A stretch of DNA of 64,000 nt from Thermoplasmata archaeon (GTDB lineage Archaea; Thermoplasmatota; Thermoplasmata; GCA-020350865). The position numbers and the translations under genes were made by a program. The stretch spans positions 190,006 through 254,005 of the forward strand of contig CP070751.1 of NCBI GenBank assembly GCA_020348445.1, in the 5' to 3' direction. The first letter of the stretch is position 1, and each line of letters opens with the position of its first letter. This document shows, in pieces, positions 1 through 64,000 of the stretch. The notes under the pieces were generated by a model. It did not search any database. It saw nothing but the letters and a program-made list of their open reading frames with translations, and was not told where the DNA came from.

Positions 1-2046
1 ACCAGGATCAACTCGATAACAGCAATAGGATACGACATCATTATGCAAAGTGTTTTAGAAGAAGGCCTGGAAAGTTATTTTGATTGGTTCGAAAGTTACA
101 GAATGGAAATGCTGGCTTATTCCTTACCCGTGGTTGCGGTGGGATTTTATCTGGGAATAGTGGGAATCGACCTTTCAGTAGGGCAGAAGCGTAGGGTATA
201 TGGCATACTCAAAAGCCGCGGTGCAAACGAGAAACAGATCTATATGTCATTACTTCTAGAGGCCGTGATATTGGGCGTCATCGCCGGTATTTGTGGACTG
301 GTTCTGGGAGTTTTTATAAGCAGGATATTTCTTACCACGATTCCAGGTTCAAGAAACATAACACCTGATTTAGATTTCTTCCAGTTGAATATCTCCACAA
401 CTTCGATTTTGATGGCAATGATATTTGCCGTGATTCTCATGCTGTTCGCCAGCATCAAACCTGCAAAACGGGTCTCGCAAATGCCTGTAATAGAGTCTAT
501 GCATCATCGCTCTGAAGCCGCTTACGAGAGGGCATATTCACCCTTTTGGGACATATTCTTTGTTTCCTTTGCAGTCTTTGCATACATAATGGTGGCCGAA
601 GTGAACTTCAGTGAGCTTGATCCTGCGAGATTTGGTGTTGTGATCACGATTTTGCTGATCTTTTTATACATAATAAGCATTCTCTGGCTTCCCTTTTCTC
701 CTATCATATTGATGTTCAGTCTAACGAGATTGCTTACAAGGGGTACAGATAAGGTCTACAGGTTCTTCTCAAGGGCTGTCAAGCCATTTGCAGGGGAGCT
801 GTGGTACGTGATACACAAGAACATGACAAGGAATCCAAAGAGGGTCTCCATGGTTAGTATCATAATCGCCTTGGCCCTTGGATTCGGTATCTTCATGACC
901 ACGATGATAGGCACCACCATGTACGGCGAGGAGCTGGAAGAAAGGGCAAAGATAGGTGCTGATCTGTACGTTATCCCATCACAAAGGGATTTCTTAATTG
1001 AAGATGAGATAGAGAAAATTGATGGAGTTTCAGAGGTCATTCCCGTGACCTGGATGTCCAAAAGGGTCTTGGGAGGTGGAGAGTACCTTACAAGGAAGAT
1101 TTCTTTTTTCAATGCATCAGAATATTTGGGTCATGTGGACGTTGACGATCACTATTTTGTCTCAGGATCACCAAAAGATGCCCTGACCAAACTGAGCAGT
1201 GGAAATGCCATTATCGTGGGCGAAAGTATTGCAGAAACTAATTCCCTGAGTGTTGGGAGCCGTGTTAGAGTCGAGGATATTTCAGAAGATGGTGGCGGGG
1301 ATTCCCGTGATGATGATCCAATTCTGAAGACAAACACCTTCACTGTAGTGGGGATTGTCAGGGCCATGCCTGGCCTGGAGTACATAGATATGGGTCAAAA
1401 TTACTGGGGCGGGGGCATTTACATGGATTTTTCTTCCCTGGATACATCTTCATGGGATTTTAATTCGGAATGGCACTTTCTCGTGGATGTGGAAGATGGT
1501 AAAGATTCAAAGGTTGTTGAAAACGCAATATTTGAAAACCTGGGTCCTGCAATCAAGGAAATTAAAAATCTCAAGACCGCAATCAACAATATTCGAAATG
1601 ACATGCCCTCAAATTCTATTCTGTATCTAATGCTCATAAACATAGGTTTTATGATAATCATCATAACAATGGGCCTGGGTTTGATTTTGTTCATCTCCAT
1701 AAGCGAGCGAAAAAACGAGTTCGCCACCATGATGGCAAGGGGAGCTGAGAGCAAACATATTTCTGTGTTGATCATAGGGGAGGCCTTGTCCATAACCATG
1801 GTGGGCGCCATTGTCGGGGTATTTTCTGGCCTGTTTACGGCGTACACATTCAACAAGATGCTTACCAAAACCACACTTTTCGGAGCAGGGCAGGACATGA
1901 TGTCTGGCAGGCCACTTATTATACCCTGGTATGGAGTCTTAATTATTATACTCGCTCTAATCGCGTTGATTATCACATCGATTCTCGCTGCATTTCGGGC
2001 AAAGAGAATCAAACTGCATTCGGCCTTAAGAATCAGAGGTGGATGA
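1..2046 (+). CDS. ABC transporter permease, FtsX/MacB-like (5'-truncated at window edge)
   Basis: Frame is open from nt 1. Two FtsX-type TM blocks (GILKSRGA; EFATMMARGA) flank a large extracytoplasmic loop. Overlaps the downstream ATPase. Confidence 0.85.
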   Translation, partial: TRINSITAIGYDIIMQSVLEEGLESYFDWFESYRMEMLAYSLPVVAVGFYLGIVGIDLSVGQKRRVYGILKSRGANEKQIYMSLLLEAVILGVIAGICGLVLGVFISRIFLTTIPGSRNITPDLDFFQLNISTTSILMAMIFAVILMLFASIKPAKRVSQMPVIESMHHRSEAAYERAYSPFWDIFFVSFAVFAYIMVAEVNFSELDPARFGVVITILLIFLYIISILWLPFSPIILMFSLTRLLTRGTDKVYRFFSRAVKPFAGELWYVIHKNMTRNPKRVSMVSIIIALALGFGIFMTTMIGTTMYGEELEERAKIGADLYVIPSQRDFLIEDEIEKIDGVSEVIPVTWMSKRVLGGGEYLTRKISFFNASEYLGHVDVDDHYFVSGSPKDALTKLSSGNAIIVGESIAETNSLSVGSRVRVEDISEDGGGDSRDDDPILKTNTFTVVGIVRAMPGLEYIDMGQNYWGGGIYMDFSSLDTSSWDFNSEWHFLVDVEDGKDSKVVENAIFENLGPAIKEIKNLKTAINNIRNDMPSNSILYLMLINIGFMIIIITMGLGLILFISISERKNEFATMMARGAESKHISVLIIGEALSITMVGAIVGVFSGLFTAYTFNKMLTKTTLFGAGQDMMSGRPLIIPWYGVLIIILALIALIITSILAAFRAKRIKLHSALRIRGG

Positions 2047-2047
2047 A

Positions 2048-2824
2048 ATGGCTAACATAGCAATAAAAGATTTGATGAGGGTGTACAAGACTGGAAAGTC
2101 CGAGGTAATAGCACTTCGGGGTTTGAATTTGAACGTCAAAGACGGCGAGATCATCGCTATCATGGGCCCCTCTGGTTGTGGAAAGACGACTTTATTGAAT
2201 CTCATTGGAGGGTTGGACAGGCCCACGGCCGGCTCTATAGTGGTGGACGGACAGAACATAATCAATTTCCCGGACAGCGAACTTGTACGATACAGAAGGG
2301 AGGATGTGGGCTTCGTTTTCCAGTTCTTCAATCTTGTCCCCACCCTCACTGCCTATGAAAACATTGAGCTGCCCATGAGGCTCGCCGCAAAACCAAGTGC
2401 GGAGAGAAAGAAAAGGGTAACTGAGCTTTTAGAATTGGTGGATATGAAGGAGAGGGCAGTGCATATGCCTGACGAGCTTTCCGGTGGGGAGCAGCAGCGC
2501 GTTGCACTGGCAACGGCCCTTGCCAATGACCCGAAGGTGATTTTAGCTGATGAGCCCACAGGTGAATTGGACACAAAGACAGGAAGGGAGGTCCTTCAGC
2601 TCTTCAAGACCTTAAGGGACAAGTACAACAAAACCGAGATCATAGTGACCCATGATCTTCGAATATCCGAATTTGCAGACAGATCACTCACTATAATCGA
2701 TGGATTGATAACTGGCCAGCAGGATGAATTCGAAAGAAAGAGAATGAAAAAATACGAGGAATTTCAAAAGGCTCTGGAATTGCCCACGGATGAAGTTGCA
2801 TCCTCTGAATCTAAATCTCATTAG
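2048..2824 (+). CDS. ABC transporter ATP-binding protein, LolD/MacB-like
   Basis: Walker A GPSGCGKT, signature LSGGEQQRV, Walker [13 protein letters not shown]-loop VTHD. ATG at 2048 follows a GAGGTGG RBS (the track starts at GTG 2039). Confidence 0.95.
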
Positions 2825-2877
2825 ATATTAATTTCTTCCATCATTTTTTTATATTCTAAAATGCTTGTGGTTATTTG

Positions 2878-3693
2878 ATGGTCGACGAAATTCCTTCATT
2901 AACACTACAGGAGAAAACACTTCTTCACCTTCTGGATTTCAAGGGTCTGGAAGATACGTTCGAGCTTCCTCCGGAAGTCACACAAAAAGGGATTGCAGCT
3001 AAGATAGGAGCGCAGCGAAAGCACATGCCTAGGATCCTGAAGAAGCTCGTGGATAGCAACATGGTATCTGAAAGGAGGGGGCGCGTTCAGGGAAGCTCGC
3101 AGAGCATGAAGGTGTACCTCCTTACATGGAACGGAATTTCCAAGGCCAATAAAATAAAGGAGTTCGCAGAAAACTCACAAATCAGGGTTAGGGACAGAGA
3201 AGGTAACCTCGTCGAAGCGAAAATCGAGGATGTAAACGACATTATAGAGGGGGAATTGTCACTTCTTGATATTATCAACAACATCTCCGAAGGTGGGATC
3301 TTCGAGGGAATAGTCGAGGGCATAGAAGATGTTGAAGAACTCGAGCCCATGCCGCCGAAACACGAGATATACTGGCACACACTTCTTCAGGTATGGAAGG
3401 ACGGAAGGGCAAGTGTGGACGAGGAGGATATCCTAAAGGAACTCAGAAAGATTCTGAACATATCAGATGAAGATCACATCAGGATGCAGGAGAGAATCAT
3501 AAGGTACGCATCCCCGGTGAGAAAGAAGCTCCTTGATATATATTCTGCTGCATACGAGGCCGCCCTCAAAGACGATCTCATTACCGACGATGAGAGGGCG
3601 CTTTTGGAGGCCTTAAGGCAGAAGCTCGGCCTCAAAGAGGACGAGCAAAAAGAGATTGAAGACAAGATAAACCAAACGCGCATACGCTCTTAG
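2878..3693 (+). CDS. Winged-helix DNA-binding protein with C-terminal TerB-like helical repeats
   Basis: N-terminal wHTH-like VTQKGIAAKIGAQRKHMPRILKKL...KVYLLT. Two C-terminal repeats of xDxxIxxDExxxLxxLRxxLxI/L. Confidence 0.55.
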   Translation: MVDEIPSLTLQEKTLLHLLDFKGLEDTFELPPEVTQKGIAAKIGAQRKHMPRILKKLVDSNMVSERRGRVQGSSQSMKVYLLTWNGISKANKIKEFAENSQIRVRDREGNLVEAKIEDVNDIIEGELSLLDIINNISEGGIFEGIVEGIEDVEELEPMPPKHEIYWHTLLQVWKDGRASVDEEDILKELRKILNISDEDHIRMQERIIRYASPVRKKLLDIYSAAYEAALKDDLITDDERALLEALRQKLGLKEDEQKEIEDKINQTRIRS

Positions 3694-3722
3694 ATTCTTT
3701 ATTATTATTCAAAAATGGTGAA

Positions 3723-4535
3723 GTGATGCACGAGATCTTCGAGCCAAAAATCTATTACAAGGACAGCAGGAATATGAGTGATGTTCCTGATGGCTCAGTA
3801 CATCTTGTCATCACAAGTCCCCCCTATTTCAATACCAAGGATTACAGTGACGATACAACAGGTGCAGACTTGGGTAACATCGACGATTTAAATGTGTGGT
3901 TGTCCGAGATAAAGAAGGTGTGGAGTGAGTGCTTCCGGGTCCTTTCACCTGGAAGGAAGATGTTCATCAATATAATGAACCTGCCAATTACAGTTGACAA
4001 CACTTTCCGGTCCCTCAATCTGGTGGGGAGGACCACAGATCTATGCGAGGATTTAGGATTTATTTTCAAGAGGGACATAATCTGGCATAAAACCAATTCT
4101 GTAAGGGCACCCTTCGGCAGTTACCCATATCCCGTGGGAATCCTGATAAACAACATGCACGAATCGATTCTGGAGTTCGAGAAACCAAGTGACGGGAAAT
4201 CCAAATACGATCACCTGTCCCAGGAAAACAAGGAAGCCTCAAAATTAGAGCGGGATTTCTGGCTTGCACTGAAGAACTCGGATGTGTGGATCATGAAACC
4301 TTATAAGAGTGGGACAAGGGAGCATCTTGCTCCTTTTCCTGATGAACTGCCCTTTCGCCTGATCAAGGGGTATTCATATTTGTCCGAGACAGTGCTCGAC
4401 CCCTTTCTTGGCATGGGGACCACCTTGAAGGTTGCTAAGAGATTGGGGAGAAGAAGCATAGGTTATGAGATCAATAAGAACTATAAACATATGATCGATT
4501 CTGCTCTTTCCCAGAAGCTGCTGGTTGAGTTTTAA
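3723..4535 (+). CDS. Site-specific DNA methyltransferase, N4-C/N6-A, beta class (orphan)
   Basis: Motif IV ITSPPY precedes motif I VLDPFLGMGTT. No endonuclease gene is adjacent. Confidence 0.9.
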   Translation: MMHEIFEPKIYYKDSRNMSDVPDGSVHLVITSPPYFNTKDYSDDTTGADLGNIDDLNVWLSEIKKVWSECFRVLSPGRKMFINIMNLPITVDNTFRSLNLVGRTTDLCEDLGFIFKRDIIWHKTNSVRAPFGSYPYPVGILINNMHESILEFEKPSDGKSKYDHLSQENKEASKLERDFWLALKNSDVWIMKPYKSGTREHLAPFPDELPFRLIKGYSYLSETVLDPFLGMGTTLKVAKRLGRRSIGYEINKNYKHMIDSALSQKLLVEF

Positions 4536-4548
4536 GGCCTGAAAAATA

Positions 4549-5256
4549 TCATTCCAGTCTTCCTGTCAAACCGCATTCTGGGCATGAAATCTTTGCAGGC
4601 CTACTTGTTTTTGTTATAACAAAAACCTTTTTACATTTTGGACAAGTGACCTGTTCAAGCTGCGAGGGTGAAGGCAGGTCAGTTTGGGCAGCCTGGGCCT
4701 CCTGAGGTGATAACATTGATTTACTAGGGGGTTGGCCTGATGGTGAAGCACCTGGTTGGGACGCAATTTGCATGGTACCTTGAGTTGCCGGTTCCACTTT
4801 AAACTGAACCACATCTTCTACAGTGAGCTTTTTTGTGATTGAGCCAGCTATCATGACCACCAGACCAAGAACGATGAATAGAACGCCAAATGAACCGCCC
4901 AGAGTGGGAATCTTCTCCACAAGATAGCTATTTTCATCCCAGTTTGTGGCGTTCTTTCCAAATTCGATTGTAATGAGCACATTATCATCTTTATCGAAGG
5001 TGTCATCCTTAGTGTAAACCAGGATTTCTCCATTATCCAGCTCAAGGATATATATATCGCCTGTTTGAGTAATAGCGGTTATCTCCCCCACGTACCTGAT
5101 GGTCTTTTCCTCTTTTACATCACTTATTTCAAAGGAGTCCTTTGTCTCATATGCGATAAGTGGCCATAACATCAACACCATGAAAATGCCTATGATTAAA
5201 ATAACCAAACCCATGACCACAAAACCGGCTCTCATCTTAAACACCGTGTTTATCAA
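4549..5256 (-). CDS. Two-TM membrane protein with C-terminal zinc ribbon
   Basis: Two hydrophobic helices, a P/Q/S-rich linker, then CPKC...CPEC. Confidence 0.7.
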   Translation of the reverse strand: MINTVFKMRAGFVVMGLVILIIGIFMVLMLWPLIAYETKDSFEISDVKEEKTIRYVGEITAITQTGDIYILELDNGEILVYTKDDTFDKDDNVLITIEFGKNATNWDENSYLVEKIPTLGGSFGVLFIVLGLVVMIAGSITKKLTVEDVVQFKVEPATQGTMQIASQPGASPSGQPPSKSMLSPQEAQAAQTDLPSPSQLEQVTCPKCKKVFVITKTSRPAKISCPECGLTGRLE

Positions 5257-5409
5257 ATCCAGGATTTATCTTTGGACGTCTTTATTATATTAGAGATTGG
5301 GTTGTGTATTTGAATTTTTTGGCCTTTGGAATAGATAAAAAAATCCTAAAAATATCAATTATCCTTCCTCGGGCAATCACGAAAGCTTTATATAGAAAAG
5401 TTATCCTAT

Positions 5410-6375
5410 ATGTCGATTGGCATGACCAGAAAGGAGGTTCTCACAGAAATAAGGAATATCCTGATCAATATTGGATTTTCTGTGTCGGAACCGCATTCGA
5501 TGAGAAGTATAAGTTTTGATTTAGTAGCAAAAAGGGACGACGTGCTGCTAATAATAAAGGCCCTGGGCAATGTGGATGCTTTTAACAAGGAGAATGCCAA
5601 GGAGCTGCAGATACTGGCAAACCTGCTGCAAGGCTCCCCCTTTATCATTGGAGCTAAAAGCAGCACAAGCGAAATAGAAGATGGGGTAGTATATTTTCGA
5701 TATGGCATACCCATAATCTCAATGGGAACATTCAAGGACTTCTTTGTGGAGGAGGTCCCGCCCTTTGTTTTTGCCGCACCTGGTGGACTTTATGTTCATA
5801 TAGACGGTAAACTGCTTAGAAGTATAAGAGAAAATAATCAACTATCACTTGGCTCCCTTGCTGAAATTGCCAAGGTATCGCGTCGCAGCATACAGCTTTA
5901 TGAAAGTGGTATGGGGGCCATGGTTGATGCAGCACTTAGAATCGAGGAATTTATAAATACACCGATTATACTGCCAATAAATCCGCTTATGTGCTATGCC
6001 AAGACAGATGAGGAAACAGACCAGTGGATCGACAGTTTCGAGAAATTCGAGGGATTAGAAAAGGATATCTTCCGTCGCCTGAAGGTCCTTGGATACAATA
6101 TCATGCCCACTGAAAAGAGCCCCTTTGATGCCCTGACCAAGGACACCAAGACCCTGATCTTAACCTCTGTTGAGCACTATGATGGCACCCTGGCAAAAAG
6201 GGCAAAGGTCGTGACAAATATATCAAAGGTTATAGAGAGGCATTCTGTTATATTTGTTGAGAAATCGAGAAAAACGAGCCTTGAGGGCGCCCCTCTAATC
6301 GACAGGAATGAGCTCAAGAACATCGATGATTCGGAGAGGATAATCGAACTCATCCTCGAAAGAAAGGGTAAGTAA
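5410..6375 (+). CDS. Archaeal HTH transcriptional regulator (COG1395-like; nuclease-fold domains plus Cro/C1 HTH)
   Basis: SFDLVAKRD...IIKAL N-terminus, GGLYVHIDG, HTH LSLGSLAEIAKVSRRSIQLYE. Confidence 0.85.
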   Translation: MSIGMTRKEVLTEIRNILINIGFSVSEPHSMRSISFDLVAKRDDVLLIIKALGNVDAFNKENAKELQILANLLQGSPFIIGAKSSTSEIEDGVVYFRYGIPIISMGTFKDFFVEEVPPFVFAAPGGLYVHIDGKLLRSIRENNQLSLGSLAEIAKVSRRSIQLYESGMGAMVDAALRIEEFINTPIILPINPLMCYAKTDEETDQWIDSFEKFEGLEKDIFRRLKVLGYNIMPTEKSPFDALTKDTKTLILTSVEHYDGTLAKRAKVVTNISKVIERHSVIFVEKSRKTSLEGAPLIDRNELKNIDDSERIIELILERKGK

Positions 6376-6389
6376 TATTTGGGAATTTT

Positions 6390-7034
6390 ATGAAAGAAAT
6401 TCAATTGGGAACCTCCAAGATATATATCCCGGAGATCATAAATGGTTTGACCAGCGAAACTGCCAAGGTGAATAACGCTTATAAAAAGGTCAATCCTGAT
6501 GTTGTGGCTATTCAGGCCTCTGAGGAGGAATTGGAGGGACTGAAAAGTGTTATTGAGGGGGAGGAATGCGATTACTTTCTATCAAATTACGAAGAAATTT
6601 ATGCGAGAAGGCTGGCATCTTTCGGCGAGGTCAAGGTCCCTCCACCATGCTATGAAACTGCCCTGAAATTATGTTTAGATAATGAAACTCCCATCGCCGC
6701 CATTGATATGGGGGATATATATTATGCGGACGTTTTCTGCGAATGCATCTCGGGATGGGATCTGATTCGACATTCTTTAAGGGTGAAGAAGATGAGAAGA
6801 AAGCGTTTTCGTGCAAAAACCCCCGAAGAATTCGTACTTGAATGGGACAAAGAGATAAACAAGCTCAAGGGCTTCAGACATCTTGAGGCAAAACGCGAGG
6901 AGTATATGGCCCGCGAGCTTATTAGATTGGCGAAGGAGCACGAGCGCATCCTAAGCATCATCGAGATGCAGAGGGCAGAAGGTGTGTACAAGCGGATACA
7001 AAAGGAAATAGATACTGAGATTAGCAATGAGTAG
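6390..7034 (+). CDS. Hypothetical protein with distant TraB/TIKI-like features
   Basis: PDVVAIQ, PIAAIDM and REEYMARxL resemble TraB-family motifs but are degenerate. Confidence 0.5.
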   Translation: MKEIQLGTSKIYIPEIINGLTSETAKVNNAYKKVNPDVVAIQASEEELEGLKSVIEGEECDYFLSNYEEIYARRLASFGEVKVPPPCYETALKLCLDNETPIAAIDMGDIYYADVFCECISGWDLIRHSLRVKKMRRKRFRAKTPEEFVLEWDKEINKLKGFRHLEAKREEYMARELIRLAKEHERILSIIEMQRAEGVYKRIQKEIDTEISNE

Positions 7035-7363
7035 CTCAAGGGAATTACACTTAATTAAAATTGTAAATATCTGAATTTGAGTTTCTAATTTTTTATGTGT
7101 TATTGGGTGGGAGGAGGGCGGTAGGTGGTAGGCAGATTTTTAGGCGGGAGGGGGTAATGGATGGAGGGGGAAATAGATAGAGGATTTCATTCTTTAATTT
7201 TCTGGGTGGGAAGTGAGGGTATTGGATAAGGGGAGCATAGGATGGGGGCATAGAAGTTCCTTTAAAATCGCCACTTAAAAAATAGGATTGCGAAGGTGGG
7301 CCCTTCATCTTCACAACCTTACCAAAAATATATCTCAACTATCACCTATTCGGAATCTGTGGC

Positions 7364-7936
7364 GTGATGACCAGCGATATTATCGAGATTGTTTTAATGG
7401 GCATATGGCTCACCATTCCCGCTTATGTTGCCAATCCCTCAGCCGTGCTCTTCGGCGGTGGCACTCCAATGGATTTTGGAAAGTCTCTTAAAAGCGGAGA
7501 GAGAATCCTAGGTGACGGAAAAACCTGGCGCGGTTTTTTCGGGGGCACAGGCTCAGGCATCATTATCGGCCTTATCCAGATTGCATCTTCCTCTCCAATT
7601 GATGAGGACCATTTTGGATTTGGTAAATTTCCTGATTTTATCGTGATAATAGTAATCTTGGCATTTGGGGCATTGATTGGTGATGTGCTTGGCAGTTTTG
7701 TGAAGAGGAGACTAGGGATTAAACGAGGGAAAAAGGCTCCAATTCTGGATCAATACGATTTTCTAATGGGCGCGTGGCTGCTGATACTAATTTTTAAAAC
7801 TCAGTGGTTCCTAGACCACTTCATTATCTGGCCTGCAACACTGGCCTTAATTACCGTAATAATTTTAACGCCCTTCCTTCATAGGGGGGTGAACGTATTG
7901 GGCTATAAAATGGGCAAGAAAGATGTTCCTTGGTGA
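7364..7936 (+). CDS. carS: CDP-archaeol synthase
   Basis: PAYVANPSAVLFGGGTPMDFG, ILGDGKTWRG, GDVLGSFVKRRLG, PILDQYDF. Confidence 0.95.
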   Translation: MMTSDIIEIVLMGIWLTIPAYVANPSAVLFGGGTPMDFGKSLKSGERILGDGKTWRGFFGGTGSGIIIGLIQIASSSPIDEDHFGFGKFPDFIVIIVILAFGALIGDVLGSFVKRRLGIKRGKKAPILDQYDFLMGAWLLILIFKTQWFLDHFIIWPATLALITVIILTPFLHRGVNVLGYKMGKKDVPW

Positions 7937-7940
7937 TATC

Positions 7941-8087
7941 ATGGAAGGAAGATGCGAGATTTGTGATGCAAGACCTGCAACTCAGGAGTGTATCAAATGC
8001 CAAAAGAAGGTGTGTTCCACATGCTTTTGGACGCAAATCGGGGTTTGCAGGGAATGTGGAGATTCCGGCTCAGGGAAAATAGCGTAG
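7941..8087 (+). CDS. 48-aa double zinc-finger microprotein (not in ORF track)
   Basis: GGTGAT RBS then ATG. Translates as MEGRCEICDARPATQECIKCQKKVCSTCFWTQIGVCRECGDSGSGKIA* with four CxxC pairs. Lies between carS and pyrE. Confidence 0.8.
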   Translation: MEGRCEICDARPATQECIKCQKKVCSTCFWTQIGVCRECGDSGSGKIA

Positions 8088-8123
8088 TAACATGATATTC
8101 AATTTGGGGTTTGAGGTGAAAAT

Positions 8124-8627
8124 TTGTTGAAGGACTCCCTAAAGAAGTGCGGAGCTTTCAAAACAGGAGAGTTTACGCTCACAAGCGGTAAAAAAAGCAA
8201 CTTCTATGTCGACATCAAACAAGCAAGCACAGTCCCGGAAATACTAAGGGAAATTGCACAATGCATGGCTGGGAAGTTAACAGATGAAAAAAAGATCGCG
8301 GGTATGGAGTTGGGTGCAGTTCCTTTGGCTGTTGCACTATCACTTGAGACGAATTTACCTTATCTGATCATAAGAAAGAGGGAACGAAAACACGGAACAG
8401 GTAAACTCGTAGAGGGAAATCTAAAATCTGGGGATAAGGTCATCCTGGTCGAAGATGTGACCACCACTGGCTCATCCCTTCTTAAAGCGGCAGAAATCAT
8501 CAAGCAGGAAGGAGGCATCGTAGACAGGGCATTGGTCGTGGTTGACAGGGAGGAAGGGGCATTTGAGTTGCTAAAGGAAAATGGCCTCGAACTCGTGCCA
8601 CTTGTTCGGGTAAGCGAGATGATGTGA
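8124..8627 (+). CDS. pyrE: Orotate phosphoribosyltransferase
   Basis: FTLTSGKKSNFYVD, RKxxKHG loop, PRPP motif VEDVTTTGSS. Confidence 0.95.
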   Translation: MLKDSLKKCGAFKTGEFTLTSGKKSNFYVDIKQASTVPEILREIAQCMAGKLTDEKKIAGMELGAVPLAVALSLETNLPYLIIRKRERKHGTGKLVEGNLKSGDKVILVEDVTTTGSSLLKAAEIIKQEGGIVDRALVVVDREEGAFELLKENGLELVPLVRVSEMM

Positions 8628-8747
8628 AAAGGTGGATACCCCCCTTGTAACCCATAAATACACAGACAAAACTTTTAATACAACAAATATTCATTATTCT
8701 GTTTAATAGAATGTAGACTTTATTTAAAATCTAAACCGGCAATAGGT

Positions 8748-11700
8748 ATGGATGGAACCTGGATGAGATTGATTAATAATGATAAAAAATTCTATAAACT
8801 CACAAGGGCTATCCTCGCAATCCTCGTATGCCAGGCTCTCTTTATATCCTTAACACCTTTTTTAGCATTTAATGCTCAGACTGGGGGTTACAGTGGAGAG
8901 CCGAGTCAATACCATACCAATTCAGAAATGGCGTCCGAATTACAGGTAATCAAAGGCAACCATACATCCATAGTAAGACTCTATAATTTAACCACCACTT
9001 TTGAAGGTAGAACGTTGTGGGCTGTTAAGATCTCAGATGGATTTGTAACCGAGGCTGAGGACTACAATGATCCCGAAGAGCCCGACGTGCTGTTTATAGG
9101 AGGGCAAAAGGCCAATTCTTTTATATCTGTTGAAATGGCAATTTATCTTATAAATCATCTCACAGACAAATATGGTGAGGACGATCACGTAACAGACCTA
9201 GTCAACAACAGGGAGATTTGGATTATTCCCATGTTAAATCCCGATGGTCATGTGTATGTGGAAGAAGGTAATGAGGATTGGGAGAAGAACAGAAGAGATA
9301 ATGGAGGCGGTAATTTTGGGGTTAATTTGGACAGGAACTACGAATACATGTGGGGAGGTGCTGGCTCAAGCGGTGATCCATCTGATGTGAGCTATAGAGG
9401 ATCTGAGCCATTCTCCGAGAAAGAGACCCAGGCCCTTAGAACACTGGTTGAAAATCAAGATTTTGTTTTTTCATTGACCTTTGAAAGTTTTGGTGAGACT
9501 ATAACATACCCATGGGGCCATACCAGCACGCCCTCACCTGACGAAAATCTTCTTTTAGAAATTGCATCTGATATGGCGATGTACACAGAATACGATGTAA
9601 TACAAAGCGGGGATGTAGAAATAACCCATGGCAACTTAAATGACTGGCTCCATAATAAAACCGATGTTCTTCCATTTACGGTATTTGCAGGGACAGAGAA
9701 CATCCCTGACGAGGAAAATATAGAGGAAATCGCAGAAAAGAACATCCCTTCATGCCTTTACCTAATCGATATCTCTGACAACCCCCTTCGGGCGAAAAAA
9801 GCCGAATGGACATTTTTGGTGTACATGAGTGCTGACAACGATCTAGAAGGGGATGGAATAAGAGATATCAATGAAATGGAGCTTGTTGGCTCTAACCCAT
9901 ATTTGAATATCATTGTTCAGTGCGATAGGGCAGTTGGAGGTAACGATTCAAACGGGGACTGGACGAATACCAGTAGGTTCCTTATTATGAAGGATGACGA
10001 TGTTGATATAATCAATTCCCCAGTAATCGAGTATCTTGGCGAGATGAACATGGCAGATCCGCAGACTCTGCGTGACTTCGTTAATTGGGGTTTTACCAAT
10101 TTTCCGGCTGAGCGTTATTTTTTAGACATCTGGGGTCATGGCCAAGGATGGCAAGGTGTGTCAAAGGATAAATCTGATTGGCTTGAAATGAACGAGATAA
10201 AATCTGTATTACCCAATTTTTTAGAAAGGATTGACGTGGTGGGCTTTGACAATTGTAACATGGCCATGATCGAAGTCTATACTCAATTTCTGGGTTATAC
10301 AGACTATATCGTGGGTTCAGAAAAGGAAGAGGATGCCTGGGGCTGGCCCTATGATTGGATTTTCTCGGAAATAGTGTCTAATCCTCAAATCTCTCCAGTT
10401 AATTTATCAACTTTCATTGCAGAATCTTATGTTGAATGGTCAGTTAACCTAAGTTACTATTCAGCCACTGCTTCTGTTGTTGATATGAGTTATCTATCCG
10501 AAGTGATCAACAGAACAGATGAACTTGCAAGGGACATTAACTGGACCTTTGCCTTGTATTCAGATGAGATAGTCTGGGCGATATCAGAAACCGAAAGATA
10601 TGGAAAGCCTCCCAATCCAAATGATCTGTACCATTTCTTGGAATTGATAGAGGAAAGGGTCCCAAATAAACCAATACAGATCAAGGCAGAAAATGCAATA
10701 AAAGCTATTGAGACCATGGTTGTGGCTGAGCGTCATCTAACCAAGGAATCTGATATGAGCGTTGAAAACGCCCATGGGATAGCTGTATGGCTTTATCAGG
10801 GTGGCTCGGCCTCAGATTTCGCAGATTATCAGACTTTGGACTTTGCAAAGCTCACCCACTGGGATGAATTCTTAGCAAAGACAAAGAATCCACCTCCTAA
10901 ACCATATGCATTATTTCCCCTGGACTATACCCTCTCCGATTCTGATAACGATGAAAATATGGATACCATCGACCTAGAGTATTCTACAAATATCACAGGC
11001 CTTAACGTGACAGTGGGTGTTTACAGCAGTGACAACGAACATATCATAACATTCAACACACCCAATACACTACAAGGCGAGAATTATCACTGCTCCTTCA
11101 ATCCATATGACTACGATTACCCCTCGGACTACTACAATTTTTACGCATATATTGTAAACGATACCAATATGCCGCAGAATTACTCACAGGTAGTCGATGT
11201 TTGGCTGGGGAACGAAAAGCCCGATGTATATTTGAAGAACATCACATTTTACAGAAAGGATGGTGTATTGGTAGGTGGCAATACAGGTAAACGGCCTATA
11301 GACGGCGAGAACACCGTAATCAAAGCCGATATCGCAAACAACGGCGATACCCCCTTATTGAATGTAAAAATCGAATTCTTTGAAGGGGAAATTCTTATTG
11401 CCACAGATCAATTAGACTTGAATCTAGGTGAGGAAAAGAGCGTGTCCACATCATGGTTGGCAAGGGTTGGAGAACGTGAAATCAAGGTAGTGGCGGATGG
11501 CGATAATAACATTAAAGAGGTGAATGAGAGCAACAACGAAATTATCGAGATCGTGGATGTCAAGTCAATTACACCAACAAATCCACTTATAATAAGGGGT
11601 AAAGTATACAACAGAGACGATATCAACATCATAGGTGCCAAAGTCCAGATTAAGAACCTCCGCACCAACGCTACGATAAACAAAACCACGAGTGAGAAGG

Positions 11701-11963
11701 GCTACAAGGCTGAGTTGCCTCCAGATTGGTACCTCGAAGGTGACAGGATAGACGTCAAGGCCTCATATGCCTCTGCCAAGGATAATATCACGATTATCGC
11801 GTATTCTGAAGATGGCGAGGTCTGGGTGAACATAACCCTGGATACAGAGGTGTACGACGCCCTATACTACTTCAAACTCGCTCTTATAGTCTTTGAGATA
11901 ATCGGTTTTATTCTTGTAATCAAGTATTACATCGGAATGAAACGGCAGAAAGGCGGGGTATGA
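8748..11963 (+). CDS. Secreted, membrane-anchored multidomain protease: degenerate M14 carboxypeptidase + clostripain (C11) + CARDB/Ig-like + C-terminal TM
   Basis: M14-like block (FEGRTLWAVKISD, NNREIWIIPMLNPDG). C11 block (WTFLVYMSADNDLE, WGHG, FDNCNM). CARDB-like (DGDNNIKEVNESNN). C-terminal hydrophobic helix. Confidence 0.85.
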   Translation: MDGTWMRLINNDKKFYKLTRAILAILVCQALFISLTPFLAFNAQTGGYSGEPSQYHTNSEMASELQVIKGNHTSIVRLYNLTTTFEGRTLWAVKISDGFVTEAEDYNDPEEPDVLFIGGQKANSFISVEMAIYLINHLTDKYGEDDHVTDLVNNREIWIIPMLNPDGHVYVEEGNEDWEKNRRDNGGGNFGVNLDRNYEYMWGGAGSSGDPSDVSYRGSEPFSEKETQALRTLVENQDFVFSLTFESFGETITYPWGHTSTPSPDENLLLEIASDMAMYTEYDVIQSGDVEITHGNLNDWLHNKTDVLPFTVFAGTENIPDEENIEEIAEKNIPSCLYLIDISDNPLRAKKAEWTFLVYMSADNDLEGDGIRDINEMELVGSNPYLNIIVQCDRAVGGNDSNGDWTNTSRFLIMKDDDVDIINSPVIEYLGEMNMADPQTLRDFVNWGFTNFPAERYFLDIWGHGQGWQGVSKDKSDWLEMNEIKSVLPNFLERIDVVGFDNCNMAMIEVYTQFLGYTDYIVGSEKEEDAWGWPYDWIFSEIVSNPQISPVNLSTFIAESYVEWSVNLSYYSATASVVDMSYLSEVINRTDELARDINWTFALYSDEIVWAISETERYGKPPNPNDLYHFLELIEERVPNKPIQIKAENAIKAIETMVVAERHLTKESDMSVENAHGIAVWLYQGGSASDFADYQTLDFAKLTHWDEFLAKTKNPPPKPYALFPLDYTLSDSDNDENMDTIDLEYSTNITGLNVTVGVYSSDNEHIITFNTPNTLQGENYHCSFNPYDYDYPSDYYNFYAYIVNDTNMPQNYSQVVDVWLGNEKPDVYLKNITFYRKDGVLVGGNTGKRPIDGENTVIKADIANNGDTPLLNVKIEFFEGEILIATDQLDLNLGEEKSVSTSWLARVGEREIKVVADGDNNIKEVNESNNEIIEIVDVKSITPTNPLIIRGKVYNRDDINIIGAKVQIKNLRTNATINKTTSEKGYKAELPPDWYLEGDRIDVKASYASAKDNITIIAYSEDGEVWVNITLDTEVYDALYYFKLALIVFEIIGFILVIKYYIGMKRQKGGV

Positions 11964-12006
11964 AAACCTATTTACTTTTAATCTACCATTTAGGTTGCGT
12001 GCTTTT

Positions 12007-13242
12007 ATGGAGATAAATTGCGATCTGCACATTCACAGCAAGTACTCCATTGGATCCAGCAAGAACATGAGCATTGAATTGCTCTCCACTGAGGCAAAAA
12101 AGAAAGGGATCCAGCTTCTGGCAACTGGAGACTGCCTTCATTCAGGCTGGCTTAAGGAAATAAAAGAGCTGGAAGAAATCGATGATGGCACTTTTGAAAT
12201 GAATGGAACCAGATTTGTTCTGACCACAGAGGTTGAGGATAATCATAGGGTTCATCATCTCCTGATCTTCCCCTCGCTTTCCTCAACTTTAGATTTTCGC
12301 AAGAAGATCGCATCCAGTTCACCAAATCTAGATACAGATGGAAGACCCAATATAGCCATGGATGGCGAGGAAATAGCTCAGCTTGCCAAGGATGTCGAAG
12401 CTCTGATAGGTCCCTCTCACGCATTCACTCCATGGACTGCACTATACGCATATCATGACTCCCTGAGCTCCTGTTATGGTGATTTAGAGGATTATATATC
12501 CTTTGTGGAGCTGGGTCTTTCTGCAGACACCCACTATGCAGACAGAATCGCCGAGCTTGGGAGATTATCTTTCCTTACAAATTCAGATGCACATTCCCCC
12601 TATCCAATTAGATTGGCCAGGGAATTCAACAGGTTCCATGTAAAAGACCTCACCTATACCGAGCTTAAAAAAGCGCTTCTTAGGAAAGGTGGAAGAAAAC
12701 CGATTTTGAATGTGGGCCTTCCTCCCCAAGAAGGGAAATACAACGAAAGCGCCTGTATAAAATGCTTTACACATTACACTCTCAGAGAGGCCATGATGCA
12801 CAAGTGGAAATGCACAAAATGCGGAAAAAGAATAAAAAAAGGGGTAAAGGACAGGGTGAATGAGATCGCAACCTACGAATTACCAAAACACCCATCTCAT
12901 AGACCCAAGTATTTGTACCTGGTCCCCCTTGCCGAGATCATATCCAAGGCAATTGGACAAAAATCACCCCAAACCAAAACCGTGTTCAAATTCTGGGATG
13001 CTTTAATTTCTGAATTTAATGATGAGGTGTCTGTACTGGTGGACGTGGATATCGAAGATATTGCGAAAGTCACGGATGAGAGGGTGACAGATGCAATATC
13101 AGCTCTCAGAAAAGGGAGGGTGATTATCCACCCAGGTGGAGGGGGGCAATACGGACATGTGGAGTTTCCAGGTGAAGATTACGAGCCCGAAGCTGAACAA
13201 AAAGAGAAGAGAGAAGGGCAGATGAGTCTTTTTGAGTTCTGA
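12007..13242 (+). CDS. Endonuclease Q family (TIGR00375-like) PHP-domain nuclease
   Basis: DLHIHSKYS, HAFTPW, ELGLSAD, NSDAHS, Zn finger CIKC...CTKC, KGVKDRV. Confidence 0.9.
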   Translation: MEINCDLHIHSKYSIGSSKNMSIELLSTEAKKKGIQLLATGDCLHSGWLKEIKELEEIDDGTFEMNGTRFVLTTEVEDNHRVHHLLIFPSLSSTLDFRKKIASSSPNLDTDGRPNIAMDGEEIAQLAKDVEALIGPSHAFTPWTALYAYHDSLSSCYGDLEDYISFVELGLSADTHYADRIAELGRLSFLTNSDAHSPYPIRLAREFNRFHVKDLTYTELKKALLRKGGRKPILNVGLPPQEGKYNESACIKCFTHYTLREAMMHKWKCTKCGKRIKKGVKDRVNEIATYELPKHPSHRPKYLYLVPLAEIISKAIGQKSPQTKTVFKFWDALISEFNDEVSVLVDVDIEDIAKVTDERVTDAISALRKGRVIIHPGGGGQYGHVEFPGEDYEPEAEQKEKREGQMSLFEF

Positions 13243-13257
13243 GATATTGGGAATAAA

Positions 13258-13947
13258 TTAATCGCGGATTTTCCTTTTAAATCTCTTTCTAAAAAGGAAC
13301 TTCAGGTTTCTCCAGCCATCATTCCAGCTCTGAAGCTTGGCCTCCCCCTTTCTCATCCTGTAAATTACTGGAATTTCCCTGGCTCTTAGTTCCTTTTTCC
13401 ATGCCTCGATTTTTATTTCCTCGGACAAAGGCATACCGTCACTGGTCAGGTTGATTTTCTCGAGTATGCTTCTTCTAAAGATCCACATTCCCGATTGGGA
13501 ATCCTTGATGCGCATGCTGAAGAGGATATTGGTTGTTACCTTCAAGATCCAGTTTCCCAGCCTGTGCTTGGCAGACATCACTCCCTTTTCCAGCTTGGAA
13601 AGTCTATCGCATGTTATAAAATCTAAATTCTCTGTATCCAGGATTCTGACCAGGCCGGGAATGTCCTCAGCAGGATAGGTGCAGTCAGCATCCAAAGTTG
13701 CTATTACCTCACCTTCTGCCTTCTCGAACCCTGTTTTGTAGGCTCTCCCGTATCCCCGTCTCGGTTCATCAATGATCTTTGCTCCCTTGGAGCGAGCGAT
13801 TTCCCTTGTCCTGTCCTTGGAGTTGGTATCCACAACCAAAACCTCATATCCACCCTCAAAATCCTTCATGGAATCGTTTATGGTGTCCATAACCTCCCCT
13901 ATCGAAGCCTCTTCGTTCATGGTCGGTATGATTATGGATACCCTCAA
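13258..13947 (-). CDS. GT2 glycosyltransferase, DPM1-like
   Basis: IIIPTMNEE, VVDTNSKD, GYGRAYKTG, DAD motif, DSQSG. Confidence 0.9.
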   Translation of the reverse strand: MRVSIIIPTMNEEASIGEVMDTINDSMKDFEGGYEVLVVDTNSKDRTREIARSKGAKIIDEPRRGYGRAYKTGFEKAEGEVIATLDADCTYPAEDIPGLVRILDTENLDFITCDRLSKLEKGVMSAKHRLGNWILKVTTNILFSMRIKDSQSGMWIFRRSILEKINLTSDGMPLSEEIKIEAWKKELRAREIPVIYRMRKGEAKLQSWNDGWRNLKFLFRKRFKRKIRD

Positions 13948-14095
13948 TGTATCGCCTGAACCGAGGGTAATTTTTGTTATTATTTAATGATTTCTGCCAA
14001 TTTGAGCCGTTATTAGAAAGAACTGTTTTAACTGGAATAAATAGCTGATAAAAAGGTAGAATTACCTTATTCCTATATGTATAATCAATATTTGG

Positions 14096-14875
14096 TCATT
14101 TATTTTTACGGCTGAATACCTTGCAAGTGAAGTAACCCAAAAGAGCAATTCCCAACCTAGTAACATACCAGAAGGTCATATGTGCCTTTAACATCTCAAC
14201 AGGGCGGTAGCTCTTCCAAAGTCTACCATGCTTTAACGTCAACTGTTTTCTGCCGAAACCGTTCCAGAAAGCCTGTTTAAAGAATCCTAAGAGGTTGCTT
14301 CTCGTTCTATGATAGACCATTGCATGCTCTTTATATATCAGCTTGGCGCCTTTGTCAACTGCTCTGTAATTCAAATCAATATCCTCTGCTGTTCTGAACC
14401 ATGAATCAAATCCATCTATCTTATCAAATACTTCTTTTTTATAGGTTAGGTTGCAGCTTGGGAACGTAAGATCAAATCCTTTGTAGTACAATTCCACACG
14501 ATCTAGGTCCTCAAAGGCCTTGTTACCTATGTTTATGGTCTTGCCGGCCACTATATCCCCCTCTTCCAATCCCTTCCTCATTTCCGCGATCCACACATGA
14601 TGTGCAATACAGTCACCGTCTATAAAAGCCAGAGCCTCGCCCTTTGCCATCTTGGCCCCAAAATTCCTGGATTCGCCCCTGGTTCCCCCGTGTTCAAATA
14701 TTCTTATAAAATCATGGTCCTTGGCATAGCTTCTTGCTATTTCCACGGTCCTGTCTTCGCTTGCCGAATCGACTATTAGGATTTCTAAGGGCTGCTCCTG
14801 GGTAACCAGACTGTCCAGAAGATTAGGCAGGTTCCGCTCTTCGTTTCTGACGGTTATTATTATACTTATCAGCAT
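14096..14875 (-). CDS. GT2 glycosyltransferase
   Basis: IIITVRNEE, IVDSASED, FIDGD, AEDID. Confidence 0.9.
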   Translation of the reverse strand: MLISIIITVRNEERNLPNLLDSLVTQEQPLEILIVDSASEDRTVEIARSYAKDHDFIRIFEHGGTRGESRNFGAKMAKGEALAFIDGDCIAHHVWIAEMRKGLEEGDIVAGKTINIGNKAFEDLDRVELYYKGFDLTFPSCNLTYKKEVFDKIDGFDSWFRTAEDIDLNYRAVDKGAKLIYKEHAMVYHRTRSNLLGFFKQAFWNGFGRKQLTLKHGRLWKSYRPVEMLKAHMTFWYVTRLGIALLGYFTCKVFSRKNK

Positions 14876-15185
14876 GATTTCTCAGAGTTACAAATTCTAC
14901 AACTATTTCATTGTTTCGATAAAGTTGTCTATTACCCGAAGTGGCAAATATCCCATCCTTAACATCGATATTCTGCTTCTTTTTAATTATTGGGCGGGAG
15001 GAGGGGGTTTTGGATGGAGGGCATATTGGGGGCCCATAGGCTTAAGATATCGACACTTTATCATGTAGGAAATAGAATGGGCCACGAGGGTGGGGATTTT
15101 GGATGGAGGGAGCCATACATTTTTAAAAAATCAAAAGAGAGATATACCATAAGGATATATGCGAAGGAAAAGGTGAGAAATAGGC

Positions 15186-16262
15186 ATGGAAAATGAGAAT
15201 AAGGATGATCTCCCCTTTGTCTCAGTGGTAATGACGGTCTTGAACATGGAGAGGACTATTAAAGAATGCTTAGAATCCCTAATTAATCTGGATTATCCCA
15301 AGAATAAGTACGAGATAATCGTTGTTGACGGAAAATCAAAGGACCGCACAAAGGAGATAGTACAGTCCATTATTGACGATACCAAAGAACCTGAAATCCG
15401 CCTATATGAAAAAGAGGGGCTTGTGGGAGTGGGCCGAAACGAGGCCTTTTCCCATTCAAAAGGGGATTTCATTGCCATAACTGATGGGGACATGGTTGTC
15501 CCCTCAGATTGGTTATCCAATTTAATTGACGGATTCGAAGATGATGTGGCTGGTGTCGGGGGACCCAACGATAATGCGGATAAATCTCTTATTACAACGG
15601 CTATATCCTGTATAGATGTTCAGGGGCCCTCGAATGATGTGGTTCCATTATTTGGTGATAATCCTTATACAGAAGAGAAGTTAAGCGGCTCTGATGTTTA
15701 CACAACAGTATGCAGAAATACAGCATACCGAAAGAAAGTGCTGGATGATATAAAAGGTTTTGACGAGCGGATAATCTCATGTGATGATCCAGAGCTCAAT
15801 ATAAAGATATTGAAAAAGGGCTATAAATTGAAGTACACCCCAAATGCCCTTGTAAAACATCACCACAGATCCTCAATTTCGGGATTTTACAGGCAGCAGA
15901 GACGCTATGCTGTAAGCCAGGCAATCGTTAATAAAATACATCCCGAGCTTTATCGACGCATTCAACCTCTGCCTTTTGTGGCCTTTATTTTTCTACTTAT
16001 TCTGATTGCTTCTTCATTTTTTGTTCCCAACCTCATCTATTTAGTATTTCTTATTATCGTGGTGTATGCAGCGTTATATCTGGGATATGGACTCAAATGC
16101 GCCATGATTAAGCACGAGCTCAGGCTCATATATCTCATTCCCATCATAGTATTGGCATGGCACTGGGCCTGGGTTGTGCATTACCCCAAGGGATTGATAT
16201 TCAGAAAAAAGGTGCTTTCTGGGGATGAGGAATTTATCAAGAAATTTTCCAAGATGTACTAG
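15186..16262 (+). CDS. GT2 glycosyltransferase with C-terminal TM helices
   Basis: VVMTVLN, VVDGKSKD, ITDGD, DDPELN, RQQRRY, hydrophobic C-terminus. Confidence 0.9.
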   Translation: MENENKDDLPFVSVVMTVLNMERTIKECLESLINLDYPKNKYEIIVVDGKSKDRTKEIVQSIIDDTKEPEIRLYEKEGLVGVGRNEAFSHSKGDFIAITDGDMVVPSDWLSNLIDGFEDDVAGVGGPNDNADKSLITTAISCIDVQGPSNDVVPLFGDNPYTEEKLSGSDVYTTVCRNTAYRKKVLDDIKGFDERIISCDDPELNIKILKKGYKLKYTPNALVKHHHRSSISGFYRQQRRYAVSQAIVNKIHPELYRRIQPLPFVAFIFLLILIASSFFVPNLIYLVFLIIVVYAALYLGYGLKCAMIKHELRLIYLIPIIVLAWHWAWVVHYPKGLIFRKKVLSGDEEFIKKFSKMY

Positions 16263-16266
16263 ATAA

Positions 16267-17637
16267 TTATCTTTTCTTTCTTCTTCCTTTTCCTTTACTT
16301 TTGCCCCTTCCTTTTGGTCTGCCTCTCCCTTTAGCCGGTGGTCTTCTTGCTGTTTGTGGTCCTCTACCCTTTGTTCCAGGGGATCTTGCTGGGTGCCCTC
16401 TGGGTGCCTGTTTGGAAGCACCTGGCCCAACCCTATTTTGTTGAGGGGGATATGATTGCCTTACGGTAGGGGTTTTTTGGGGGCGCGCTATTGGTTGCAC
16501 GGCTGCACATCCATGCCTTGCTCCCCCCTGAGAACCTGCATTTATTGGGGATTTTGTTTCTTTTAGCTCCTCTTTTGGTATTACGGGCTTGCTTGGATGG
16601 AGTTGCTCAGTCTTTTTTTCGACCTCGGGTATTGGTTGTGTTTGAGCAGGAGTATTAGAAGGCAAATCCTGTTGCGGAGCGAAAGCAGACTCATTAAAGT
16701 TCAAAATATCTGTCTGTGAATATGGTGACTCAGCAACTCGTGTATGCGGTGGGGCGGTAACTGGAGCTGGTTGTGGATATCCTTGTTGAGGTGCAGATGC
16801 TCCCAGATAGCAATTCATTTGGTTTGGCTGGCCATATGATGGTTGAGTTGTTTGTGCAGGTTGTGGAGAATTTGCCGGTAATGATTGTAAAGATGCAATC
16901 ACAGCGCCTGGTGTTGGCTGGGGAGAGTATGCTGGAGTTTGTTGAACTGATGTAGCTGGAACCTGCGAGGGAGCTGGTTGTGGTGAATAAGTGGGCTCCT
17001 GCTCAGCCTGCTCAACTTCCAATCGCTTGGGTTTTATCTTCAATTTTAATGTGGATGGTCCCTGTTTTATCAGGTTCCAACCCCCTTTTACCAGGGCGGC
17101 GCCTATAAGGAACATCACAAGATGAAGCATACCCAATAAAAACGCTGCTGCCAAAGGGACAATGAAATTACTATCAAAATCAAAGGAAATATCACCGTCC
17201 TCAGGTTCGCTTCTTCCACCGCCATTATTACCTAATGCAACATTAACATCTGAATAAGTTGTGCTTGATTCCCCATTTTCATCCTCTACAGTAAGGCTGA
17301 CTTCATAATCACCATTTGATTGAAAGGTATGCTGAGGATTTTGATCGTTACTTGTCTCTCCGTCTCCGAAGTCCCATTCCCAGCTGGAAATAGGTGCATC
17401 TCCTTCTTTAGACTTGTCCCTGAAATCCACACTCAGGTCGTTTGTGTCCCAAGAGAATTGGGCGTTAGGGCCCTGTGTGTTTTCCTCTTCCTGTGGAAAC
17501 TGCTCCTCAAAATAGGCTCCTGGGCTTTGCACTATAGCCATTGCGCTGGTTAATACCCAAAGCAGGATCACGATTCCAGAGACAAGCAGAAAAATCCCGA
17601 TAATCATCCCTATCTTTTCGTTGTTCATGAATATCAT
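16267..17637 (-). CDS. Membrane protein with PKD domain, P/Q-rich tail and basic C-terminus
   Basis: TM, PKD motif SWEWDFGDG...NPQHTF...VSLTV, second TM, low-complexity tail ending KGRGRPKGRGKSKGKGRRKKR. Confidence 0.8.
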   Translation of the reverse strand: MIFMNNEKIGMIIGIFLLVSGIVILLWVLTSAMAIVQSPGAYFEEQFPQEEENTQGPNAQFSWDTNDLSVDFRDKSKEGDAPISSWEWDFGDGETSNDQNPQHTFQSNGDYEVSLTVEDENGESSTTYSDVNVALGNNGGGRSEPEDGDISFDFDSNFIVPLAAAFLLGMLHLVMFLIGAALVKGGWNLIKQGPSTLKLKIKPKRLEVEQAEQEPTYSPQPAPSQVPATSVQQTPAYSPQPTPGAVIASLQSLPANSPQPAQTTQPSYGQPNQMNCYLGASAPQQGYPQPAPVTAPPHTRVAESPYSQTDILNFNESAFAPQQDLPSNTPAQTQPIPEVEKKTEQLHPSKPVIPKEELKETKSPINAGSQGGARHGCAAVQPIARPQKTPTVRQSYPPQQNRVGPGASKQAPRGHPARSPGTKGRGPQTARRPPAKGRGRPKGRGKSKGKGRRKKR

Positions 17638-18083
17638 GATTGAAAAGAAAGCCTGGGTGGTATCTATTTTTCGACCTGATTATCAATTATCGAATTGTAA
17701 AGTTGCAGGTTCATTCCTTGCCGTATCTTCTTTTGAAGTCCTCGTAAGTTTCTTCAGATATCTTGGCTTTTTTGTACTTTTTCTTGATCTTTTCGAAGAT
17801 TTCATCGTCTGGTATGTCCTTGGATGGAACTTGTAGAATCCAAACCCTCTGTATCCAAAAACAGCGACAGGACCATAATCAAATACGAGCTTTCCAGTGC
17901 CTGCCTTCAGCTTTTAGAGTCCATTGATAACGATGTAAATAACTATTATAACCAAAAATAAGGGATCTAGACATACTTTTGGCAACCGATGAAATTAATG
18001 AGAATGAATATCTAGAAAACAAAAAGAAACTAGAGCTGGAAATGAAGAAGGCAAAAAAGGACCTATGGTGAGAAAAGGTTTTT

Positions 18084-20042
18084 TTACTTTTGAAGCTCAT
18101 TTACGATTTTCTCATAGAAATCAAGGGATTCCGGGTTTGCGAGGGCGTCCCTGTTGGTAACTGCCTTACCATTTATTATGTTCGTGATGGCACTTTCGAC
18201 CTTCTTTCCACTGAACGTATAGGGTATATCGGGTGCCTGAAGGATCAGGGCAGGAACATGCCTGGGAGAGGCATTTTTTCTCAAAGTAACCTTGATCTTC
18301 TTTTTCAAATCCTCATCTAATTCCTGGCCCTCAACGAGTTTGACAAAGAGAATAATACGCTGGTCCTCCTGCCATCTCTGCCCAATTGCCAGGCTGTCCG
18401 CAACCTCAGAGAGCTCCTCCACCTGATTGTATATCTCCGAGGTACCGATCCGAACACCAGAGGGCATGAGAAGTGAATCTGAGCGCCCAAAGAAAACAAC
18501 ACCCCTTGTCTTGCTGCTGAACGTAACATAATCACCATGGCGCCAAATCCCGGGATAGACTCCAAAATAGGCATTATGGTACTTTTTGCCATCTGGATCG
18601 TTCCAGAAATAAAGTGGCATTGGGGGTGCGGGGGCTTCACAGACCAGCTCTCCCTGCCTGTCAACCACTGGATTTCCATTTTCGTTATAAGAGTTTATCT
18701 TCATTCCCAGGCCCGGGCCCTGCAATTCCCCAGAATATACGGGCTGAATTGGACTTCCCGTGCAGAAACAGCCATTGATATCTGTTCCACCTGAACTGGA
18801 ATTGAAATGTAAATCCTCCTTGATTTCGCGGTAGATGTACTCAAATCCTTCGGGAAGAAGAACAGAACCTGTCTGCCAAATCTCTTTTAAAGGGGACAGA
18901 TCAAAATCGTTTTTCGGACTAATCTTCTGAGCCCGAAGATAATTGATATATGTTGCACTGCAACCGAACATTGTCACCTTCTCATCCTGAATCAGTTTCC
19001 ATGCAGTCTTGGGGTCCGGGTAATTTGGATTCCCGTCAAATAAGAGTATGGTATTTCCCGTAGCCAAAGAAGTCATCACCCAGTTCCACATCATCCAGCT
19101 TGCTGTTGTAATGAACCAATGTACGTCGTCCTTTTTCAAATCAGTATGAAGTACCAACTCCTTTAATTGGTTAACTAGAAGACCTGCTGCCCCTTGGACC
19201 ATGCACTTGGGCTTACCTGTGGTTCCAGAGGAGAACATGATATATACTGGGTGATCAGAGGGCAATTGCTCGAACTTGATATCGCCTCCGCCTTCAGAGG
19301 ATAGAAAATCCCCGTAATGAACAGCCTTGGGAATATTCCTAATATCAGGTTTTTCCTCTGTATATGGGACAACGACCAGTTTCTCAATGGAAGGAATCCC
19401 CTCAACGACCTTGACTGCATTAGAGAGGGTATTGAAAGTCCTGCCTTTGTAGTAATAACCGTCAGCAGTGAACATCACCTTTGGCTCAATTTGACCAAAT
19501 CTATCCAAGGCCGCGTTTGGCCCTATATCAGTTGCAGATGATGCCCATGTGGCACCCACAGCAGTTGCAGCCAGCATTGCAGCTGCGGTTTCGATCATAT
19601 TGGGCATGTATCCCACTACTCTATCTCCTGGTTGAATCCCCATATCCCTAAGGGATCTTGACAGCCGGTTCACGGTGTTGTATAGCTCGGAATAACTCAT
19701 TCTGGCCTCCTTTTGGGTTTCCCCTTTGAATATAAAGGCAGTATGATCGTCTTTGAACCGAAGAAGATTCTCTGCAAAATTCAATCTCGCACCAACGAAC
19801 CAGTTTGTTCCAGGGAACTTACTCAGGTCCTCAACAACTGTTTCATAGGGTTGGGAGGCTTTGATTTCGGCAAAGTCCCACATAGCAGCCCAGAAATCAG
19901 GTATATTTTTTATAGACCAGTCGTAAAGTTCAAAATACGATTCAAAGTTCTCTCCATATTTTTTGTTTACGAATTCTATGAACTTGGTCATGTTTGCATT
20001 TTTTACATGCTCTTCTGAAGGTTCCCACAATAATTTGCTCAT
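18084..20042 (-). CDS. Acetoacetate--CoA ligase
   Basis: MSKLLWEPSEE start after GGAGG. AMP-binding motif YIMFSSGTTGKPKCMVQG, SSSGGTDI, WRHGD, GRSD, GVRIGT. Confidence 0.9.
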   Translation of the reverse strand: MSKLLWEPSEEHVKNANMTKFIEFVNKKYGENFESYFELYDWSIKNIPDFWAAMWDFAEIKASQPYETVVEDLSKFPGTNWFVGARLNFAENLLRFKDDHTAFIFKGETQKEARMSYSELYNTVNRLSRSLRDMGIQPGDRVVGYMPNMIETAAAMLAATAVGATWASSATDIGPNAALDRFGQIEPKVMFTADGYYYKGRTFNTLSNAVKVVEGIPSIEKLVVVPYTEEKPDIRNIPKAVHYGDFLSSEGGGDIKFEQLPSDHPVYIMFSSGTTGKPKCMVQGAAGLLVNQLKELVLHTDLKKDDVHWFITTASWMMWNWVMTSLATGNTILLFDGNPNYPDPKTAWKLIQDEKVTMFGCSATYINYLRAQKISPKNDFDLSPLKEIWQTGSVLLPEGFEYIYREIKEDLHFNSSSGGTDINGCFCTGSPIQPVYSGELQGPGLGMKINSYNENGNPVVDRQGELVCEAPAPPMPLYFWNDPDGKKYHNAYFGVYPGIWRHGDYVTFSSKTRGVVFFGRSDSLLMPSGVRIGTSEIYNQVEELSEVADSLAIGQRWQEDQRIILFVKLVEGQELDEDLKKKIKVTLRKNASPRHVPALILQAPDIPYTFSGKKVESAITNIINGKAVTNRDALANPESLDFYEKIVNELQK

Positions 20043-20319
20043 TATTTCTGCCTCCTTGATATCTTCCTTGGAAATATATCCCCCTTTGTTACTCCCCCAT
20101 TGATAGGATAAAAACAGCATGGATAAGACGTTATAAAATAGTTTCGCGCAAATTCTCCTCGATATTGTTCCTCATAAGACCACCAGTAAACTATAGATAC
20201 GCCTTCTTGTATTCAACAGTAGTGAATCCATGGCCATCATAGAGGCAAAAGAGATTCCCAAGAGTTTCATGGATGTGCAGGTCGAATTTTTTATTTAACA
20301 GGCATATACGAGGAAGAAC

Positions 20320-20898
20320 ATGGAAAAAGGCGAGCTATTTCGAAGGGTCTTCCATATGACTGCTGCAGGGTATCTGGTCTATTATTTACTTCCAGACGAG
20401 CTTATCCCAGGATTCTATAAATGGCATGGTGTTCTCATCATTATGATCTCAGCCTTGATCGTCGAGGGTGTTAGGCTGAAGTATGGCAAGCTTTTTTTTG
20501 GTCTGAGGGAATACGAAAAAAAGCGGATTTCAGCCTTTGCATGGTTCTCAATAGGTATGTGCATAGCACTTTTGTTCTTTGAAATGATTTTTGTCGTTCC
20601 TGTAGTCATTGGTATGGCTGTAATAGATCCCCTGATAGGGGAAGTCAGGCAAAGGAAGGAGAAGTTATACCCAGTTGTTCCTTCTGTGATATATGCCCTG
20701 ATCATGTTTCTTTGTCTTTTGCTCCTCTCAGAGATGTCGGAGATATGGCTGATCCTTTTCTCGATTTTAGGCACGATATCGGCAATTACAGCGGAAAGGT
20801 GGGACTTGAAACACATAGATGATGATTTTCTAATGATCGTTATTCCACTTCTTGTCTTGAGCATGTTCCATTATCTCATTTTTAATGTTCTGACATAG
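20320..20898 (+). CDS. Dolichol/phytol kinase-like membrane protein (CTP-transferase family)
   Basis: RRVFH N-terminus, DPLIGE, AERWDLKHIDDDFLM, multiple TM helices. Confidence 0.7.
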   Translation: MEKGELFRRVFHMTAAGYLVYYLLPDELIPGFYKWHGVLIIMISALIVEGVRLKYGKLFFGLREYEKKRISAFAWFSIGMCIALLFFEMIFVVPVVIGMAVIDPLIGEVRQRKEKLYPVVPSVIYALIMFLCLLLLSEMSEIWLILFSILGTISAITAERWDLKHIDDDFLMIVIPLLVLSMFHYLIFNVLT

Positions 20899-21038
20899 CA
20901 TGAGTTATATGTTCAATATGTATTAATCGAAAAATTCCATCCAGCCAAATACAAAATGTATTTAAAGACTAATAATTATATACTCCAATACTAGACGAAA
21001 TTCGCAACGGAGGTTAATTTACGCGCAGCTATTGGGCA

Positions 21039-23807
21039 TTGAGAATAATCGGCTTACTCTTGATTTTGGGAATTATTCTCTCCTTTACAGGGATAGGAGA
21101 AGGGCCTTATCATGTATCTGATTCAGTAACTCCCTTTGAGGATATGAATCATATTGAACCCGTTCCAGAGGGATATATACATAGACCTATAATCGAATTT
21201 TTCACAGGCCTTTCTTGTTCTTACTGCATGGAAGGTCCACATCAAGATCTTGACAAGTTATGGGAGGAAAATGTCGACAAACCAGAGGAGCCCTTTACTT
21301 TCGTAGTGTTCCATCAGTTAAATGGTGGTCAAGTAGATGATCTTGCCACGGATGAGAGTAGGGAAAGGATGCGGCACTATCAGCCTCAAATATCTAGTAC
21401 ACCAGATGCCGAATTCGATGGGGGTTACATAAGACTGGGTGGACTTGACGCAAGCGATCCTGTGACACACGATAACGCCCACACAGCAGTCGAGGACTGC
21501 AAGACAAGATACGAACGCCAGTTTGACCCCTGGAATCCAAGACAGATGTTACGAAACGAGTTCAAGTTCGTAGATCTATATGTGAAACAGGTGTTCACAG
21601 GAGAAGGCTATGCAGTATCAGTTCAGGTCCATTACCGTGGGATGGATACTATACTATTTTCAGATCCTCTCCAAGGCAGTTTGTATGTATTCATGATTGA
21701 GGATAATGTTACCGCTTACAGCACTGTTTTAGATGAGAATATCTCAAATCACAATGTGTTTCGAGGATATGCCATAGAAGACGAGCAATTCACGCTCTCT
21801 GAGGATGAGTGGTACGAAACCATAGTGGAATGGGAAATACCCACGGATGCAAAGGTCCCCATAAAACCCGGCGATCTTACTGCAGTTGCGGCAGTCTATG
21901 ACTTGGATGATACAGACTCGCAAAATGAGAACCAAGGCAACAATGTCAATGTTCCCAGATGCATTCAATCAGCAACACCAAAGTCAACAGCATTTGACCT
22001 GGGAAACGATCTGCCAACTCTGGATGATATCACCATTACATATGACAGCCAAGCCCATATCACTGCGCAGTTTGACGATGATGACGGTATCTCAATGGCC
22101 TATGTCCTCTATAACACAGAGGCAATGAACTCTACTAGCTGGAATTATGTGGAGATGACGATTTCTGGTGAAGAGATTTGCGATGAAACAGGGGCATGCT
22201 ATGCATATGCCAATGGTGTGGGTACAGTTTCTATTCCCATGAAAGAGGGGGAGATGCTCTACTATATGCTTCTTATCTATGATGGAAATGCTACAGAGGG
22301 AAAAGCCGGGATGTTTTCCTATAAAGCCCAGAGGACCTCCGTCGCTGGTACCGAAGGTAACCTGTCTATAGCGATAATACTTATGATTTTTGGGGTGCTG
22401 TTGCTGATAGTAGGATTTGTATATATTTTAATGGAAAGAAAAAGAGAAGAGATTGTTGAGGTTCAACCAGAGCCCATTGCGTCCTCACCTCAGTCAGAAG
22501 AACAAGGAGCACAGCAAGTTGCTATGCCATTAAGAAAGAGACCATCAAAGAACATGATGATTGGGACGATAATTTTAGGTATCATCCTGATATCTGCCGG
22601 AGCAGTTGCCGCTGTGCTTTTTTCTGCTACAAAAGAGGTGCCTGATATCGAAATGAAGGATGTCGAGGGCAATGAATTCTCACTTTCGGACTTTCGGGGA
22701 AAGGTAGTGTTCTTGGAGTTCATGGCCACATGGTGTTCGGACTGTCAGAAATTAACAAAGGAGATGAAGGATGTATATTCACATTACGGCGATGATATTG
22801 TTATGATATCCCTGGACATAGAACATGATGAAAATCCAGATATGCTTAAGGATTATGCCGATAAAAACGATGCAAAATGGATATTTGCATTTCCCAAAGA
22901 TATAAACAGTGTATTGGGCACGTTTAGCATCCACGAAATCCCGAAATCGCTTATAATCGATAAAGACGGGTATTTGACTTTTGAATTCGTCCTGTCTCAA
23001 GACTCAGATGAAATAATTAAGAAGATTGAAGCCACAAGACAGGGGGCGGCAGATCCCATTGCAAGTTACTCCATACCTTTAGTATTATTGGCCTTTGCCA
23101 CTGGAATTGCATCCTTCTTTTCACCTTGCTCATTTCCTATGCTTCCTGGCTATGTGGGTTACTATTTGGGACTTGAAGATGAAAAAGAACAAAAGCAGAG
23201 AAAGGAGATCCTTAAAAGAGCATTGCCTATTGGAATTGCAGCCGCTTTAGGATTGCTTTTCATTTATTTATTTATGGGTCTTCTCATTATGATCATAGGT
23301 GCCCCAATCTATCCTTTTCTTCAATATATGATACCAGTTATCGCAGTCATTGTGATTATACTTGGTTTATTAATGCTTACAAATATACAGTATTATTTCA
23401 TAACAAATAGAATAAACAGTGTAGCAAACTCCATAACTTCTAAGATCAAGGTAAGGAATAAAACACTGACCGAGAGAATTAACGAAAAAGAAGTTGGTGG
23501 GATATTCGTATACGGTATGGGTTATGGTCTTGTCGCCGCGGGATGCACACTTCCATTATTTCTTCTCATCGTCACTACATCAATTTCCACAGGTGGATTC
23601 TTATCCGGTATGCTCATATTCTTCGTGTATGGCCTTGGCGCTGCGATTCTTATGGTGGCAGTAACCTTATTGGTTGCATTATCAAAAGATTCTATTATAA
23701 ACAAAATGAAAATGTCCACAGAAAAAATCAAGGTGGCAAGCGGTCTTATTATGATAATTGCTGGGATAGCGGTTTTAATAGGATTTTATGTCGCCTTTTT
23801 GGCCTAG
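21039..23807 (+). CDS. Fusion: Omp28-like thioredoxin + TlpA/redoxin + CcdA/DsbD membrane domain
   Basis: Signal peptide, FTGLSCSYC, two TMs, FRGKVVFLEFMATWCSDC...EIP, CcdA motifs FFSPCSFPMLP and GCTLP. Confidence 0.8.
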   Translation: MRIIGLLLILGIILSFTGIGEGPYHVSDSVTPFEDMNHIEPVPEGYIHRPIIEFFTGLSCSYCMEGPHQDLDKLWEENVDKPEEPFTFVVFHQLNGGQVDDLATDESRERMRHYQPQISSTPDAEFDGGYIRLGGLDASDPVTHDNAHTAVEDCKTRYERQFDPWNPRQMLRNEFKFVDLYVKQVFTGEGYAVSVQVHYRGMDTILFSDPLQGSLYVFMIEDNVTAYSTVLDENISNHNVFRGYAIEDEQFTLSEDEWYETIVEWEIPTDAKVPIKPGDLTAVAAVYDLDDTDSQNENQGNNVNVPRCIQSATPKSTAFDLGNDLPTLDDITITYDSQAHITAQFDDDDGISMAYVLYNTEAMNSTSWNYVEMTISGEEICDETGACYAYANGVGTVSIPMKEGEMLYYMLLIYDGNATEGKAGMFSYKAQRTSVAGTEGNLSIAIILMIFGVLLLIVGFVYILMERKREEIVEVQPEPIASSPQSEEQGAQQVAMPLRKRPSKNMMIGTIILGIILISAGAVAAVLFSATKEVPDIEMKDVEGNEFSLSDFRGKVVFLEFMATWCSDCQKLTKEMKDVYSHYGDDIVMISLDIEHDENPDMLKDYADKNDAKWIFAFPKDINSVLGTFSIHEIPKSLIIDKDGYLTFEFVLSQDSDEIIKKIEATRQGAADPIASYSIPLVLLAFATGIASFFSPCSFPMLPGYVGYYLGLEDEKEQKQRKEILKRALPIGIAAALGLLFIYLFMGLLIMIIGAPIYPFLQYMIPVIAVIVIILGLLMLTNIQYYFITNRINSVANSITSKIKVRNKTLTERINEKEVGGIFVYGMGYGLVAAGCTLPLFLLIVTTSISTGGFLSGMLIFFVYGLGAAILMVAVTLLVALSKDSIINKMKMSTEKIKVASGLIMIIAGIAVLIGFYVAFLA

Positions 23808-23872
23808 ATAGAATGCGCTTATTCTAATAACCAGGAACTCCTTTCAGTTTTTTTATATTTTGGTTTACCAGA

Positions 23873-24169
23873 CTATTTCAAAACATCCAGTTTGCCGAAT
23901 TTCCCGGCCGAAATCTCCAGGTTCCCATCCCATTCCTTTACCCATCCGTTAGTGATACATACCTTATCATCCACCTTTACACGATCGATCTCATCGTTCC
24001 AAAGGGTCAGGCCGATTCTTCCTCCAAAGCCGTCTTGTGCAACAGCATTTGCCACCCTTCCTTTTACGCCTAATCTGCTAATAAAACCCCTTGCATCCTC
24101 TTTTTCGACGATGACAAGCTCTATCTTCTCCACACTAGTTTTCGGTTTCAATTCGCTTATTCTCATCAT
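23873..24169 (-). CDS. Single OB-fold ssDNA-binding protein
   Basis: MRISELKP...GRIGLTLWNDE...ITNGWVKEWDGNLEISAGKFG. Start chosen after a GAGGGAG RBS. Confidence 0.85.
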   Translation of the reverse strand: MMRISELKPKTSVEKIELVIVEKEDARGFISRLGVKGRVANAVAQDGFGGRIGLTLWNDEIDRVKVDDKVCITNGWVKEWDGNLEISAGKFGKLDVLK

Positions 24170-24218
24170 CTCCCTCGCACAAGGGGTATGAGGTTGTGAA
24201 GATTTAAAAGTTAGTACG

Positions 24219-25463
24219 TCATTGCGTGCAAAACAGGGTTGCATACACCTTTGCATCACCCACGATGTTGTCGATCCACGCGTATTCGTTGGGGCTGTGG
24301 GCTACCTCGTCAAGCTTTGCCCAAACAACGGCAGGATAGCCTGCCCTTCTGAAAATAGCGGCACATGTGCCTCCTCCTATGCCTCCTGCAAATGGTTTGA
24401 TATCATATACCTGCTCTATTGCCTCTTTTAGCATTAAAACCGCAGGGCTGTCAGGAGATGTGGGTGGGGCTGCAGGGTCGTATTGCGGTCTTTCGAAGTC
24501 AAATGTTACACCTGTTTTTGCAGATACCAAATCCGCTATCTCCTTTATGGTATCATACACATTTTCAGGGTCATAATCAGGCAGTATCCTGCAGTCCATA
24601 TAAAAAATATCCTCTCCCGGAATAGTGTTGATGTTCGGTACATTTGCCTTCTTTTTTGTGGGTTCGAATGTGGAAATTGGTGGGGAAAACAGCTCGTCCC
24701 TTTTATTGTATTTCTTATGTAATTCTTCCTCAACCCTAACTCCAAACTTCATTGCGGCTTTGAAGGCATTGATCCCGCGCTCTGGTCTACTTCCGTGACA
24801 TTGTTTTCCTGTGGTTGTGATTTTTATCCACATAATGGATTTTTCAGATACTTCTATCAGAGTTCCGTCTTTGTTTCCTCCATCTGGTACAATGATTATG
24901 TCATCCTCCTCAAACAAGCCCTTTTTAATCAAAGCTTTTATTCCAAATTCGCTTCCCAGCTCTTCATCTGCCACAATTGCGATATTGATGTTGTGTTGAG
25001 GAATTACCCCTTCCTCTTTCAGAGCTTTCACAGCATACAGGGCGGCAATCATCTCCTGGCCGTTGTCCTCGACACCCCGACCATATATCTTTCCATCTTT
25101 GACAACAGGCTCGAAGGGATCCGAATCCCATAGCTTTAAATCACCCTCTGGAACGACATCCATGTGAGTAACTATCCAGATATTGGGTTTTGGCCCTCCT
25201 TCTCCCTTGATCCTAGCTATTATATTTGGTCTGACTTTATCTGGTGAAGATTCGTCAGGTACATCGATTCTTTCTATTTCATGGAAGCCGAATTCCGAGA
25301 TCAGGTCAAGTATGGATTGTGCCTTCTTCACCTCCCCTTCACCACCAGACCTTGGGTTGATGGCCGGGATTCTGATTAAGTTTCCCAAGGTTTCTATCAT
25401 CTCATCTCGCATACCATCTAATCTAGAATTCACCGCAATTATCGTGTCATTTGGCATTGTCAA
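24219..25463 (-). CDS. M20 family metallohydrolase (ArgE/DapE-like)
   Basis: THMDVVP, YGRGVEDNG, ADEELGS, GKQCHGS, AHSPNE. Confidence 0.9.
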   Translation of the reverse strand: MTMPNDTIIAVNSRLDGMRDEMIETLGNLIRIPAINPRSGGEGEVKKAQSILDLISEFGFHEIERIDVPDESSPDKVRPNIIARIKGEGGPKPNIWIVTHMDVVPEGDLKLWDSDPFEPVVKDGKIYGRGVEDNGQEMIAALYAVKALKEEGVIPQHNINIAIVADEELGSEFGIKALIKKGLFEEDDIIIVPDGGNKDGTLIEVSEKSIMWIKITTTGKQCHGSRPERGINAFKAAMKFGVRVEEELHKKYNKRDELFSPPISTFEPTKKKANVPNINTIPGEDIFYMDCRILPDYDPENVYDTIKEIADLVSAKTGVTFDFERPQYDPAAPPTSPDSPAVLMLKEAIEQVYDIKPFAGGIGGGTCAAIFRRAGYPAVVWAKLDEVAHSPNEYAWIDNIVGDAKVYATLFCTQ

Positions 25464-25676
25464 CCACCTGTGAATTTTTTATAACCTTAAAACAAAAGCA
25501 GATACAATTTTTGGCATTAATAGATTGCTATTTTTTTCATTTTACGCTTAATGATACATTATCAGGGCAGATAATGATGTCCCAAATTATATTAAAACAA
25601 AGGAGGTTGCTTAAGAAGAAAATGTTGCAAAAGGACCTAACTTTGCAACTGATAAAAAATAAACGGAGGTGAAATA

Positions 25677-25961
25677 TTGACCGGATGGATAACATATATG
25701 GAAGTGTCCATGTACTCCGAGGGTGCAACACCAACAGAACTCACAACCAGACTTAGAGAACACGGATGGAAACCATGCTATGGAAGATATGATTACGGCT
25801 ACAAGTGGACCGAGAACTGGGGAAACAAAGAGCACAATATCAATGAGTTCTTAGATTTCATAAACAAATGGCATGAAATTCTAAAAGGATACAACGTGCA
25901 CTATTCACTGCATACCTACGAAGAGGGGAAGGAAGACTTCTGGGTAAAGTGGAGTGAATAA
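25677..25961 (+). CDS. Hypothetical protein
   Basis: Clean 94-aa ORF in an otherwise empty interval, with protein-like composition (MYSEGATP...GRYDYGYKW). Confidence 0.7.
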   Translation: MTGWITYMEVSMYSEGATPTELTTRLREHGWKPCYGRYDYGYKWTENWGNKEHNINEFLDFINKWHEILKGYNVHYSLHTYEEGKEDFWVKWSE

Positions 25962-26061
25962 ACCAGCTCCACTACCATTTTATTTTTCTGTTTATCCAGT
26001 TTATCTTATGATCCCATTAGTCATACTCGTCATACTGTTCATACTCTTTATTATTTTACTC

Positions 26062-26244
26062 TTATAATGAGACCGATAAACCGATATCAAATATCCAATG
26101 ACAGCTTGGGCAGATCAATTTCCAGGATAGCTTTTCACTCTCATCAATTCTCTCGAACATGCTGTGAAAACCATCCTCGTAACCGCAGTGCGGACAAATC
26201 CTGAATTCAGTTTCCATTTTTATTTTATTTACCTCAGTTATCAT
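26062..26244 (-). CDS. Small zinc-ribbon protein (60 aa)
   Basis: GGAGGT RBS before the ATG at 26244. CPHC...CPSC. Confidence 0.75.
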   Translation of the reverse strand: MITEVNKIKMETEFRICPHCGYEDGFHSMFERIDESEKLSWKLICPSCHWIFDIGLSVSL

Positions 26245-26305
26245 TTGTTTACCTCCCCGTAATATATACAATATAAAATAAAAAAAGATAAAAAGAGGGT
26301 TTGTT

Positions 26306-26779
26306 CTATTCGAAATAGAGGATGTCCTTCAACGTTCCCTCTCTCTTTTTCTTTGGTCTGAGCACGGCCTTGACCTTTTGGCCGAATAGATCCTTGTCCG
26401 GGTTCTTGGTCTTGATTATCCCGAGCATTGCACTGTCTGTTTTGTCTATATCGATCAGGGCAATGACCTTTGGCTCCTTTAATTTCTTGCCATGGGCATT
26501 GATAGTGGCAACTGTCCAAACCCGTACTGTCCCCCTTGCAGGAACCTCTATCCATGCCTTATCAGGTATGTCGCAGAAGCAGTCCTCGCAGAACATTCTC
26601 GGCGGCATAAACACCTTCTTGCACTGGGGACATCGGCTGGCAAGGAACGTATCTTTCTTCTTTAGATGCGCAAAAAATCTGTTGCCTGCAACGCCGTTTG
26701 TATAGAGATAATCGGCCTGCATGTCTCCGCGCCAGTGCATAAATGATGTTGGATCAGATTGTTTTTCCAAGAATGTCAT
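26306..26779 (-). CDS. DUF35 family Zn-ribbon/OB-fold protein
   Basis: CPQC...PPRMFCEDC, then OB-fold. Confidence 0.9.
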   Translation of the reverse strand: MTFLEKQSDPTSFMHWRGDMQADYLYTNGVAGNRFFAHLKKKDTFLASRCPQCKKVFMPPRMFCEDCFCDIPDKAWIEVPARGTVRVWTVATINAHGKKLKEPKVIALIDIDKTDSAMLGIIKTKNPDKDLFGQKVKAVLRPKKKREGTLKDILYFE

Positions 26780-27312
26780 TTTTTTCTACCTCCTTTTTTT
26801 ACGGGTTCAAAATATATGATGTCTCTAATTGATCCCTCTCTCTCCTCTTTTGGCTTCCACACTGCCTTGACCTTCATACCGATATGCAGCTCCTCTGGCT
26901 TCATTCCCCCGAAGTAGTGCATGAATCCGTGCTTTGGCGAGGCCCCATCTATGGATACCACACCCACCAATATGGGTTCCTTGATCCTTCTTGCGTCTGC
27001 GTCAAGGTAAGAGATAGAATAGGTTTCCACAGAGCCTGTGTCTTTAAGGTAAACCCATTCATCTGTAGGACCATAGCAGTGTTCGCAGAACATCCTTGGG
27101 GGGACGATTACCCTTCTGCATTTTCTGCATTTTCTCCCTACGATTTTACCGTTTTTAAGTTCCTCTAAGAACCTGCTCATTGCAGGGCCCACACTCCAGC
27201 TGTACTGCACCTCTGGCTCCCACCAGGTATAAGCGATCTTTTTGTTCACGATGTCCTTTGTGCTCACATGGGTTCCTGGCGCGGATTTCGGCATAGCTTG
27301 TTTCTTTGCCAT
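26776..27312 (-). CDS. DUF35 family Zn-ribbon/OB-fold protein
   Basis: CRKC...PPRMFCEHC, GSVETYSI, IGMKVKAVW. Confidence 0.9.
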   Translation of the reverse strand: MAKKQAMPKSAPGTHVSTKDIVNKKIAYTWWEPEVQYSWSVGPAMSRFLEELKNGKIVGRKCRKCRRVIVPPRMFCEHCYGPTDEWVYLKDTGSVETYSISYLDADARRIKEPILVGVVSIDGASPKHGFMHYFGGMKPEELHIGMKVKAVWKPKEEREGSIRDIIYFEPVKKGGRKK

Positions 27313-27316
27313 TTTA

Positions 27317-28477
27317 TCACTTCCTCAGAACAATGACAGTGCCCATCTGCATGATATCTCCCCAGGCCTGTCCTACACCCACTCTCGGGTCTCCTGGCAC
27401 CTGTCTTTTCCCAGCTTTTCCTGTAAGCTGCCAATACAGTTCGCACACCTTCTGGCCCATGGTGGCTGCAATTGGATTTCCCACGCCTAAAAGACCACCT
27501 GAAGGACAAACTGGCAGATCGCCGTCTCTCTGGGTCACCCCTTCTCTTGTGAGGATCGGGGCCTGACCTTTATCACAGAGCAAAAGGCCCTCCATATGAT
27601 GAAGCTCCTTGTAGTCAAAGGGATCGTAGGGCTCTGCTATGTCTATCTCCTTGAAGGGATTTGATATGCCTGCCATCTTGTACGCCATCTTTGCAGCATT
27701 TGCGACGTACTGGGGGAAGTACAAATCGCGGTTAGTCCACATTGTACTGTCAATTGTCCACCCTGTTCCAGCCACCCATACTGGCTCGTCGGTGAATTGC
27801 CTGGCCTTGTCCTTTGAGCAGTATATCAACGCAGAGGCCCCATCACTTGGAGGACTGATATCCAGTCTCTGAACTGGCCAGGCCATCATCTCGGAGTTCA
27901 GAACATCTTCAACTGTAATATTGGGGTCTGCAAGCTGGGCACAAGGGTGCCCCACCGCGTTTCTCTTGTTTTTCACAGCAACAAGAGCAATATCCTCTTT
28001 TTTGATGTCATGGGCTGTCATGTACCTGTTCATCTCCATTGCAAAAAGCCAAACGAGATTGGGATTGAGTGGTCTGTCAAGAATTGGATCCCAGATATGC
28101 CGAAATGCCGTCTGGGGATGAGGGTAGCAAGAACCCATTTTCTCCTCGCAAACCACAAGGGCTACATCTGCCACACCGGATGCAACATGCCACCATCCTG
28201 CAATTGGGGCAAAGACTCCTGTGCCGCCGCCATTGAAAACCCTGACATAAGGTTTGCCTGCTGCTGCACATCCGTCTACGAGATTGTCTCCCTTGATGTG
28301 AATGCCATCGAAAGCATCGGGGGCACTTCCCAAGACAACCATATCGATGTCCTGCTTTTCTATGCCTGCTTCCTCCATTGCCATTTTCGTGGCCAGATAG
28401 GAGAGCTCCTTTCCAGTTTCCAAAAGGCGCCTGCGAAATAATGTCATTCCACCGCCTATTACGGCAACTTCCCTCAT
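27317..28477 (-). CDS. Thiolase-fold protein lacking the N-terminal catalytic Cys
   Basis: MREVAVIGGG start after GGAGGTGAT, VKNKRNA, SPPSDGA, YDPF, CPSGGLLG. NGGGTG sits at the Cys position. Confidence 0.85.
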   Translation of the reverse strand: MREVAVIGGGMTLFRRRLLETGKELSYLATKMAMEEAGIEKQDIDMVVLGSAPDAFDGIHIKGDNLVDGCAAAGKPYVRVFNGGGTGVFAPIAGWWHVASGVADVALVVCEEKMGSCYPHPQTAFRHIWDPILDRPLNPNLVWLFAMEMNRYMTAHDIKKEDIALVAVKNKRNAVGHPCAQLADPNITVEDVLNSEMMAWPVQRLDISPPSDGASALIYCSKDKARQFTDEPVWVAGTGWTIDSTMWTNRDLYFPQYVANAAKMAYKMAGISNPFKEIDIAEPYDPFDYKELHHMEGLLLCDKGQAPILTREGVTQRDGDLPVCPSGGLLGVGNPIAATMGQKVCELYWQLTGKAGKRQVPGDPRVGVGQAWGDIMQMGTVIVLRK

Positions 28478-28481
28478 GCTA

Positions 28482-29732
28482 TCACCTCCCCTCCCGTGTA
28501 AATATCGCAACTGCTCCTGTTCCAGTGGGGATCCCGCGCCATGATTGAGCCAGTCCCACCTCACAATCAGGAACCTGTCTTTTTCCTGCATGGCCGCGAA
28601 GTTGTGTCACGATCTCAAGTGATTTCTGAAGTCCTGTTGCCTCTAAGCAGTTGCCCACTCCCAGAAGACCGCCTGATGTGTTTGTTGGAAGCGAGCCTTT
28701 GACATCAAGCTCCCCTTCCTCAAGTAACTCTGCAGCCTCACCCGATCTTGCAAGTCCCAAGCTTTCCAGGTGCTGAAGCTCCTTGTAAGAGAATTTGTCG
28801 TCCACTTCAACTATATCAATCTCCTTTCTAGGCTTCTTGATCCCTGCCATCTTGTAGGCCATCTTTGCCGCGACTTTGGCATACCCTGCATCCATACCCC
28901 TTGTGGAGAGCCACGGAGTCTCTGAGCAGTACCCAAATCCTGATAAGTAGATTGGATCTACACCTAGCTCCTTTGCCTTCTTGTGGGATGCCAGGACAAT
29001 GCAGACTGCACCGTCAACTGTTGGGGCGATATCCAGGCTTTTTACAGGCTTGAACATGTATTCTGACTCCATTACGTCCTCGACTCTTATTCTTGCCTCA
29101 TAGTCTGCATAGGGATTTCTGAATGCGTTTTTCTTGTTCTTGACCACGACCTTTGCGCACTGCTCTTCTGTGGTTCCTGTCTTTCTCAGGTAATGCTGCA
29201 TCTCCAATCCTGCCAAAAAGTACGGGTGAATCCTCTCCGTTTCCTTGGAACTGCCAATGAGGGGTTTTGGAGCCTTTTTTGTGTATGAAGGCGAGCCTGC
29301 AAAATTCGGTCTTTCCACAGGCCCTGATATGGGCCGCTCGAAGACGGGATCGAATGCAAAGAGCACCACATCTCCGAAAGTGAGCAGGTCTGAGACCTTA
29401 CTGTGGGCCTCTATTGCCACAATGTCCATCAACCCGGTTTTTATCTGCATAAAAGCGTTTCCCAGTCCGTGAATTCCGTCTCCGCACACGGTTCCGCATG
29501 GCCGTAATGTCGCTCCGATTTGATCGGGCACGAACTCATCGAAGATGCCGAAACCTTCGTAGTAGTCCTCGGCACATGTGATGAAACTGTCAACGTCCTT
29601 TCTTGGATCGATTCCTGCATCGACATAGGCCTTCTGGCATGCCTCGTACATGAACTCCTTCCATTCCATGTCCGGGGTCATGGAATTGAAATCTGTATGT
29701 CCTACTCCTATTACGCATACCTTGTTCATCAA
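28482..29732 (-). CDS. Thiolase-fold protein (SCP-x-like)
   Basis: KVCVIGVG, TVCGDG, VKNKKNA, APTVDGA, EVDDKF, NTSGGLLG. Confidence 0.85.
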   Translation of the reverse strand: MMNKVCVIGVGHTDFNSMTPDMEWKEFMYEACQKAYVDAGIDPRKDVDSFITCAEDYYEGFGIFDEFVPDQIGATLRPCGTVCGDGIHGLGNAFMQIKTGLMDIVAIEAHSKVSDLLTFGDVVLFAFDPVFERPISGPVERPNFAGSPSYTKKAPKPLIGSSKETERIHPYFLAGLEMQHYLRKTGTTEEQCAKVVVKNKKNAFRNPYADYEARIRVEDVMESEYMFKPVKSLDIAPTVDGAVCIVLASHKKAKELGVDPIYLSGFGYCSETPWLSTRGMDAGYAKVAAKMAYKMAGIKKPRKEIDIVEVDDKFSYKELQHLESLGLARSGEAAELLEEGELDVKGSLPTNTSGGLLGVGNCLEATGLQKSLEIVTQLRGHAGKRQVPDCEVGLAQSWRGIPTGTGAVAIFTREGR

Positions 29733-29741
29733 TCTATCACC

Positions 29742-29834
29742 TTATCTTTCCCTGTATTCTCCTTTACTAACCTTACCGTCATTTGTCACAATTTTGGGGG
29801 GAAAAATCTCTACCTGGGTCCACTGTTCGTTCAT
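29742..29834 (-). CDS. Possible 30-aa upstream ORF of the thiolase operon
   Basis: MNEQWTQVEIFPPKIVTNDGKVSKGEYRER*. Its stop abuts the GGTGAT RBS of the thiolase gene, and GGAGG lies upstream. Confidence 0.3.
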   Translation of the reverse strand: MNEQWTQVEIFPPKIVTNDGKVSKGEYRER

Positions 29835-29971
29835 TGTCGAACTTCTTTCCTCCCCGACCCTGCAACGAAATTATCATTTAAAAACATTATTATACCGTTA
29901 TCCATGGGGATACCCGCAAGCCATATGGTGAAAATAACGGGAGTATCGACAGTTGCCGAAGTGGCTATCCT

Positions 29972-32365
29972 CTACTTCTTTAAATATCCACTTTTTATTA
30001 CATCAACGATTCCCTTTGCAATGGTATCGCCTATTCCCCTCACCTCGCAAAGTTGTTTCTCATCGGCTTTCATGATGGCATCTACACTCCCAAAATGCGC
30101 AAGAAGCCTTTGAGCCAAGGTGGCCGAGACTCCAGGAAGCCCCTCGATTATGAACTGCTGTCTTTCGGAAAGGGACATTGAAACCTTTTCACCCCGAATT
30201 CCAACCGGTCTTCCTTCATCAAATTCCCGCTTTGACATCATGGCCAGCAGATTCGCGGTTTCCTTGAAATTGGATGTGGAGATTATTGATATATTGAAGT
30301 CCGAAATTATTGAGGCTAATGCGCCTATTATGGCCTGATCGGATATCCCTCTTCTGGAGAGTAAACCCTCACCTTCCAAGACCAAAATGGGATTAATGTA
30401 TGCGCTCTTTAACATCTTGAGCTGGGAAAACAATCTACCGTCCATAAGTGATGCAAGAAAGTCATCCACTTCTTTTCTTTCCACTGCAAGCCTGTCAGAT
30501 AGTATGTAATCTGCAACATCCAGTTGTTGGGACTCCACAACTATGCCCTTTCTTGACAACTCTTTAACAACCTCGGAATTGAACTCCCTCGTGTCCGCAA
30601 TTATGGCGAGCTTTCTCTCCTTGGTACTAAAATCAGTGAGTTGCAGTTGGCCCTTCTTTTCATCTTGGGATCTTTTTGTTTGGGTCTTTAGATTGATGGT
30701 TGCAGGGACCTTCTTGTCTTCTTTTACTATTTCTGAGACTTCACTTTTTTTGATGACTGGCTCTGATTTTTCAGGGGCTATCTTTTCAGCAATCATTTCT
30801 ATTTCAGTTTCCGATATAGCCCTGGGTTCCCCCACCATAATCTGCTTGCTCAGCTCGGTTCTAAGAACATGAAGTTCTCTTTTCATTCTCTTCTCCTTAC
30901 TCACTGAAGACCAGTAATAAGCCTCGTCCCTTGTTTGTTTTGCAATTAGAACTACGACCTTGCCAGCCCTCTTTCTCCCTGTTCTTCCCCTCCGCTGAAT
31001 TGTTCTAATCTCAGAGGGAACAGGTTCGTAAAAAATAACAAGATCAGTAGAGGGAATATCCAAACCCTCCTCTGCAACACTAGTGGCCACAAGGACATTG
31101 TACCTCCCATCTTTGAAATCTTGAATGAGCTCGACCTGCTTTTTTTGAGTGAGTCCCTTGTCCTCTCCTCTTGATGCCTGGCCAACAAATCTCACAGGCT
31201 TTATTCCTTTGTAGGAGGCAAGTTCCCTGTTCACAAGTTCTGAGGTATCGCGGTAATGTGTGAACACGATAATCCTTGAATCTTTCTTTGCCTTAAACTG
31301 CTTCTTTACTTCGTTTGCTACGAATCCGATTTTCGGGTGCTCCAGATTTATCTCATAGGCGAGCCTGATGGCCTTCTTGATCTTGGGATTGTTTATAACA
31401 GATCTGGCGGCCTTGCTGCTTCCCCTTGAATTGGCCTCCTTCCCCATTCTTTCTAAATAATTTTTGAGGGCTGATATGCCCTGGGTTTCAACAAGCTCCA
31501 AAGCATGATTCACCTTGACTGCCGCAGCCTGGGCACTGGCTGCATGGTATAATGAGGATTGTTTTCCGCCACCTTCAGCAAGTCTCGCTCTTATTTCCCT
31601 CTGAACCTTCAGAAGGTCTTTCATAGACACCATCTTGTTTGATCTAAAGAATCCGTATTTCTTAAGGTCCTTCACATACCCGTTGAAGACATCCTTTAAA
31701 ATAGTAATTATCTCGAGAAATCTTGCGGGAACAGGAACCCGAATCCACCTGACCTTGATTTCGTGAACATAGGGAATCACATCTGGATCAAATTCTGAGC
31801 GTATCTCCACCTGCACTATTCCAAGATTGTTACACACTTCCAAAATACGTTTTGTTTCACTCCCTGGAGATGCGGTCGTCCCCAGAACGAGACCGTTTAT
31901 CCCTCGATATTTTTCAGCTATGAAAACGTAGGCGTAATCACCTGTTGCACGATGGGCCTCGTCGAAAATTATCAGAGCAAATTCGTCGAGCTTTGTCCTT
32001 GCCGAGATAAGATCATTTACCACCACTTGGGGAGTGGAAACAATAATGTTCGCGTCTTTCCAGAGCTCGCCTCTTTTTTTCGGGCCCACTTCACCTGTGA
32101 AGACCATAGGTTCTGAATCCACGAGAAATTCCCTGATAAAAGCCGCATGCTGTTCCACAAGAGGCTTTGTAGGTGCAAGAAAGAGAACCTTGCCTTTCTT
32201 CTTTTTCAGAACCTCGGCAATTACCAAAAGTGCCACTATTGTTTTTCCCATTCCAGTTGGCAGTACAACCAAAGTTGATTGGGAATTCGCGGAGCTGGCA
32301 ATATTCACCTGATACATCCTTTTTTCGATAGAGTTGGCTTTGATTTTAGGATGCTCTACAAACAT
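29972..32365 (-). CDS. hef: Hef (FANCM/XPF-like) SF2 helicase-ERCC4 nuclease
   Basis: LPTGMGKT, FDEAH, TASP, QRRGRTGR, C-terminal ERK motif (AVERKE), HhH GLPGV. Confidence 0.95.
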   Translation of the reverse strand: MFVEHPKIKANSIEKRMYQVNIASSANSQSTLVVLPTGMGKTIVALLVIAEVLKKKKGKVLFLAPTKPLVEQHAAFIREFLVDSEPMVFTGEVGPKKRGELWKDANIIVSTPQVVVNDLISARTKLDEFALIIFDEAHRATGDYAYVFIAEKYRGINGLVLGTTASPGSETKRILEVCNNLGIVQVEIRSEFDPDVIPYVHEIKVRWIRVPVPARFLEIITILKDVFNGYVKDLKKYGFFRSNKMVSMKDLLKVQREIRARLAEGGGKQSSLYHAASAQAAAVKVNHALELVETQGISALKNYLERMGKEANSRGSSKAARSVINNPKIKKAIRLAYEINLEHPKIGFVANEVKKQFKAKKDSRIIVFTHYRDTSELVNRELASYKGIKPVRFVGQASRGEDKGLTQKKQVELIQDFKDGRYNVLVATSVAEEGLDIPSTDLVIFYEPVPSEIRTIQRRGRTGRKRAGKVVVLIAKQTRDEAYYWSSVSKEKRMKRELHVLRTELSKQIMVGEPRAISETEIEMIAEKIAPEKSEPVIKKSEVSEIVKEDKKVPATINLKTQTKRSQDEKKGQLQLTDFSTKERKLAIIADTREFNSEVVKELSRKGIVVESQQLDVADYILSDRLAVERKEVDDFLASLMDGRLFSQLKMLKSAYINPILVLEGEGLLSRRGISDQAIIGALASIISDFNISIISTSNFKETANLLAMMSKREFDEGRPVGIRGEKVSMSLSERQQFIIEGLPGVSATLAQRLLAHFGSVDAIMKADEKQLCEVRGIGDTIAKGIVDVIKSGYLKK

Positions 32366-32616
32366 AGGAGGTTAATGGCCATAGGAACTATTCAACGTTT
32401 GGGTAGGGGTTAGGTTAGGAGGGAAAAATAAGAATAATAATTTTTCCGTTGACGCTCCTATAGCCATCTTGCAAGGGGCCCTAATGCGCATTACACTCCC
32501 TTACAACAGATTCTTATTGGGCCATTCCATATATAAGGCTTGGTTGGTAAATACCGTGATTACACCAGATAACCGAGAGAACGTTATTTATTGATTCCAG
32601 CAACCAATTGTATTGC

Positions 32617-33066
32617 TTAGTGAGAAAAAATTATTCTTGATAATAGGAAATATGCGAAAAAACCAATGATTAGTCCGATAAATGCACTAAATATACTTAC
32701 CTGATATCCAATATCCTGGTATTTTCTCCAGTATTCGATTGAAATAAAAAGAGTGTATAGAATCATAATTGTTACAAATAATGTTAGTATTGCAAAACAG
32801 AGAACCAATATTAGATGTTCTTCATTAGATAACTCGGAAGTTCCTGCAGGGCTGAGCATAAATAGTATTCCAATCAATATGTAAATTTGAATTATTAATT
32901 GGGTTATTATTGTTAAATTAAAAGAGCGCAGTTTTTCGTCAGATGAATGAAGAACCTGATAAGGGGGATTTAGATAGGTTTGGGGGAGGTATTTCGCATC
33001 GCCCTCAATGGAACTCTGATCAAAGGATTCCTCATCAATTCTTGACTTTAACTCGTCTTGGGTCAT
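32617..33066 (-). CDS. Hypothetical membrane protein (AT-rich)
   Basis: 149-aa ORF with about 3 hydrophobic segments. Confidence 0.65.
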   Translation of the reverse strand: MTQDELKSRIDEESFDQSSIEGDAKYLPQTYLNPPYQVLHSSDEKLRSFNLTIITQLIIQIYILIGILFMLSPAGTSELSNEEHLILVLCFAILTLFVTIMILYTLFISIEYWRKYQDIGYQVSIFSAFIGLIIGFFAYFLLSRIIFSH

Positions 33067-33096
33067 TTTGGAAATTTCCCCTTTTTTAATTATATA

Positions 33097-33810
33097 TTAT
33101 TTAAATGGACATAAAGGATCGCCTTCGAACTCTGCCACACCAATAATTGTTTGATTATAGGGTAATTTCAAAATTTCGTGTTCCCAATCGCTTCTAATGA
33201 CATCCCCTTCGTCAAGATCAACATGAAAAGTTCCACTATCGACACCAAATGTGTGCAAATGACCATCTATTACATTATCGTGTGGAAAAATCGTAGCTTG
33301 CGATATGTCTGGATCTAAAGAATCGATATGGAATTCAATTGATAAATTAATCCAACGTCCTTTACCTTTGTCTGATCCTTTTACTATTTCATCGTGATTA
33401 GCAATTTTAAGACTTATGGAGTTGCTGTTGTTAAACTCGAATAAATAATCAAACCTTACTGAGTAGTCCAAATCTGGAATTGATAAAACTAAAAAATATG
33501 TTTCATTTGTTACATTCATTCTGCTGTCTGAATCTAGTTTGTAATAAAGTTCATCTAATAATGCATCATCGAGTTGAGCTTCGGAATCGATTGTAAAATA
33601 GAACGATTTAAGGCGAACCCCAGGAAGCATACAGTAATATAACCAAGAAATTAATATAAGAGAAATAATGATAAAAACTATGGCTATTATTATCTCTTTT
33701 TTATACTTTTTTTGATACTCCTGATATTTTTCCTCTGGAGTTTTTATACCTGAGTTTCCTGTGTACTTAAGGATTCCCTTTTTATTTGTCATTTCAGATA
33801 TCCTTCCCAT
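33097..33810 (-). CDS. Hypothetical single-TM membrane-anchored protein (AT-rich)
   Basis: Basic N-terminus, TM IIIAIVFIIISLILISW, acidic soluble domain. Confidence 0.65.
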   Translation of the reverse strand: MGRISEMTNKKGILKYTGNSGIKTPEEKYQEYQKKYKKEIIIAIVFIIISLILISWLYYCMLPGVRLKSFYFTIDSEAQLDDALLDELYYKLDSDSRMNVTNETYFLVLSIPDLDYSVRFDYLFEFNNSNSISLKIANHDEIVKGSDKGKGRWINLSIEFHIDSLDPDISQATIFPHDNVIDGHLHTFGVDSGTFHVDLDEGDVIRSDWEHEILKLPYNQTIIGVAEFEGDPLCPFK

Positions 33811-33890
33811 AAATCATATATTAATACATTCTATTTTTATTTTATCATATTGGTCAGTTACTGCCTAACTGAATAATAAATAAAAGGAGT

Positions 33891-34332
33891 AGCCCCGGGC
33901 CGCAGAAATAAGAGATAATTAGAGTTCCATTATATTTCTAGGTAAGTGGCTAATCTGGATGACAACTTATAAAAGAGGAAGAGTAGCCCCGAGTGGATTC
34001 GAACCACCGTCTCCGGTTCCAAGGACCGGAATGATTGACCAGCTACAACACGGGGCTATTTGATTTGAACTTGTAGAGGCCAAATAGCCCCTAGCACGAG
34101 GAAAAGCGATATCAAAACTGTCTCAATACTTTTCCTCCATGACACGGGGCTTCTATGATTAAATTCTGCTTTATACTAATCCCCTATCAGAAAAAAAAGG
34201 TTATTATGTTATTAAGATTTCTTTTTTTCTACTAAGGGGCTTTATAGCATTATATCGCAACATTCAAATCCCCTTGCAGTAAATAAAGAGTTGGGAGGTT
34301 GCTGCAATTCCTTTTTTTACTACTACGGGGCT
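33891..34332 (-). repeat. Tandem array of four acceptor-stem-closed hairpins with tRNA-Gln in the fourth of five slots
   Basis: Units span 34268-34332, 34179-34241, 34086-34151, the tRNA, and 33891-33951. Each runs AGCC(C/A)C...GGGG(C/A)T on the minus strand with internal complementary arms and a 20-22-nt loop. Linkers are 26-33 nt. Confidence 0.8.
33984..34057 (-). tRNA. tRNA-Gln (anticodon UUG)
   Basis: Acceptor stem AGCCCCG/CGGGGCT with A73; the A1-U72 pair is typical of archaeal tRNA-Gln. Anticodon arm CCGGT-CCTTGGA-ACCGG. T arm GGTGG-TTCGAAT-CCACT. 74 nt, no encoded CCA. Confidence 0.9.
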
Positions 34333-34369
34333 ATTTGACACAGAGACTCCGATAAGTCATTTCTCCTTC

Positions 34370-34933
34370 TTATTTATTACTCAAAAACTCTGCTAATTGT
34401 CTAAGTGCGATGGCCCTGTGAGAATGTTTGTTCTTCTCCTCAATCTCCATCTCCGCAAATGTCTTTTCCGCACCCTTGGGAATGAATATAGGATCGTATC
34501 CGAATCCATGGTGACCTCGGGGCATAATGGCGATTGTACCATCCACCCGCCCCTTGAAAAACAAAGGCTCTGAACCCTTCTCACAATAAGCGACACAGGA
34601 TTCGAAATACGCACTTCTATCCTCCTTACCTTTCAACAATCTTAATATTCCATCAAATCCAATTGTTACAAAAAAATGTTTTGAAAAAACACCAGGGTAA
34701 TTATTCAAGGCGGAGACAAAAAGCCCTGCGTCCTCTATAATCACTGCCTCTTCGATTTTCTTCTCTTTCATGATCCAATTGATCCCAAAAGAGGCCACCT
34801 CCTCAAGATCCGAGGACTGCAACTCTGGATAAGATATATGCACTTGCTCAATCTCAAATCCTAAAGGCGCAAATAACTTCTGGGTTTCCAACAACTTTCC
34901 GGGATTTGAAGTTCCAAATTGAATTTTTTTCAT
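34370..34933 (-). CDS. rdgB: Non-canonical purine NTP pyrophosphatase (Ham1/RdgB)
   Basis: GTSNPGK, EDAGL, PGVFS, GFGYDPIF, KNKHSHR. Confidence 0.95.
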   Translation of the reverse strand: MKKIQFGTSNPGKLLETQKLFAPLGFEIEQVHISYPELQSSDLEEVASFGINWIMKEKKIEEAVIIEDAGLFVSALNNYPGVFSKHFFVTIGFDGILRLLKGKEDRSAYFESCVAYCEKGSEPLFFKGRVDGTIAIMPRGHHGFGYDPIFIPKGAEKTFAEMEIEEKNKHSHRAIALRQLAEFLSNK

Positions 34934-35550
34934 GTGTACCTACCTCTTTTTTCTATTTCTTTTACCTTAGCAATCACCTTATCAGCTTCAGTGTATTCAA
35001 TTTTATACCCTTCAAGTACGTGATCGAACATTTCAAGAATCTCAGAATGCGTGCTTTCAAAGGCCTCGGAAAGAAGATGCAGATCCACTCCCTTGGCCTC
35101 AACCTCCTTGCTCTTTCCCCCCAAACTGAAGTCTATGAAGTATATTCGATCGTTCATGAGGATCATGTTGGAGGTAGTGAGGTCCCCGTGAATCAAATCA
35201 TTTTTGTGAAACTTCCCGACACATCTTCCGATTTCTGTGCATAGTCTCTTTTGCTCCTCATCCCCTACAATGTGAAGGGCCTCTTTGATCTGCTTTCCAT
35301 CAATATACTCCATCACAATCTGGCTCTTTAAGGTATCCACATCATAAATAATTGGTGTAGACACTCCAAAGCCTCGTGCCTCTGAAATCAGCTTGGCCTC
35401 AAGCTTGGTACGGGCTTCTCTTAGTCTCCTATCTATCTCTTCATGGCGATAGGATTTTACAACCCGGCTTTTTAGAACAACATGCCTGTTTTGCCATTCT
35501 GAAAGATGTATTTCAGCTTCAGCACCGCGCTTTATGAGTTCCAATTCCAA
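34930..35550 (-). CDS. bud32: KEOPS kinase Bud32
   Basis: RGAEA, KSRVVKSYRH, HGDLTTSN, IDFSL, VDLHL. Confidence 0.95.
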   Translation of the reverse strand: MELELIKRGAEAEIHLSEWQNRHVVLKSRVVKSYRHEEIDRRLREARTKLEAKLISEARGFGVSTPIIYDVDTLKSQIVMEYIDGKQIKEALHIVGDEEQKRLCTEIGRCVGKFHKNDLIHGDLTTSNMILMNDRIYFIDFSLGGKSKEVEAKGVDLHLLSEAFESTHSEILEMFDHVLEGYKIEYTEADKVIAKVKEIEKRGRYT

Positions 35551-35633
35551 TCACTCCTTGAGTATTGTTCCTTACTTAGTTCAATATATCCAAAGAGCTT
35601 TTTAATTACTTAAAATGTGGCCTTCATTTGGAT

Positions 35634-35900
35634 CTATCCGCTTTTCACCATATCTGAAAAGTCGAACATCCTCAGTATCCTACTGGAATCTAAGTAGATC
35701 TCGGTAAAGATCCTTGCAGTCTCCTTATCTATACCATTGGCGCGAAGCTCCTTCTCGAAAATCCTGCCTCCCTTCTGGGCTTGTTTCTTGAAACTGAGAT
35801 ACGTTCCTCCAAGTCTCAGCATAAGTGGGATAAGGGAGGGGACAAGGGATGCAGCAAGCCTTATACCCTCCCCTGACTCAGACCTATTACTTCTTTTCAT
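35634..35900 (-). CDS. Small hypothetical protein
   Basis: 88-aa ORF in operon with FEKELRANGIDKETARIFTEIY. Confidence 0.7.
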   Translation of the reverse strand: MKRSNRSESGEGIRLAASLVPSLIPLMLRLGGTYLSFKKQAQKGGRIFEKELRANGIDKETARIFTEIYLDSSRILRMFDFSDMVKSG

Positions 35901-35921
35901 TAGACGCCATCTCCTTTCTCA

Positions 35922-36221
35922 TTATTCTGTGGGCCCGTGATTTTGGCTTGCGAACTTGCTAAACATGCCTCCAATATTCAAGGTGGACATATACTGGCGT
36001 GTCAGCTCAAAGGCCTGCTCGTCCGTCATGCCCGCATCCTTCAGCTCCTTGTAGAATGTCGCAACAGCAATTCCGAACTTCTTGGCCTGATCTGGACCGT
36101 ACAATACACCAGCAAGTTCCTTTAGGAGTCCCGGCACCTTGTCGGATACGATGTTCAAGATTTCCTTTATTTTTTCTGGGTCAGGCATTCCATGTTCTTC
36201 GTGATGATTCATTTTTTTCAC
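35922..36221 (-). CDS. Small hypothetical protein
   Basis: 99-aa ORF in operon with FYKELKDAGMTDEQAFELTRQY. Confidence 0.75.
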   Translation of the reverse strand: MKKMNHHEEHGMPDPEKIKEILNIVSDKVPGLLKELAGVLYGPDQAKKFGIAVATFYKELKDAGMTDEQAFELTRQYMSTLNIGGMFSKFASQNHGPTE

Positions 36222-36247
36222 CTCTTTTTAAACCAAGGGTGACCTCC

Positions 36248-36682
36248 CTATATAGATATGCCGAGCAGTTGTGACCACTTCCTGAGCACTTCTTCTGAAA
36301 GTGAGTATGTGGACACAGCACCCTCACCCTTCTGCTCCACCACGCCTTGCTCGATCATTGTTTTGATTCTTTCCCTTACGATTCGTCTTGAAGCACTGCC
36401 TCTTTTTGTGCGGAGTGCCTCAGTTATCTGGGATATGTTCTGATCGCGCCTTTCCATCAACACCTTCATTATATCCTTGGAAATGGGGTCCTTTACCTCG
36501 GGAGTTACCATGTCAGGTGATAAACCTCCATGGCTCAGTGCCAAGTCCACAAGGCGAAGGTACTTGCCTGTGGCCTTCTGCATATCCCGTACAGGGGCCA
36601 TGAGCTGTGCTATCGCATCTTCTAGCTCGGCTATACGTTTATTCAATTCCTTGATCTGTTTGGGCAAATCCTCTTCAGTCAC
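36248..36682 (-). CDS. Coiled-coil + winged-helix transcriptional regulator
   Basis: N-terminal heptads, then NISQITEAL...SRRIVRERI...GVV...YSL. Confidence 0.7.
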   Translation of the reverse strand: MTEEDLPKQIKELNKRIAELEDAIAQLMAPVRDMQKATGKYLRLVDLALSHGGLSPDMVTPEVKDPISKDIMKVLMERRDQNISQITEALRTKRGSASRRIVRERIKTMIEQGVVEQKGEGAVSTYSLSEEVLRKWSQLLGISI

Positions 36683-36727
36683 AGCCTACGCAATAACCTC
36701 GACGTTTAAAATTCCTTTGGAAGGTTT

Positions 36728-38285
<1,558 letters not shown>

Positions 38286-38357
38286 TCAAAATAGTGCTTC
38301 GAATATAAAATAGTATCATAATATTCTTGAAGAATATAATATGATTCGGAATTATCA

Positions 38358-38525
38358 TCAGGCAAAGATCTTGATATGTTCGAGATTCTCCACCATTTCA
38401 TTGATATATTCGTTTGGATTCTCCAGCTTGGTCTCATATCCGTGTGTTGGGCAGTAGTATATCCCCAAGGTCGTGTTATATTTGGCATATTTTTCGCATA
38501 CACTGCATATTACTTTCAAGTGCAT
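38358..38525 (-). CDS. Small zinc-ribbon protein (55 aa)
   Basis: GGAGGG RBS before the ATG at 38525. CSVC...CPTH. Confidence 0.6.
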   Translation of the reverse strand: MHLKVICSVCEKYAKYNTTLGIYYCPTHGYETKLENPNEYINEMVENLEHIKIFA

Positions 38526-38658
38526 CCCTCCGCATAGCGGGTTGTTAGACGTTTTGTCTGACACCATATACACTTATCCCTATTTAAATATTTCGCTAAA
38601 ATTCCCGATTTACTCTTGAGGCGAAAGGTATATATAGTGTAAGCTTCATATATGTTCC

Positions 38659-40014
38659 TTGTCTGACAAAGTGTCGGAAACATTTTGGGATGGGATACCC
38701 ATGCTCTGGCGAAAAAAGAAAGATAATGTATACGGTGATTTCACTACAAGTAGACTTCTTGGCAATGGAATTTACTCAGTTAACGAGCCAGATTTCGAAG
38801 AAGGGGGCGGTTTTCTCAACCTCAGAGAACGTCCTGTTTTGGTGGGAATATGGTATGTCTTTATTTTGTCCTGTCTACTTTGGTGGCTTCCGCTCTTCGG
38901 TCCCATGATCGCTGGGTATATAGGCGGAAGAAAGGCGGGCTCTCCCTTGAAGGGGATCATGGTGGCCATAATTCCTGTCTTCATCATACTGCTTTTACTA
39001 ATAGGTATAGATGTGGGCCTTATTCCCGGGCTTGGTGCTGTTGTAGCCATTCCCTCGATGCTCATGAGCGGAATTCAATCTATTTCCCCCACAGGTGCTT
39101 CGTATCTCTCTGGAATGTATGACAGTCTCGGAGGAGTTGTGGGTGTTAATGGCAATGGTTTCTTCATCGTGGTGATTTTCGGATATATCGGAGGGATGAT
39201 GGCAGATATTAACAGAAAGGATTTGGCCCATGCAACAGGCAACAAGCATTTTTATGACGGTTTCGCCAATAAGTTCTCTGGTTGGCATATAGGCAAATTC
39301 GCTGATATGGTGGCAGAGAGGGTTTTATGGAGCCTGGGAACAGTTAGTTATGCAGGAAAAAACATCATCGCAAGGACCCACTCAGAGCCTGATACATTCA
39401 GTTTCGAGAACTTAAAAAGCCTGCCAGCCTCAACACATTCTGAACCCTATCAATATGAAAGTCGGGCCGACTCTTACGAATCCGAAAGGGCCTTCGGATA
39501 CGATGATTATCAACCCCTGGATTACGAGCCGCTACCACCAAATGACATTCGTGATGTGGATTCCTTTGAAAATTATGAACCTATAATTCCTGAAAGGGAG
39601 TATCAAGAATCTGAATGGAGTGTAACTCATCGTGACCTATCCGAAGACTCCATGATAAATTCATGGAAAGAGCATGATAGGAATGTGGGCAAGGGCCCAA
39701 ATAAACAAAGAAGCGAGCGCAATTCAAACAAAAGCAGCCCAAAAAGATCATCAAAGACAAAGACCAAAGAAAAAAGGGATGCTGTTATCTTTGATTCCAA
39801 AGAAAAAAATTCAGATAAAGACAGACCAAAGAAGAAAAACACACCTGTTAAGCGCAAACAACTGCCTCTGGTAACAAGAGCCCTTGCTGCAGTTGATGAG
39901 ATAAAGGTCAAAAAGGATGATGAAGAGGAGCAAGAAGAGCCTCTTTTAAGCGAGGTGACAGAAGTGAGTAAGCCACAGCGGGCCAAACAGGCTCAATCCT
40001 ATGAAAGATTATGA
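38659..40014 (+). CDS. Membrane protein with long charged, likely disordered C-terminus
   Basis: Gly-rich TM helices (LWWLPLFGPMIAGYIGG), then about 200 aa rich in E/D/S/K. Confidence 0.75.
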   Translation: MSDKVSETFWDGIPMLWRKKKDNVYGDFTTSRLLGNGIYSVNEPDFEEGGGFLNLRERPVLVGIWYVFILSCLLWWLPLFGPMIAGYIGGRKAGSPLKGIMVAIIPVFIILLLLIGIDVGLIPGLGAVVAIPSMLMSGIQSISPTGASYLSGMYDSLGGVVGVNGNGFFIVVIFGYIGGMMADINRKDLAHATGNKHFYDGFANKFSGWHIGKFADMVAERVLWSLGTVSYAGKNIIARTHSEPDTFSFENLKSLPASTHSEPYQYESRADSYESERAFGYDDYQPLDYEPLPPNDIRDVDSFENYEPIIPEREYQESEWSVTHRDLSEDSMINSWKEHDRNVGKGPNKQRSERNSNKSSPKRSSKTKTKEKRDAVIFDSKEKNSDKDRPKKKNTPVKRKQLPLVTRALAAVDEIKVKKDDEEEQEEPLLSEVTEVSKPQRAKQAQSYERL

Positions 40015-40119
40015 GAATAGGAGGTGTTCATCTAAAATTTGAAAAAAAGAATGTTAAAACAATAAAATATGGCACCATCTGCTTCCATAATCCAACCACA
40101 ATCAGATCAACACCGAAAA

Positions 40120-40581
40120 TTACTGAATGACATCGCCAATTACATCTGCGATCTTCTCAAGCATCTTCTTATCCTCAGAATCGAATGCACAGGGATAATC
40201 GCTGTCAATGTCGATTTCACCTATTATTCTGTCTTTTGACCAGATAGGAACTACGATCTCAGATTTTGTTTCAACGCTGCATGCGAGATACCGTTCATCT
40301 GATGAGACATCGGGAACTATTACGGTCTGCTCGTCAACAACCGCGGCCCCGCAGATGCCCTGCCCAATCTTGATGCGGGTATGTTCTGTTGGCCTTCCAA
40401 GGTAGTATTTCAAAACCAGATCTTCTCCTTGGATGAGGTATATCCCTACCCAGGTGTAATGCGGTACTTCTTTTAGTATCTCAACTGCCTTTTTTACGAT
40501 ATCCTCGTTTTTCTCTACGCTATCTAGGATTTTGTCAATAATATGGTGCTCGTTTAGCCTTTTTTCCGCCATTTCCGCCAT
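40120..40581 (-). CDS. GAF-domain protein, free methionine-R-sulfoxide reductase (MsrC)-like
   Basis: WVGIY, GQGICG, YLACSVETKSEIVVP, IDIDS. The track's longer N-terminus overlaps the divergent gene. Confidence 0.75.
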   Translation of the reverse strand: MAEMAEKRLNEHHIIDKILDSVEKNEDIVKKAVEILKEVPHYTWVGIYLIQGEDLVLKYYLGRPTEHTRIKIGQGICGAAVVDEQTVIVPDVSSDERYLACSVETKSEIVVPIWSKDRIIGEIDIDSDYPCAFDSEDKKMLEKIADVIGDVIQ

Positions 40582-40683
40582 ATTCTCGTAATATAAGAGG
40601 TAATTTATAATATTTCTGATAGTACAGTAGGAATTTTTATTAACCCTGGGAACATATCTAATTAACGTGCATAAACACACGAG

Positions 40684-41721
40684 GTGAAGAGAACGGCAAA
40701 GGATGAGATTTACAGGCTCATTAAGGAACTTTCCGATGCTTTTGGTGTTAGCGGAAATGAAAAGGCAGTAAGAGATATCATCCAAAGCCGAATCAAAGAC
40801 CATATCGATGAGATGTCTACCGATAAGATGGGGAACTTCATTTGCAAAAGGAAAGGGAAGGATAAAGACTCGGCCCTGATACTGGCAGCCCATATGGACG
40901 AAATAGGGCTGATGGCAAGGGAAGTGGACAAGCATGGCCACATCTACTTCTCAAGGATTGGGGTGCTTAGCAAACAGGTTTTGCTTGGTCAAAAAGTGCA
41001 TATTCAAGGAAAGAAAAAGGTGATACACGGGGTTATCACCCATAAGAAGCTGCATAAAGGGGATGAAGCCGAGGGTCTACCCGAAGAAACAGAGCTGTAC
41101 GTTGATACCGGAGTAGGAAGCGATGAACTGGAATCCATGGGAATTGGGATAGGTACATACATCGTGCCCGAGAAGAAATTGGATATTTTGGGAAATGGAG
41201 ACATAATCTCCGGTAAGGCCCTGGATGACCGTCTGGGTTGCGCTATTTTAGTCAAACTGGCAGAATCAGTGAAAAATCCGCCCACTGATGTTTACTATGT
41301 CTTTACTGCCCAGGAAGAGATTGGCATGTACGGTGCAAAGACCTCCATGTGGAAAATCGATGCCACCTGTGCAATTGCTGTGGATATCTCCTTTGCCACA
41401 GATTTTTCAGATTCTGGCATTATTCTGGGCAAGGGCCCGGTGATAACTATAAAGGACAGTGATTTAATAGCAAATCGTCAACTTGTTGATTTTCTAATCG
41501 AACTCGCAAAGAAAAGACGAATCCCATACCAGCTTGAGGTAAGCGATATCGGTACAACCGACGCACTTTACCTTTCCATAAGCAAGGGAGGCCTACCTGC
41601 AACGGCAGTTGGTGTACCAATACGAAACCCCCATTCCACAATATCCATGGCCTCCCTAAAGGATGTGAAGTACTGTATGCGGCTTTTAAAGGCGTTTTTA
41701 CAGTATCCACCTAATCTTTAA
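40684..41721 (+). CDS. M42 (TET-like) aminopeptidase
   Basis: AAHMDEIG, KALDDRLG, AQEEIG, AVD, GTTDA, RNPHS; metal ligands are intact. Confidence 0.9.
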   Translation: MKRTAKDEIYRLIKELSDAFGVSGNEKAVRDIIQSRIKDHIDEMSTDKMGNFICKRKGKDKDSALILAAHMDEIGLMAREVDKHGHIYFSRIGVLSKQVLLGQKVHIQGKKKVIHGVITHKKLHKGDEAEGLPEETELYVDTGVGSDELESMGIGIGTYIVPEKKLDILGNGDIISGKALDDRLGCAILVKLAESVKNPPTDVYYVFTAQEEIGMYGAKTSMWKIDATCAIAVDISFATDFSDSGIILGKGPVITIKDSDLIANRQLVDFLIELAKKRRIPYQLEVSDIGTTDALYLSISKGGLPATAVGVPIRNPHSTISMASLKDVKYCMRLLKAFLQYPPNL

Positions 41722-41780
41722 TCTTGATTTTTATCAAACATTCTATATAGCCAAAAACATATTCAGATTCGGTTTTAAAG

Positions 41781-43556
41781 ATGGCAGGCAAAATAAAGGT
41801 CCTGGATGAGAGGGTAATAAGCCAAATTGCGGCAGGGGAGGTAATCGAAAGGCCAGCCTCTGTGGTCAAGGAATTGGTTGAAAACTCAATAGATGCAGAT
41901 TCCACTCAGATATTTATACAAATAGAAGACGGTGGAAAGAAATCCATAACTGTGGTTGATGATGGAATAGGAATGAGCAGAGAAGATACCGAGAAGGCGT
42001 TTTTCCGCCATTCCACAAGCAAGATCAAATCCTTGCGTGATTTGGAATCCATAACATCACTGGGTTTCAGAGGTGAAGCTCTGGCAAGCATAGCCGCCGT
42101 GGCCAAGGTCACTCTTCAAACCAAATCCCGTGAATCTAAAACCGAAGTTGGAACAGATATTCTTGTTGAAGGAGGAAAAATTAGATATGTTAGAGATGTG
42201 GCATGCAATGAGGGTACCAAAGTCATTGTCAGGGATCTTTTTTACAACACCCCTGCAAGGCGTAAATATCTCAAGAACACCCGGGCCGAATTGGCAAAAA
42301 TCACCGATATCGTCACACGCCAGGCTTTGATACACCCTGAGATTTTTTTCAAATTGGTTCACAACGGCTCTGAGATAATTAACACCCCGAAGGCCTTGAC
42401 ACCCTTGGACAATATAGTTCATATTTATGGAAAGGAGACGGCCCGGGATATGCTACCAGTGGATTATTCAAATCACGATATGAAGATAGAAGGTTACATC
42501 TCCAAACCTGCAGTCACTCGGAAATCTTCTTCTTATATCTCCATTTTCGTCAGGGGGCGCTACATCACATCCAAACTCCTTTCTTCAGCCTTAAAAGAGG
42601 GATACCACAACCTCATTATGAAGAATCGTTACCCTATAGCAGTAATATCCTTGGACATCCACCCAAGGAAGATAGATGTCAATGTACACCCAACAAAGCT
42701 CGAAATAAGGTTCGAGGACGAGAAAAAAGTATACAATGCATTTATTAGCGCCATTGAAAATACCCTTCAGTCCAAATCTTTGATTCCAAAAGGCGATTTT
42801 GTTGTTGAATCAAGAAGTATCGAGACTTTCGAAACGTCAGGGGTAATAGACCAGGAGGAATTGAAGAAAGTTATTCCGATAATCGAATCCAAAAGACAGG
42901 TAATCATTGATGATCTTGAGAAAAAGTTAGAACTTGAGGAAGAACCTGAGGGACTTTCTGAGAGAAGAACAACACAAATTCCCACAATATCACTTATCGG
43001 CCAGATACTCAGCACCTACATAGTGGCAGAAAGCCACGAGAACATCCTTATAATAGATCAGCACGCAGCACATGAACGGGTGCTATTTGAGAAATTAATG
43101 CAAGCAACTTTCGAGGATAAAAAAGAACGTCAAGAACTGCTTTCCCCCTTGACCCTTGAGTTTGATCCAAAACAAAGAGACTACATCGATTCTAATCCAG
43201 ATATCCTCGATTCCCTTGGTTTTAAAATCGAGCATTTTGGGGGCAACACATTTCAAGTAAGAGCTGTACCAGTTGTATTTGGAAAAACTGAGAGTAAGAG
43301 AATAGTGCCTGACATAATAGACGAGCTTATCTCTTTGGGCAAGACTAAACAGAAAGATGAATTAATTGAAAAGGCCAAGGCAATTGTCGCTTGTCACAGC
43401 GCAATCCGCGGAGGGGAAGAACTGACCTTAATCCAGATGAAGGATCTTGTGGAAAGTCTCTACAAAACAAAGAATGCATATAGCTGTCCACATGGAAGAC
43501 CTTCGATTATTTCAATGTCAAAAGACGATCTAGAAAAGATGTTCAAAAGAAAATAA
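41781..43556 (+). CDS. mutL: DNA mismatch repair endonuclease MutL
   Basis: IAAGEVIERPASVVKELVENSID, SLGFRGEAL, endonuclease motif DQHAAHERVLFE, ACHSAI, CPHGRP. Confidence 0.97.
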   Translation: MAGKIKVLDERVISQIAAGEVIERPASVVKELVENSIDADSTQIFIQIEDGGKKSITVVDDGIGMSREDTEKAFFRHSTSKIKSLRDLESITSLGFRGEALASIAAVAKVTLQTKSRESKTEVGTDILVEGGKIRYVRDVACNEGTKVIVRDLFYNTPARRKYLKNTRAELAKITDIVTRQALIHPEIFFKLVHNGSEIINTPKALTPLDNIVHIYGKETARDMLPVDYSNHDMKIEGYISKPAVTRKSSSYISIFVRGRYITSKLLSSALKEGYHNLIMKNRYPIAVISLDIHPRKIDVNVHPTKLEIRFEDEKKVYNAFISAIENTLQSKSLIPKGDFVVESRSIETFETSGVIDQEELKKVIPIIESKRQVIIDDLEKKLELEEEPEGLSERRTTQIPTISLIGQILSTYIVAESHENILIIDQHAAHERVLFEKLMQATFEDKKERQELLSPLTLEFDPKQRDYIDSNPDILDSLGFKIEHFGGNTFQVRAVPVVFGKTESKRIVPDIIDELISLGKTKQKDELIEKAKAIVACHSAIRGGEELTLIQMKDLVESLYKTKNAYSCPHGRPSIISMSKDDLEKMFKRK

Positions 43557-43560
43557 AGGT

Positions 43561-43601
43561 GATTTGGTGCCGGGGAGGGAGGGGGCAGTCGGCACCAAAT
43601 C
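43561..43601 (-). terminator. Intrinsic-terminator-like hairpin
   Basis: 12-bp perfect inverted repeat GATTTGGTGCCG/CGGCACCAAATC, followed on the minus strand by TTTATTTTCTTTT. Confidence 0.55.
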
Positions 43602-43740
43602 CTCAGCTGAACCCGTTGTCTTCGCACAGGATGCATATAGTAGAGTGGGCACCGTGTAATAACAGTTGTAAATAGCGGCTATTAAGTATTTTGTGGGATT
43701 ACCCCGGGAATGCCCCTATAAAAAACCAAAGGATTTATTC

Positions 43741-45252
43741 CTAAGCCTCTTCCTCGTGCGCGCACTCGACGCATGCGAACTCGACATATGCAAAATATAG
43801 CTCGCAATCTGGGCTTCCCTCGGTTGCCTCCCTTGTATCGCACCAAATGCCGTATGCAGTTGTATTGCTTGCTGTAAGACCGATATAATCACCGATAAAA
43901 GGCGATGAACCTTGGGCATTATTGCCGTCAAAAGACTCAGTCGTTATGTTGGTTTGGTACGCGAAATTCTCTCCTCCACTTTTCGATAACGCATAGTAAA
44001 TATGCATCACTGTATTGTCGTCGTCATCCCTTCTGTCATAGAATATGAGATGTACATAACCTTGATCAGAAACAGCCACAGCCGAGAAGAACTGGTCCTT
44101 TCCGTTGCCTTCTGTGTCATTGTTCACCCTGATGGCGTCGCTCCAGGTCTCCCCGTTGTCTCTGCTGTAGATCAACATTATATCTGCATCGCCTTCACGA
44201 TAATCATTCCATGTAACGTAAAGGCTACCACTTGTGTTGGTATCGCTTAGGTCTACAGCCGACATGAGGAGGGTAGGTGTGCGGAACTCACAGTTCGGTA
44301 GTTCATTCCTCGGTATCTCCATCGTTTCACAGATGGATCTGGGTTCTGTAAATGATTGGCCTTCATCTGATGAATAGATGTACATTATTCTTTCATCTCC
44401 GGGGGCATCCGCACCAAAATTAGTCCAAAACACATGCACGGTCCCATCGGGTGTTACCTGGATAGTAGTCCCCTGCATGCTTTTTTGGATGGTGAAAAAA
44501 TCAGATATCACTTGAGGTATGCTAAAACTGTTTCCCCCATCGGTTGACCTTGATAATAGAATGTTTACCCTGCTTAGCATAGTAAATACAGCCCAGGTGA
44601 CATAAACATTCCCGTTATCCATATCAACTGCCATCCATTCTTTATCATGGAAGGCTATTGGAGTCTGGAAAGCCAATACTAGAATGCTTATTTGATTGAA
44701 GGTCTCCCCACCGTCAGTTGACTTGGCTACGAATATTCCATTATCACGGCCCGCAGCCAGGCCCAAATTCACGGGATTAGCGGGATTAGTGGCCCGCTTA
44801 AAGCATATCCCAGAAATATATACATTCCCTTCAGGTCCAAAACACACAACAGGGTCACCAGCACCGTCATAACCTGAGAGTGGAGAAATTGGTCCCAGAA
44901 AATACCCAGGAATCAAATCCCTTGACCAGTTCTTTCCCCCATCCCAGGAAACGTAATAACCTACCCAGGCATCACCATTTGGAGTACCGTAGTCGTTACC
45001 AGCTGCAACAAGGTGCAGGGGGTCATTGGGATCAACTGCTATGCTGGGCTCATTGTTGTTCTCAGGAACATCAGTTACTGCAATATTTTCGAAGGTTATT
45101 CCCATTTCCTCTTCCTCAGACCTCCTTCTTGGTCTTCGAGGTTCGTACAGCACCAATGAAGCAGCCAATGTGGCTGATAGCAAAATCAGTAGAACTATCA
45201 CAGCAAATGTCTTTTGACCTGGTGGAAGAAGTTCGTCTGAATCGGGGTCCAT
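43741..45252 (-). CDS. Membrane-anchored Asp-box (BNR/sialidase-like) beta-propeller protein
   Basis: N-terminal TM and repeated Asp boxes (SWDGGKNW, STDGGETF, STDGGNSF, SSDEGQSF, SRDNGETW, SKSGGENF). Confidence 0.85.
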   Translation of the reverse strand: MDPDSDELLPPGQKTFAVIVLLILLSATLAASLVLYEPRRPRRRSEEEEMGITFENIAVTDVPENNNEPSIAVDPNDPLHLVAAGNDYGTPNGDAWVGYYVSWDGGKNWSRDLIPGYFLGPISPLSGYDGAGDPVVCFGPEGNVYISGICFKRATNPANPVNLGLAAGRDNGIFVAKSTDGGETFNQISILVLAFQTPIAFHDKEWMAVDMDNGNVYVTWAVFTMLSRVNILLSRSTDGGNSFSIPQVISDFFTIQKSMQGTTIQVTPDGTVHVFWTNFGADAPGDERIMYIYSSDEGQSFTEPRSICETMEIPRNELPNCEFRTPTLLMSAVDLSDTNTSGSLYVTWNDYREGDADIMLIYSRDNGETWSDAIRVNNDTEGNGKDQFFSAVAVSDQGYVHLIFYDRRDDDDNTVMHIYYALSKSGGENFAYQTNITTESFDGNNAQGSSPFIGDYIGLTASNTTAYGIWCDTREATEGSPDCELYFAYVEFACVECAHEEEA

Positions 45253-45457
45253 GTGAAATATAATATTGTAATTGGGATATTTAAGGGTTATTAAAATATC
45301 GAGTTGATTGCCTAATTTAAAGACTATGATGCACTCAATTTAAAAATCGGGGTGTAAAAAGGAGGTTCAACTAACATGTTCCCCTTCAAATCTTTGTAAT
45401 TTTAGTGGATGTTAATGTATGGGATTCAAATAATGTTGGATTAGAATTTGTAGGGTG

Positions 45458-45494
45458 GGAGGAGGGGGTGAGGAGGAGGGGGTGAGGAGGAGGG
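45458..45494 (+). repeat. 14-bp tandem repeat GGAGGAGGGGGTGA x2.6
   Basis: Copies start at 45458, 45472 and 45486. Confidence 0.85.
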
Positions 45495-45559
45495 ATTAAG
45501 TTGCCATCCTCAAATAAAACATAATAAAATATAAATCCCAGTAAGAGAATCTTATATGC

Positions 45560-47527
45560 ATGACAACCCCGAAAAAAGTCCTGGTTATATTCTTTGTAGC
45601 CATATTGATTTCACTGCCGTTTGCAGATATGATCAGAAACCAGACAGAAGAGTCTTCACAGCCAGAGTTGTCAAACCTTCCTACTGTAATTTCGTTTAGG
45701 CTGCAGGATACAGATGATGACTGGTGGGAGACAACATCCTTTGATTCAGACAGAAACGGTATTTTCGATTCCCTGGACAAAAAAATCGAACAGAATGAAG
45801 AAGACTTTGTGGATGTATACCTTGATTACGAATACCCCCCCACTCAAGAAGATATCGCGTTGTTAGAAGAAAAAGGATTGTATGTAACAACTTTATTACC
45901 CACAGCTTGGGCTGTGGGCTTAAAAGATGTTCCCATTTCCTTATTGCCTACCCTAGCAGAAATAGAGGGTGTGGTGATGGTTGAGCCAAAAGGTAACCCA
46001 AAATACCTCTCTGATATTGCTACACCATCGGTCAAAGCCAAGGAGTCGGATGAATATTCTCCAGACACTGCATGGGAACTTGGATACAAAGGATTTGGTG
46101 CGGTAATTGCTATAATGGATACTGGGGTGGACAACGGTCATCCCAGTCTTTCAGGTAAGTTCGTGGCTGGTGCAGATTTTACCAAGCCCTTGCCATATTT
46201 CACATCAGATGATGGAACATATGATCCAGATGATGTACAGGGGCACGGCACAACCTGCGCAGGAATAGCCATGGGGACAGGTGCTCCCGATGGCGATTAC
46301 ATGGGCACGGGTCCTGATGCAAAGCTCGTGGATCTAAGGATAGGTACCATACTTGGAGCCTCACCTGGAGAAGGGCCCCAGTCTGTTTATGACGCTGCAC
46401 TGGACGCAATTGATTGGGCGATAAGGAACCATGCAAATAAGTGGACTAAAGTGCCAGAGGAATTCCATGGAATCGACATATTGTCTCTTTCATGGGGCAT
46501 ACCATATGAAGGATCCTCAGACGGTTCTGACCTGTATTCCCAGGGGCTAAACAACCTCGTTGATGTTGGAGTTATTGCCGTGGTGGCTGCAGGAAACGAC
46601 GGCCCAGATAACGATGGCTTTACTGGCATGGGTGCAGCAGACAAGGCGATTACAGTTGCAGCCACAGATGAGCTCGACACAATCGATAGAGGCGATGATA
46701 TAATTGCTGAGTACTCATCCCGAGGTCCGAGGATGGACGATAATGACGGCAATCCATACGATGAACTCAAGCCTGATGTGGCAGCTCCCGGAACCGGCAT
46801 CACAAATGCACAGTTCGACAGAACTGGCGATGGCTCAGGAAACGGGTACGAGCCAAGAGGAAGCGGGACATCCTATGCAACTCCCTGTGTTGCAGGCGTG
46901 GTTGCCTTGATACTTGATGCAAATTCCGAACTTACCCCCGAAATAGTGAAAGAGATCCTTCGCTTCACCGCCGAAAGAAGGGGTAATGCCACCTTCCCTG
47001 AGCTGGACCCGTTCTGGAACAAGGATTTCGGCTATGGAATCGTGGATGCCTACCAGGCTGTGAAAGTGGCTGAAAGCATTGAGGATGTCGCTGAAATCGA
47101 TGTAAATCTCCAGTGCTTCATAATGGATATCTCTAATTCTTCATCAAAGTACATCGACATTTCGGGTATCGCATGGTCAAAGAATGGAGAGGTGGAGGGC
47201 GTGGAGGTGAGAATAGACGGCGGAAAATGGGTAAAAGTAAAAGATATGGATAATGGTACATGGGCCAAATGGACATACCGCATCCAAACAAAAGACCTTT
47301 CAAAAGGCAATCACATCATAGAAGCAAGGGCAATTTCCGGTGATAAATATTCATTATTTCACGAGGAGGATGTTTTTGTGGCCCAGTCCTTCCGCGACGA
47401 CGAATTCGACGCAGCCTGTCTTCCTGGGATAGCCATTATCGTCCTTGTTTTAGGTGTTGCTGTTTACATAATTCTTAGAAAGGGGCCGAAAAATGGACCT
47501 GAAAACAAGGTTTCGGATGAAGGGTAG
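45560..47527 (+). CDS. Subtilisin-like S8 serine protease, membrane anchored
   Basis: Signal/TM, catalytic D (MDTG), H (HGTTCAG), oxyanion N (AAGN), S (GTSYATP), Ig-like domain, C-terminal TM. Confidence 0.93.
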   Translation: MTTPKKVLVIFFVAILISLPFADMIRNQTEESSQPELSNLPTVISFRLQDTDDDWWETTSFDSDRNGIFDSLDKKIEQNEEDFVDVYLDYEYPPTQEDIALLEEKGLYVTTLLPTAWAVGLKDVPISLLPTLAEIEGVVMVEPKGNPKYLSDIATPSVKAKESDEYSPDTAWELGYKGFGAVIAIMDTGVDNGHPSLSGKFVAGADFTKPLPYFTSDDGTYDPDDVQGHGTTCAGIAMGTGAPDGDYMGTGPDAKLVDLRIGTILGASPGEGPQSVYDAALDAIDWAIRNHANKWTKVPEEFHGIDILSLSWGIPYEGSSDGSDLYSQGLNNLVDVGVIAVVAAGNDGPDNDGFTGMGAADKAITVAATDELDTIDRGDDIIAEYSSRGPRMDDNDGNPYDELKPDVAAPGTGITNAQFDRTGDGSGNGYEPRGSGTSYATPCVAGVVALILDANSELTPEIVKEILRFTAERRGNATFPELDPFWNKDFGYGIVDAYQAVKVAESIEDVAEIDVNLQCFIMDISNSSSKYIDISGIAWSKNGEVEGVEVRIDGGKWVKVKDMDNGTWAKWTYRIQTKDLSKGNHIIEARAISGDKYSLFHEEDVFVAQSFRDDEFDAACLPGIAIIVLVLGVAVYIILRKGPKNGPENKVSDEG

Positions 47528-47612
47528 TAATTGGTTTTGATTTCAATCAAAATTGTTGTTTTCTATGTATTGTACATAATTGGCTTGCTACCCATTCATA
47601 AAAATCCACAGG

Positions 47613-48089
47613 CTAGACCATATGCTCAGATATATCCTCGATTTCCCTCTCGCAGTACCAGCATTTCAGTTTCGGAGGGTCCCTGGAGATTATATTGAAC
47701 TTACTTTCCACTGGTTCCTGCCGGTTCGTAATGCAGTTGAGATTGGCGCATTTAACTATTCCTTTAACTATCTCGGGTAGCTCGACCCTGTGTTTTTCGG
47801 CAACGTTGTAATTTCTGATGATGTTGATGGTGGCAAATGGCGCAATCAGGGCTATCTTATCAACCTCCTTGGCGTCAAGCTCCCTATCCTCGATTTTAAC
47901 GACATCCTTCCAGTCTGTTTTGCTGCTGGGAACATGCATCAAAACACTCACTGTTGAATTAACACCTCCTTCACCTATGCCAAGTATCTTGAGCACCTTG
48001 AGGGCTGTATTGCACGTGATGTGATCTATTACAGTTCCATTTCTAATGGGCGTGACCTTAAATTCCTTGACCTCTTCCCCTTTGTCCAT
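47613..48089 (-). CDS. pyrI: Aspartate carbamoyltransferase regulatory subunit
   Basis: IRNGTVIDHI, KDVVKIE, CANLNCIT, CWYCE. Confidence 0.96.
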   Translation of the reverse strand: MDKGEEVKEFKVTPIRNGTVIDHITCNTALKVLKILGIGEGGVNSTVSVLMHVPSSKTDWKDVVKIEDRELDAKEVDKIALIAPFATINIIRNYNVAEKHRVELPEIVKGIVKCANLNCITNRQEPVESKFNIISRDPPKLKCWYCEREIEDISEHMV

Positions 48090-48093
48090 TCAT

Positions 48094-48651
48094 TCACCAC
48101 CTTTCATAATGGATTTTTTTCTTTAAATCGGTAACCTGCTTGAGTTTTGGTTTTATTTTTGGCGAGCCCAGGGCCACTATTGAGGCTATTTCAATGTGTT
48201 TGGGCATTCCCAACAATTTCTTTATCTCGTTTGAATGCTTTTTGAGGGCAAATGGGGCACCCACCCATACAGCGCCAAGACCCAGGGAATGGGCAGCCAA
48301 AAGTATATTCTGTGTTGCTGCTGAGCCGTCATGTCTCCAGAAAATGGGGCTCTTTTTCGTGTTACAGGCCACAACAATAAAAAGCGGCGCCTCAGCTATT
48401 TTCTCAAACTGTTCCTTCGTATCCTTCAATCTCCTTTTTTTGCGCTCGTACAGGGAACGGGCCCCGAGATAGCCTATCCGATCCTTGACATTTTGATCCT
48501 TAACCAAGATGAACTCCCAAGGACGCCCGTTGGAGGCTGATGGTGCCCTGAGTCCACATCTTAAAATCTCGGCTATTTGCGATGGAGGTACCTCATCTTC
48601 CTCGAAACTGCGGACGCTCCGTCTTGTGTTTATATTCTCGATTGCTTCCAC
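48094..48651 (-). CDS. Nitroreductase family protein
   Basis: RRSVRSF, APSASNGRPWEF, QNILLAAHSLGLGAVW. Confidence 0.92.
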   Translation of the reverse strand: MEAIENINTRRSVRSFEEDEVPPSQIAEILRCGLRAPSASNGRPWEFILVKDQNVKDRIGYLGARSLYERKKRRLKDTKEQFEKIAEAPLFIVVACNTKKSPIFWRHDGSAATQNILLAAHSLGLGAVWVGAPFALKKHSNEIKKLLGMPKHIEIASIVALGSPKIKPKLKQVTDLKKKIHYERW

Positions 48652-49595
48652 TAGATTACACCGCCATCAAAATCCGGAATGAGCAGCAATCCCAGCAGGG
48701 CCATTCTAACCATAACACCATTTTTCGCCTGTTTGAAGTACACTGCATGTTGAGTAGAATCCACTTCAAATGCAATCTCATCCACCCTCGGCAACGGATG
48801 CATCACGATGAGATTTTCCTTAGCATTTTTCAATAGGGCTTTGTCCACCTTATATAATCCTGCCACTTTGAGATATTCTTCATCATCAGGAAACCGCTCT
48901 TTTTGTATCCTGGTCACGTAAAGAACATCTGCATCCGAAATCGTTTCGTATAGTGATTCGTTCAGTGCTGGAGTTTTACCCATTTCCTTTAGATTGTTGA
49001 TTATCTCCTGCGGCATTTGCATCAGATTCGGCGCAACAAAAGTCAGATTTGCACCAAAAAGAGCAAGGACATATGAAAGTGAGTGCACGGTCCTTCCGTA
49101 TTTCAAATCTCCCACCAGAACCACATTGATATCTTTGATCTTGCCCTTCTCGCTCTTTATCGTATACAGATCCAAAAGAGTCTGGGTCGGGTGCTGGCCT
49201 GCACCATCTCCTGCATTGATTACAGGTTTTGAAGAGAACTGCGAGGCCAATTTAGCAGCACCCTCGTTTGGGTGTCTTAAAACGATGACATCGGCGTAGG
49301 ACTCCGCCATTTTAATTGTGTCAGCCATGGTCTCGCCTTTTGAAAAGGATGTGTTGTCCGGCTCAGCAAAACCGATTGTACTTCCACCCAATCTGAGCAT
49401 GGCACTTTCAAAGGAAAGCCTCGTCCTGGTGCTGGGTTCATAGAATAGAGAAGCCAGAACCTTCCCCTCAAGAATATTGCTCTTCTTTTCGCCCTCTGCA
49501 ACGGGATGCATTTTTTTTGTGATATCGAGAATATGTTCTATTTCTTCCCCTGAAAAATCCTTTATTGAGACAACATCTCTGCCCATAAATTCCAT
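48651..49595 (-). CDS. pyrB: Aspartate carbamoyltransferase catalytic subunit
   Basis: FYEPSTRT, NAGDG..QHPTQ, GDLKYGRTVHS, RIQKER, HPLPR. Confidence 0.97.
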   Translation of the reverse strand: MEFMGRDVVSIKDFSGEEIEHILDITKKMHPVAEGEKKSNILEGKVLASLFYEPSTRTRLSFESAMLRLGGSTIGFAEPDNTSFSKGETMADTIKMAESYADVIVLRHPNEGAAKLASQFSSKPVINAGDGAGQHPTQTLLDLYTIKSEKGKIKDINVVLVGDLKYGRTVHSLSYVLALFGANLTFVAPNLMQMPQEIINNLKEMGKTPALNESLYETISDADVLYVTRIQKERFPDDEEYLKVAGLYKVDKALLKNAKENLIVMHPLPRVDEIAFEVDSTQHAVYFKQAKNGVMVRMALLGLLLIPDFDGGVI

Positions 49596-49726
49596 GCTAC
49601 CCCCTCTGTAAGGGATTATAGTGTATAAAGATTTATTCTTTGTGGAAATTTAAACCATGGTTACTTCTTCGTCCCATCCATATTATTGGGCGGGCGGAGG
49701 GGGGACATGGATGGTGGGTTTAAGAA

Positions 49727-49879
49727 TTAAAAAATTCCAAGTGCCCAGAGTATAAATACGATACCACCCACCACAATCAATATCACACTAATGATTTGGG
49801 CGGTGAGAAGCCAAGTGTAGAGCTTAACCCTCTTTTCTGGGGAATTTGTCAAATCCTCGAGAAACTTGTCCCTGGGCAT
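49727..49879 (-). CDS. 50-aa membrane microprotein (not in ORF track)
   Basis: GGTG RBS then ATG. Translates as MPRDKFLEDLTNSPEKRVKLYTWLLTAQIISVILIVVGGIVFILWALGIF*. Confidence 0.7.
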   Translation of the reverse strand: MPRDKFLEDLTNSPEKRVKLYTWLLTAQIISVILIVVGGIVFILWALGIF

Positions 49880-50008
49880 ATATTGCACCGTCATTTAGCC
49901 TGGTATAGTTCAGGAAAACCGATTATTTTAACAAGATAAATACCTTGCGATTTGGAAGATGAGGGATTGTAATGATTACCCATTATTGACTTAGATATAG
50001 GGCATCTT

Positions 50009-53000
50009 TTACTCTTCTTTTGTTTCTTCCTCGATATTCTCTGAAGGCGAGGGGCCCTCTTCTTCCTCCAAATTCTCTGGTGTAGAGGATTCCTCTTCCC
50101 CTTCTAGCGGAGCTTCTGGTTCCTCCGGCACTCTTGGTTCTTCTGGTCCCCCTGTCTCCTCAGGTTCACCTGAGTCCTCAAATTCCTTGGTTTCTTCCAG
50201 TTCTTCTGGTGTCTCTGGTTCTTTTGACTCCCCTGTCTCCTCAGGTTCACCTGATTCCTCAAATCCCTTGCCTTCTTCTAGGTCTTCTGGTGTCCCTGGT
50301 TCTTCTGGCTCCCCTGGTTCCTCAAGTTCACCCGATTCCTCAAATTCCTTAGGTTCTTCCAGCTCTTCAGATGTCTCTGGCTCCTCTGACTCCTCCAGTT
50401 CTTCAAATTCCTCAGCCTCTTTAGGCTCCTCTTCCTCTGTGATTGCCGCTTCTCCGGGTGGTGGAGGTAATTCCCTCTTCTCTTCGTGAGGGCCCGCTTC
50501 TTCTTCTGGTTTCTTACGTCTCGTCAACAACAACAAAACTACCAAGACGATTATAATTACGAGGACAATCAGTAATATCGTAAAATCGAATTCTTCCTCT
50601 TCAGATTTTTTCGATTTTGCAGAATCAAATGGAAAATCATCTTCCTCATCAGGAACTCCATCATTATCGTCGTCGGGATCTGTGGAGTCTGGAATGAAGT
50701 CACCATCGTTGTCTGGTGGTTTCGATCCTGAATCAAGTGGATCTGTACCCTCAGAATTTTCTACGGTGTCGTTGTAACCGTCATTGTCGTCATCAGGATC
50801 CTCAGAGTCCGGGATGCCGTCGGAATCAGTATCCAAGGGAGGTATCTCTAAAGGAACTGTCGTAAAGGTTAGGACATATTCTGATTCCATGGGATTTCCA
50901 ATTATATCGGTAACATCCTTGTCCATCGTCAACGTATAGGTTGTATTCCGCTCTAGATTGTTGGTTGCAAAGGACAAGGACAATACAGTGCCCTCTGCAT
51001 TCCACTGGTATGTGAACTCCGCTGTGGGGGATATTTCCACATAATCAGTGGCATTGAATTTAACCATGGGCTCGCTGAAGGTGATGGAAATTGTGGAATC
51101 GATTTCCACCTCAGTTGACTGGTTCGTGGGTGTTGTGGAAACAACATAGGGATGTGTAGCGTCCACAGTGATTTCAAACCAAATTCTCGCCTCGTTTCCC
51201 ACCTCGTCCTCTGCCTCAACAAAGACTGTATAATGCCCGTCATCCCAATCTGAAGTATCGATATCATACGGGTCCTCAAGATCAGTATATGTGACTCCAT
51301 CCTTCGAGAATTCCACTGATTCCGTGTCTAATGAAAGCACACTGATTTGAATGATTGTCCCTTGGAGGATTGTAGAATGATTGAGGGCAGGGTCCACTGA
51401 AATATCAGGAGGCGTGGTGTCCAATGTGAAGAAAAATGATTGGCTGCTTGGATTTCCTGCCTCATCTATCGCATTAATTAGAATCGTATAGCCTCCATCA
51501 AGCCAGCCAACAGTTGATATATCGAATGGATCCGAAAATGACTGGGCCGTCTCTCCATTTATGGAGTAATTGGCATGTAATAAGTTGGACTCAATTATAG
51601 AGAAGTTCAAATTCGTTCCAGCATGGATTACCGAGTTGTGGGGAGGTGAGTTCAGCTGAATTACGGGATCTGTGGAATCTATTGTAAAGAAATACCACTG
51701 GATCTCCACATTTCCTGCCAAATCTGTGGCTTTGATCAGAACTTCGTGGTCTCCGCTTGACCATCCTGAGGTGGATAACTCAAAGGGATCTGCGATTGGA
51801 AATTCTGTTCCGCCATCAAGGGAATAATTAACCTGCATCAGATTCAGATCCTCTATTGAAAAGTCCAATGTAGTTCCAGGAGCTATCACAGAATTATTTA
51901 GTGGGGAATCCAAAGAGATGGTGGGCTTATAAGAATCGATTTTAAAGGTGAACAAAGAGGAATTTGAATTACCAACAGAATCAACACAGTTGATTTGAAC
52001 TGTGTTCTCCCCCTCCATCCATCCTGCGGTGGAAATGTTGAATGGATCGGTAAGCGGTATTGCTGGCCCTCCATTTAACGAGTAATTTGCCCAACCAAAG
52101 TATGGATCAGAGAACGAAAAGTCCAAAACTGTCCCATTTAGAATGTACGAACCGTTACCGGGAGTGTTCAAAATTATCTCAGGTCCTGAGCTGTCCAAGG
52201 TGAATGTATACGAGCTCGTGTTTAGATTGCCTACAATGTCCAATGCTTTGATTAAAATTGTATAATCACCATCATCCCACCCTGAGGTGGTGATATCGAA
52301 GGGGTCGGTAAACGGAACATCTGTGGCTCCATTTATGGAGTAATTAATCTGTGCCAAATTATCATCCGTGACTGTAAAGTTCAATATAGTTCCTTGGACA
52401 ATGACAGAATTGTTATCTGGAGAGTTCAAGATTATCTTTGGAAGTGTTGAATCGATTGTGAAGTTGAACCAGGAAGATTTGAGATTTCCTGCCCAATCCA
52501 AGGCATTGATCTGGACAATATAATTATTGTCAAGCCATCCTGTCGTGGAAATATCGAAACCTGGGAAAAGTGGAGTTTCAGGCCCTCCATTTACCGAATA
52601 ATTCACCTGCATTAGGTTCGTATCTTCAACATAAAAGTCAAGAATGGTTCCACTCTGAATTATCGAGTTGTTGGACGGAGAATTCAACTGAATTGTCGGC
52701 AGAATTGTATCAATTGTAAAGGAGTACCAAGAAATATTCAAATGGCCTGCTAAATCAATTGCTTTTATAAGTATTGTATAATCACCATCACTCCATCCAG
52801 TCGTGGGAATATCAAATGGAGTGGAAAACGGAATCTCTGGCCCTACGTTTATGGTGTAATTGACATGATCGAGGTTGTTGTCGGTGATTGAGAAATTTAA
52901 AACAAGCCCATCACGGAAAACTGAATTGTTGCTTGGAGAATTTAAAATAATTAGTGGCGGTATTGAGTCCACAGTAAAGTAAAATGTTCTCTCTGCATAA

Positions 53001-56000
53001 TTATTATTGATATCCTTTGCCTGGACTGTAACCACGTGCAATCCGTCTGACCAGCTGGAAACAGATATATCAAATGGATCTAGAAAGAGCAGGTTAGGGC
53101 CACCATTCAATGAATAATTTGCATAATCAAAATCCCAATCTGTTATCTTGAAATCAAGAATGTCGCTTGGTGTGATAACGGAATTATTTGCAGGGGATAT
53201 CAGCCAGATTAGAGGCGGGATTAGATCTTTTAGGTCCATGAGAGGATAGTTGTCCAATGAATCTAAATCGACCCAATACTCGGTATCTCCAATACCATCA
53301 GGAGGAGGTACATCCTGTGTAGGAGTGGAATTGAAGTCGAAACCTGTGTAGTCGCTCCAGAAGTTCCCTCCTGCGGGATAACCATTATCCCATTGATTAC
53401 CATTGTTGCTATCATCGAAAGCCTGATTTGTATTATCTATGATGTTATTGTGGTAAACCAGGTTGTTTGAGGATCCTGCAAGAGATATCCCGTACATTGT
53501 GTTTGAGGATACGGTGTTGTTGGTTATGTTATTGTTCTGGGAGGCATACAGATACATCCCATGCCTGTTGTTTGAAGCCACATTGCTTGTGACATCATTT
53601 CCTGATGAGAAACCCATTAATATACCAACAGTACCATCAGTCAGGTCCTGATACTCTATAATCACGTTCGTGCAGTTGCCCAAAATCACCTCACCACCGT
53701 CTGAAGGGACCGTACCGCTAATCTGGTCCTTCCAGTAGTATACTGGCTTACCGTTCACTGTATTCGGAGTATCGATATCGTGTGTATTCCAATGTTCTAC
53801 GAGATCACCCTCGATCCAAATTCCGTTCTGAACCAAAGGATTTGAGATCAGATTATTCCCAGTGGAGTAGCCGAGATGTATACCAGATATGTTGTTGTAC
53901 GATGCAGGATTGGCAAACAGGGTATTTCCATTAGATCGATATAGGTAGATGCCATACCAATTATTCGAAGATGCATCGTTACCTAGAATGTCGTTGTTAT
54001 TTGAAAATCCCAACTCAATTCCCACGGTACCGTAGGTAGGTTCGGTAATCGAGACTTCCACATTCATGCAATTGGCAAGTATAACCTCCCCTGCATCAGA
54101 AGGGACTATGCCACTTGTCTGGTCCTTCCAATAGTATACTGGCTTGCCATTTACTGTATTATTGGTATCGATGGTGTGGGTGTTCCAGTGGTTAATATCC
54201 CCTTGTTCAATGAATATTCCGTCCCGAATCATTGTATTTGCGGTGATGTTAATGTTTAATGAGAGGTAAAGAAAGATACCACAATCATTATAGGAAGCGT
54301 TATTGCCATCAAGGATGATCTGACTGGATCCGTCGAGATTGATGCCGTACCTGTTGTACGAAACGTTGTTACTTGTCAAATTGTTATCACTAGAACTCCA
54401 CACATATATGCCATCACCAATATTTTCCATTATATTGTTGTTTGTGAGATTATTATCATTTGAAGTGCGCAGATAGATGCCGTCATCCTCGTTCATATAC
54501 GCGGCGTTGTCAGTGAGATTATTATTGTTGGCATCCCTAAGATATATACCATCTCCCAAGTTATAGGAGGCATTGTTATCGATGAGATCGTTCTCATGGG
54601 AGGATCTGAGATATATACCACTTGCCGCATTGTTCCATACAGTATTATTGATCAAGTCATTGTTATCAGAAAATTGGAGATAGAATCCATTTCCTGTTCC
54701 CCATCCAAAACCACTTCGGGTCATGGATGCAACATTATCAGTGACTGTGCAGGTGCTGACATCCCTCAGATAGAGGCCCAATGTGGTGTTTGAAGCGATG
54801 TTGTTTGTGACATCATAATCACTGATATCTCTTAAATATAGGCCCATTCCGCTGTCTGAGGCATTGTTGCCTTCAATGGTGCCATCACTGCAATATCTTA
54901 GATAAATACCGCGCTCGGCGTTTAAGGTGACGATGTTTCCAGTAATATTATTCCAGTCTGAAATATAGGCATAAAAGCCATATACCCCATTTAATGCGTC
55001 CACCTGCGAGATCGTGGTATTAAATGAATATCCAAGCTCCACTCCAACAGAAGCATTGGACAAATCTTGGTCAATAATCTGGATGTCTGTGCAATTCACA
55101 AGAAGGACCTGCCCTGCGCCTGCGGGTATCGATCCCCCCACTTGATTTACCCAGTAATAAATGGGTTTTGTATTTGCCGTATTGGAGGTGTTGATGTAAT
55201 GGCTAGCCCACTCTCCAAGGAAATTCCCGAAGATAAATACACCGTTATTTACCATAGAATTGAAAGTTAAGTTATTTGCGTTCGAGCTAGAAAGATAGAT
55301 ACCAAAGTAATTGTCTGAAATGATATTTCCTGTGAGGATGTTCATATCAGATTCCAAAACATCGATACCGTAATCATTATCAGTAATATTGTTGCTGTCA
55401 ACAGTATTTTCACCGGATTGATAAACTAAAATACCGTCAGCACTACCACCCATACCGCCTCCATGATGGTTAAATATAGTGTTGTCTATGATATTGTTTC
55501 GGAATGAGCCTTGAACATGAATGCCCTCATCAACGTTGCCCTCAATAAGGTTGCTCTCAATGGTGCTATCAACGGTATTGATAACACGTATACCGTCTCT
55601 ACCATTACCGGTAACATAATTGTCTACCACAGAACAGTTATCTACATTCGAAAGTACTATACCTCCATTACTCATACCCCCACCCCCACCGGTGACAGTA
55701 AATCCTGTCATGTTCACCCAATCTGCAGTAATTGTGACGACATCACCACTTCCGCTCCCATCGATTATCGTGCTATTCTTGTCCTCTCCAGTGAGATTTA
55801 AGGTCCTATCCACGACTATATTCTCAAAATATGTTCCATTGTAAACAAAGACTGTGCTCCCAGGACTGGCCGCATTTATCGCATCCTGTATAGTTGTGTA
55901 GTTTTCTGCTGGATTTCCAGGCCCTGAGCCGGGAACATCGTCAACATAGATCGTTGTGCCTCTCACAGGTGATGTGATCTCGACCATAAAGAAAACAATG

Positions 56001-56053
56001 CTCATTAGGATCACAAAACTTAATAAAAACGCCCTAACTTTCATAAGAACCAC
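50009..56053 (-). CDS. 2014-aa cell-surface protein: NosD/CASH beta-helix, 8 Ig-like repeats, SbsA-like Ig, TSP3-type Ca repeats, TM, acidic tail
   Basis: Signal peptide, Asn-rich beta-helix repeats, eight ~86-aa PxIxLxSPxNNS...DPFDIxTxGW...GN repeats, DxDxDGIPD repeats, TM, E/P-rich tail. Confidence 0.9.
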   Translation of the reverse strand: MVLMKVRAFLLSFVILMSIVFFMVEITSPVRGTTIYVDDVPGSGPGNPAENYTTIQDAINAASPGSTVFVYNGTYFENIVVDRTLNLTGEDKNSTIIDGSGSGDVVTITADWVNMTGFTVTGGGGGMSNGGIVLSNVDNCSVVDNYVTGNGRDGIRVINTVDSTIESNLIEGNVDEGIHVQGSFRNNIIDNTIFNHHGGGMGGSADGILVYQSGENTVDSNNITDNDYGIDVLESDMNILTGNIISDNYFGIYLSSSNANNLTFNSMVNNGVFIFGNFLGEWASHYINTSNTANTKPIYYWVNQVGGSIPAGAGQVLLVNCTDIQIIDQDLSNASVGVELGYSFNTTISQVDALNGVYGFYAYISDWNNITGNIVTLNAERGIYLRYCSDGTIEGNNASDSGMGLYLRDISDYDVTNNIASNTTLGLYLRDVSTCTVTDNVASMTRSGFGWGTGNGFYLQFSDNNDLINNTVWNNAASGIYLRSSHENDLIDNNASYNLGDGIYLRDANNNNLTDNAAYMNEDDGIYLRTSNDNNLTNNNIMENIGDGIYVWSSSDNNLTSNNVSYNRYGINLDGSSQIILDGNNASYNDCGIFLYLSLNINITANTMIRDGIFIEQGDINHWNTHTIDTNNTVNGKPVYYWKDQTSGIVPSDAGEVILANCMNVEVSITEPTYGTVGIELGFSNNNDILGNDASSNNWYGIYLYRSNGNTLFANPASYNNISGIHLGYSTGNNLISNPLVQNGIWIEGDLVEHWNTHDIDTPNTVNGKPVYYWKDQISGTVPSDGGEVILGNCTNVIIEYQDLTDGTVGILMGFSSGNDVTSNVASNNRHGMYLYASQNNNITNNTVSSNTMYGISLAGSSNNLVYHNNIIDNTNQAFDDSNNGNQWDNGYPAGGNFWSDYTGFDFNSTPTQDVPPPDGIGDTEYWVDLDSLDNYPLMDLKDLIPPLIWLISPANNSVITPSDILDFKITDWDFDYANYSLNGGPNLLFLDPFDISVSSWSDGLHVVTVQAKDINNNYAERTFYFTVDSIPPLIILNSPSNNSVFRDGLVLNFSITDNNLDHVNYTINVGPEIPFSTPFDIPTTGWSDGDYTILIKAIDLAGHLNISWYSFTIDTILPTIQLNSPSNNSIIQSGTILDFYVEDTNLMQVNYSVNGGPETPLFPGFDISTTGWLDNNYIVQINALDWAGNLKSSWFNFTIDSTLPKIILNSPDNNSVIVQGTILNFTVTDDNLAQINYSINGATDVPFTDPFDITTSGWDDGDYTILIKALDIVGNLNTSSYTFTLDSSGPEIILNTPGNGSYILNGTVLDFSFSDPYFGWANYSLNGGPAIPLTDPFNISTAGWMEGENTVQINCVDSVGNSNSSLFTFKIDSYKPTISLDSPLNNSVIAPGTTLDFSIEDLNLMQVNYSLDGGTEFPIADPFELSTSGWSSGDHEVLIKATDLAGNVEIQWYFFTIDSTDPVIQLNSPPHNSVIHAGTNLNFSIIESNLLHANYSINGETAQSFSDPFDISTVGWLDGGYTILINAIDEAGNPSSQSFFFTLDTTPPDISVDPALNHSTILQGTIIQISVLSLDTESVEFSKDGVTYTDLEDPYDIDTSDWDDGHYTVFVEAEDEVGNEARIWFEITVDATHPYVVSTTPTNQSTEVEIDSTISITFSEPMVKFNATDYVEISPTAEFTYQWNAEGTVLSLSFATNNLERNTTYTLTMDKDVTDIIGNPMESEYVLTFTTVPLEIPPLDTDSDGIPDSEDPDDDNDGYNDTVENSEGTDPLDSGSKPPDNDGDFIPDSTDPDDDNDGVPDEEDDFPFDSAKSKKSEEEEFDFTILLIVLVIIIVLVVLLLLTRRKKPEEEAGPHEEKRELPPPPGEAAITEEEEPKEAEEFEELEESEEPETSEELEEPKEFEESGELEEPGEPEEPGTPEDLEEGKGFEESGEPEETGESKEPETPEELEETKEFEDSGEPEETGGPEEPRVPEEPEAPLEGEEESSTPENLEEEEGPSPSENIEEETKEE
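50130..50370 (-). repeat. 81-bp (27-aa) coding tandem repeat, about 3 copies
   Basis: CCCTGTCTCCTCAGGTTCACCTGA recurs at 50150 and 50231. The peptide unit is KxFEESGEPEETGxxxEPxxPEELEE. Boundaries are approximate. Confidence 0.75.
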
Positions 56054-56194
56054 TGGGGGGGCGTAATGTTTAGTTAGGTAAATAAACTTTGGTAAGATTT
56101 TTTGAAAACCCAGTCATTGTACCAATTATATCTTTCTATAGCATATCGCCCCAAGTTGTGCTCTATCCACATACGCCAAAAATGTATAAAATCC

Positions 56195-56857
56195 TTAAGC
56201 AGCAGCCTCGGCTTCCTCCGCAGCCTCCATTATGGCCTTTATCCTCTTTCGTCTGAAGAAGTCCTCTCTCTCCCTCTCCTGCAGCTGCATCTCGATGTAC
56301 TTCTCTGTGGCTTTAAGCCTGGGAATGAAAATATGTTCCAGGGCATTGACTCTTCGCTTTGTCTTTTCTATCTCGATTGCCAGGCGCTCGATTGTACCCT
56401 CTACTTCCGCGAGTCTTAAAATATCGATTAAGAGTTTTCGGAATTTCTCGCATGCCTCGTCCAACTTCGCGCTGGTGTCTATATACCCATAAAGTGGCTC
56501 CCCTGTCCGCGAGGGAATGGCGTCGTATTCAACCTTGGGGACATGAACCCCCATGATGTTCACAGTTCTCATGGGCACTTTCCCTAATTCCGGAATCGAA
56601 CCCGTAGCATCCCCAACCTTGTCCTGGCCCATGATCATCTGGGCCTCCATCAAGGCTGTGTAGGACCTCTTAAGGTCGGAATTGGCCTTCTCCCTCAAGG
56701 TGTTTCTGTCCTTTATAATATCGAAGAACTGAACCACAAGGGCGTCCCTCTTCTCGCTTAAAAGTTTGTGTCCTTTCTCGGCGAGCTTCTTCCTTTTCCT
56801 TACTGAGAGAAGTTCCATGCGGGTGGGATTAATACCTTCAATTATCTCCTCTACCAT
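56195..56857 (-). CDS. atpD: A/V-type ATP synthase subunit D
   Basis: INPTRMELL, KGHKLLSEKRDAL, NIMGVHVP, IEKTKRRVNALEH..IP. Confidence 0.93.
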   Translation of the reverse strand: MVEEIIEGINPTRMELLSVRKRKKLAEKGHKLLSEKRDALVVQFFDIIKDRNTLREKANSDLKRSYTALMEAQMIMGQDKVGDATGSIPELGKVPMRTVNIMGVHVPKVEYDAIPSRTGEPLYGYIDTSAKLDEACEKFRKLLIDILRLAEVEGTIERLAIEIEKTKRRVNALEHIFIPRLKATEKYIEMQLQEREREDFFRRKRIKAIMEAAEEAEAAA

Positions 56858-57041
56858 TGTAATCACACGCTTGGACAGGTTTGGATGTGATTCCCGAAAT
56901 AGCATGATTAATTAAATGCTTTTCTGTGGTTTCAGAAGAAAATTTAATCATCTTCCCTTTTCATGTAAAAAGAATAGTAAATGGGTGGAGGATAAGGAAG
57001 ATGAATTGACCTGAACTGATGGGGGTAGTGGCATTGTGTAT

Positions 57042-58085
57042 TCAATTGATCTTATATCTTAAAATCGCACCGATTCCTCCCAGTGCCTCGAGTTTTTTTC
57101 CTGCATCTTGCATTTCGTTGATAATCACGATTTCTGATTTCTTCTCTGATGCGAGGTTGAGCAGCTCGTTCACCTTCTTCTCCCTTACCAGTTTATCGGT
57201 GACCAACAATGTGGATACGGCTCCTGCTATTAGTGCACTTTCGACCTCGTTTTGGCCATAGGCGTAGTTGCCGTTCTTTGATATCTCTTTTAATAGCTCC
57301 TCTATCATGTTGGTTTCATATGCAACCCTTGTGTTGTGAAGGATCTTGGGTGCAAGTCCCTCCTTGAGGATCTCTTGAATCCCTGTCATACCCACATGAC
57401 CTGTCCCTTGAAGTGTGCTATTTGAAAAAAGCTCTGGATTTATGTTTTTACCGTAATTAAAAAACTCCTCTTTGGCAAACCCAGGCCCCAGAATAATAAG
57501 TGGTTTTGGGTCCATTAAAAGACCTTCCAGTTTACCAAGAACCTCCCGATAGAACCTCGTCTTGGCTTCTTTGCTTCTTTTGTATCGTTTGCCTGATTCT
57601 CCAGTGGTTATATGGGCCATCTCTTGAACACCCGATTGTCGAAGAATGGCAAAATGTGCTTCATCATAATCTATGCTTAGAAATAGGACCAAAGGCTGTT
57701 TCGTGGCAGATTGGGCTTCCGCCAAACGTTTAAGATGATGATCGCTCCACGTCTCTTTTATTATACTGATTTTATCCCCCTCTTTCAGATTCAGCGTGTG
57801 ATAGGACCCGATATCCTGGGGGCCTTCATTTATAATGCCATGAACCCTCAATCGATCCGCGAACTCATGAAATTCTATTTCTTCCACCAATATCCCCAGC
57901 CGCATGGGTTTTTTCTTTCCCCTCTCGGGCCTGAGCTTGTCTGTCTTCTTCTCCTCCCGCCGGTGGGTCATTGCCCAAACCAAATCGCCTTTTTCGAGCA
58001 TGTTAAATAAATGCCACAGATCATCCATGGACTCAATTAGCAATTTTATCTCGGTTCCCTTTTTATCTTTGTAAAGGACCTTCAA
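57042..58085 (-). CDS. pelA: Pelota (mRNA surveillance / ribosome rescue factor)
   Basis: ESMDDLWHL, LRVHG, GSYHTL, GPGFAK, AYG..EV, LGGIGAILRY. Confidence 0.95.
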   Translation of the reverse strand: MKVLYKDKKGTEIKLLIESMDDLWHLFNMLEKGDLVWAMTHRREEKKTDKLRPERGKKKPMRLGILVEEIEFHEFADRLRVHGIINEGPQDIGSYHTLNLKEGDKISIIKETWSDHHLKRLAEAQSATKQPLVLFLSIDYDEAHFAILRQSGVQEMAHITTGESGKRYKRSKEAKTRFYREVLGKLEGLLMDPKPLIILGPGFAKEEFFNYGKNINPELFSNSTLQGTGHVGMTGIQEILKEGLAPKILHNTRVAYETNMIEELLKEISKNGNYAYGQNEVESALIAGAVSTLLVTDKLVREKKVNELLNLASEKKSEIVIINEMQDAGKKLEALGGIGAILRYKIN

Positions 58086-58282
58086 TTCTCTCCCTCAGGG
58101 TATACTCAAATCTTATTTCGCCTTATAATGAACCAATATAAATAAGTTTATCGTGACTGTGAATGCCTTCAATTACTGTTTGAATTATGTTCCGAACCTA
58201 AAGTGGGATTCTCCAATAAAAAATTATATATAAATTCATTTCCATTAGGGTTATACATCTTATTCATAGGGATGGGATTATA

Positions 58283-58516
58283 ATGTGTAGGTACAGCTAC
58301 GGTAATGGCAGATGTGCAAACATCGACGTTGATGTGAATTTTTGTGTGGGCGAGAAGAACTGCAATCTATCTGATATACTGAGAAGTAGAGCCTTTCGAG
58401 GACAGCCCCAGGATAATATTTGGCGCCCCATACCATCAAATGTGTGGTCCGACAAAATGCTATTAGGCAGCAAAAAAACGAAGGCTAATTACAAAATTGG
58501 CACGGAATTTAAATGA
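58283..58516 (+). CDS. Small Cys-rich protein
   Basis: C-x8-C-x9-C-x5-C module. ATGA overlap with the next ORF. Confidence 0.6.
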   Translation: MCRYSYGNGRCANIDVDVNFCVGEKNCNLSDILRSRAFRGQPQDNIWRPIPSNVWSDKMLLGSKKTKANYKIGTEFK

Positions 58517-58749
58517 TCTGCAAGTACGATGATGGAAATGGGTGGTGTACCTCAAAATTCGAGGGATTTGGATGTATAAAGGAAAGATGTGAGATTTACG
58601 CCCCTAAAAACGATGAAGGGAATGAATGTTCTGGTATTGCAGGGCAAGGCATCTACTGCAGAAAGTACAATCGCTTCTTTTGCGCCGGAAAGGAAAATTG
58701 CACAAACCAAAATAAATATAATAGAAAGCTAAAAATGAACTTTTACTGA
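58513..58749 (+). CDS. Small Cys-rich protein (two 4-Cys modules)
   Basis: C-x8-C-x8-C-x4-C and C-x9-C-x7-C-x5-C. Similar to the upstream ORF. Confidence 0.7.
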   Translation: MICKYDDGNGWCTSKFEGFGCIKERCEIYAPKNDEGNECSGIAGQGIYCRKYNRFFCAGKENCTNQNKYNRKLKMNFY

Positions 58750-59045
58750 GAGAGATGGGACATGAAAATAAACCTTGGAAAATGGGAGTACGATCTCAGT
58801 CTAAAAGGTGCGAAGCTCGTGAGTTACAATATCTATGCTAATTCATGGGTTCGGATCATAAGATAGACCTTAACATGAAATATTTGGATCTGGATCCCCA
58901 AAATAACATGGGACATTGGGTATAAGTCAATTTAAGAAGGGATTAAGGGGAAATCACCAAAGAAAATTGGAAATTGAATGCAATACAAATCCGAGAAAGT
59001 ATTAACGGAAATTATTGAATTTTAAAAGCTGAATGCCACCAATTT

Positions 59046-59345
59046 TTATCCTGCGATATGTTTTCTACATCTTGCACATATGATTTTGCACTCTTTACCA
59101 CATTTTTGACATGTGCCTATTAAAAATCGTTCAGTAACAGGTGCGCGGCAGCACTCCGAGATGACATCGACCAATTCTCCACAATAGCTGCATCTATGCT
59201 TTTTACCCTGCTTAAGCCCGTGCTTTCTAAAATAGTAAAGGTATATCAAGAAAATAATAAAAAGTATGATAGCTAGAACTATTGCGTATATACAAAGGTT
59301 CCCCAGGGGTAAATCTGTCCCGTTATCATTAATACTCAGCACCAA
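59046..59345 (-). CDS. Single-TM protein with Cys-rich (multi zinc-finger) C-terminus
   Basis: TM, then CSYC...CC...CQKC...CARC. Confidence 0.7.
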   Translation of the reverse strand: MVLSINDNGTDLPLGNLCIYAIVLAIILFIIFLIYLYYFRKHGLKQGKKHRCSYCGELVDVISECCRAPVTERFLIGTCQKCGKECKIICARCRKHIAG

Positions 59346-59527
59346 CCTAAAGATCTATATTCTGAGGATATAAATAGACTTATATAATAAAATATCTTTC
59401 CATTTTTCTTTGGATGATCATGAGAATATGATTAACAAATATGAAGATATATACTATAAAATTTAAATGATTTAAGAATAAAAATAAGCTAAAGAACGAA
59501 AAAATTTAAAATGCATAGGATATTCGG

Positions 59528-59920
59528 GTGCTGATAACAATGTCTCTTAGGCGATTTTTCACGACTTACACCCTTCAATTCGGGTTTATTCTCTTTATAC
59601 TTGGTATTATTCTTACGATACTAGGTATTTTTGGTGTGTTCTATTACGATCAAAGCCCAGATTTTCTGAAGAGAACCCTGGATTATATAGGTAATTGGAC
59701 ATATTGGTGTATACTTGTTGGCCCTATTTTGCTCATTGCAGGAGGCTGGTATTTTTTTGATAATATAAATAAAAGAAAGGAATTCAAAGAACTTTTAGAA
59801 ACCACAAGTAAGGCTAAATTCATAAGAAATCAGGATAGGGTTGAATTTCTAGCCTGGAAATTGACTCCTGAACATCAAAACCAATTGGCAGAGAAAAAGA
59901 GAAAGTTTCATATTAAGTAG
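59528..59920 (+). CDS. DUF3198-like membrane protein (Thermoplasmata-type)
   Basis: Two TMs, GNWTYWC, KRKEFKELLETTSKAKFIRNQDRVEFLAWKL. The start may be the ATG at 59540. Confidence 0.7.
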   Translation: MLITMSLRRFFTTYTLQFGFILFILGIILTILGIFGVFYYDQSPDFLKRTLDYIGNWTYWCILVGPILLIAGGWYFFDNINKRKEFKELLETTSKAKFIRNQDRVEFLAWKLTPEHQNQLAEKKRKFHIK

Positions 59921-60092
59921 TGGTTTATGTGATGAAATCCTGTAATCCAAAGAGACATTTTAAAAATTTAATGTGACAAATAATTCAAGGATTTGGGGGA
60001 ATATACGTTTAGCTGGGGGGGGCCTTTATTTCCTATGGAACTATATTTTTTATAATAAATAGATTGATATTCCCCAATCTGTTTACTAGATA

Positions 60093-61382
60093 TTGATGGT
60101 TGAGAGAAAAAAATGTATATTGATATCTTTAGATGATAATATTGATGAAATTAGTAATCTGACAACATCATTAAATTTTATTATTGAAGAAGTTTTTATA
60201 CAACATAAAGAGAAACCCAATCCAAAATACTATTTAGGTTATGGTAAAGTAAAGGAGATTAAAGAGTATTTAGAAGAGAATGATATAAAAACTGCGATCT
60301 TTAATGCATCTTTAAAACCATCTCAACAATATAATCTCGAAGGATTTTTAGAGATAACAATATATGATCGAATAAGATTGATATTGGAGATATTCTCGGA
60401 TAGGGCCCATAGTGAGGAGGCGAGATTACAGGTTGAACTTGCTAAACTACAATATGAAATTCCATTGTTAAGAGATTGGATTCACAAGGCTAGATATGGA
60501 GAGAGACCTGGATTTATGGCAGGCGGAGAATATGAGGTGGCTCAATATTATGAAATCAGTAGAAAAAGAATAAAAAAGATGAAAGAAAAGCTTAGAAAAA
60601 TAGAAAAGGAAAGAGATCTAAGAAGAAAGAAGCGAAGAAAGTTAGGATATTACCTTATAGGCATTGTTGGTTATACCAATGCTGGGAAGAGTACATTATT
60701 TAATTTAATCTCGCATGAAACTGTAAAAGTAGAGAATAGGTTATTTACCACGTTATCCACTACAACAAGAAAGATTCCCGAATTGGAAAAACCTATTTTA
60801 CTAACCGATACCGTAGGCTTGATAGATAACCTGCCACATTGGGTCATAGAGGCCTTCCATTCTACACTTGAAGAGGTATTTCTTTCAGATATTATTTTAT
60901 TAATGTTAGATATAAGTGAATCAATAGATGATATAAATAGGAAATTACAAACCAGCTTTGATATACTCCTCCCAGATTTAAATCCCTCAAATATCATTCT
61001 TGTTCTTAATAAGATTGATAAAGTAAAGGATTATGAATCTATAAATAATGAAGATAAACTACTGGATAAAATTGAAATGGATCATGAGATAAAGGATATA
61101 ATAACGATATCTGCAAAAAATGAAGATTATAAGGAAAAAGTCATTAATGTTATATTAAAATCGTTATATTATCCAATTAGTCTATCGATATTGTTACCAA
61201 ATAAATCCGAATCTCAAGGTTTTATAAGCTGGCTATATAAAAATAGTGAAATAATATCTATTGAATATGAAAATCAGATAAAGATAGAACTTAGATGTAG
61301 GAAAAGGGACGAGGGACACATAATAAAGAAATGCAAATCTTTAAATGGCAAGGTAACAAAGGATAAGGAAATAGAAACCTAA
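60093..61382 (+). CDS. hflX: GTPase HflX
   Basis: LILEIFSDRAHSEEARLQVELA, GYTNAGKS, LFTTL, DTVG, NKID, ISAK. Confidence 0.95.
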   Translation: MMVERKKCILISLDDNIDEISNLTTSLNFIIEEVFIQHKEKPNPKYYLGYGKVKEIKEYLEENDIKTAIFNASLKPSQQYNLEGFLEITIYDRIRLILEIFSDRAHSEEARLQVELAKLQYEIPLLRDWIHKARYGERPGFMAGGEYEVAQYYEISRKRIKKMKEKLRKIEKERDLRRKKRRKLGYYLIGIVGYTNAGKSTLFNLISHETVKVENRLFTTLSTTTRKIPELEKPILLTDTVGLIDNLPHWVIEAFHSTLEEVFLSDIILLMLDISESIDDINRKLQTSFDILLPDLNPSNIILVLNKIDKVKDYESINNEDKLLDKIEMDHEIKDIITISAKNEDYKEKVINVILKSLYYPISLSILLPNKSESQGFISWLYKNSEIISIEYENQIKIELRCRKRDEGHIIKKCKSLNGKVTKDKEIET

Positions 61383-61485
61383 CCCCCCTATCATCTCCAC
61401 CTGAAATAAAGGGGTCCCCTCCCAATAATATTTATAATTCCCTTTTGAATACTGATTAATCACAAATCGATCAATCTCTTCTTCT

Positions 61486-62352
61486 TTATTCATATACCTT
61501 GACCGCACTGATGTTCATAGGGAGATTCATATCTTTTGCCACAGGTTCACATTTTGTTCTTAGGAGATAGGCAATGGGTCTGTAATCTGTCTCAGAAAAT
61601 GTCTCGTAGTTGCCCATGCCCTTTGATATGATGAGATCAACATTCTCTAAAGCCTTCTTCAAATCCTCCCCCATATCTTCGAAATTCACTCCCACAGCAT
61701 AACAACCCGTGGTCAGGATCTTATCAGTCACATCCCCTATTTCAAATTCTTGAGCATCCTCCAAGGTTGCATCAGTAAGTATGGGCTGTCCCCTTACTAC
61801 AAAAGTCAGATGAACATCAAACTTTTTAATTTCCTGACACAATAGTTTGTCAAATACAATTTCACCACAATTATCTGCAAAATAGAGCACCTTTCCCCCT
61901 TTCTCAAGATATTCCCTTACCTTATCTGTCTCGTCCTTATTAAGACCCTCAGCCAATAATGTATCAAATTGCTCTGTAAGTTTCTCGGGGCTTTCTGGGC
62001 TTGAAGATATACCAAAATCAAGTACGTTGCCGATGATGGAGCAAAGAACAGCTGCCTTGAATCTGTCCTTAGAGTTGTTGATCACTTCTTGGGCCTTGGG
62101 AAGTAGTGAGACAGCAGTTTGGTTGCATCTATCCTTTATTGCTTTGTAAGGATCCCTTGTTCCAAGGATATCGTAGGTAGCATCGTGAACTTCTGTTGCA
62201 ACCACTGCGGAACATGATTCTTTTAGGTCGTACTTACTTATAATCCTACAAACCTCATTAAGAACCTCCAAAGCCTTGGAAGGGTCGATGAGGTTGGTTT
62301 CATACAATATTCTGTTGAGAAGACAGGGAACGCAACTTGGATAGATATTCAT
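61486..62352 (-). CDS. DUF89/ARMT1-like metal-dependent phosphatase
   Basis: CVPC, DPY...K..N, IGNVLDFG, ADNCGEIVFD, SKGMGNYE. Confidence 0.88.
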   Translation of the reverse strand: MNIYPSCVPCLLNRILYETNLIDPSKALEVLNEVCRIISKYDLKESCSAVVATEVHDATYDILGTRDPYKAIKDRCNQTAVSLLPKAQEVINNSKDRFKAAVLCSIIGNVLDFGISSSPESPEKLTEQFDTLLAEGLNKDETDKVREYLEKGGKVLYFADNCGEIVFDKLLCQEIKKFDVHLTFVVRGQPILTDATLEDAQEFEIGDVTDKILTTGCYAVGVNFEDMGEDLKKALENVDLIISKGMGNYETFSETDYRPIAYLLRTKCEPVAKDMNLPMNISAVKVYE

Positions 62353-62398
62353 GGATAGGGGGAAAAGCAGTGGTAATTAAAAAGATTATCCTCAAAAT

Positions 62399-63310
62399 TT
62401 AATCCTGCCTCCCAATGGCCACCATTTTGTCCAAAGGGGCCCTTGCCTTTTTAATTACTTCATCTGGTAAAATGATCCTGGGCTTTAGGTTTCTTAGGGC
62501 ATCCAACGTATTCTCAAGGGTGATCTTCTTCATGCTCGGGCAAATGGCATCTGAGATAGCGTAGAAGGTCTTATCTGGATTCTCCTTCTTAAGTCTGTGA
62601 ACCAGGCCTTCCTCTGTTCCGATAATAAACTCTTTTGAATCAGATGAAGCACAATGCTTGGCCATGCCCTCAGTGGAATACACAAAATCCGCGATATCTA
62701 TTACATCGGGACTGCATTCAGGATGAACAAGAACCTCAGCAATGGGATAAGAGGCCTTCAGATCCTGAATCTGCGCCACTGAGATATCCTGATGAACATG
62801 ACAATAACCAGGCCAGAAAATGAACTTCTTATCTGGTAAAAATCTTTGAGCATAAAGGCCGAGATTTGAATCAGGAACAAATAAAATGGTATCTTCCTCT
62901 ATGGATTTGATGACCTTCACGGCATTGGCAGATGTACAGCATATATCGGTTTCGGTTTTCACCTCAGCTGTTGTATTCACATAGCTCACCACAGTTGCCT
63001 CAGGATTCTTTTTCTTTGCCATCCTCAGCCCCTCAACATCAACCATGGCTGCCATGGGGCATTTTGCCTTGGGATTTGGATGAATTATGGTTTTTTCGGG
63101 ATTCAAGATAAGGGCAGACTCGGCCATGAAGTCCACACCACAGAAGATGATGAGATCCGATTCCACCTTGGTGGCCTTAACAGCCAGGGCTAGGGAATCA
63201 CCTACAAAATCCGCGAGGTCCTGAATCGCAGGGATTTGATAGTTATGGGCCAGTATAACGGCGTTTTTTTCCTTTTTTGCGTTTATTATATCCTCCACGA
63301 TATTTGACAT
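62399..63310 (-). CDS. nadA: Quinolinate synthase
   Basis: LAHNYQ, GDS, FCGVDFMAE, CPMA, YVNT, CHVH, HPEC, STEGM, CPSM. Confidence 0.96.
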   Translation of the reverse strand: MSNIVEDIINAKKEKNAVILAHNYQIPAIQDLADFVGDSLALAVKATKVESDLIIFCGVDFMAESALILNPEKTIIHPNPKAKCPMAAMVDVEGLRMAKKKNPEATVVSYVNTTAEVKTETDICCTSANAVKVIKSIEEDTILFVPDSNLGLYAQRFLPDKKFIFWPGYCHVHQDISVAQIQDLKASYPIAEVLVHPECSPDVIDIADFVYSTEGMAKHCASSDSKEFIIGTEEGLVHRLKKENPDKTFYAISDAICPSMKKITLENTLDALRNLKPRIILPDEVIKKARAPLDKMVAIGRQD

Positions 63311-63407
63311 TAAAAGAAGGTAATCTGAGGGTTGTATAAAAGGTTTTTTGGACCTTTTTTATGATAACCAAAACAATATATAGAAACGAGTGCAATAAGG
63401 GAAAAGC

Positions 63408-64000
63408 ATGCCTGAGGCTGAAGAGGAAGAATTGAACGCTGCTGGCGAAAGCAGGTGCATCACGGGCATCGATGGTCTTGATAGGATTTTAAATGGTGGG
63501 ATACCAAGGGGTAACACCGTTCTAATTACAGGAAGCTGTGGCACTGGCAAAACAACGTTGAGTTTCGAATTTCTACTTCATGGGGCAATACACGACGAAA
63601 ACAGCCTCTTTATCAGCGTGACCGAGAATTGGGAGAAACTCCTAAAGAACGTGATTCCATACGATTTTTTCGACGACTCGCTCCTTAAATCGAAAAAACT
63701 CATTATGATAGATTTGGGTGCCATTTACAGCAAATTGGGCCTTGAAAAGGCTGAGTTCACAATGGAGGACATCGACATCATTGTAAGGGCGATAGGAGAT
63801 ATCGTGCGAGAGTGGAGCATAAAAAGACTTGTAATAGATTCAATAACCTCCATTTGCTTCCAGCTGAAGACAAAGGAAAAGATCAGAGACTTCATATTGA
63901 GTTTGGGGAAGAATCTCTCGGAAGCGGGTTGTACATGCATTCTTGTTTCAGAGATATCACCAGGAGAGCAGAGCTACTCCATGTACGGTGTCGAGGAAGC
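63408..64000 (+). CDS. KaiC/RAD55-like RecA-superfamily ATPase (3'-truncated; not in ORF track)
   Basis: Translated from the ATG at 63408: RCITGIDGLDRILNGGIPRG, Walker A GSCGTGKT, RLVIDS. No stop before the window end. Confidence 0.9.
   Translation, partial: MPEAEEEELNAAGESRCITGIDGLDRILNGGIPRGNTVLITGSCGTGKTTLSFEFLLHGAIHDENSLFISVTENWEKLLKNVIPYDFFDDSLLKSKKLIMIDLGAIYSKLGLEKAEFTMEDIDIIVRAIGDIVREWSIKRLVIDSITSICFQLKTKEKIRDFILSLGKNLSEAGCTCILVSEISPGEQSYSMYGVEE

Follow-up and report, generated by a model that had tools for sequence, protein, structure and literature searches.

Near the middle of the stretch described here, a single tRNA gene, that for tRNA-Gln(UUG), lies within a series of hairpin-like units whose ends resemble its own acceptor helix, which raises the question of whether these units are RNAs fashioned after a tRNA or the outcome of a process that duplicates DNA at the ends of tRNA genes. 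We addressed this question in the window (the whole stretch of 64,000 nucleotides that was analyzed) and in the genome of its host (G000; 5.16 Mb, a single contig), together with related genomes. We give an even chance to the explanation that the array represents non-coding fold-back repeats, particular to this lineage and clustered locally, which were made from tRNA gene ends. The repeat family to which they belong is apparently undescribed, is confined to one group of Thermoplasmata and builds its units from whichever tRNA end adjoins. The absence of any described family of this kind, suggested earlier from the sequence alone, is borne out by our searches, which gave no match in Rfam 15 and no description in the literature searched; an Rfam 15 scan of the window region and seven other tRNA loci returned only sub-threshold chance hits to mir-239, HPnc0260 and permuted tmRNA.

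The sequence-only reading had placed five units on the minus strand and all five were found as placed; every feature of the array given below lies on that strand. The co-directional upstream neighbor of the array, mentioned for context only, is an rdgB/Ham1 gene (34370..34933; Pfam PF01725, E 3e-50). U1 (34268..34332) is an upstream fold-back unit of a tRNA-Gln-specific subfamily described by model R2 (78.6 bits), and consists of a copy of the flank and first tRNA-Gln bases, A-rich and T-rich arms, a CA-rich loop and an imperfect inverted copy. U2 (34179..34241; R2, 65.8 bits) is an upstream fold-back unit of the same subfamily with A7/T8 arms, and U3 (34086..34151; R2, 59.7 bits) is one with the arms GGAGGAAAAG and CTTTTCCTC. 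The sequence TCAAATAGCCCCGT, reported to be common to U1 and the tRNA, is an exact match (family D8). U3 and the tRNA are separated by a linker (34058..34085) whose ends lengthen an 11-bp, 100% complementary inverted repeat (34052-34062 with 34081-34091; I14), such that the 3' end of U3 plus the flanking ATTTG pairs exactly with CAAAT plus the 5' end of the tRNA. The tRNA-Gln(UUG) gene itself (33983..34057; ARAGORN, start 33983/4; Rfam RF00005, 50.4 bits) is of archaeal type (A1-U72, A73) and is the single tRNA called at the array by ARAGORN and Rfam. We rejected the possibility that the other units are tRNAs or tRNA pseudogenes, as U1–U3 and U5 gave no match even at E values up to 10 and only 33983-34057 scored.

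Behind the tRNA, an AT-rich spacer (33952..33982, which includes CTTTTATAAG) is the equivalent of the conserved spacer of a genome-wide downstream module, and is followed by U5 (33891..33951), a short-armed relative of that module (model R1, only 5.8 bits) comprised of an imperfect inverted copy of the tRNA 3' end, short arms, the core loop of the family and a direct copy of the 3' end. The latter takes in bases of the 3' flank and corresponds to a direct repeat (33880..33899, compare 33974-33993; families D1 and D6) that forms the right-hand border of the U5 module. Downstream of the tRNA, the GC content is as low as 0.30-0.35 (window positions 32400-34000) and two minus-strand ORFs (33097-33810 and 32617-33066) are without a Pfam match.

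The pattern AGCCCC-N40-62-GGGGMT occurs six times in the window (at four places, two of them palindromic) vs. 0.51 times in shuffles, an enrichment of ~12-fold, and none of 100 shuffles of the window reached six occurrences. Folding supported the suggestion that the non-tRNA units are hairpins for U1, U2, and U3, which beat their shuffles (z -3.05, -2.45, and -4.45), but not for U5 (z -0.66). The related suggestion, that the ends of the units reproduce the acceptor helix of the tRNA, held for the CCCC/GGGG pairs but not throughout, as U1 and U2 end in GGGGAT and have base 2 unpaired. An assembly artefact is an unlikely source of the array, because the same units are present at the syntenic tRNA-Gln loci of four other genomes of the genus.

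The design extends beyond tRNA-Gln, as other tRNA genes of the host bear it with their own ends. The 5' 8-mer of the tRNA gene is repeated within 400 nt upstream in 15 of 45 genes (0.3 when permuted), and the 3'-strand 7-mer is repeated within 400 nt downstream in 20 of the 45 (0.86 when permuted). The copied segments also extend past the mature tRNA. The closing helix of U1 runs on into flank bases (I8), and downstream modules start with the complement of the tRNA 3' end together with one or two flank bases. In the G003 orthologue, GTTGG/CCAAC is found where the host has ATTTG/CAAAT beside U3 and the tRNA, i.e., both pentamers differ and still pair. The modules of tRNA-Ala have, in their 5' arm, an A opposite U70 where the tRNA itself has G3 (the G3-U70 wobble), indicating that the arm is the complement of the copied 3' end. 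At tRNA-Gln(CUG) of G003, the inverted copy in the upstream unit tracks the changed 5' strand of the tRNA and not its 3' strand. (This gene, L030:1604-1772, has the ends ACCCCCG...CGGGGCT with a C-C mismatch at 2-71, and the inverted copy, GGGGGT, fits the changed 5' strand perfectly.) As the copies exceed the mature tRNA ends, and as the number of units at one locus varies between three, one and none among related species, we interpret them as duplications of gene ends at the DNA level and not as the designed mimics of an acceptor stem that had been proposed. An origin by reverse flow from mature tRNA was ruled out, as the copies bear gene flank and not CCA.

The upstream units of many other tRNAs in the host genome have in common an inner hairpin, CGTGG-N-CTTCGG-N-CCAC, which could be a recognition motif and is carried at tRNA-Pro(CGG), Thr(UGU), Thr(CGU), Ser(UGA), Ala(GGC), Lys(CUU), Ala(UGC), and Ser. 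In G005, which is of the same order and another family, tRNA genes at L033:1-520 and L085:1-330 are flanked by hairpins closed by copies of tRNA ends, with different inner sequences and tight loops, and family f13 is similar in this respect (L014, L015). An array of ~24 tRNA genes within 3 kb of the host genome (G000:C1:4640570-4643566), which may belong to a mobile element or virus, shows almost no additional copies of its own acceptor 6-mers in flanking sequence.

The array had also been connected with tRNA-Gln identity and GatDE, a connection we do not uphold, since other tRNA genes have the same design and the genome also encodes a GlnRS. At a second locus in the host genome, three more tRNA-Gln genes of two sequence types surround a putative glutamine--tRNA ligase gene (TIGR00440, 755 bits) and are flanked by the same kinds of hairpin. 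The ligase (L034:1126-2826:-, in locus L009:1-8001, i.e., G000:C1:3894000-3902000) is of a bacterial or eukaryote type in an archaeal genome, and its gene lies between tRNA-Gln genes of two types, A73 vs. G73, each with UUG and CUG anticodons. The host genome has two GatB_N/GatE-like frames besides GlnRS, and the combination of these with the two tRNA-Gln types leads us to suggest that direct and indirect formation of Gln-tRNA may coexist, each with its own tRNA. Two further tRNA-Gln genes are of note: a bacterial-type gene (U1-A72; G000:C1:1131962-1132035) after a small ORF that by eye is GroES-like, which could be phage-derived or a contaminant, and a type-II tRNA-Gln(CUG) of G003 (L030:4241-4365) called with a 52-nt intron, the orthologues of which in G000 and G004 have no intron.

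The downstream units share an AT-rich spacer, a 9-bp inner stem and a loop of ~29 nt, and the order of their parts is tRNA 3' end, spacer, inverted copy, core, and direct copy. R1, a model of the inner hairpin of this module, gave 68 matches in the host genome, 44 of them within 600 nt of a tRNA. Among these 44 matches, 42 are downstream of the tRNA and 41 co-oriented with it (41:3), with the first copy starting 33-41 nt past the tRNA gene. The spacer is conserved and has a T-run and a TATA-like box. A CGTG(G) motif precedes the 5' arm of the downstream modules and recurs at the 5' foot of units. The family is present in all five genomes of the genus (25-66 matches each in this comparison) and was absent from all 56 further class genomes searched, one of the same order among them; the exact downstream motif is limited to a few metagenome-assembled genomes assigned to Thermoplasmata or 'Methanomassiliicoccales'. 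A short-armed variant takes in U5, one orphan and two closer copies located behind tRNA-Gln(CUG), and the outer stem of the orphan differs yet is compensated. The loops of this variant, that of U5 included, are alignable to the R1 loop (A3). The loop of U5 is thus the conserved core of a genome-wide family, and the suggestion that the loops of the array are unrelated in sequence does not hold for all of them.

There are 24 orphan R1 matches in the host genome (no tRNA within 600 nt by ARAGORN), all of them intergenic and inconsistent in their orientation to the neighboring genes; an Rfam search that covered 20 of these loci found no tRNA within 400 nt of any of them. One orphan subfamily has short CCCACC direct repeats at its flanks. 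At L121:13880-14180, a T-arm and acceptor 3' strand precede two strong downstream-module copies fitted to this tRNA-like end; the sequence received no tRNA call from ARAGORN or Rfam and may be an intron-rich or split tRNA gene. As at least one orphan cluster trails a tRNA-like 3' end, the count of 24 orphans is an upper bound.

The R2 covariance model identified 15 copies of the upstream subfamily across the five genomes of the genus, every one at a tRNA-Gln gene. U1 shares 80% identity with one of the units at the GlnRS locus, which suggests that U1-like units have been copied between loci. At the rdgB-tRNA-Gln(UUG) locus the upstream units number three in the host, one in G003 (the orthologue of U3, sited between rdgB and tRNA-Gln) and none in G002, the RdgB proteins of the three genomes being 62-66% identical; a downstream unit is present at this locus only in the host (one, vs. 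none in G003). U3 and its G003 orthologue are ~79% identical at an RdgB identity of 62%, which is more conservation than expected of neutral DNA.

Covariation between the arms was confirmed in both families: in the upstream units 89% of cells are paired, with 16 double-sided changes, and in the downstream units 90%, with 91 double-sided changes. The earlier remark that mismatches become G-U pairs on the tRNA strand was likewise correct for the upstream units, in which 24 G-U pairs were counted vs. 11 A-C/C-A and 13 of 14 units are more stable when folded as the tRNA strand (U3 by 7.5 kcal/mol); one U-G pair is kept in 10 of the 15 upstream copies. This bias points to a constraint at the RNA level and makes co-transcription of the upstream units with the tRNA plausible, although transcription-linked deamination could yield the same bias. 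In the downstream family, the pairs of the inner stem are nearly all Watson-Crick (330 Watson-Crick pairs, 3 G-U, and 12 A-C/C-A of 369 cells), which fits a constraint on DNA or copying from arm to arm.

Under the explanation that we favor, namely fold-back repeats made from tRNA gene ends, an upstream unit consists of a direct copy of the 5' flank and the first 8-13 bases of tRNA-Gln, followed by an internal hairpin and then the same end in imperfect inverted copy; in a downstream unit, the AT-rich spacer leads into the tRNA 3' end in inverted orientation, then the conserved core, and lastly the 3' end with its flank in direct orientation. The likeness to an acceptor stem would then be a matter of descent, through duplication of the gene end in DNA, and not of selection for tRNA mimicry. 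Units may have multiplied locally in tandem, and modules may have passed as copies from one tRNA locus to another and been adapted there to the new neighbor, with the complementarity of the arms maintained through within-palindrome correction or, alternatively, through selection favoring a stable hairpin. Their transcription would probably be passive. The linker between U3 and the tRNA contains no TATA-like box, and a TATA-like TAGTATAAAG is situated ~22 nt before U3, from which, given the usual spacing of archaeal promoters, we infer that U3 is probably part of the leader of pre-tRNA-Gln and would be removed by RNase P. The units would bear no guide sequences.

It is feasible, although we rather doubt it, that the units are instead cis-acting parts of the tRNA transcription units. 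Upstream, U-tract hairpins would stop read-through from rdgB and shape the leader, and the terminal helices would either prevent mispairing of leader or trailer with the acceptor strands or present sites to RNase P and tRNase Z; downstream, the module would be a terminator, an insulator or a promoter block. The 3' arms of the upstream units have runs of T4-T8, as befits such hairpins, and both the placing of U3 in the leader by promoter geometry and its conservation between diverged genomes favor a role in cis. Moreover, the co-orientation of the modules with the tRNA (41:3), their fixed spacing, and the conserved spacer with its T-run and TATA-like box could point to a function in tRNA expression, and the preference for the tRNA strand (13/14), the G-U excess (24:11) and the recurring U-G pair point to an RNA-level constraint, all of which weighs against a view of the units as passive repeats. 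However, with zero, one or three units at the same locus in related species no unit can be indispensable, and the family is missing from the rest of the class. The near freedom of the downstream family from G-U pairs also argues against a role in cis, as does the fact that about a third of the downstream copies are intergenic, inconsistent in orientation and without a detectable tRNA nearby (at least one cluster of these trails a tRNA-like end).

We think it unlikely that the units are non-autonomous mobile elements, whether MITE- or REP-like or miniature integrative ones, which a remote recombinase inserts at tRNA ends with duplication of the target. Their multi-copy, intergenic and palindromic nature, restriction to one genus and varying presence between species would all be expected of such elements, as would the att-like direct repeats of the tRNA 3' end at the flanks of the modules, the CCCACC repeats around one orphan subfamily and the recurrence of CGTG(G) at the 5' foot of units. 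Nevertheless, the arms of every copy fit its own tRNA, which one mobile sequence cannot supply, and no module adjoins a Y1 transposase, tyrosine integrase or serine recombinase gene. Our search for an enzyme or mechanism of spread found none, which also counts against the explanation that we favor. The flanks of the five Y1_Tnp matches in the genome contain neither an R1 match nor a matching palindrome. No tyrosine integrase was found beside the modules, and fragments occur only at tRNA-Leu (1864 kb) and tRNA-Met (2412 kb). Housekeeping genes lie between the sole large serine recombinase of the genome and the modules nearest to it. A viral origin of the downstream module was rejected, as the single match in IMG/VR is a chance one in coding-like sequence.

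The integrase fragments mentioned above are C-termini directly beside tRNA-Leu(UAA) and tRNA-Met (G000:C1:1864225-1864380 and 2412539-2412649, respectively). Integration of the SSV type splits the integrase gene and would leave C-terminal fragments beside a tRNA. The serine recombinase (L121:5667-7269) is encoded in two overlapping frames of 309 and 234 aa and may carry a frameshift.

A trans-acting role seems very improbable to us, i.e., that each tRNA is accompanied by expressed cognate hairpins closed by its acceptor helix, which are cut by RNase P and tRNase Z and receive CCA. If true, each tRNA species would have its counterpart in a second, parallel series of acceptor-stem RNAs, serving as decoys or sensors for aminoacyl-tRNA synthetases, tRNA-targeting nucleases or integrases. 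The minihelix form that RNase P or tRNase Z would recognize was rejected, as the ends of U1 and U2 pair over 4 bp only (2-71 being G opposite A); the units have an internal loop after the terminal helix and no T-loop. C/D box and H/ACA sRNAs were also rejected, there being no C/D pair, no ACA box in place and no Rfam snoRNA or sRNA match, as was a CRISPR-like or guide array, in which the repeated parts would be near-identical direct repeats where here they are covarying arms, and the loops show no excess of matches in the genome.

The loops had been proposed to act as guides or antisense sequences, for which we found no support: near matches in the genome (≤3 mismatches) are in no excess over shuffles, the two loops tested in IMG/VR (those of U1 and U3) have no exact match there, and pairing between loops of units that flank one tRNA is no different in kind from that of non-cognate loops (means of -13.6 vs. 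-13.3 kcal/mol). Between U3 and its orthologous unit in a related genome, the loop sequence agrees at about two thirds of positions, and U1-like loops have in common a CA-rich composition and a CCCAAC motif. The proposal of the sequence-only reading as a whole, a polycistronic precursor cut by RNase P and tRNase Z into ~65-nt RNAs with ~21-nt loops as guides, antisense or decoys, is in our view extremely unlikely, for although the hairpins are stable and covary, their terminal helices look like acceptor stems and the upstream units prefer the tRNA strand, the loops show no excess of near matches in the genome and those of U1 and U3 no exact match in IMG/VR, that of U5 is a shared core, orthologous loops are partly conserved and not replaced, U1 and U2 have no 2-71 pair, the helices extend into flanking DNA and many other tRNAs show the same design.

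tRNA genes are classic landing sites of mobile DNA and are among the most conserved of genes. The repeat system of this lineage copies both ends of a tRNA gene into covarying hairpins, re-fits them to each tRNA and is gained and lost from species to species. It points to a previously undescribed route by which DNA is duplicated or inserted at tRNA borders. If the units are transcribed and processed, they would make up a novel class of small RNAs linked to tRNAs. In genome annotation, they account for spurious "tRNA-like" hairpins and partial tRNA matches near tRNA genes in these genomes.

Several known systems resemble the units in part. REP/BIME are extragenic palindromes of bacteria that are mobilized by RAYT (Y1 HUH) transposases, and like the present units they are short imperfect palindromes, multi-copy, intergenic, lineage-specific, often clustered or in tandem, and with a short conserved motif at the foot of the hairpin; the 68 R1 matches, with all 24 non-tRNA ones intergenic, fit this description. 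In contrast to REP/BIME, the outer arms of the present units copy the adjoining tRNA end, most copies are at a fixed distance behind a tRNA, the loop is long (~29 nt) and conserved, and no RAYT-like gene flanked by the repeats was found. With regard to MITEs, inverted arms are present and CCCACC direct repeats flank one orphan subfamily; no parent IS was identified.

The att repeats left by integrating elements are partial tRNA copies (e.g., with SSV-type or pNOB8-type archaeal integrases, or with integrases that cross over in the T-loop), and as in the present modules the 3' part of the tRNA, from the T-loop region to the end and beyond, is directly repeated downstream of the intact gene. However, the DNA between the present repeats is only ~60-100 bp, gene-less and contains an inverted copy of the same end, copies of the 5' end are also found upstream, and no integrase is adjacent. 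RtT RNA (Rfam RF00391) derives from 178-bp repeats in the tyrT operon of E. coli, which are likewise tandem repeats behind a tRNA, each with a copy of the tRNA 3' end; unlike the present family, they are longer, belong to one operon and are neither genome-wide nor re-fitted to each tRNA, and cmscan of the window region and seven other tRNA loci gave no match to RF00391. The tRNA-like processing signals, such as plant mitochondrial t-elements, the tRNA-like element before archaeal 5S rRNA and mascRNA, share with the units acceptor-like helices beside genuine RNA genes that RNase P or tRNase Z could cut. They differ in that the present units have no T-arm-like second helix or T-loop and their helices extend into the flanks.

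Finally, tandem inversion duplications, which arise by snap-back template switching, have been described in Salmonella. Independent local events of this kind would be insufficient to account for the family, since conservation of its spacer and core extends to dozens of unlinked tRNA loci in five species. Even so, these duplications have in common with the present units quasi-palindromic, AT-rich junctions and the direct-inverted-direct order of a short segment, an order that is found here in the downstream modules and, as its mirror image, in the upstream units.
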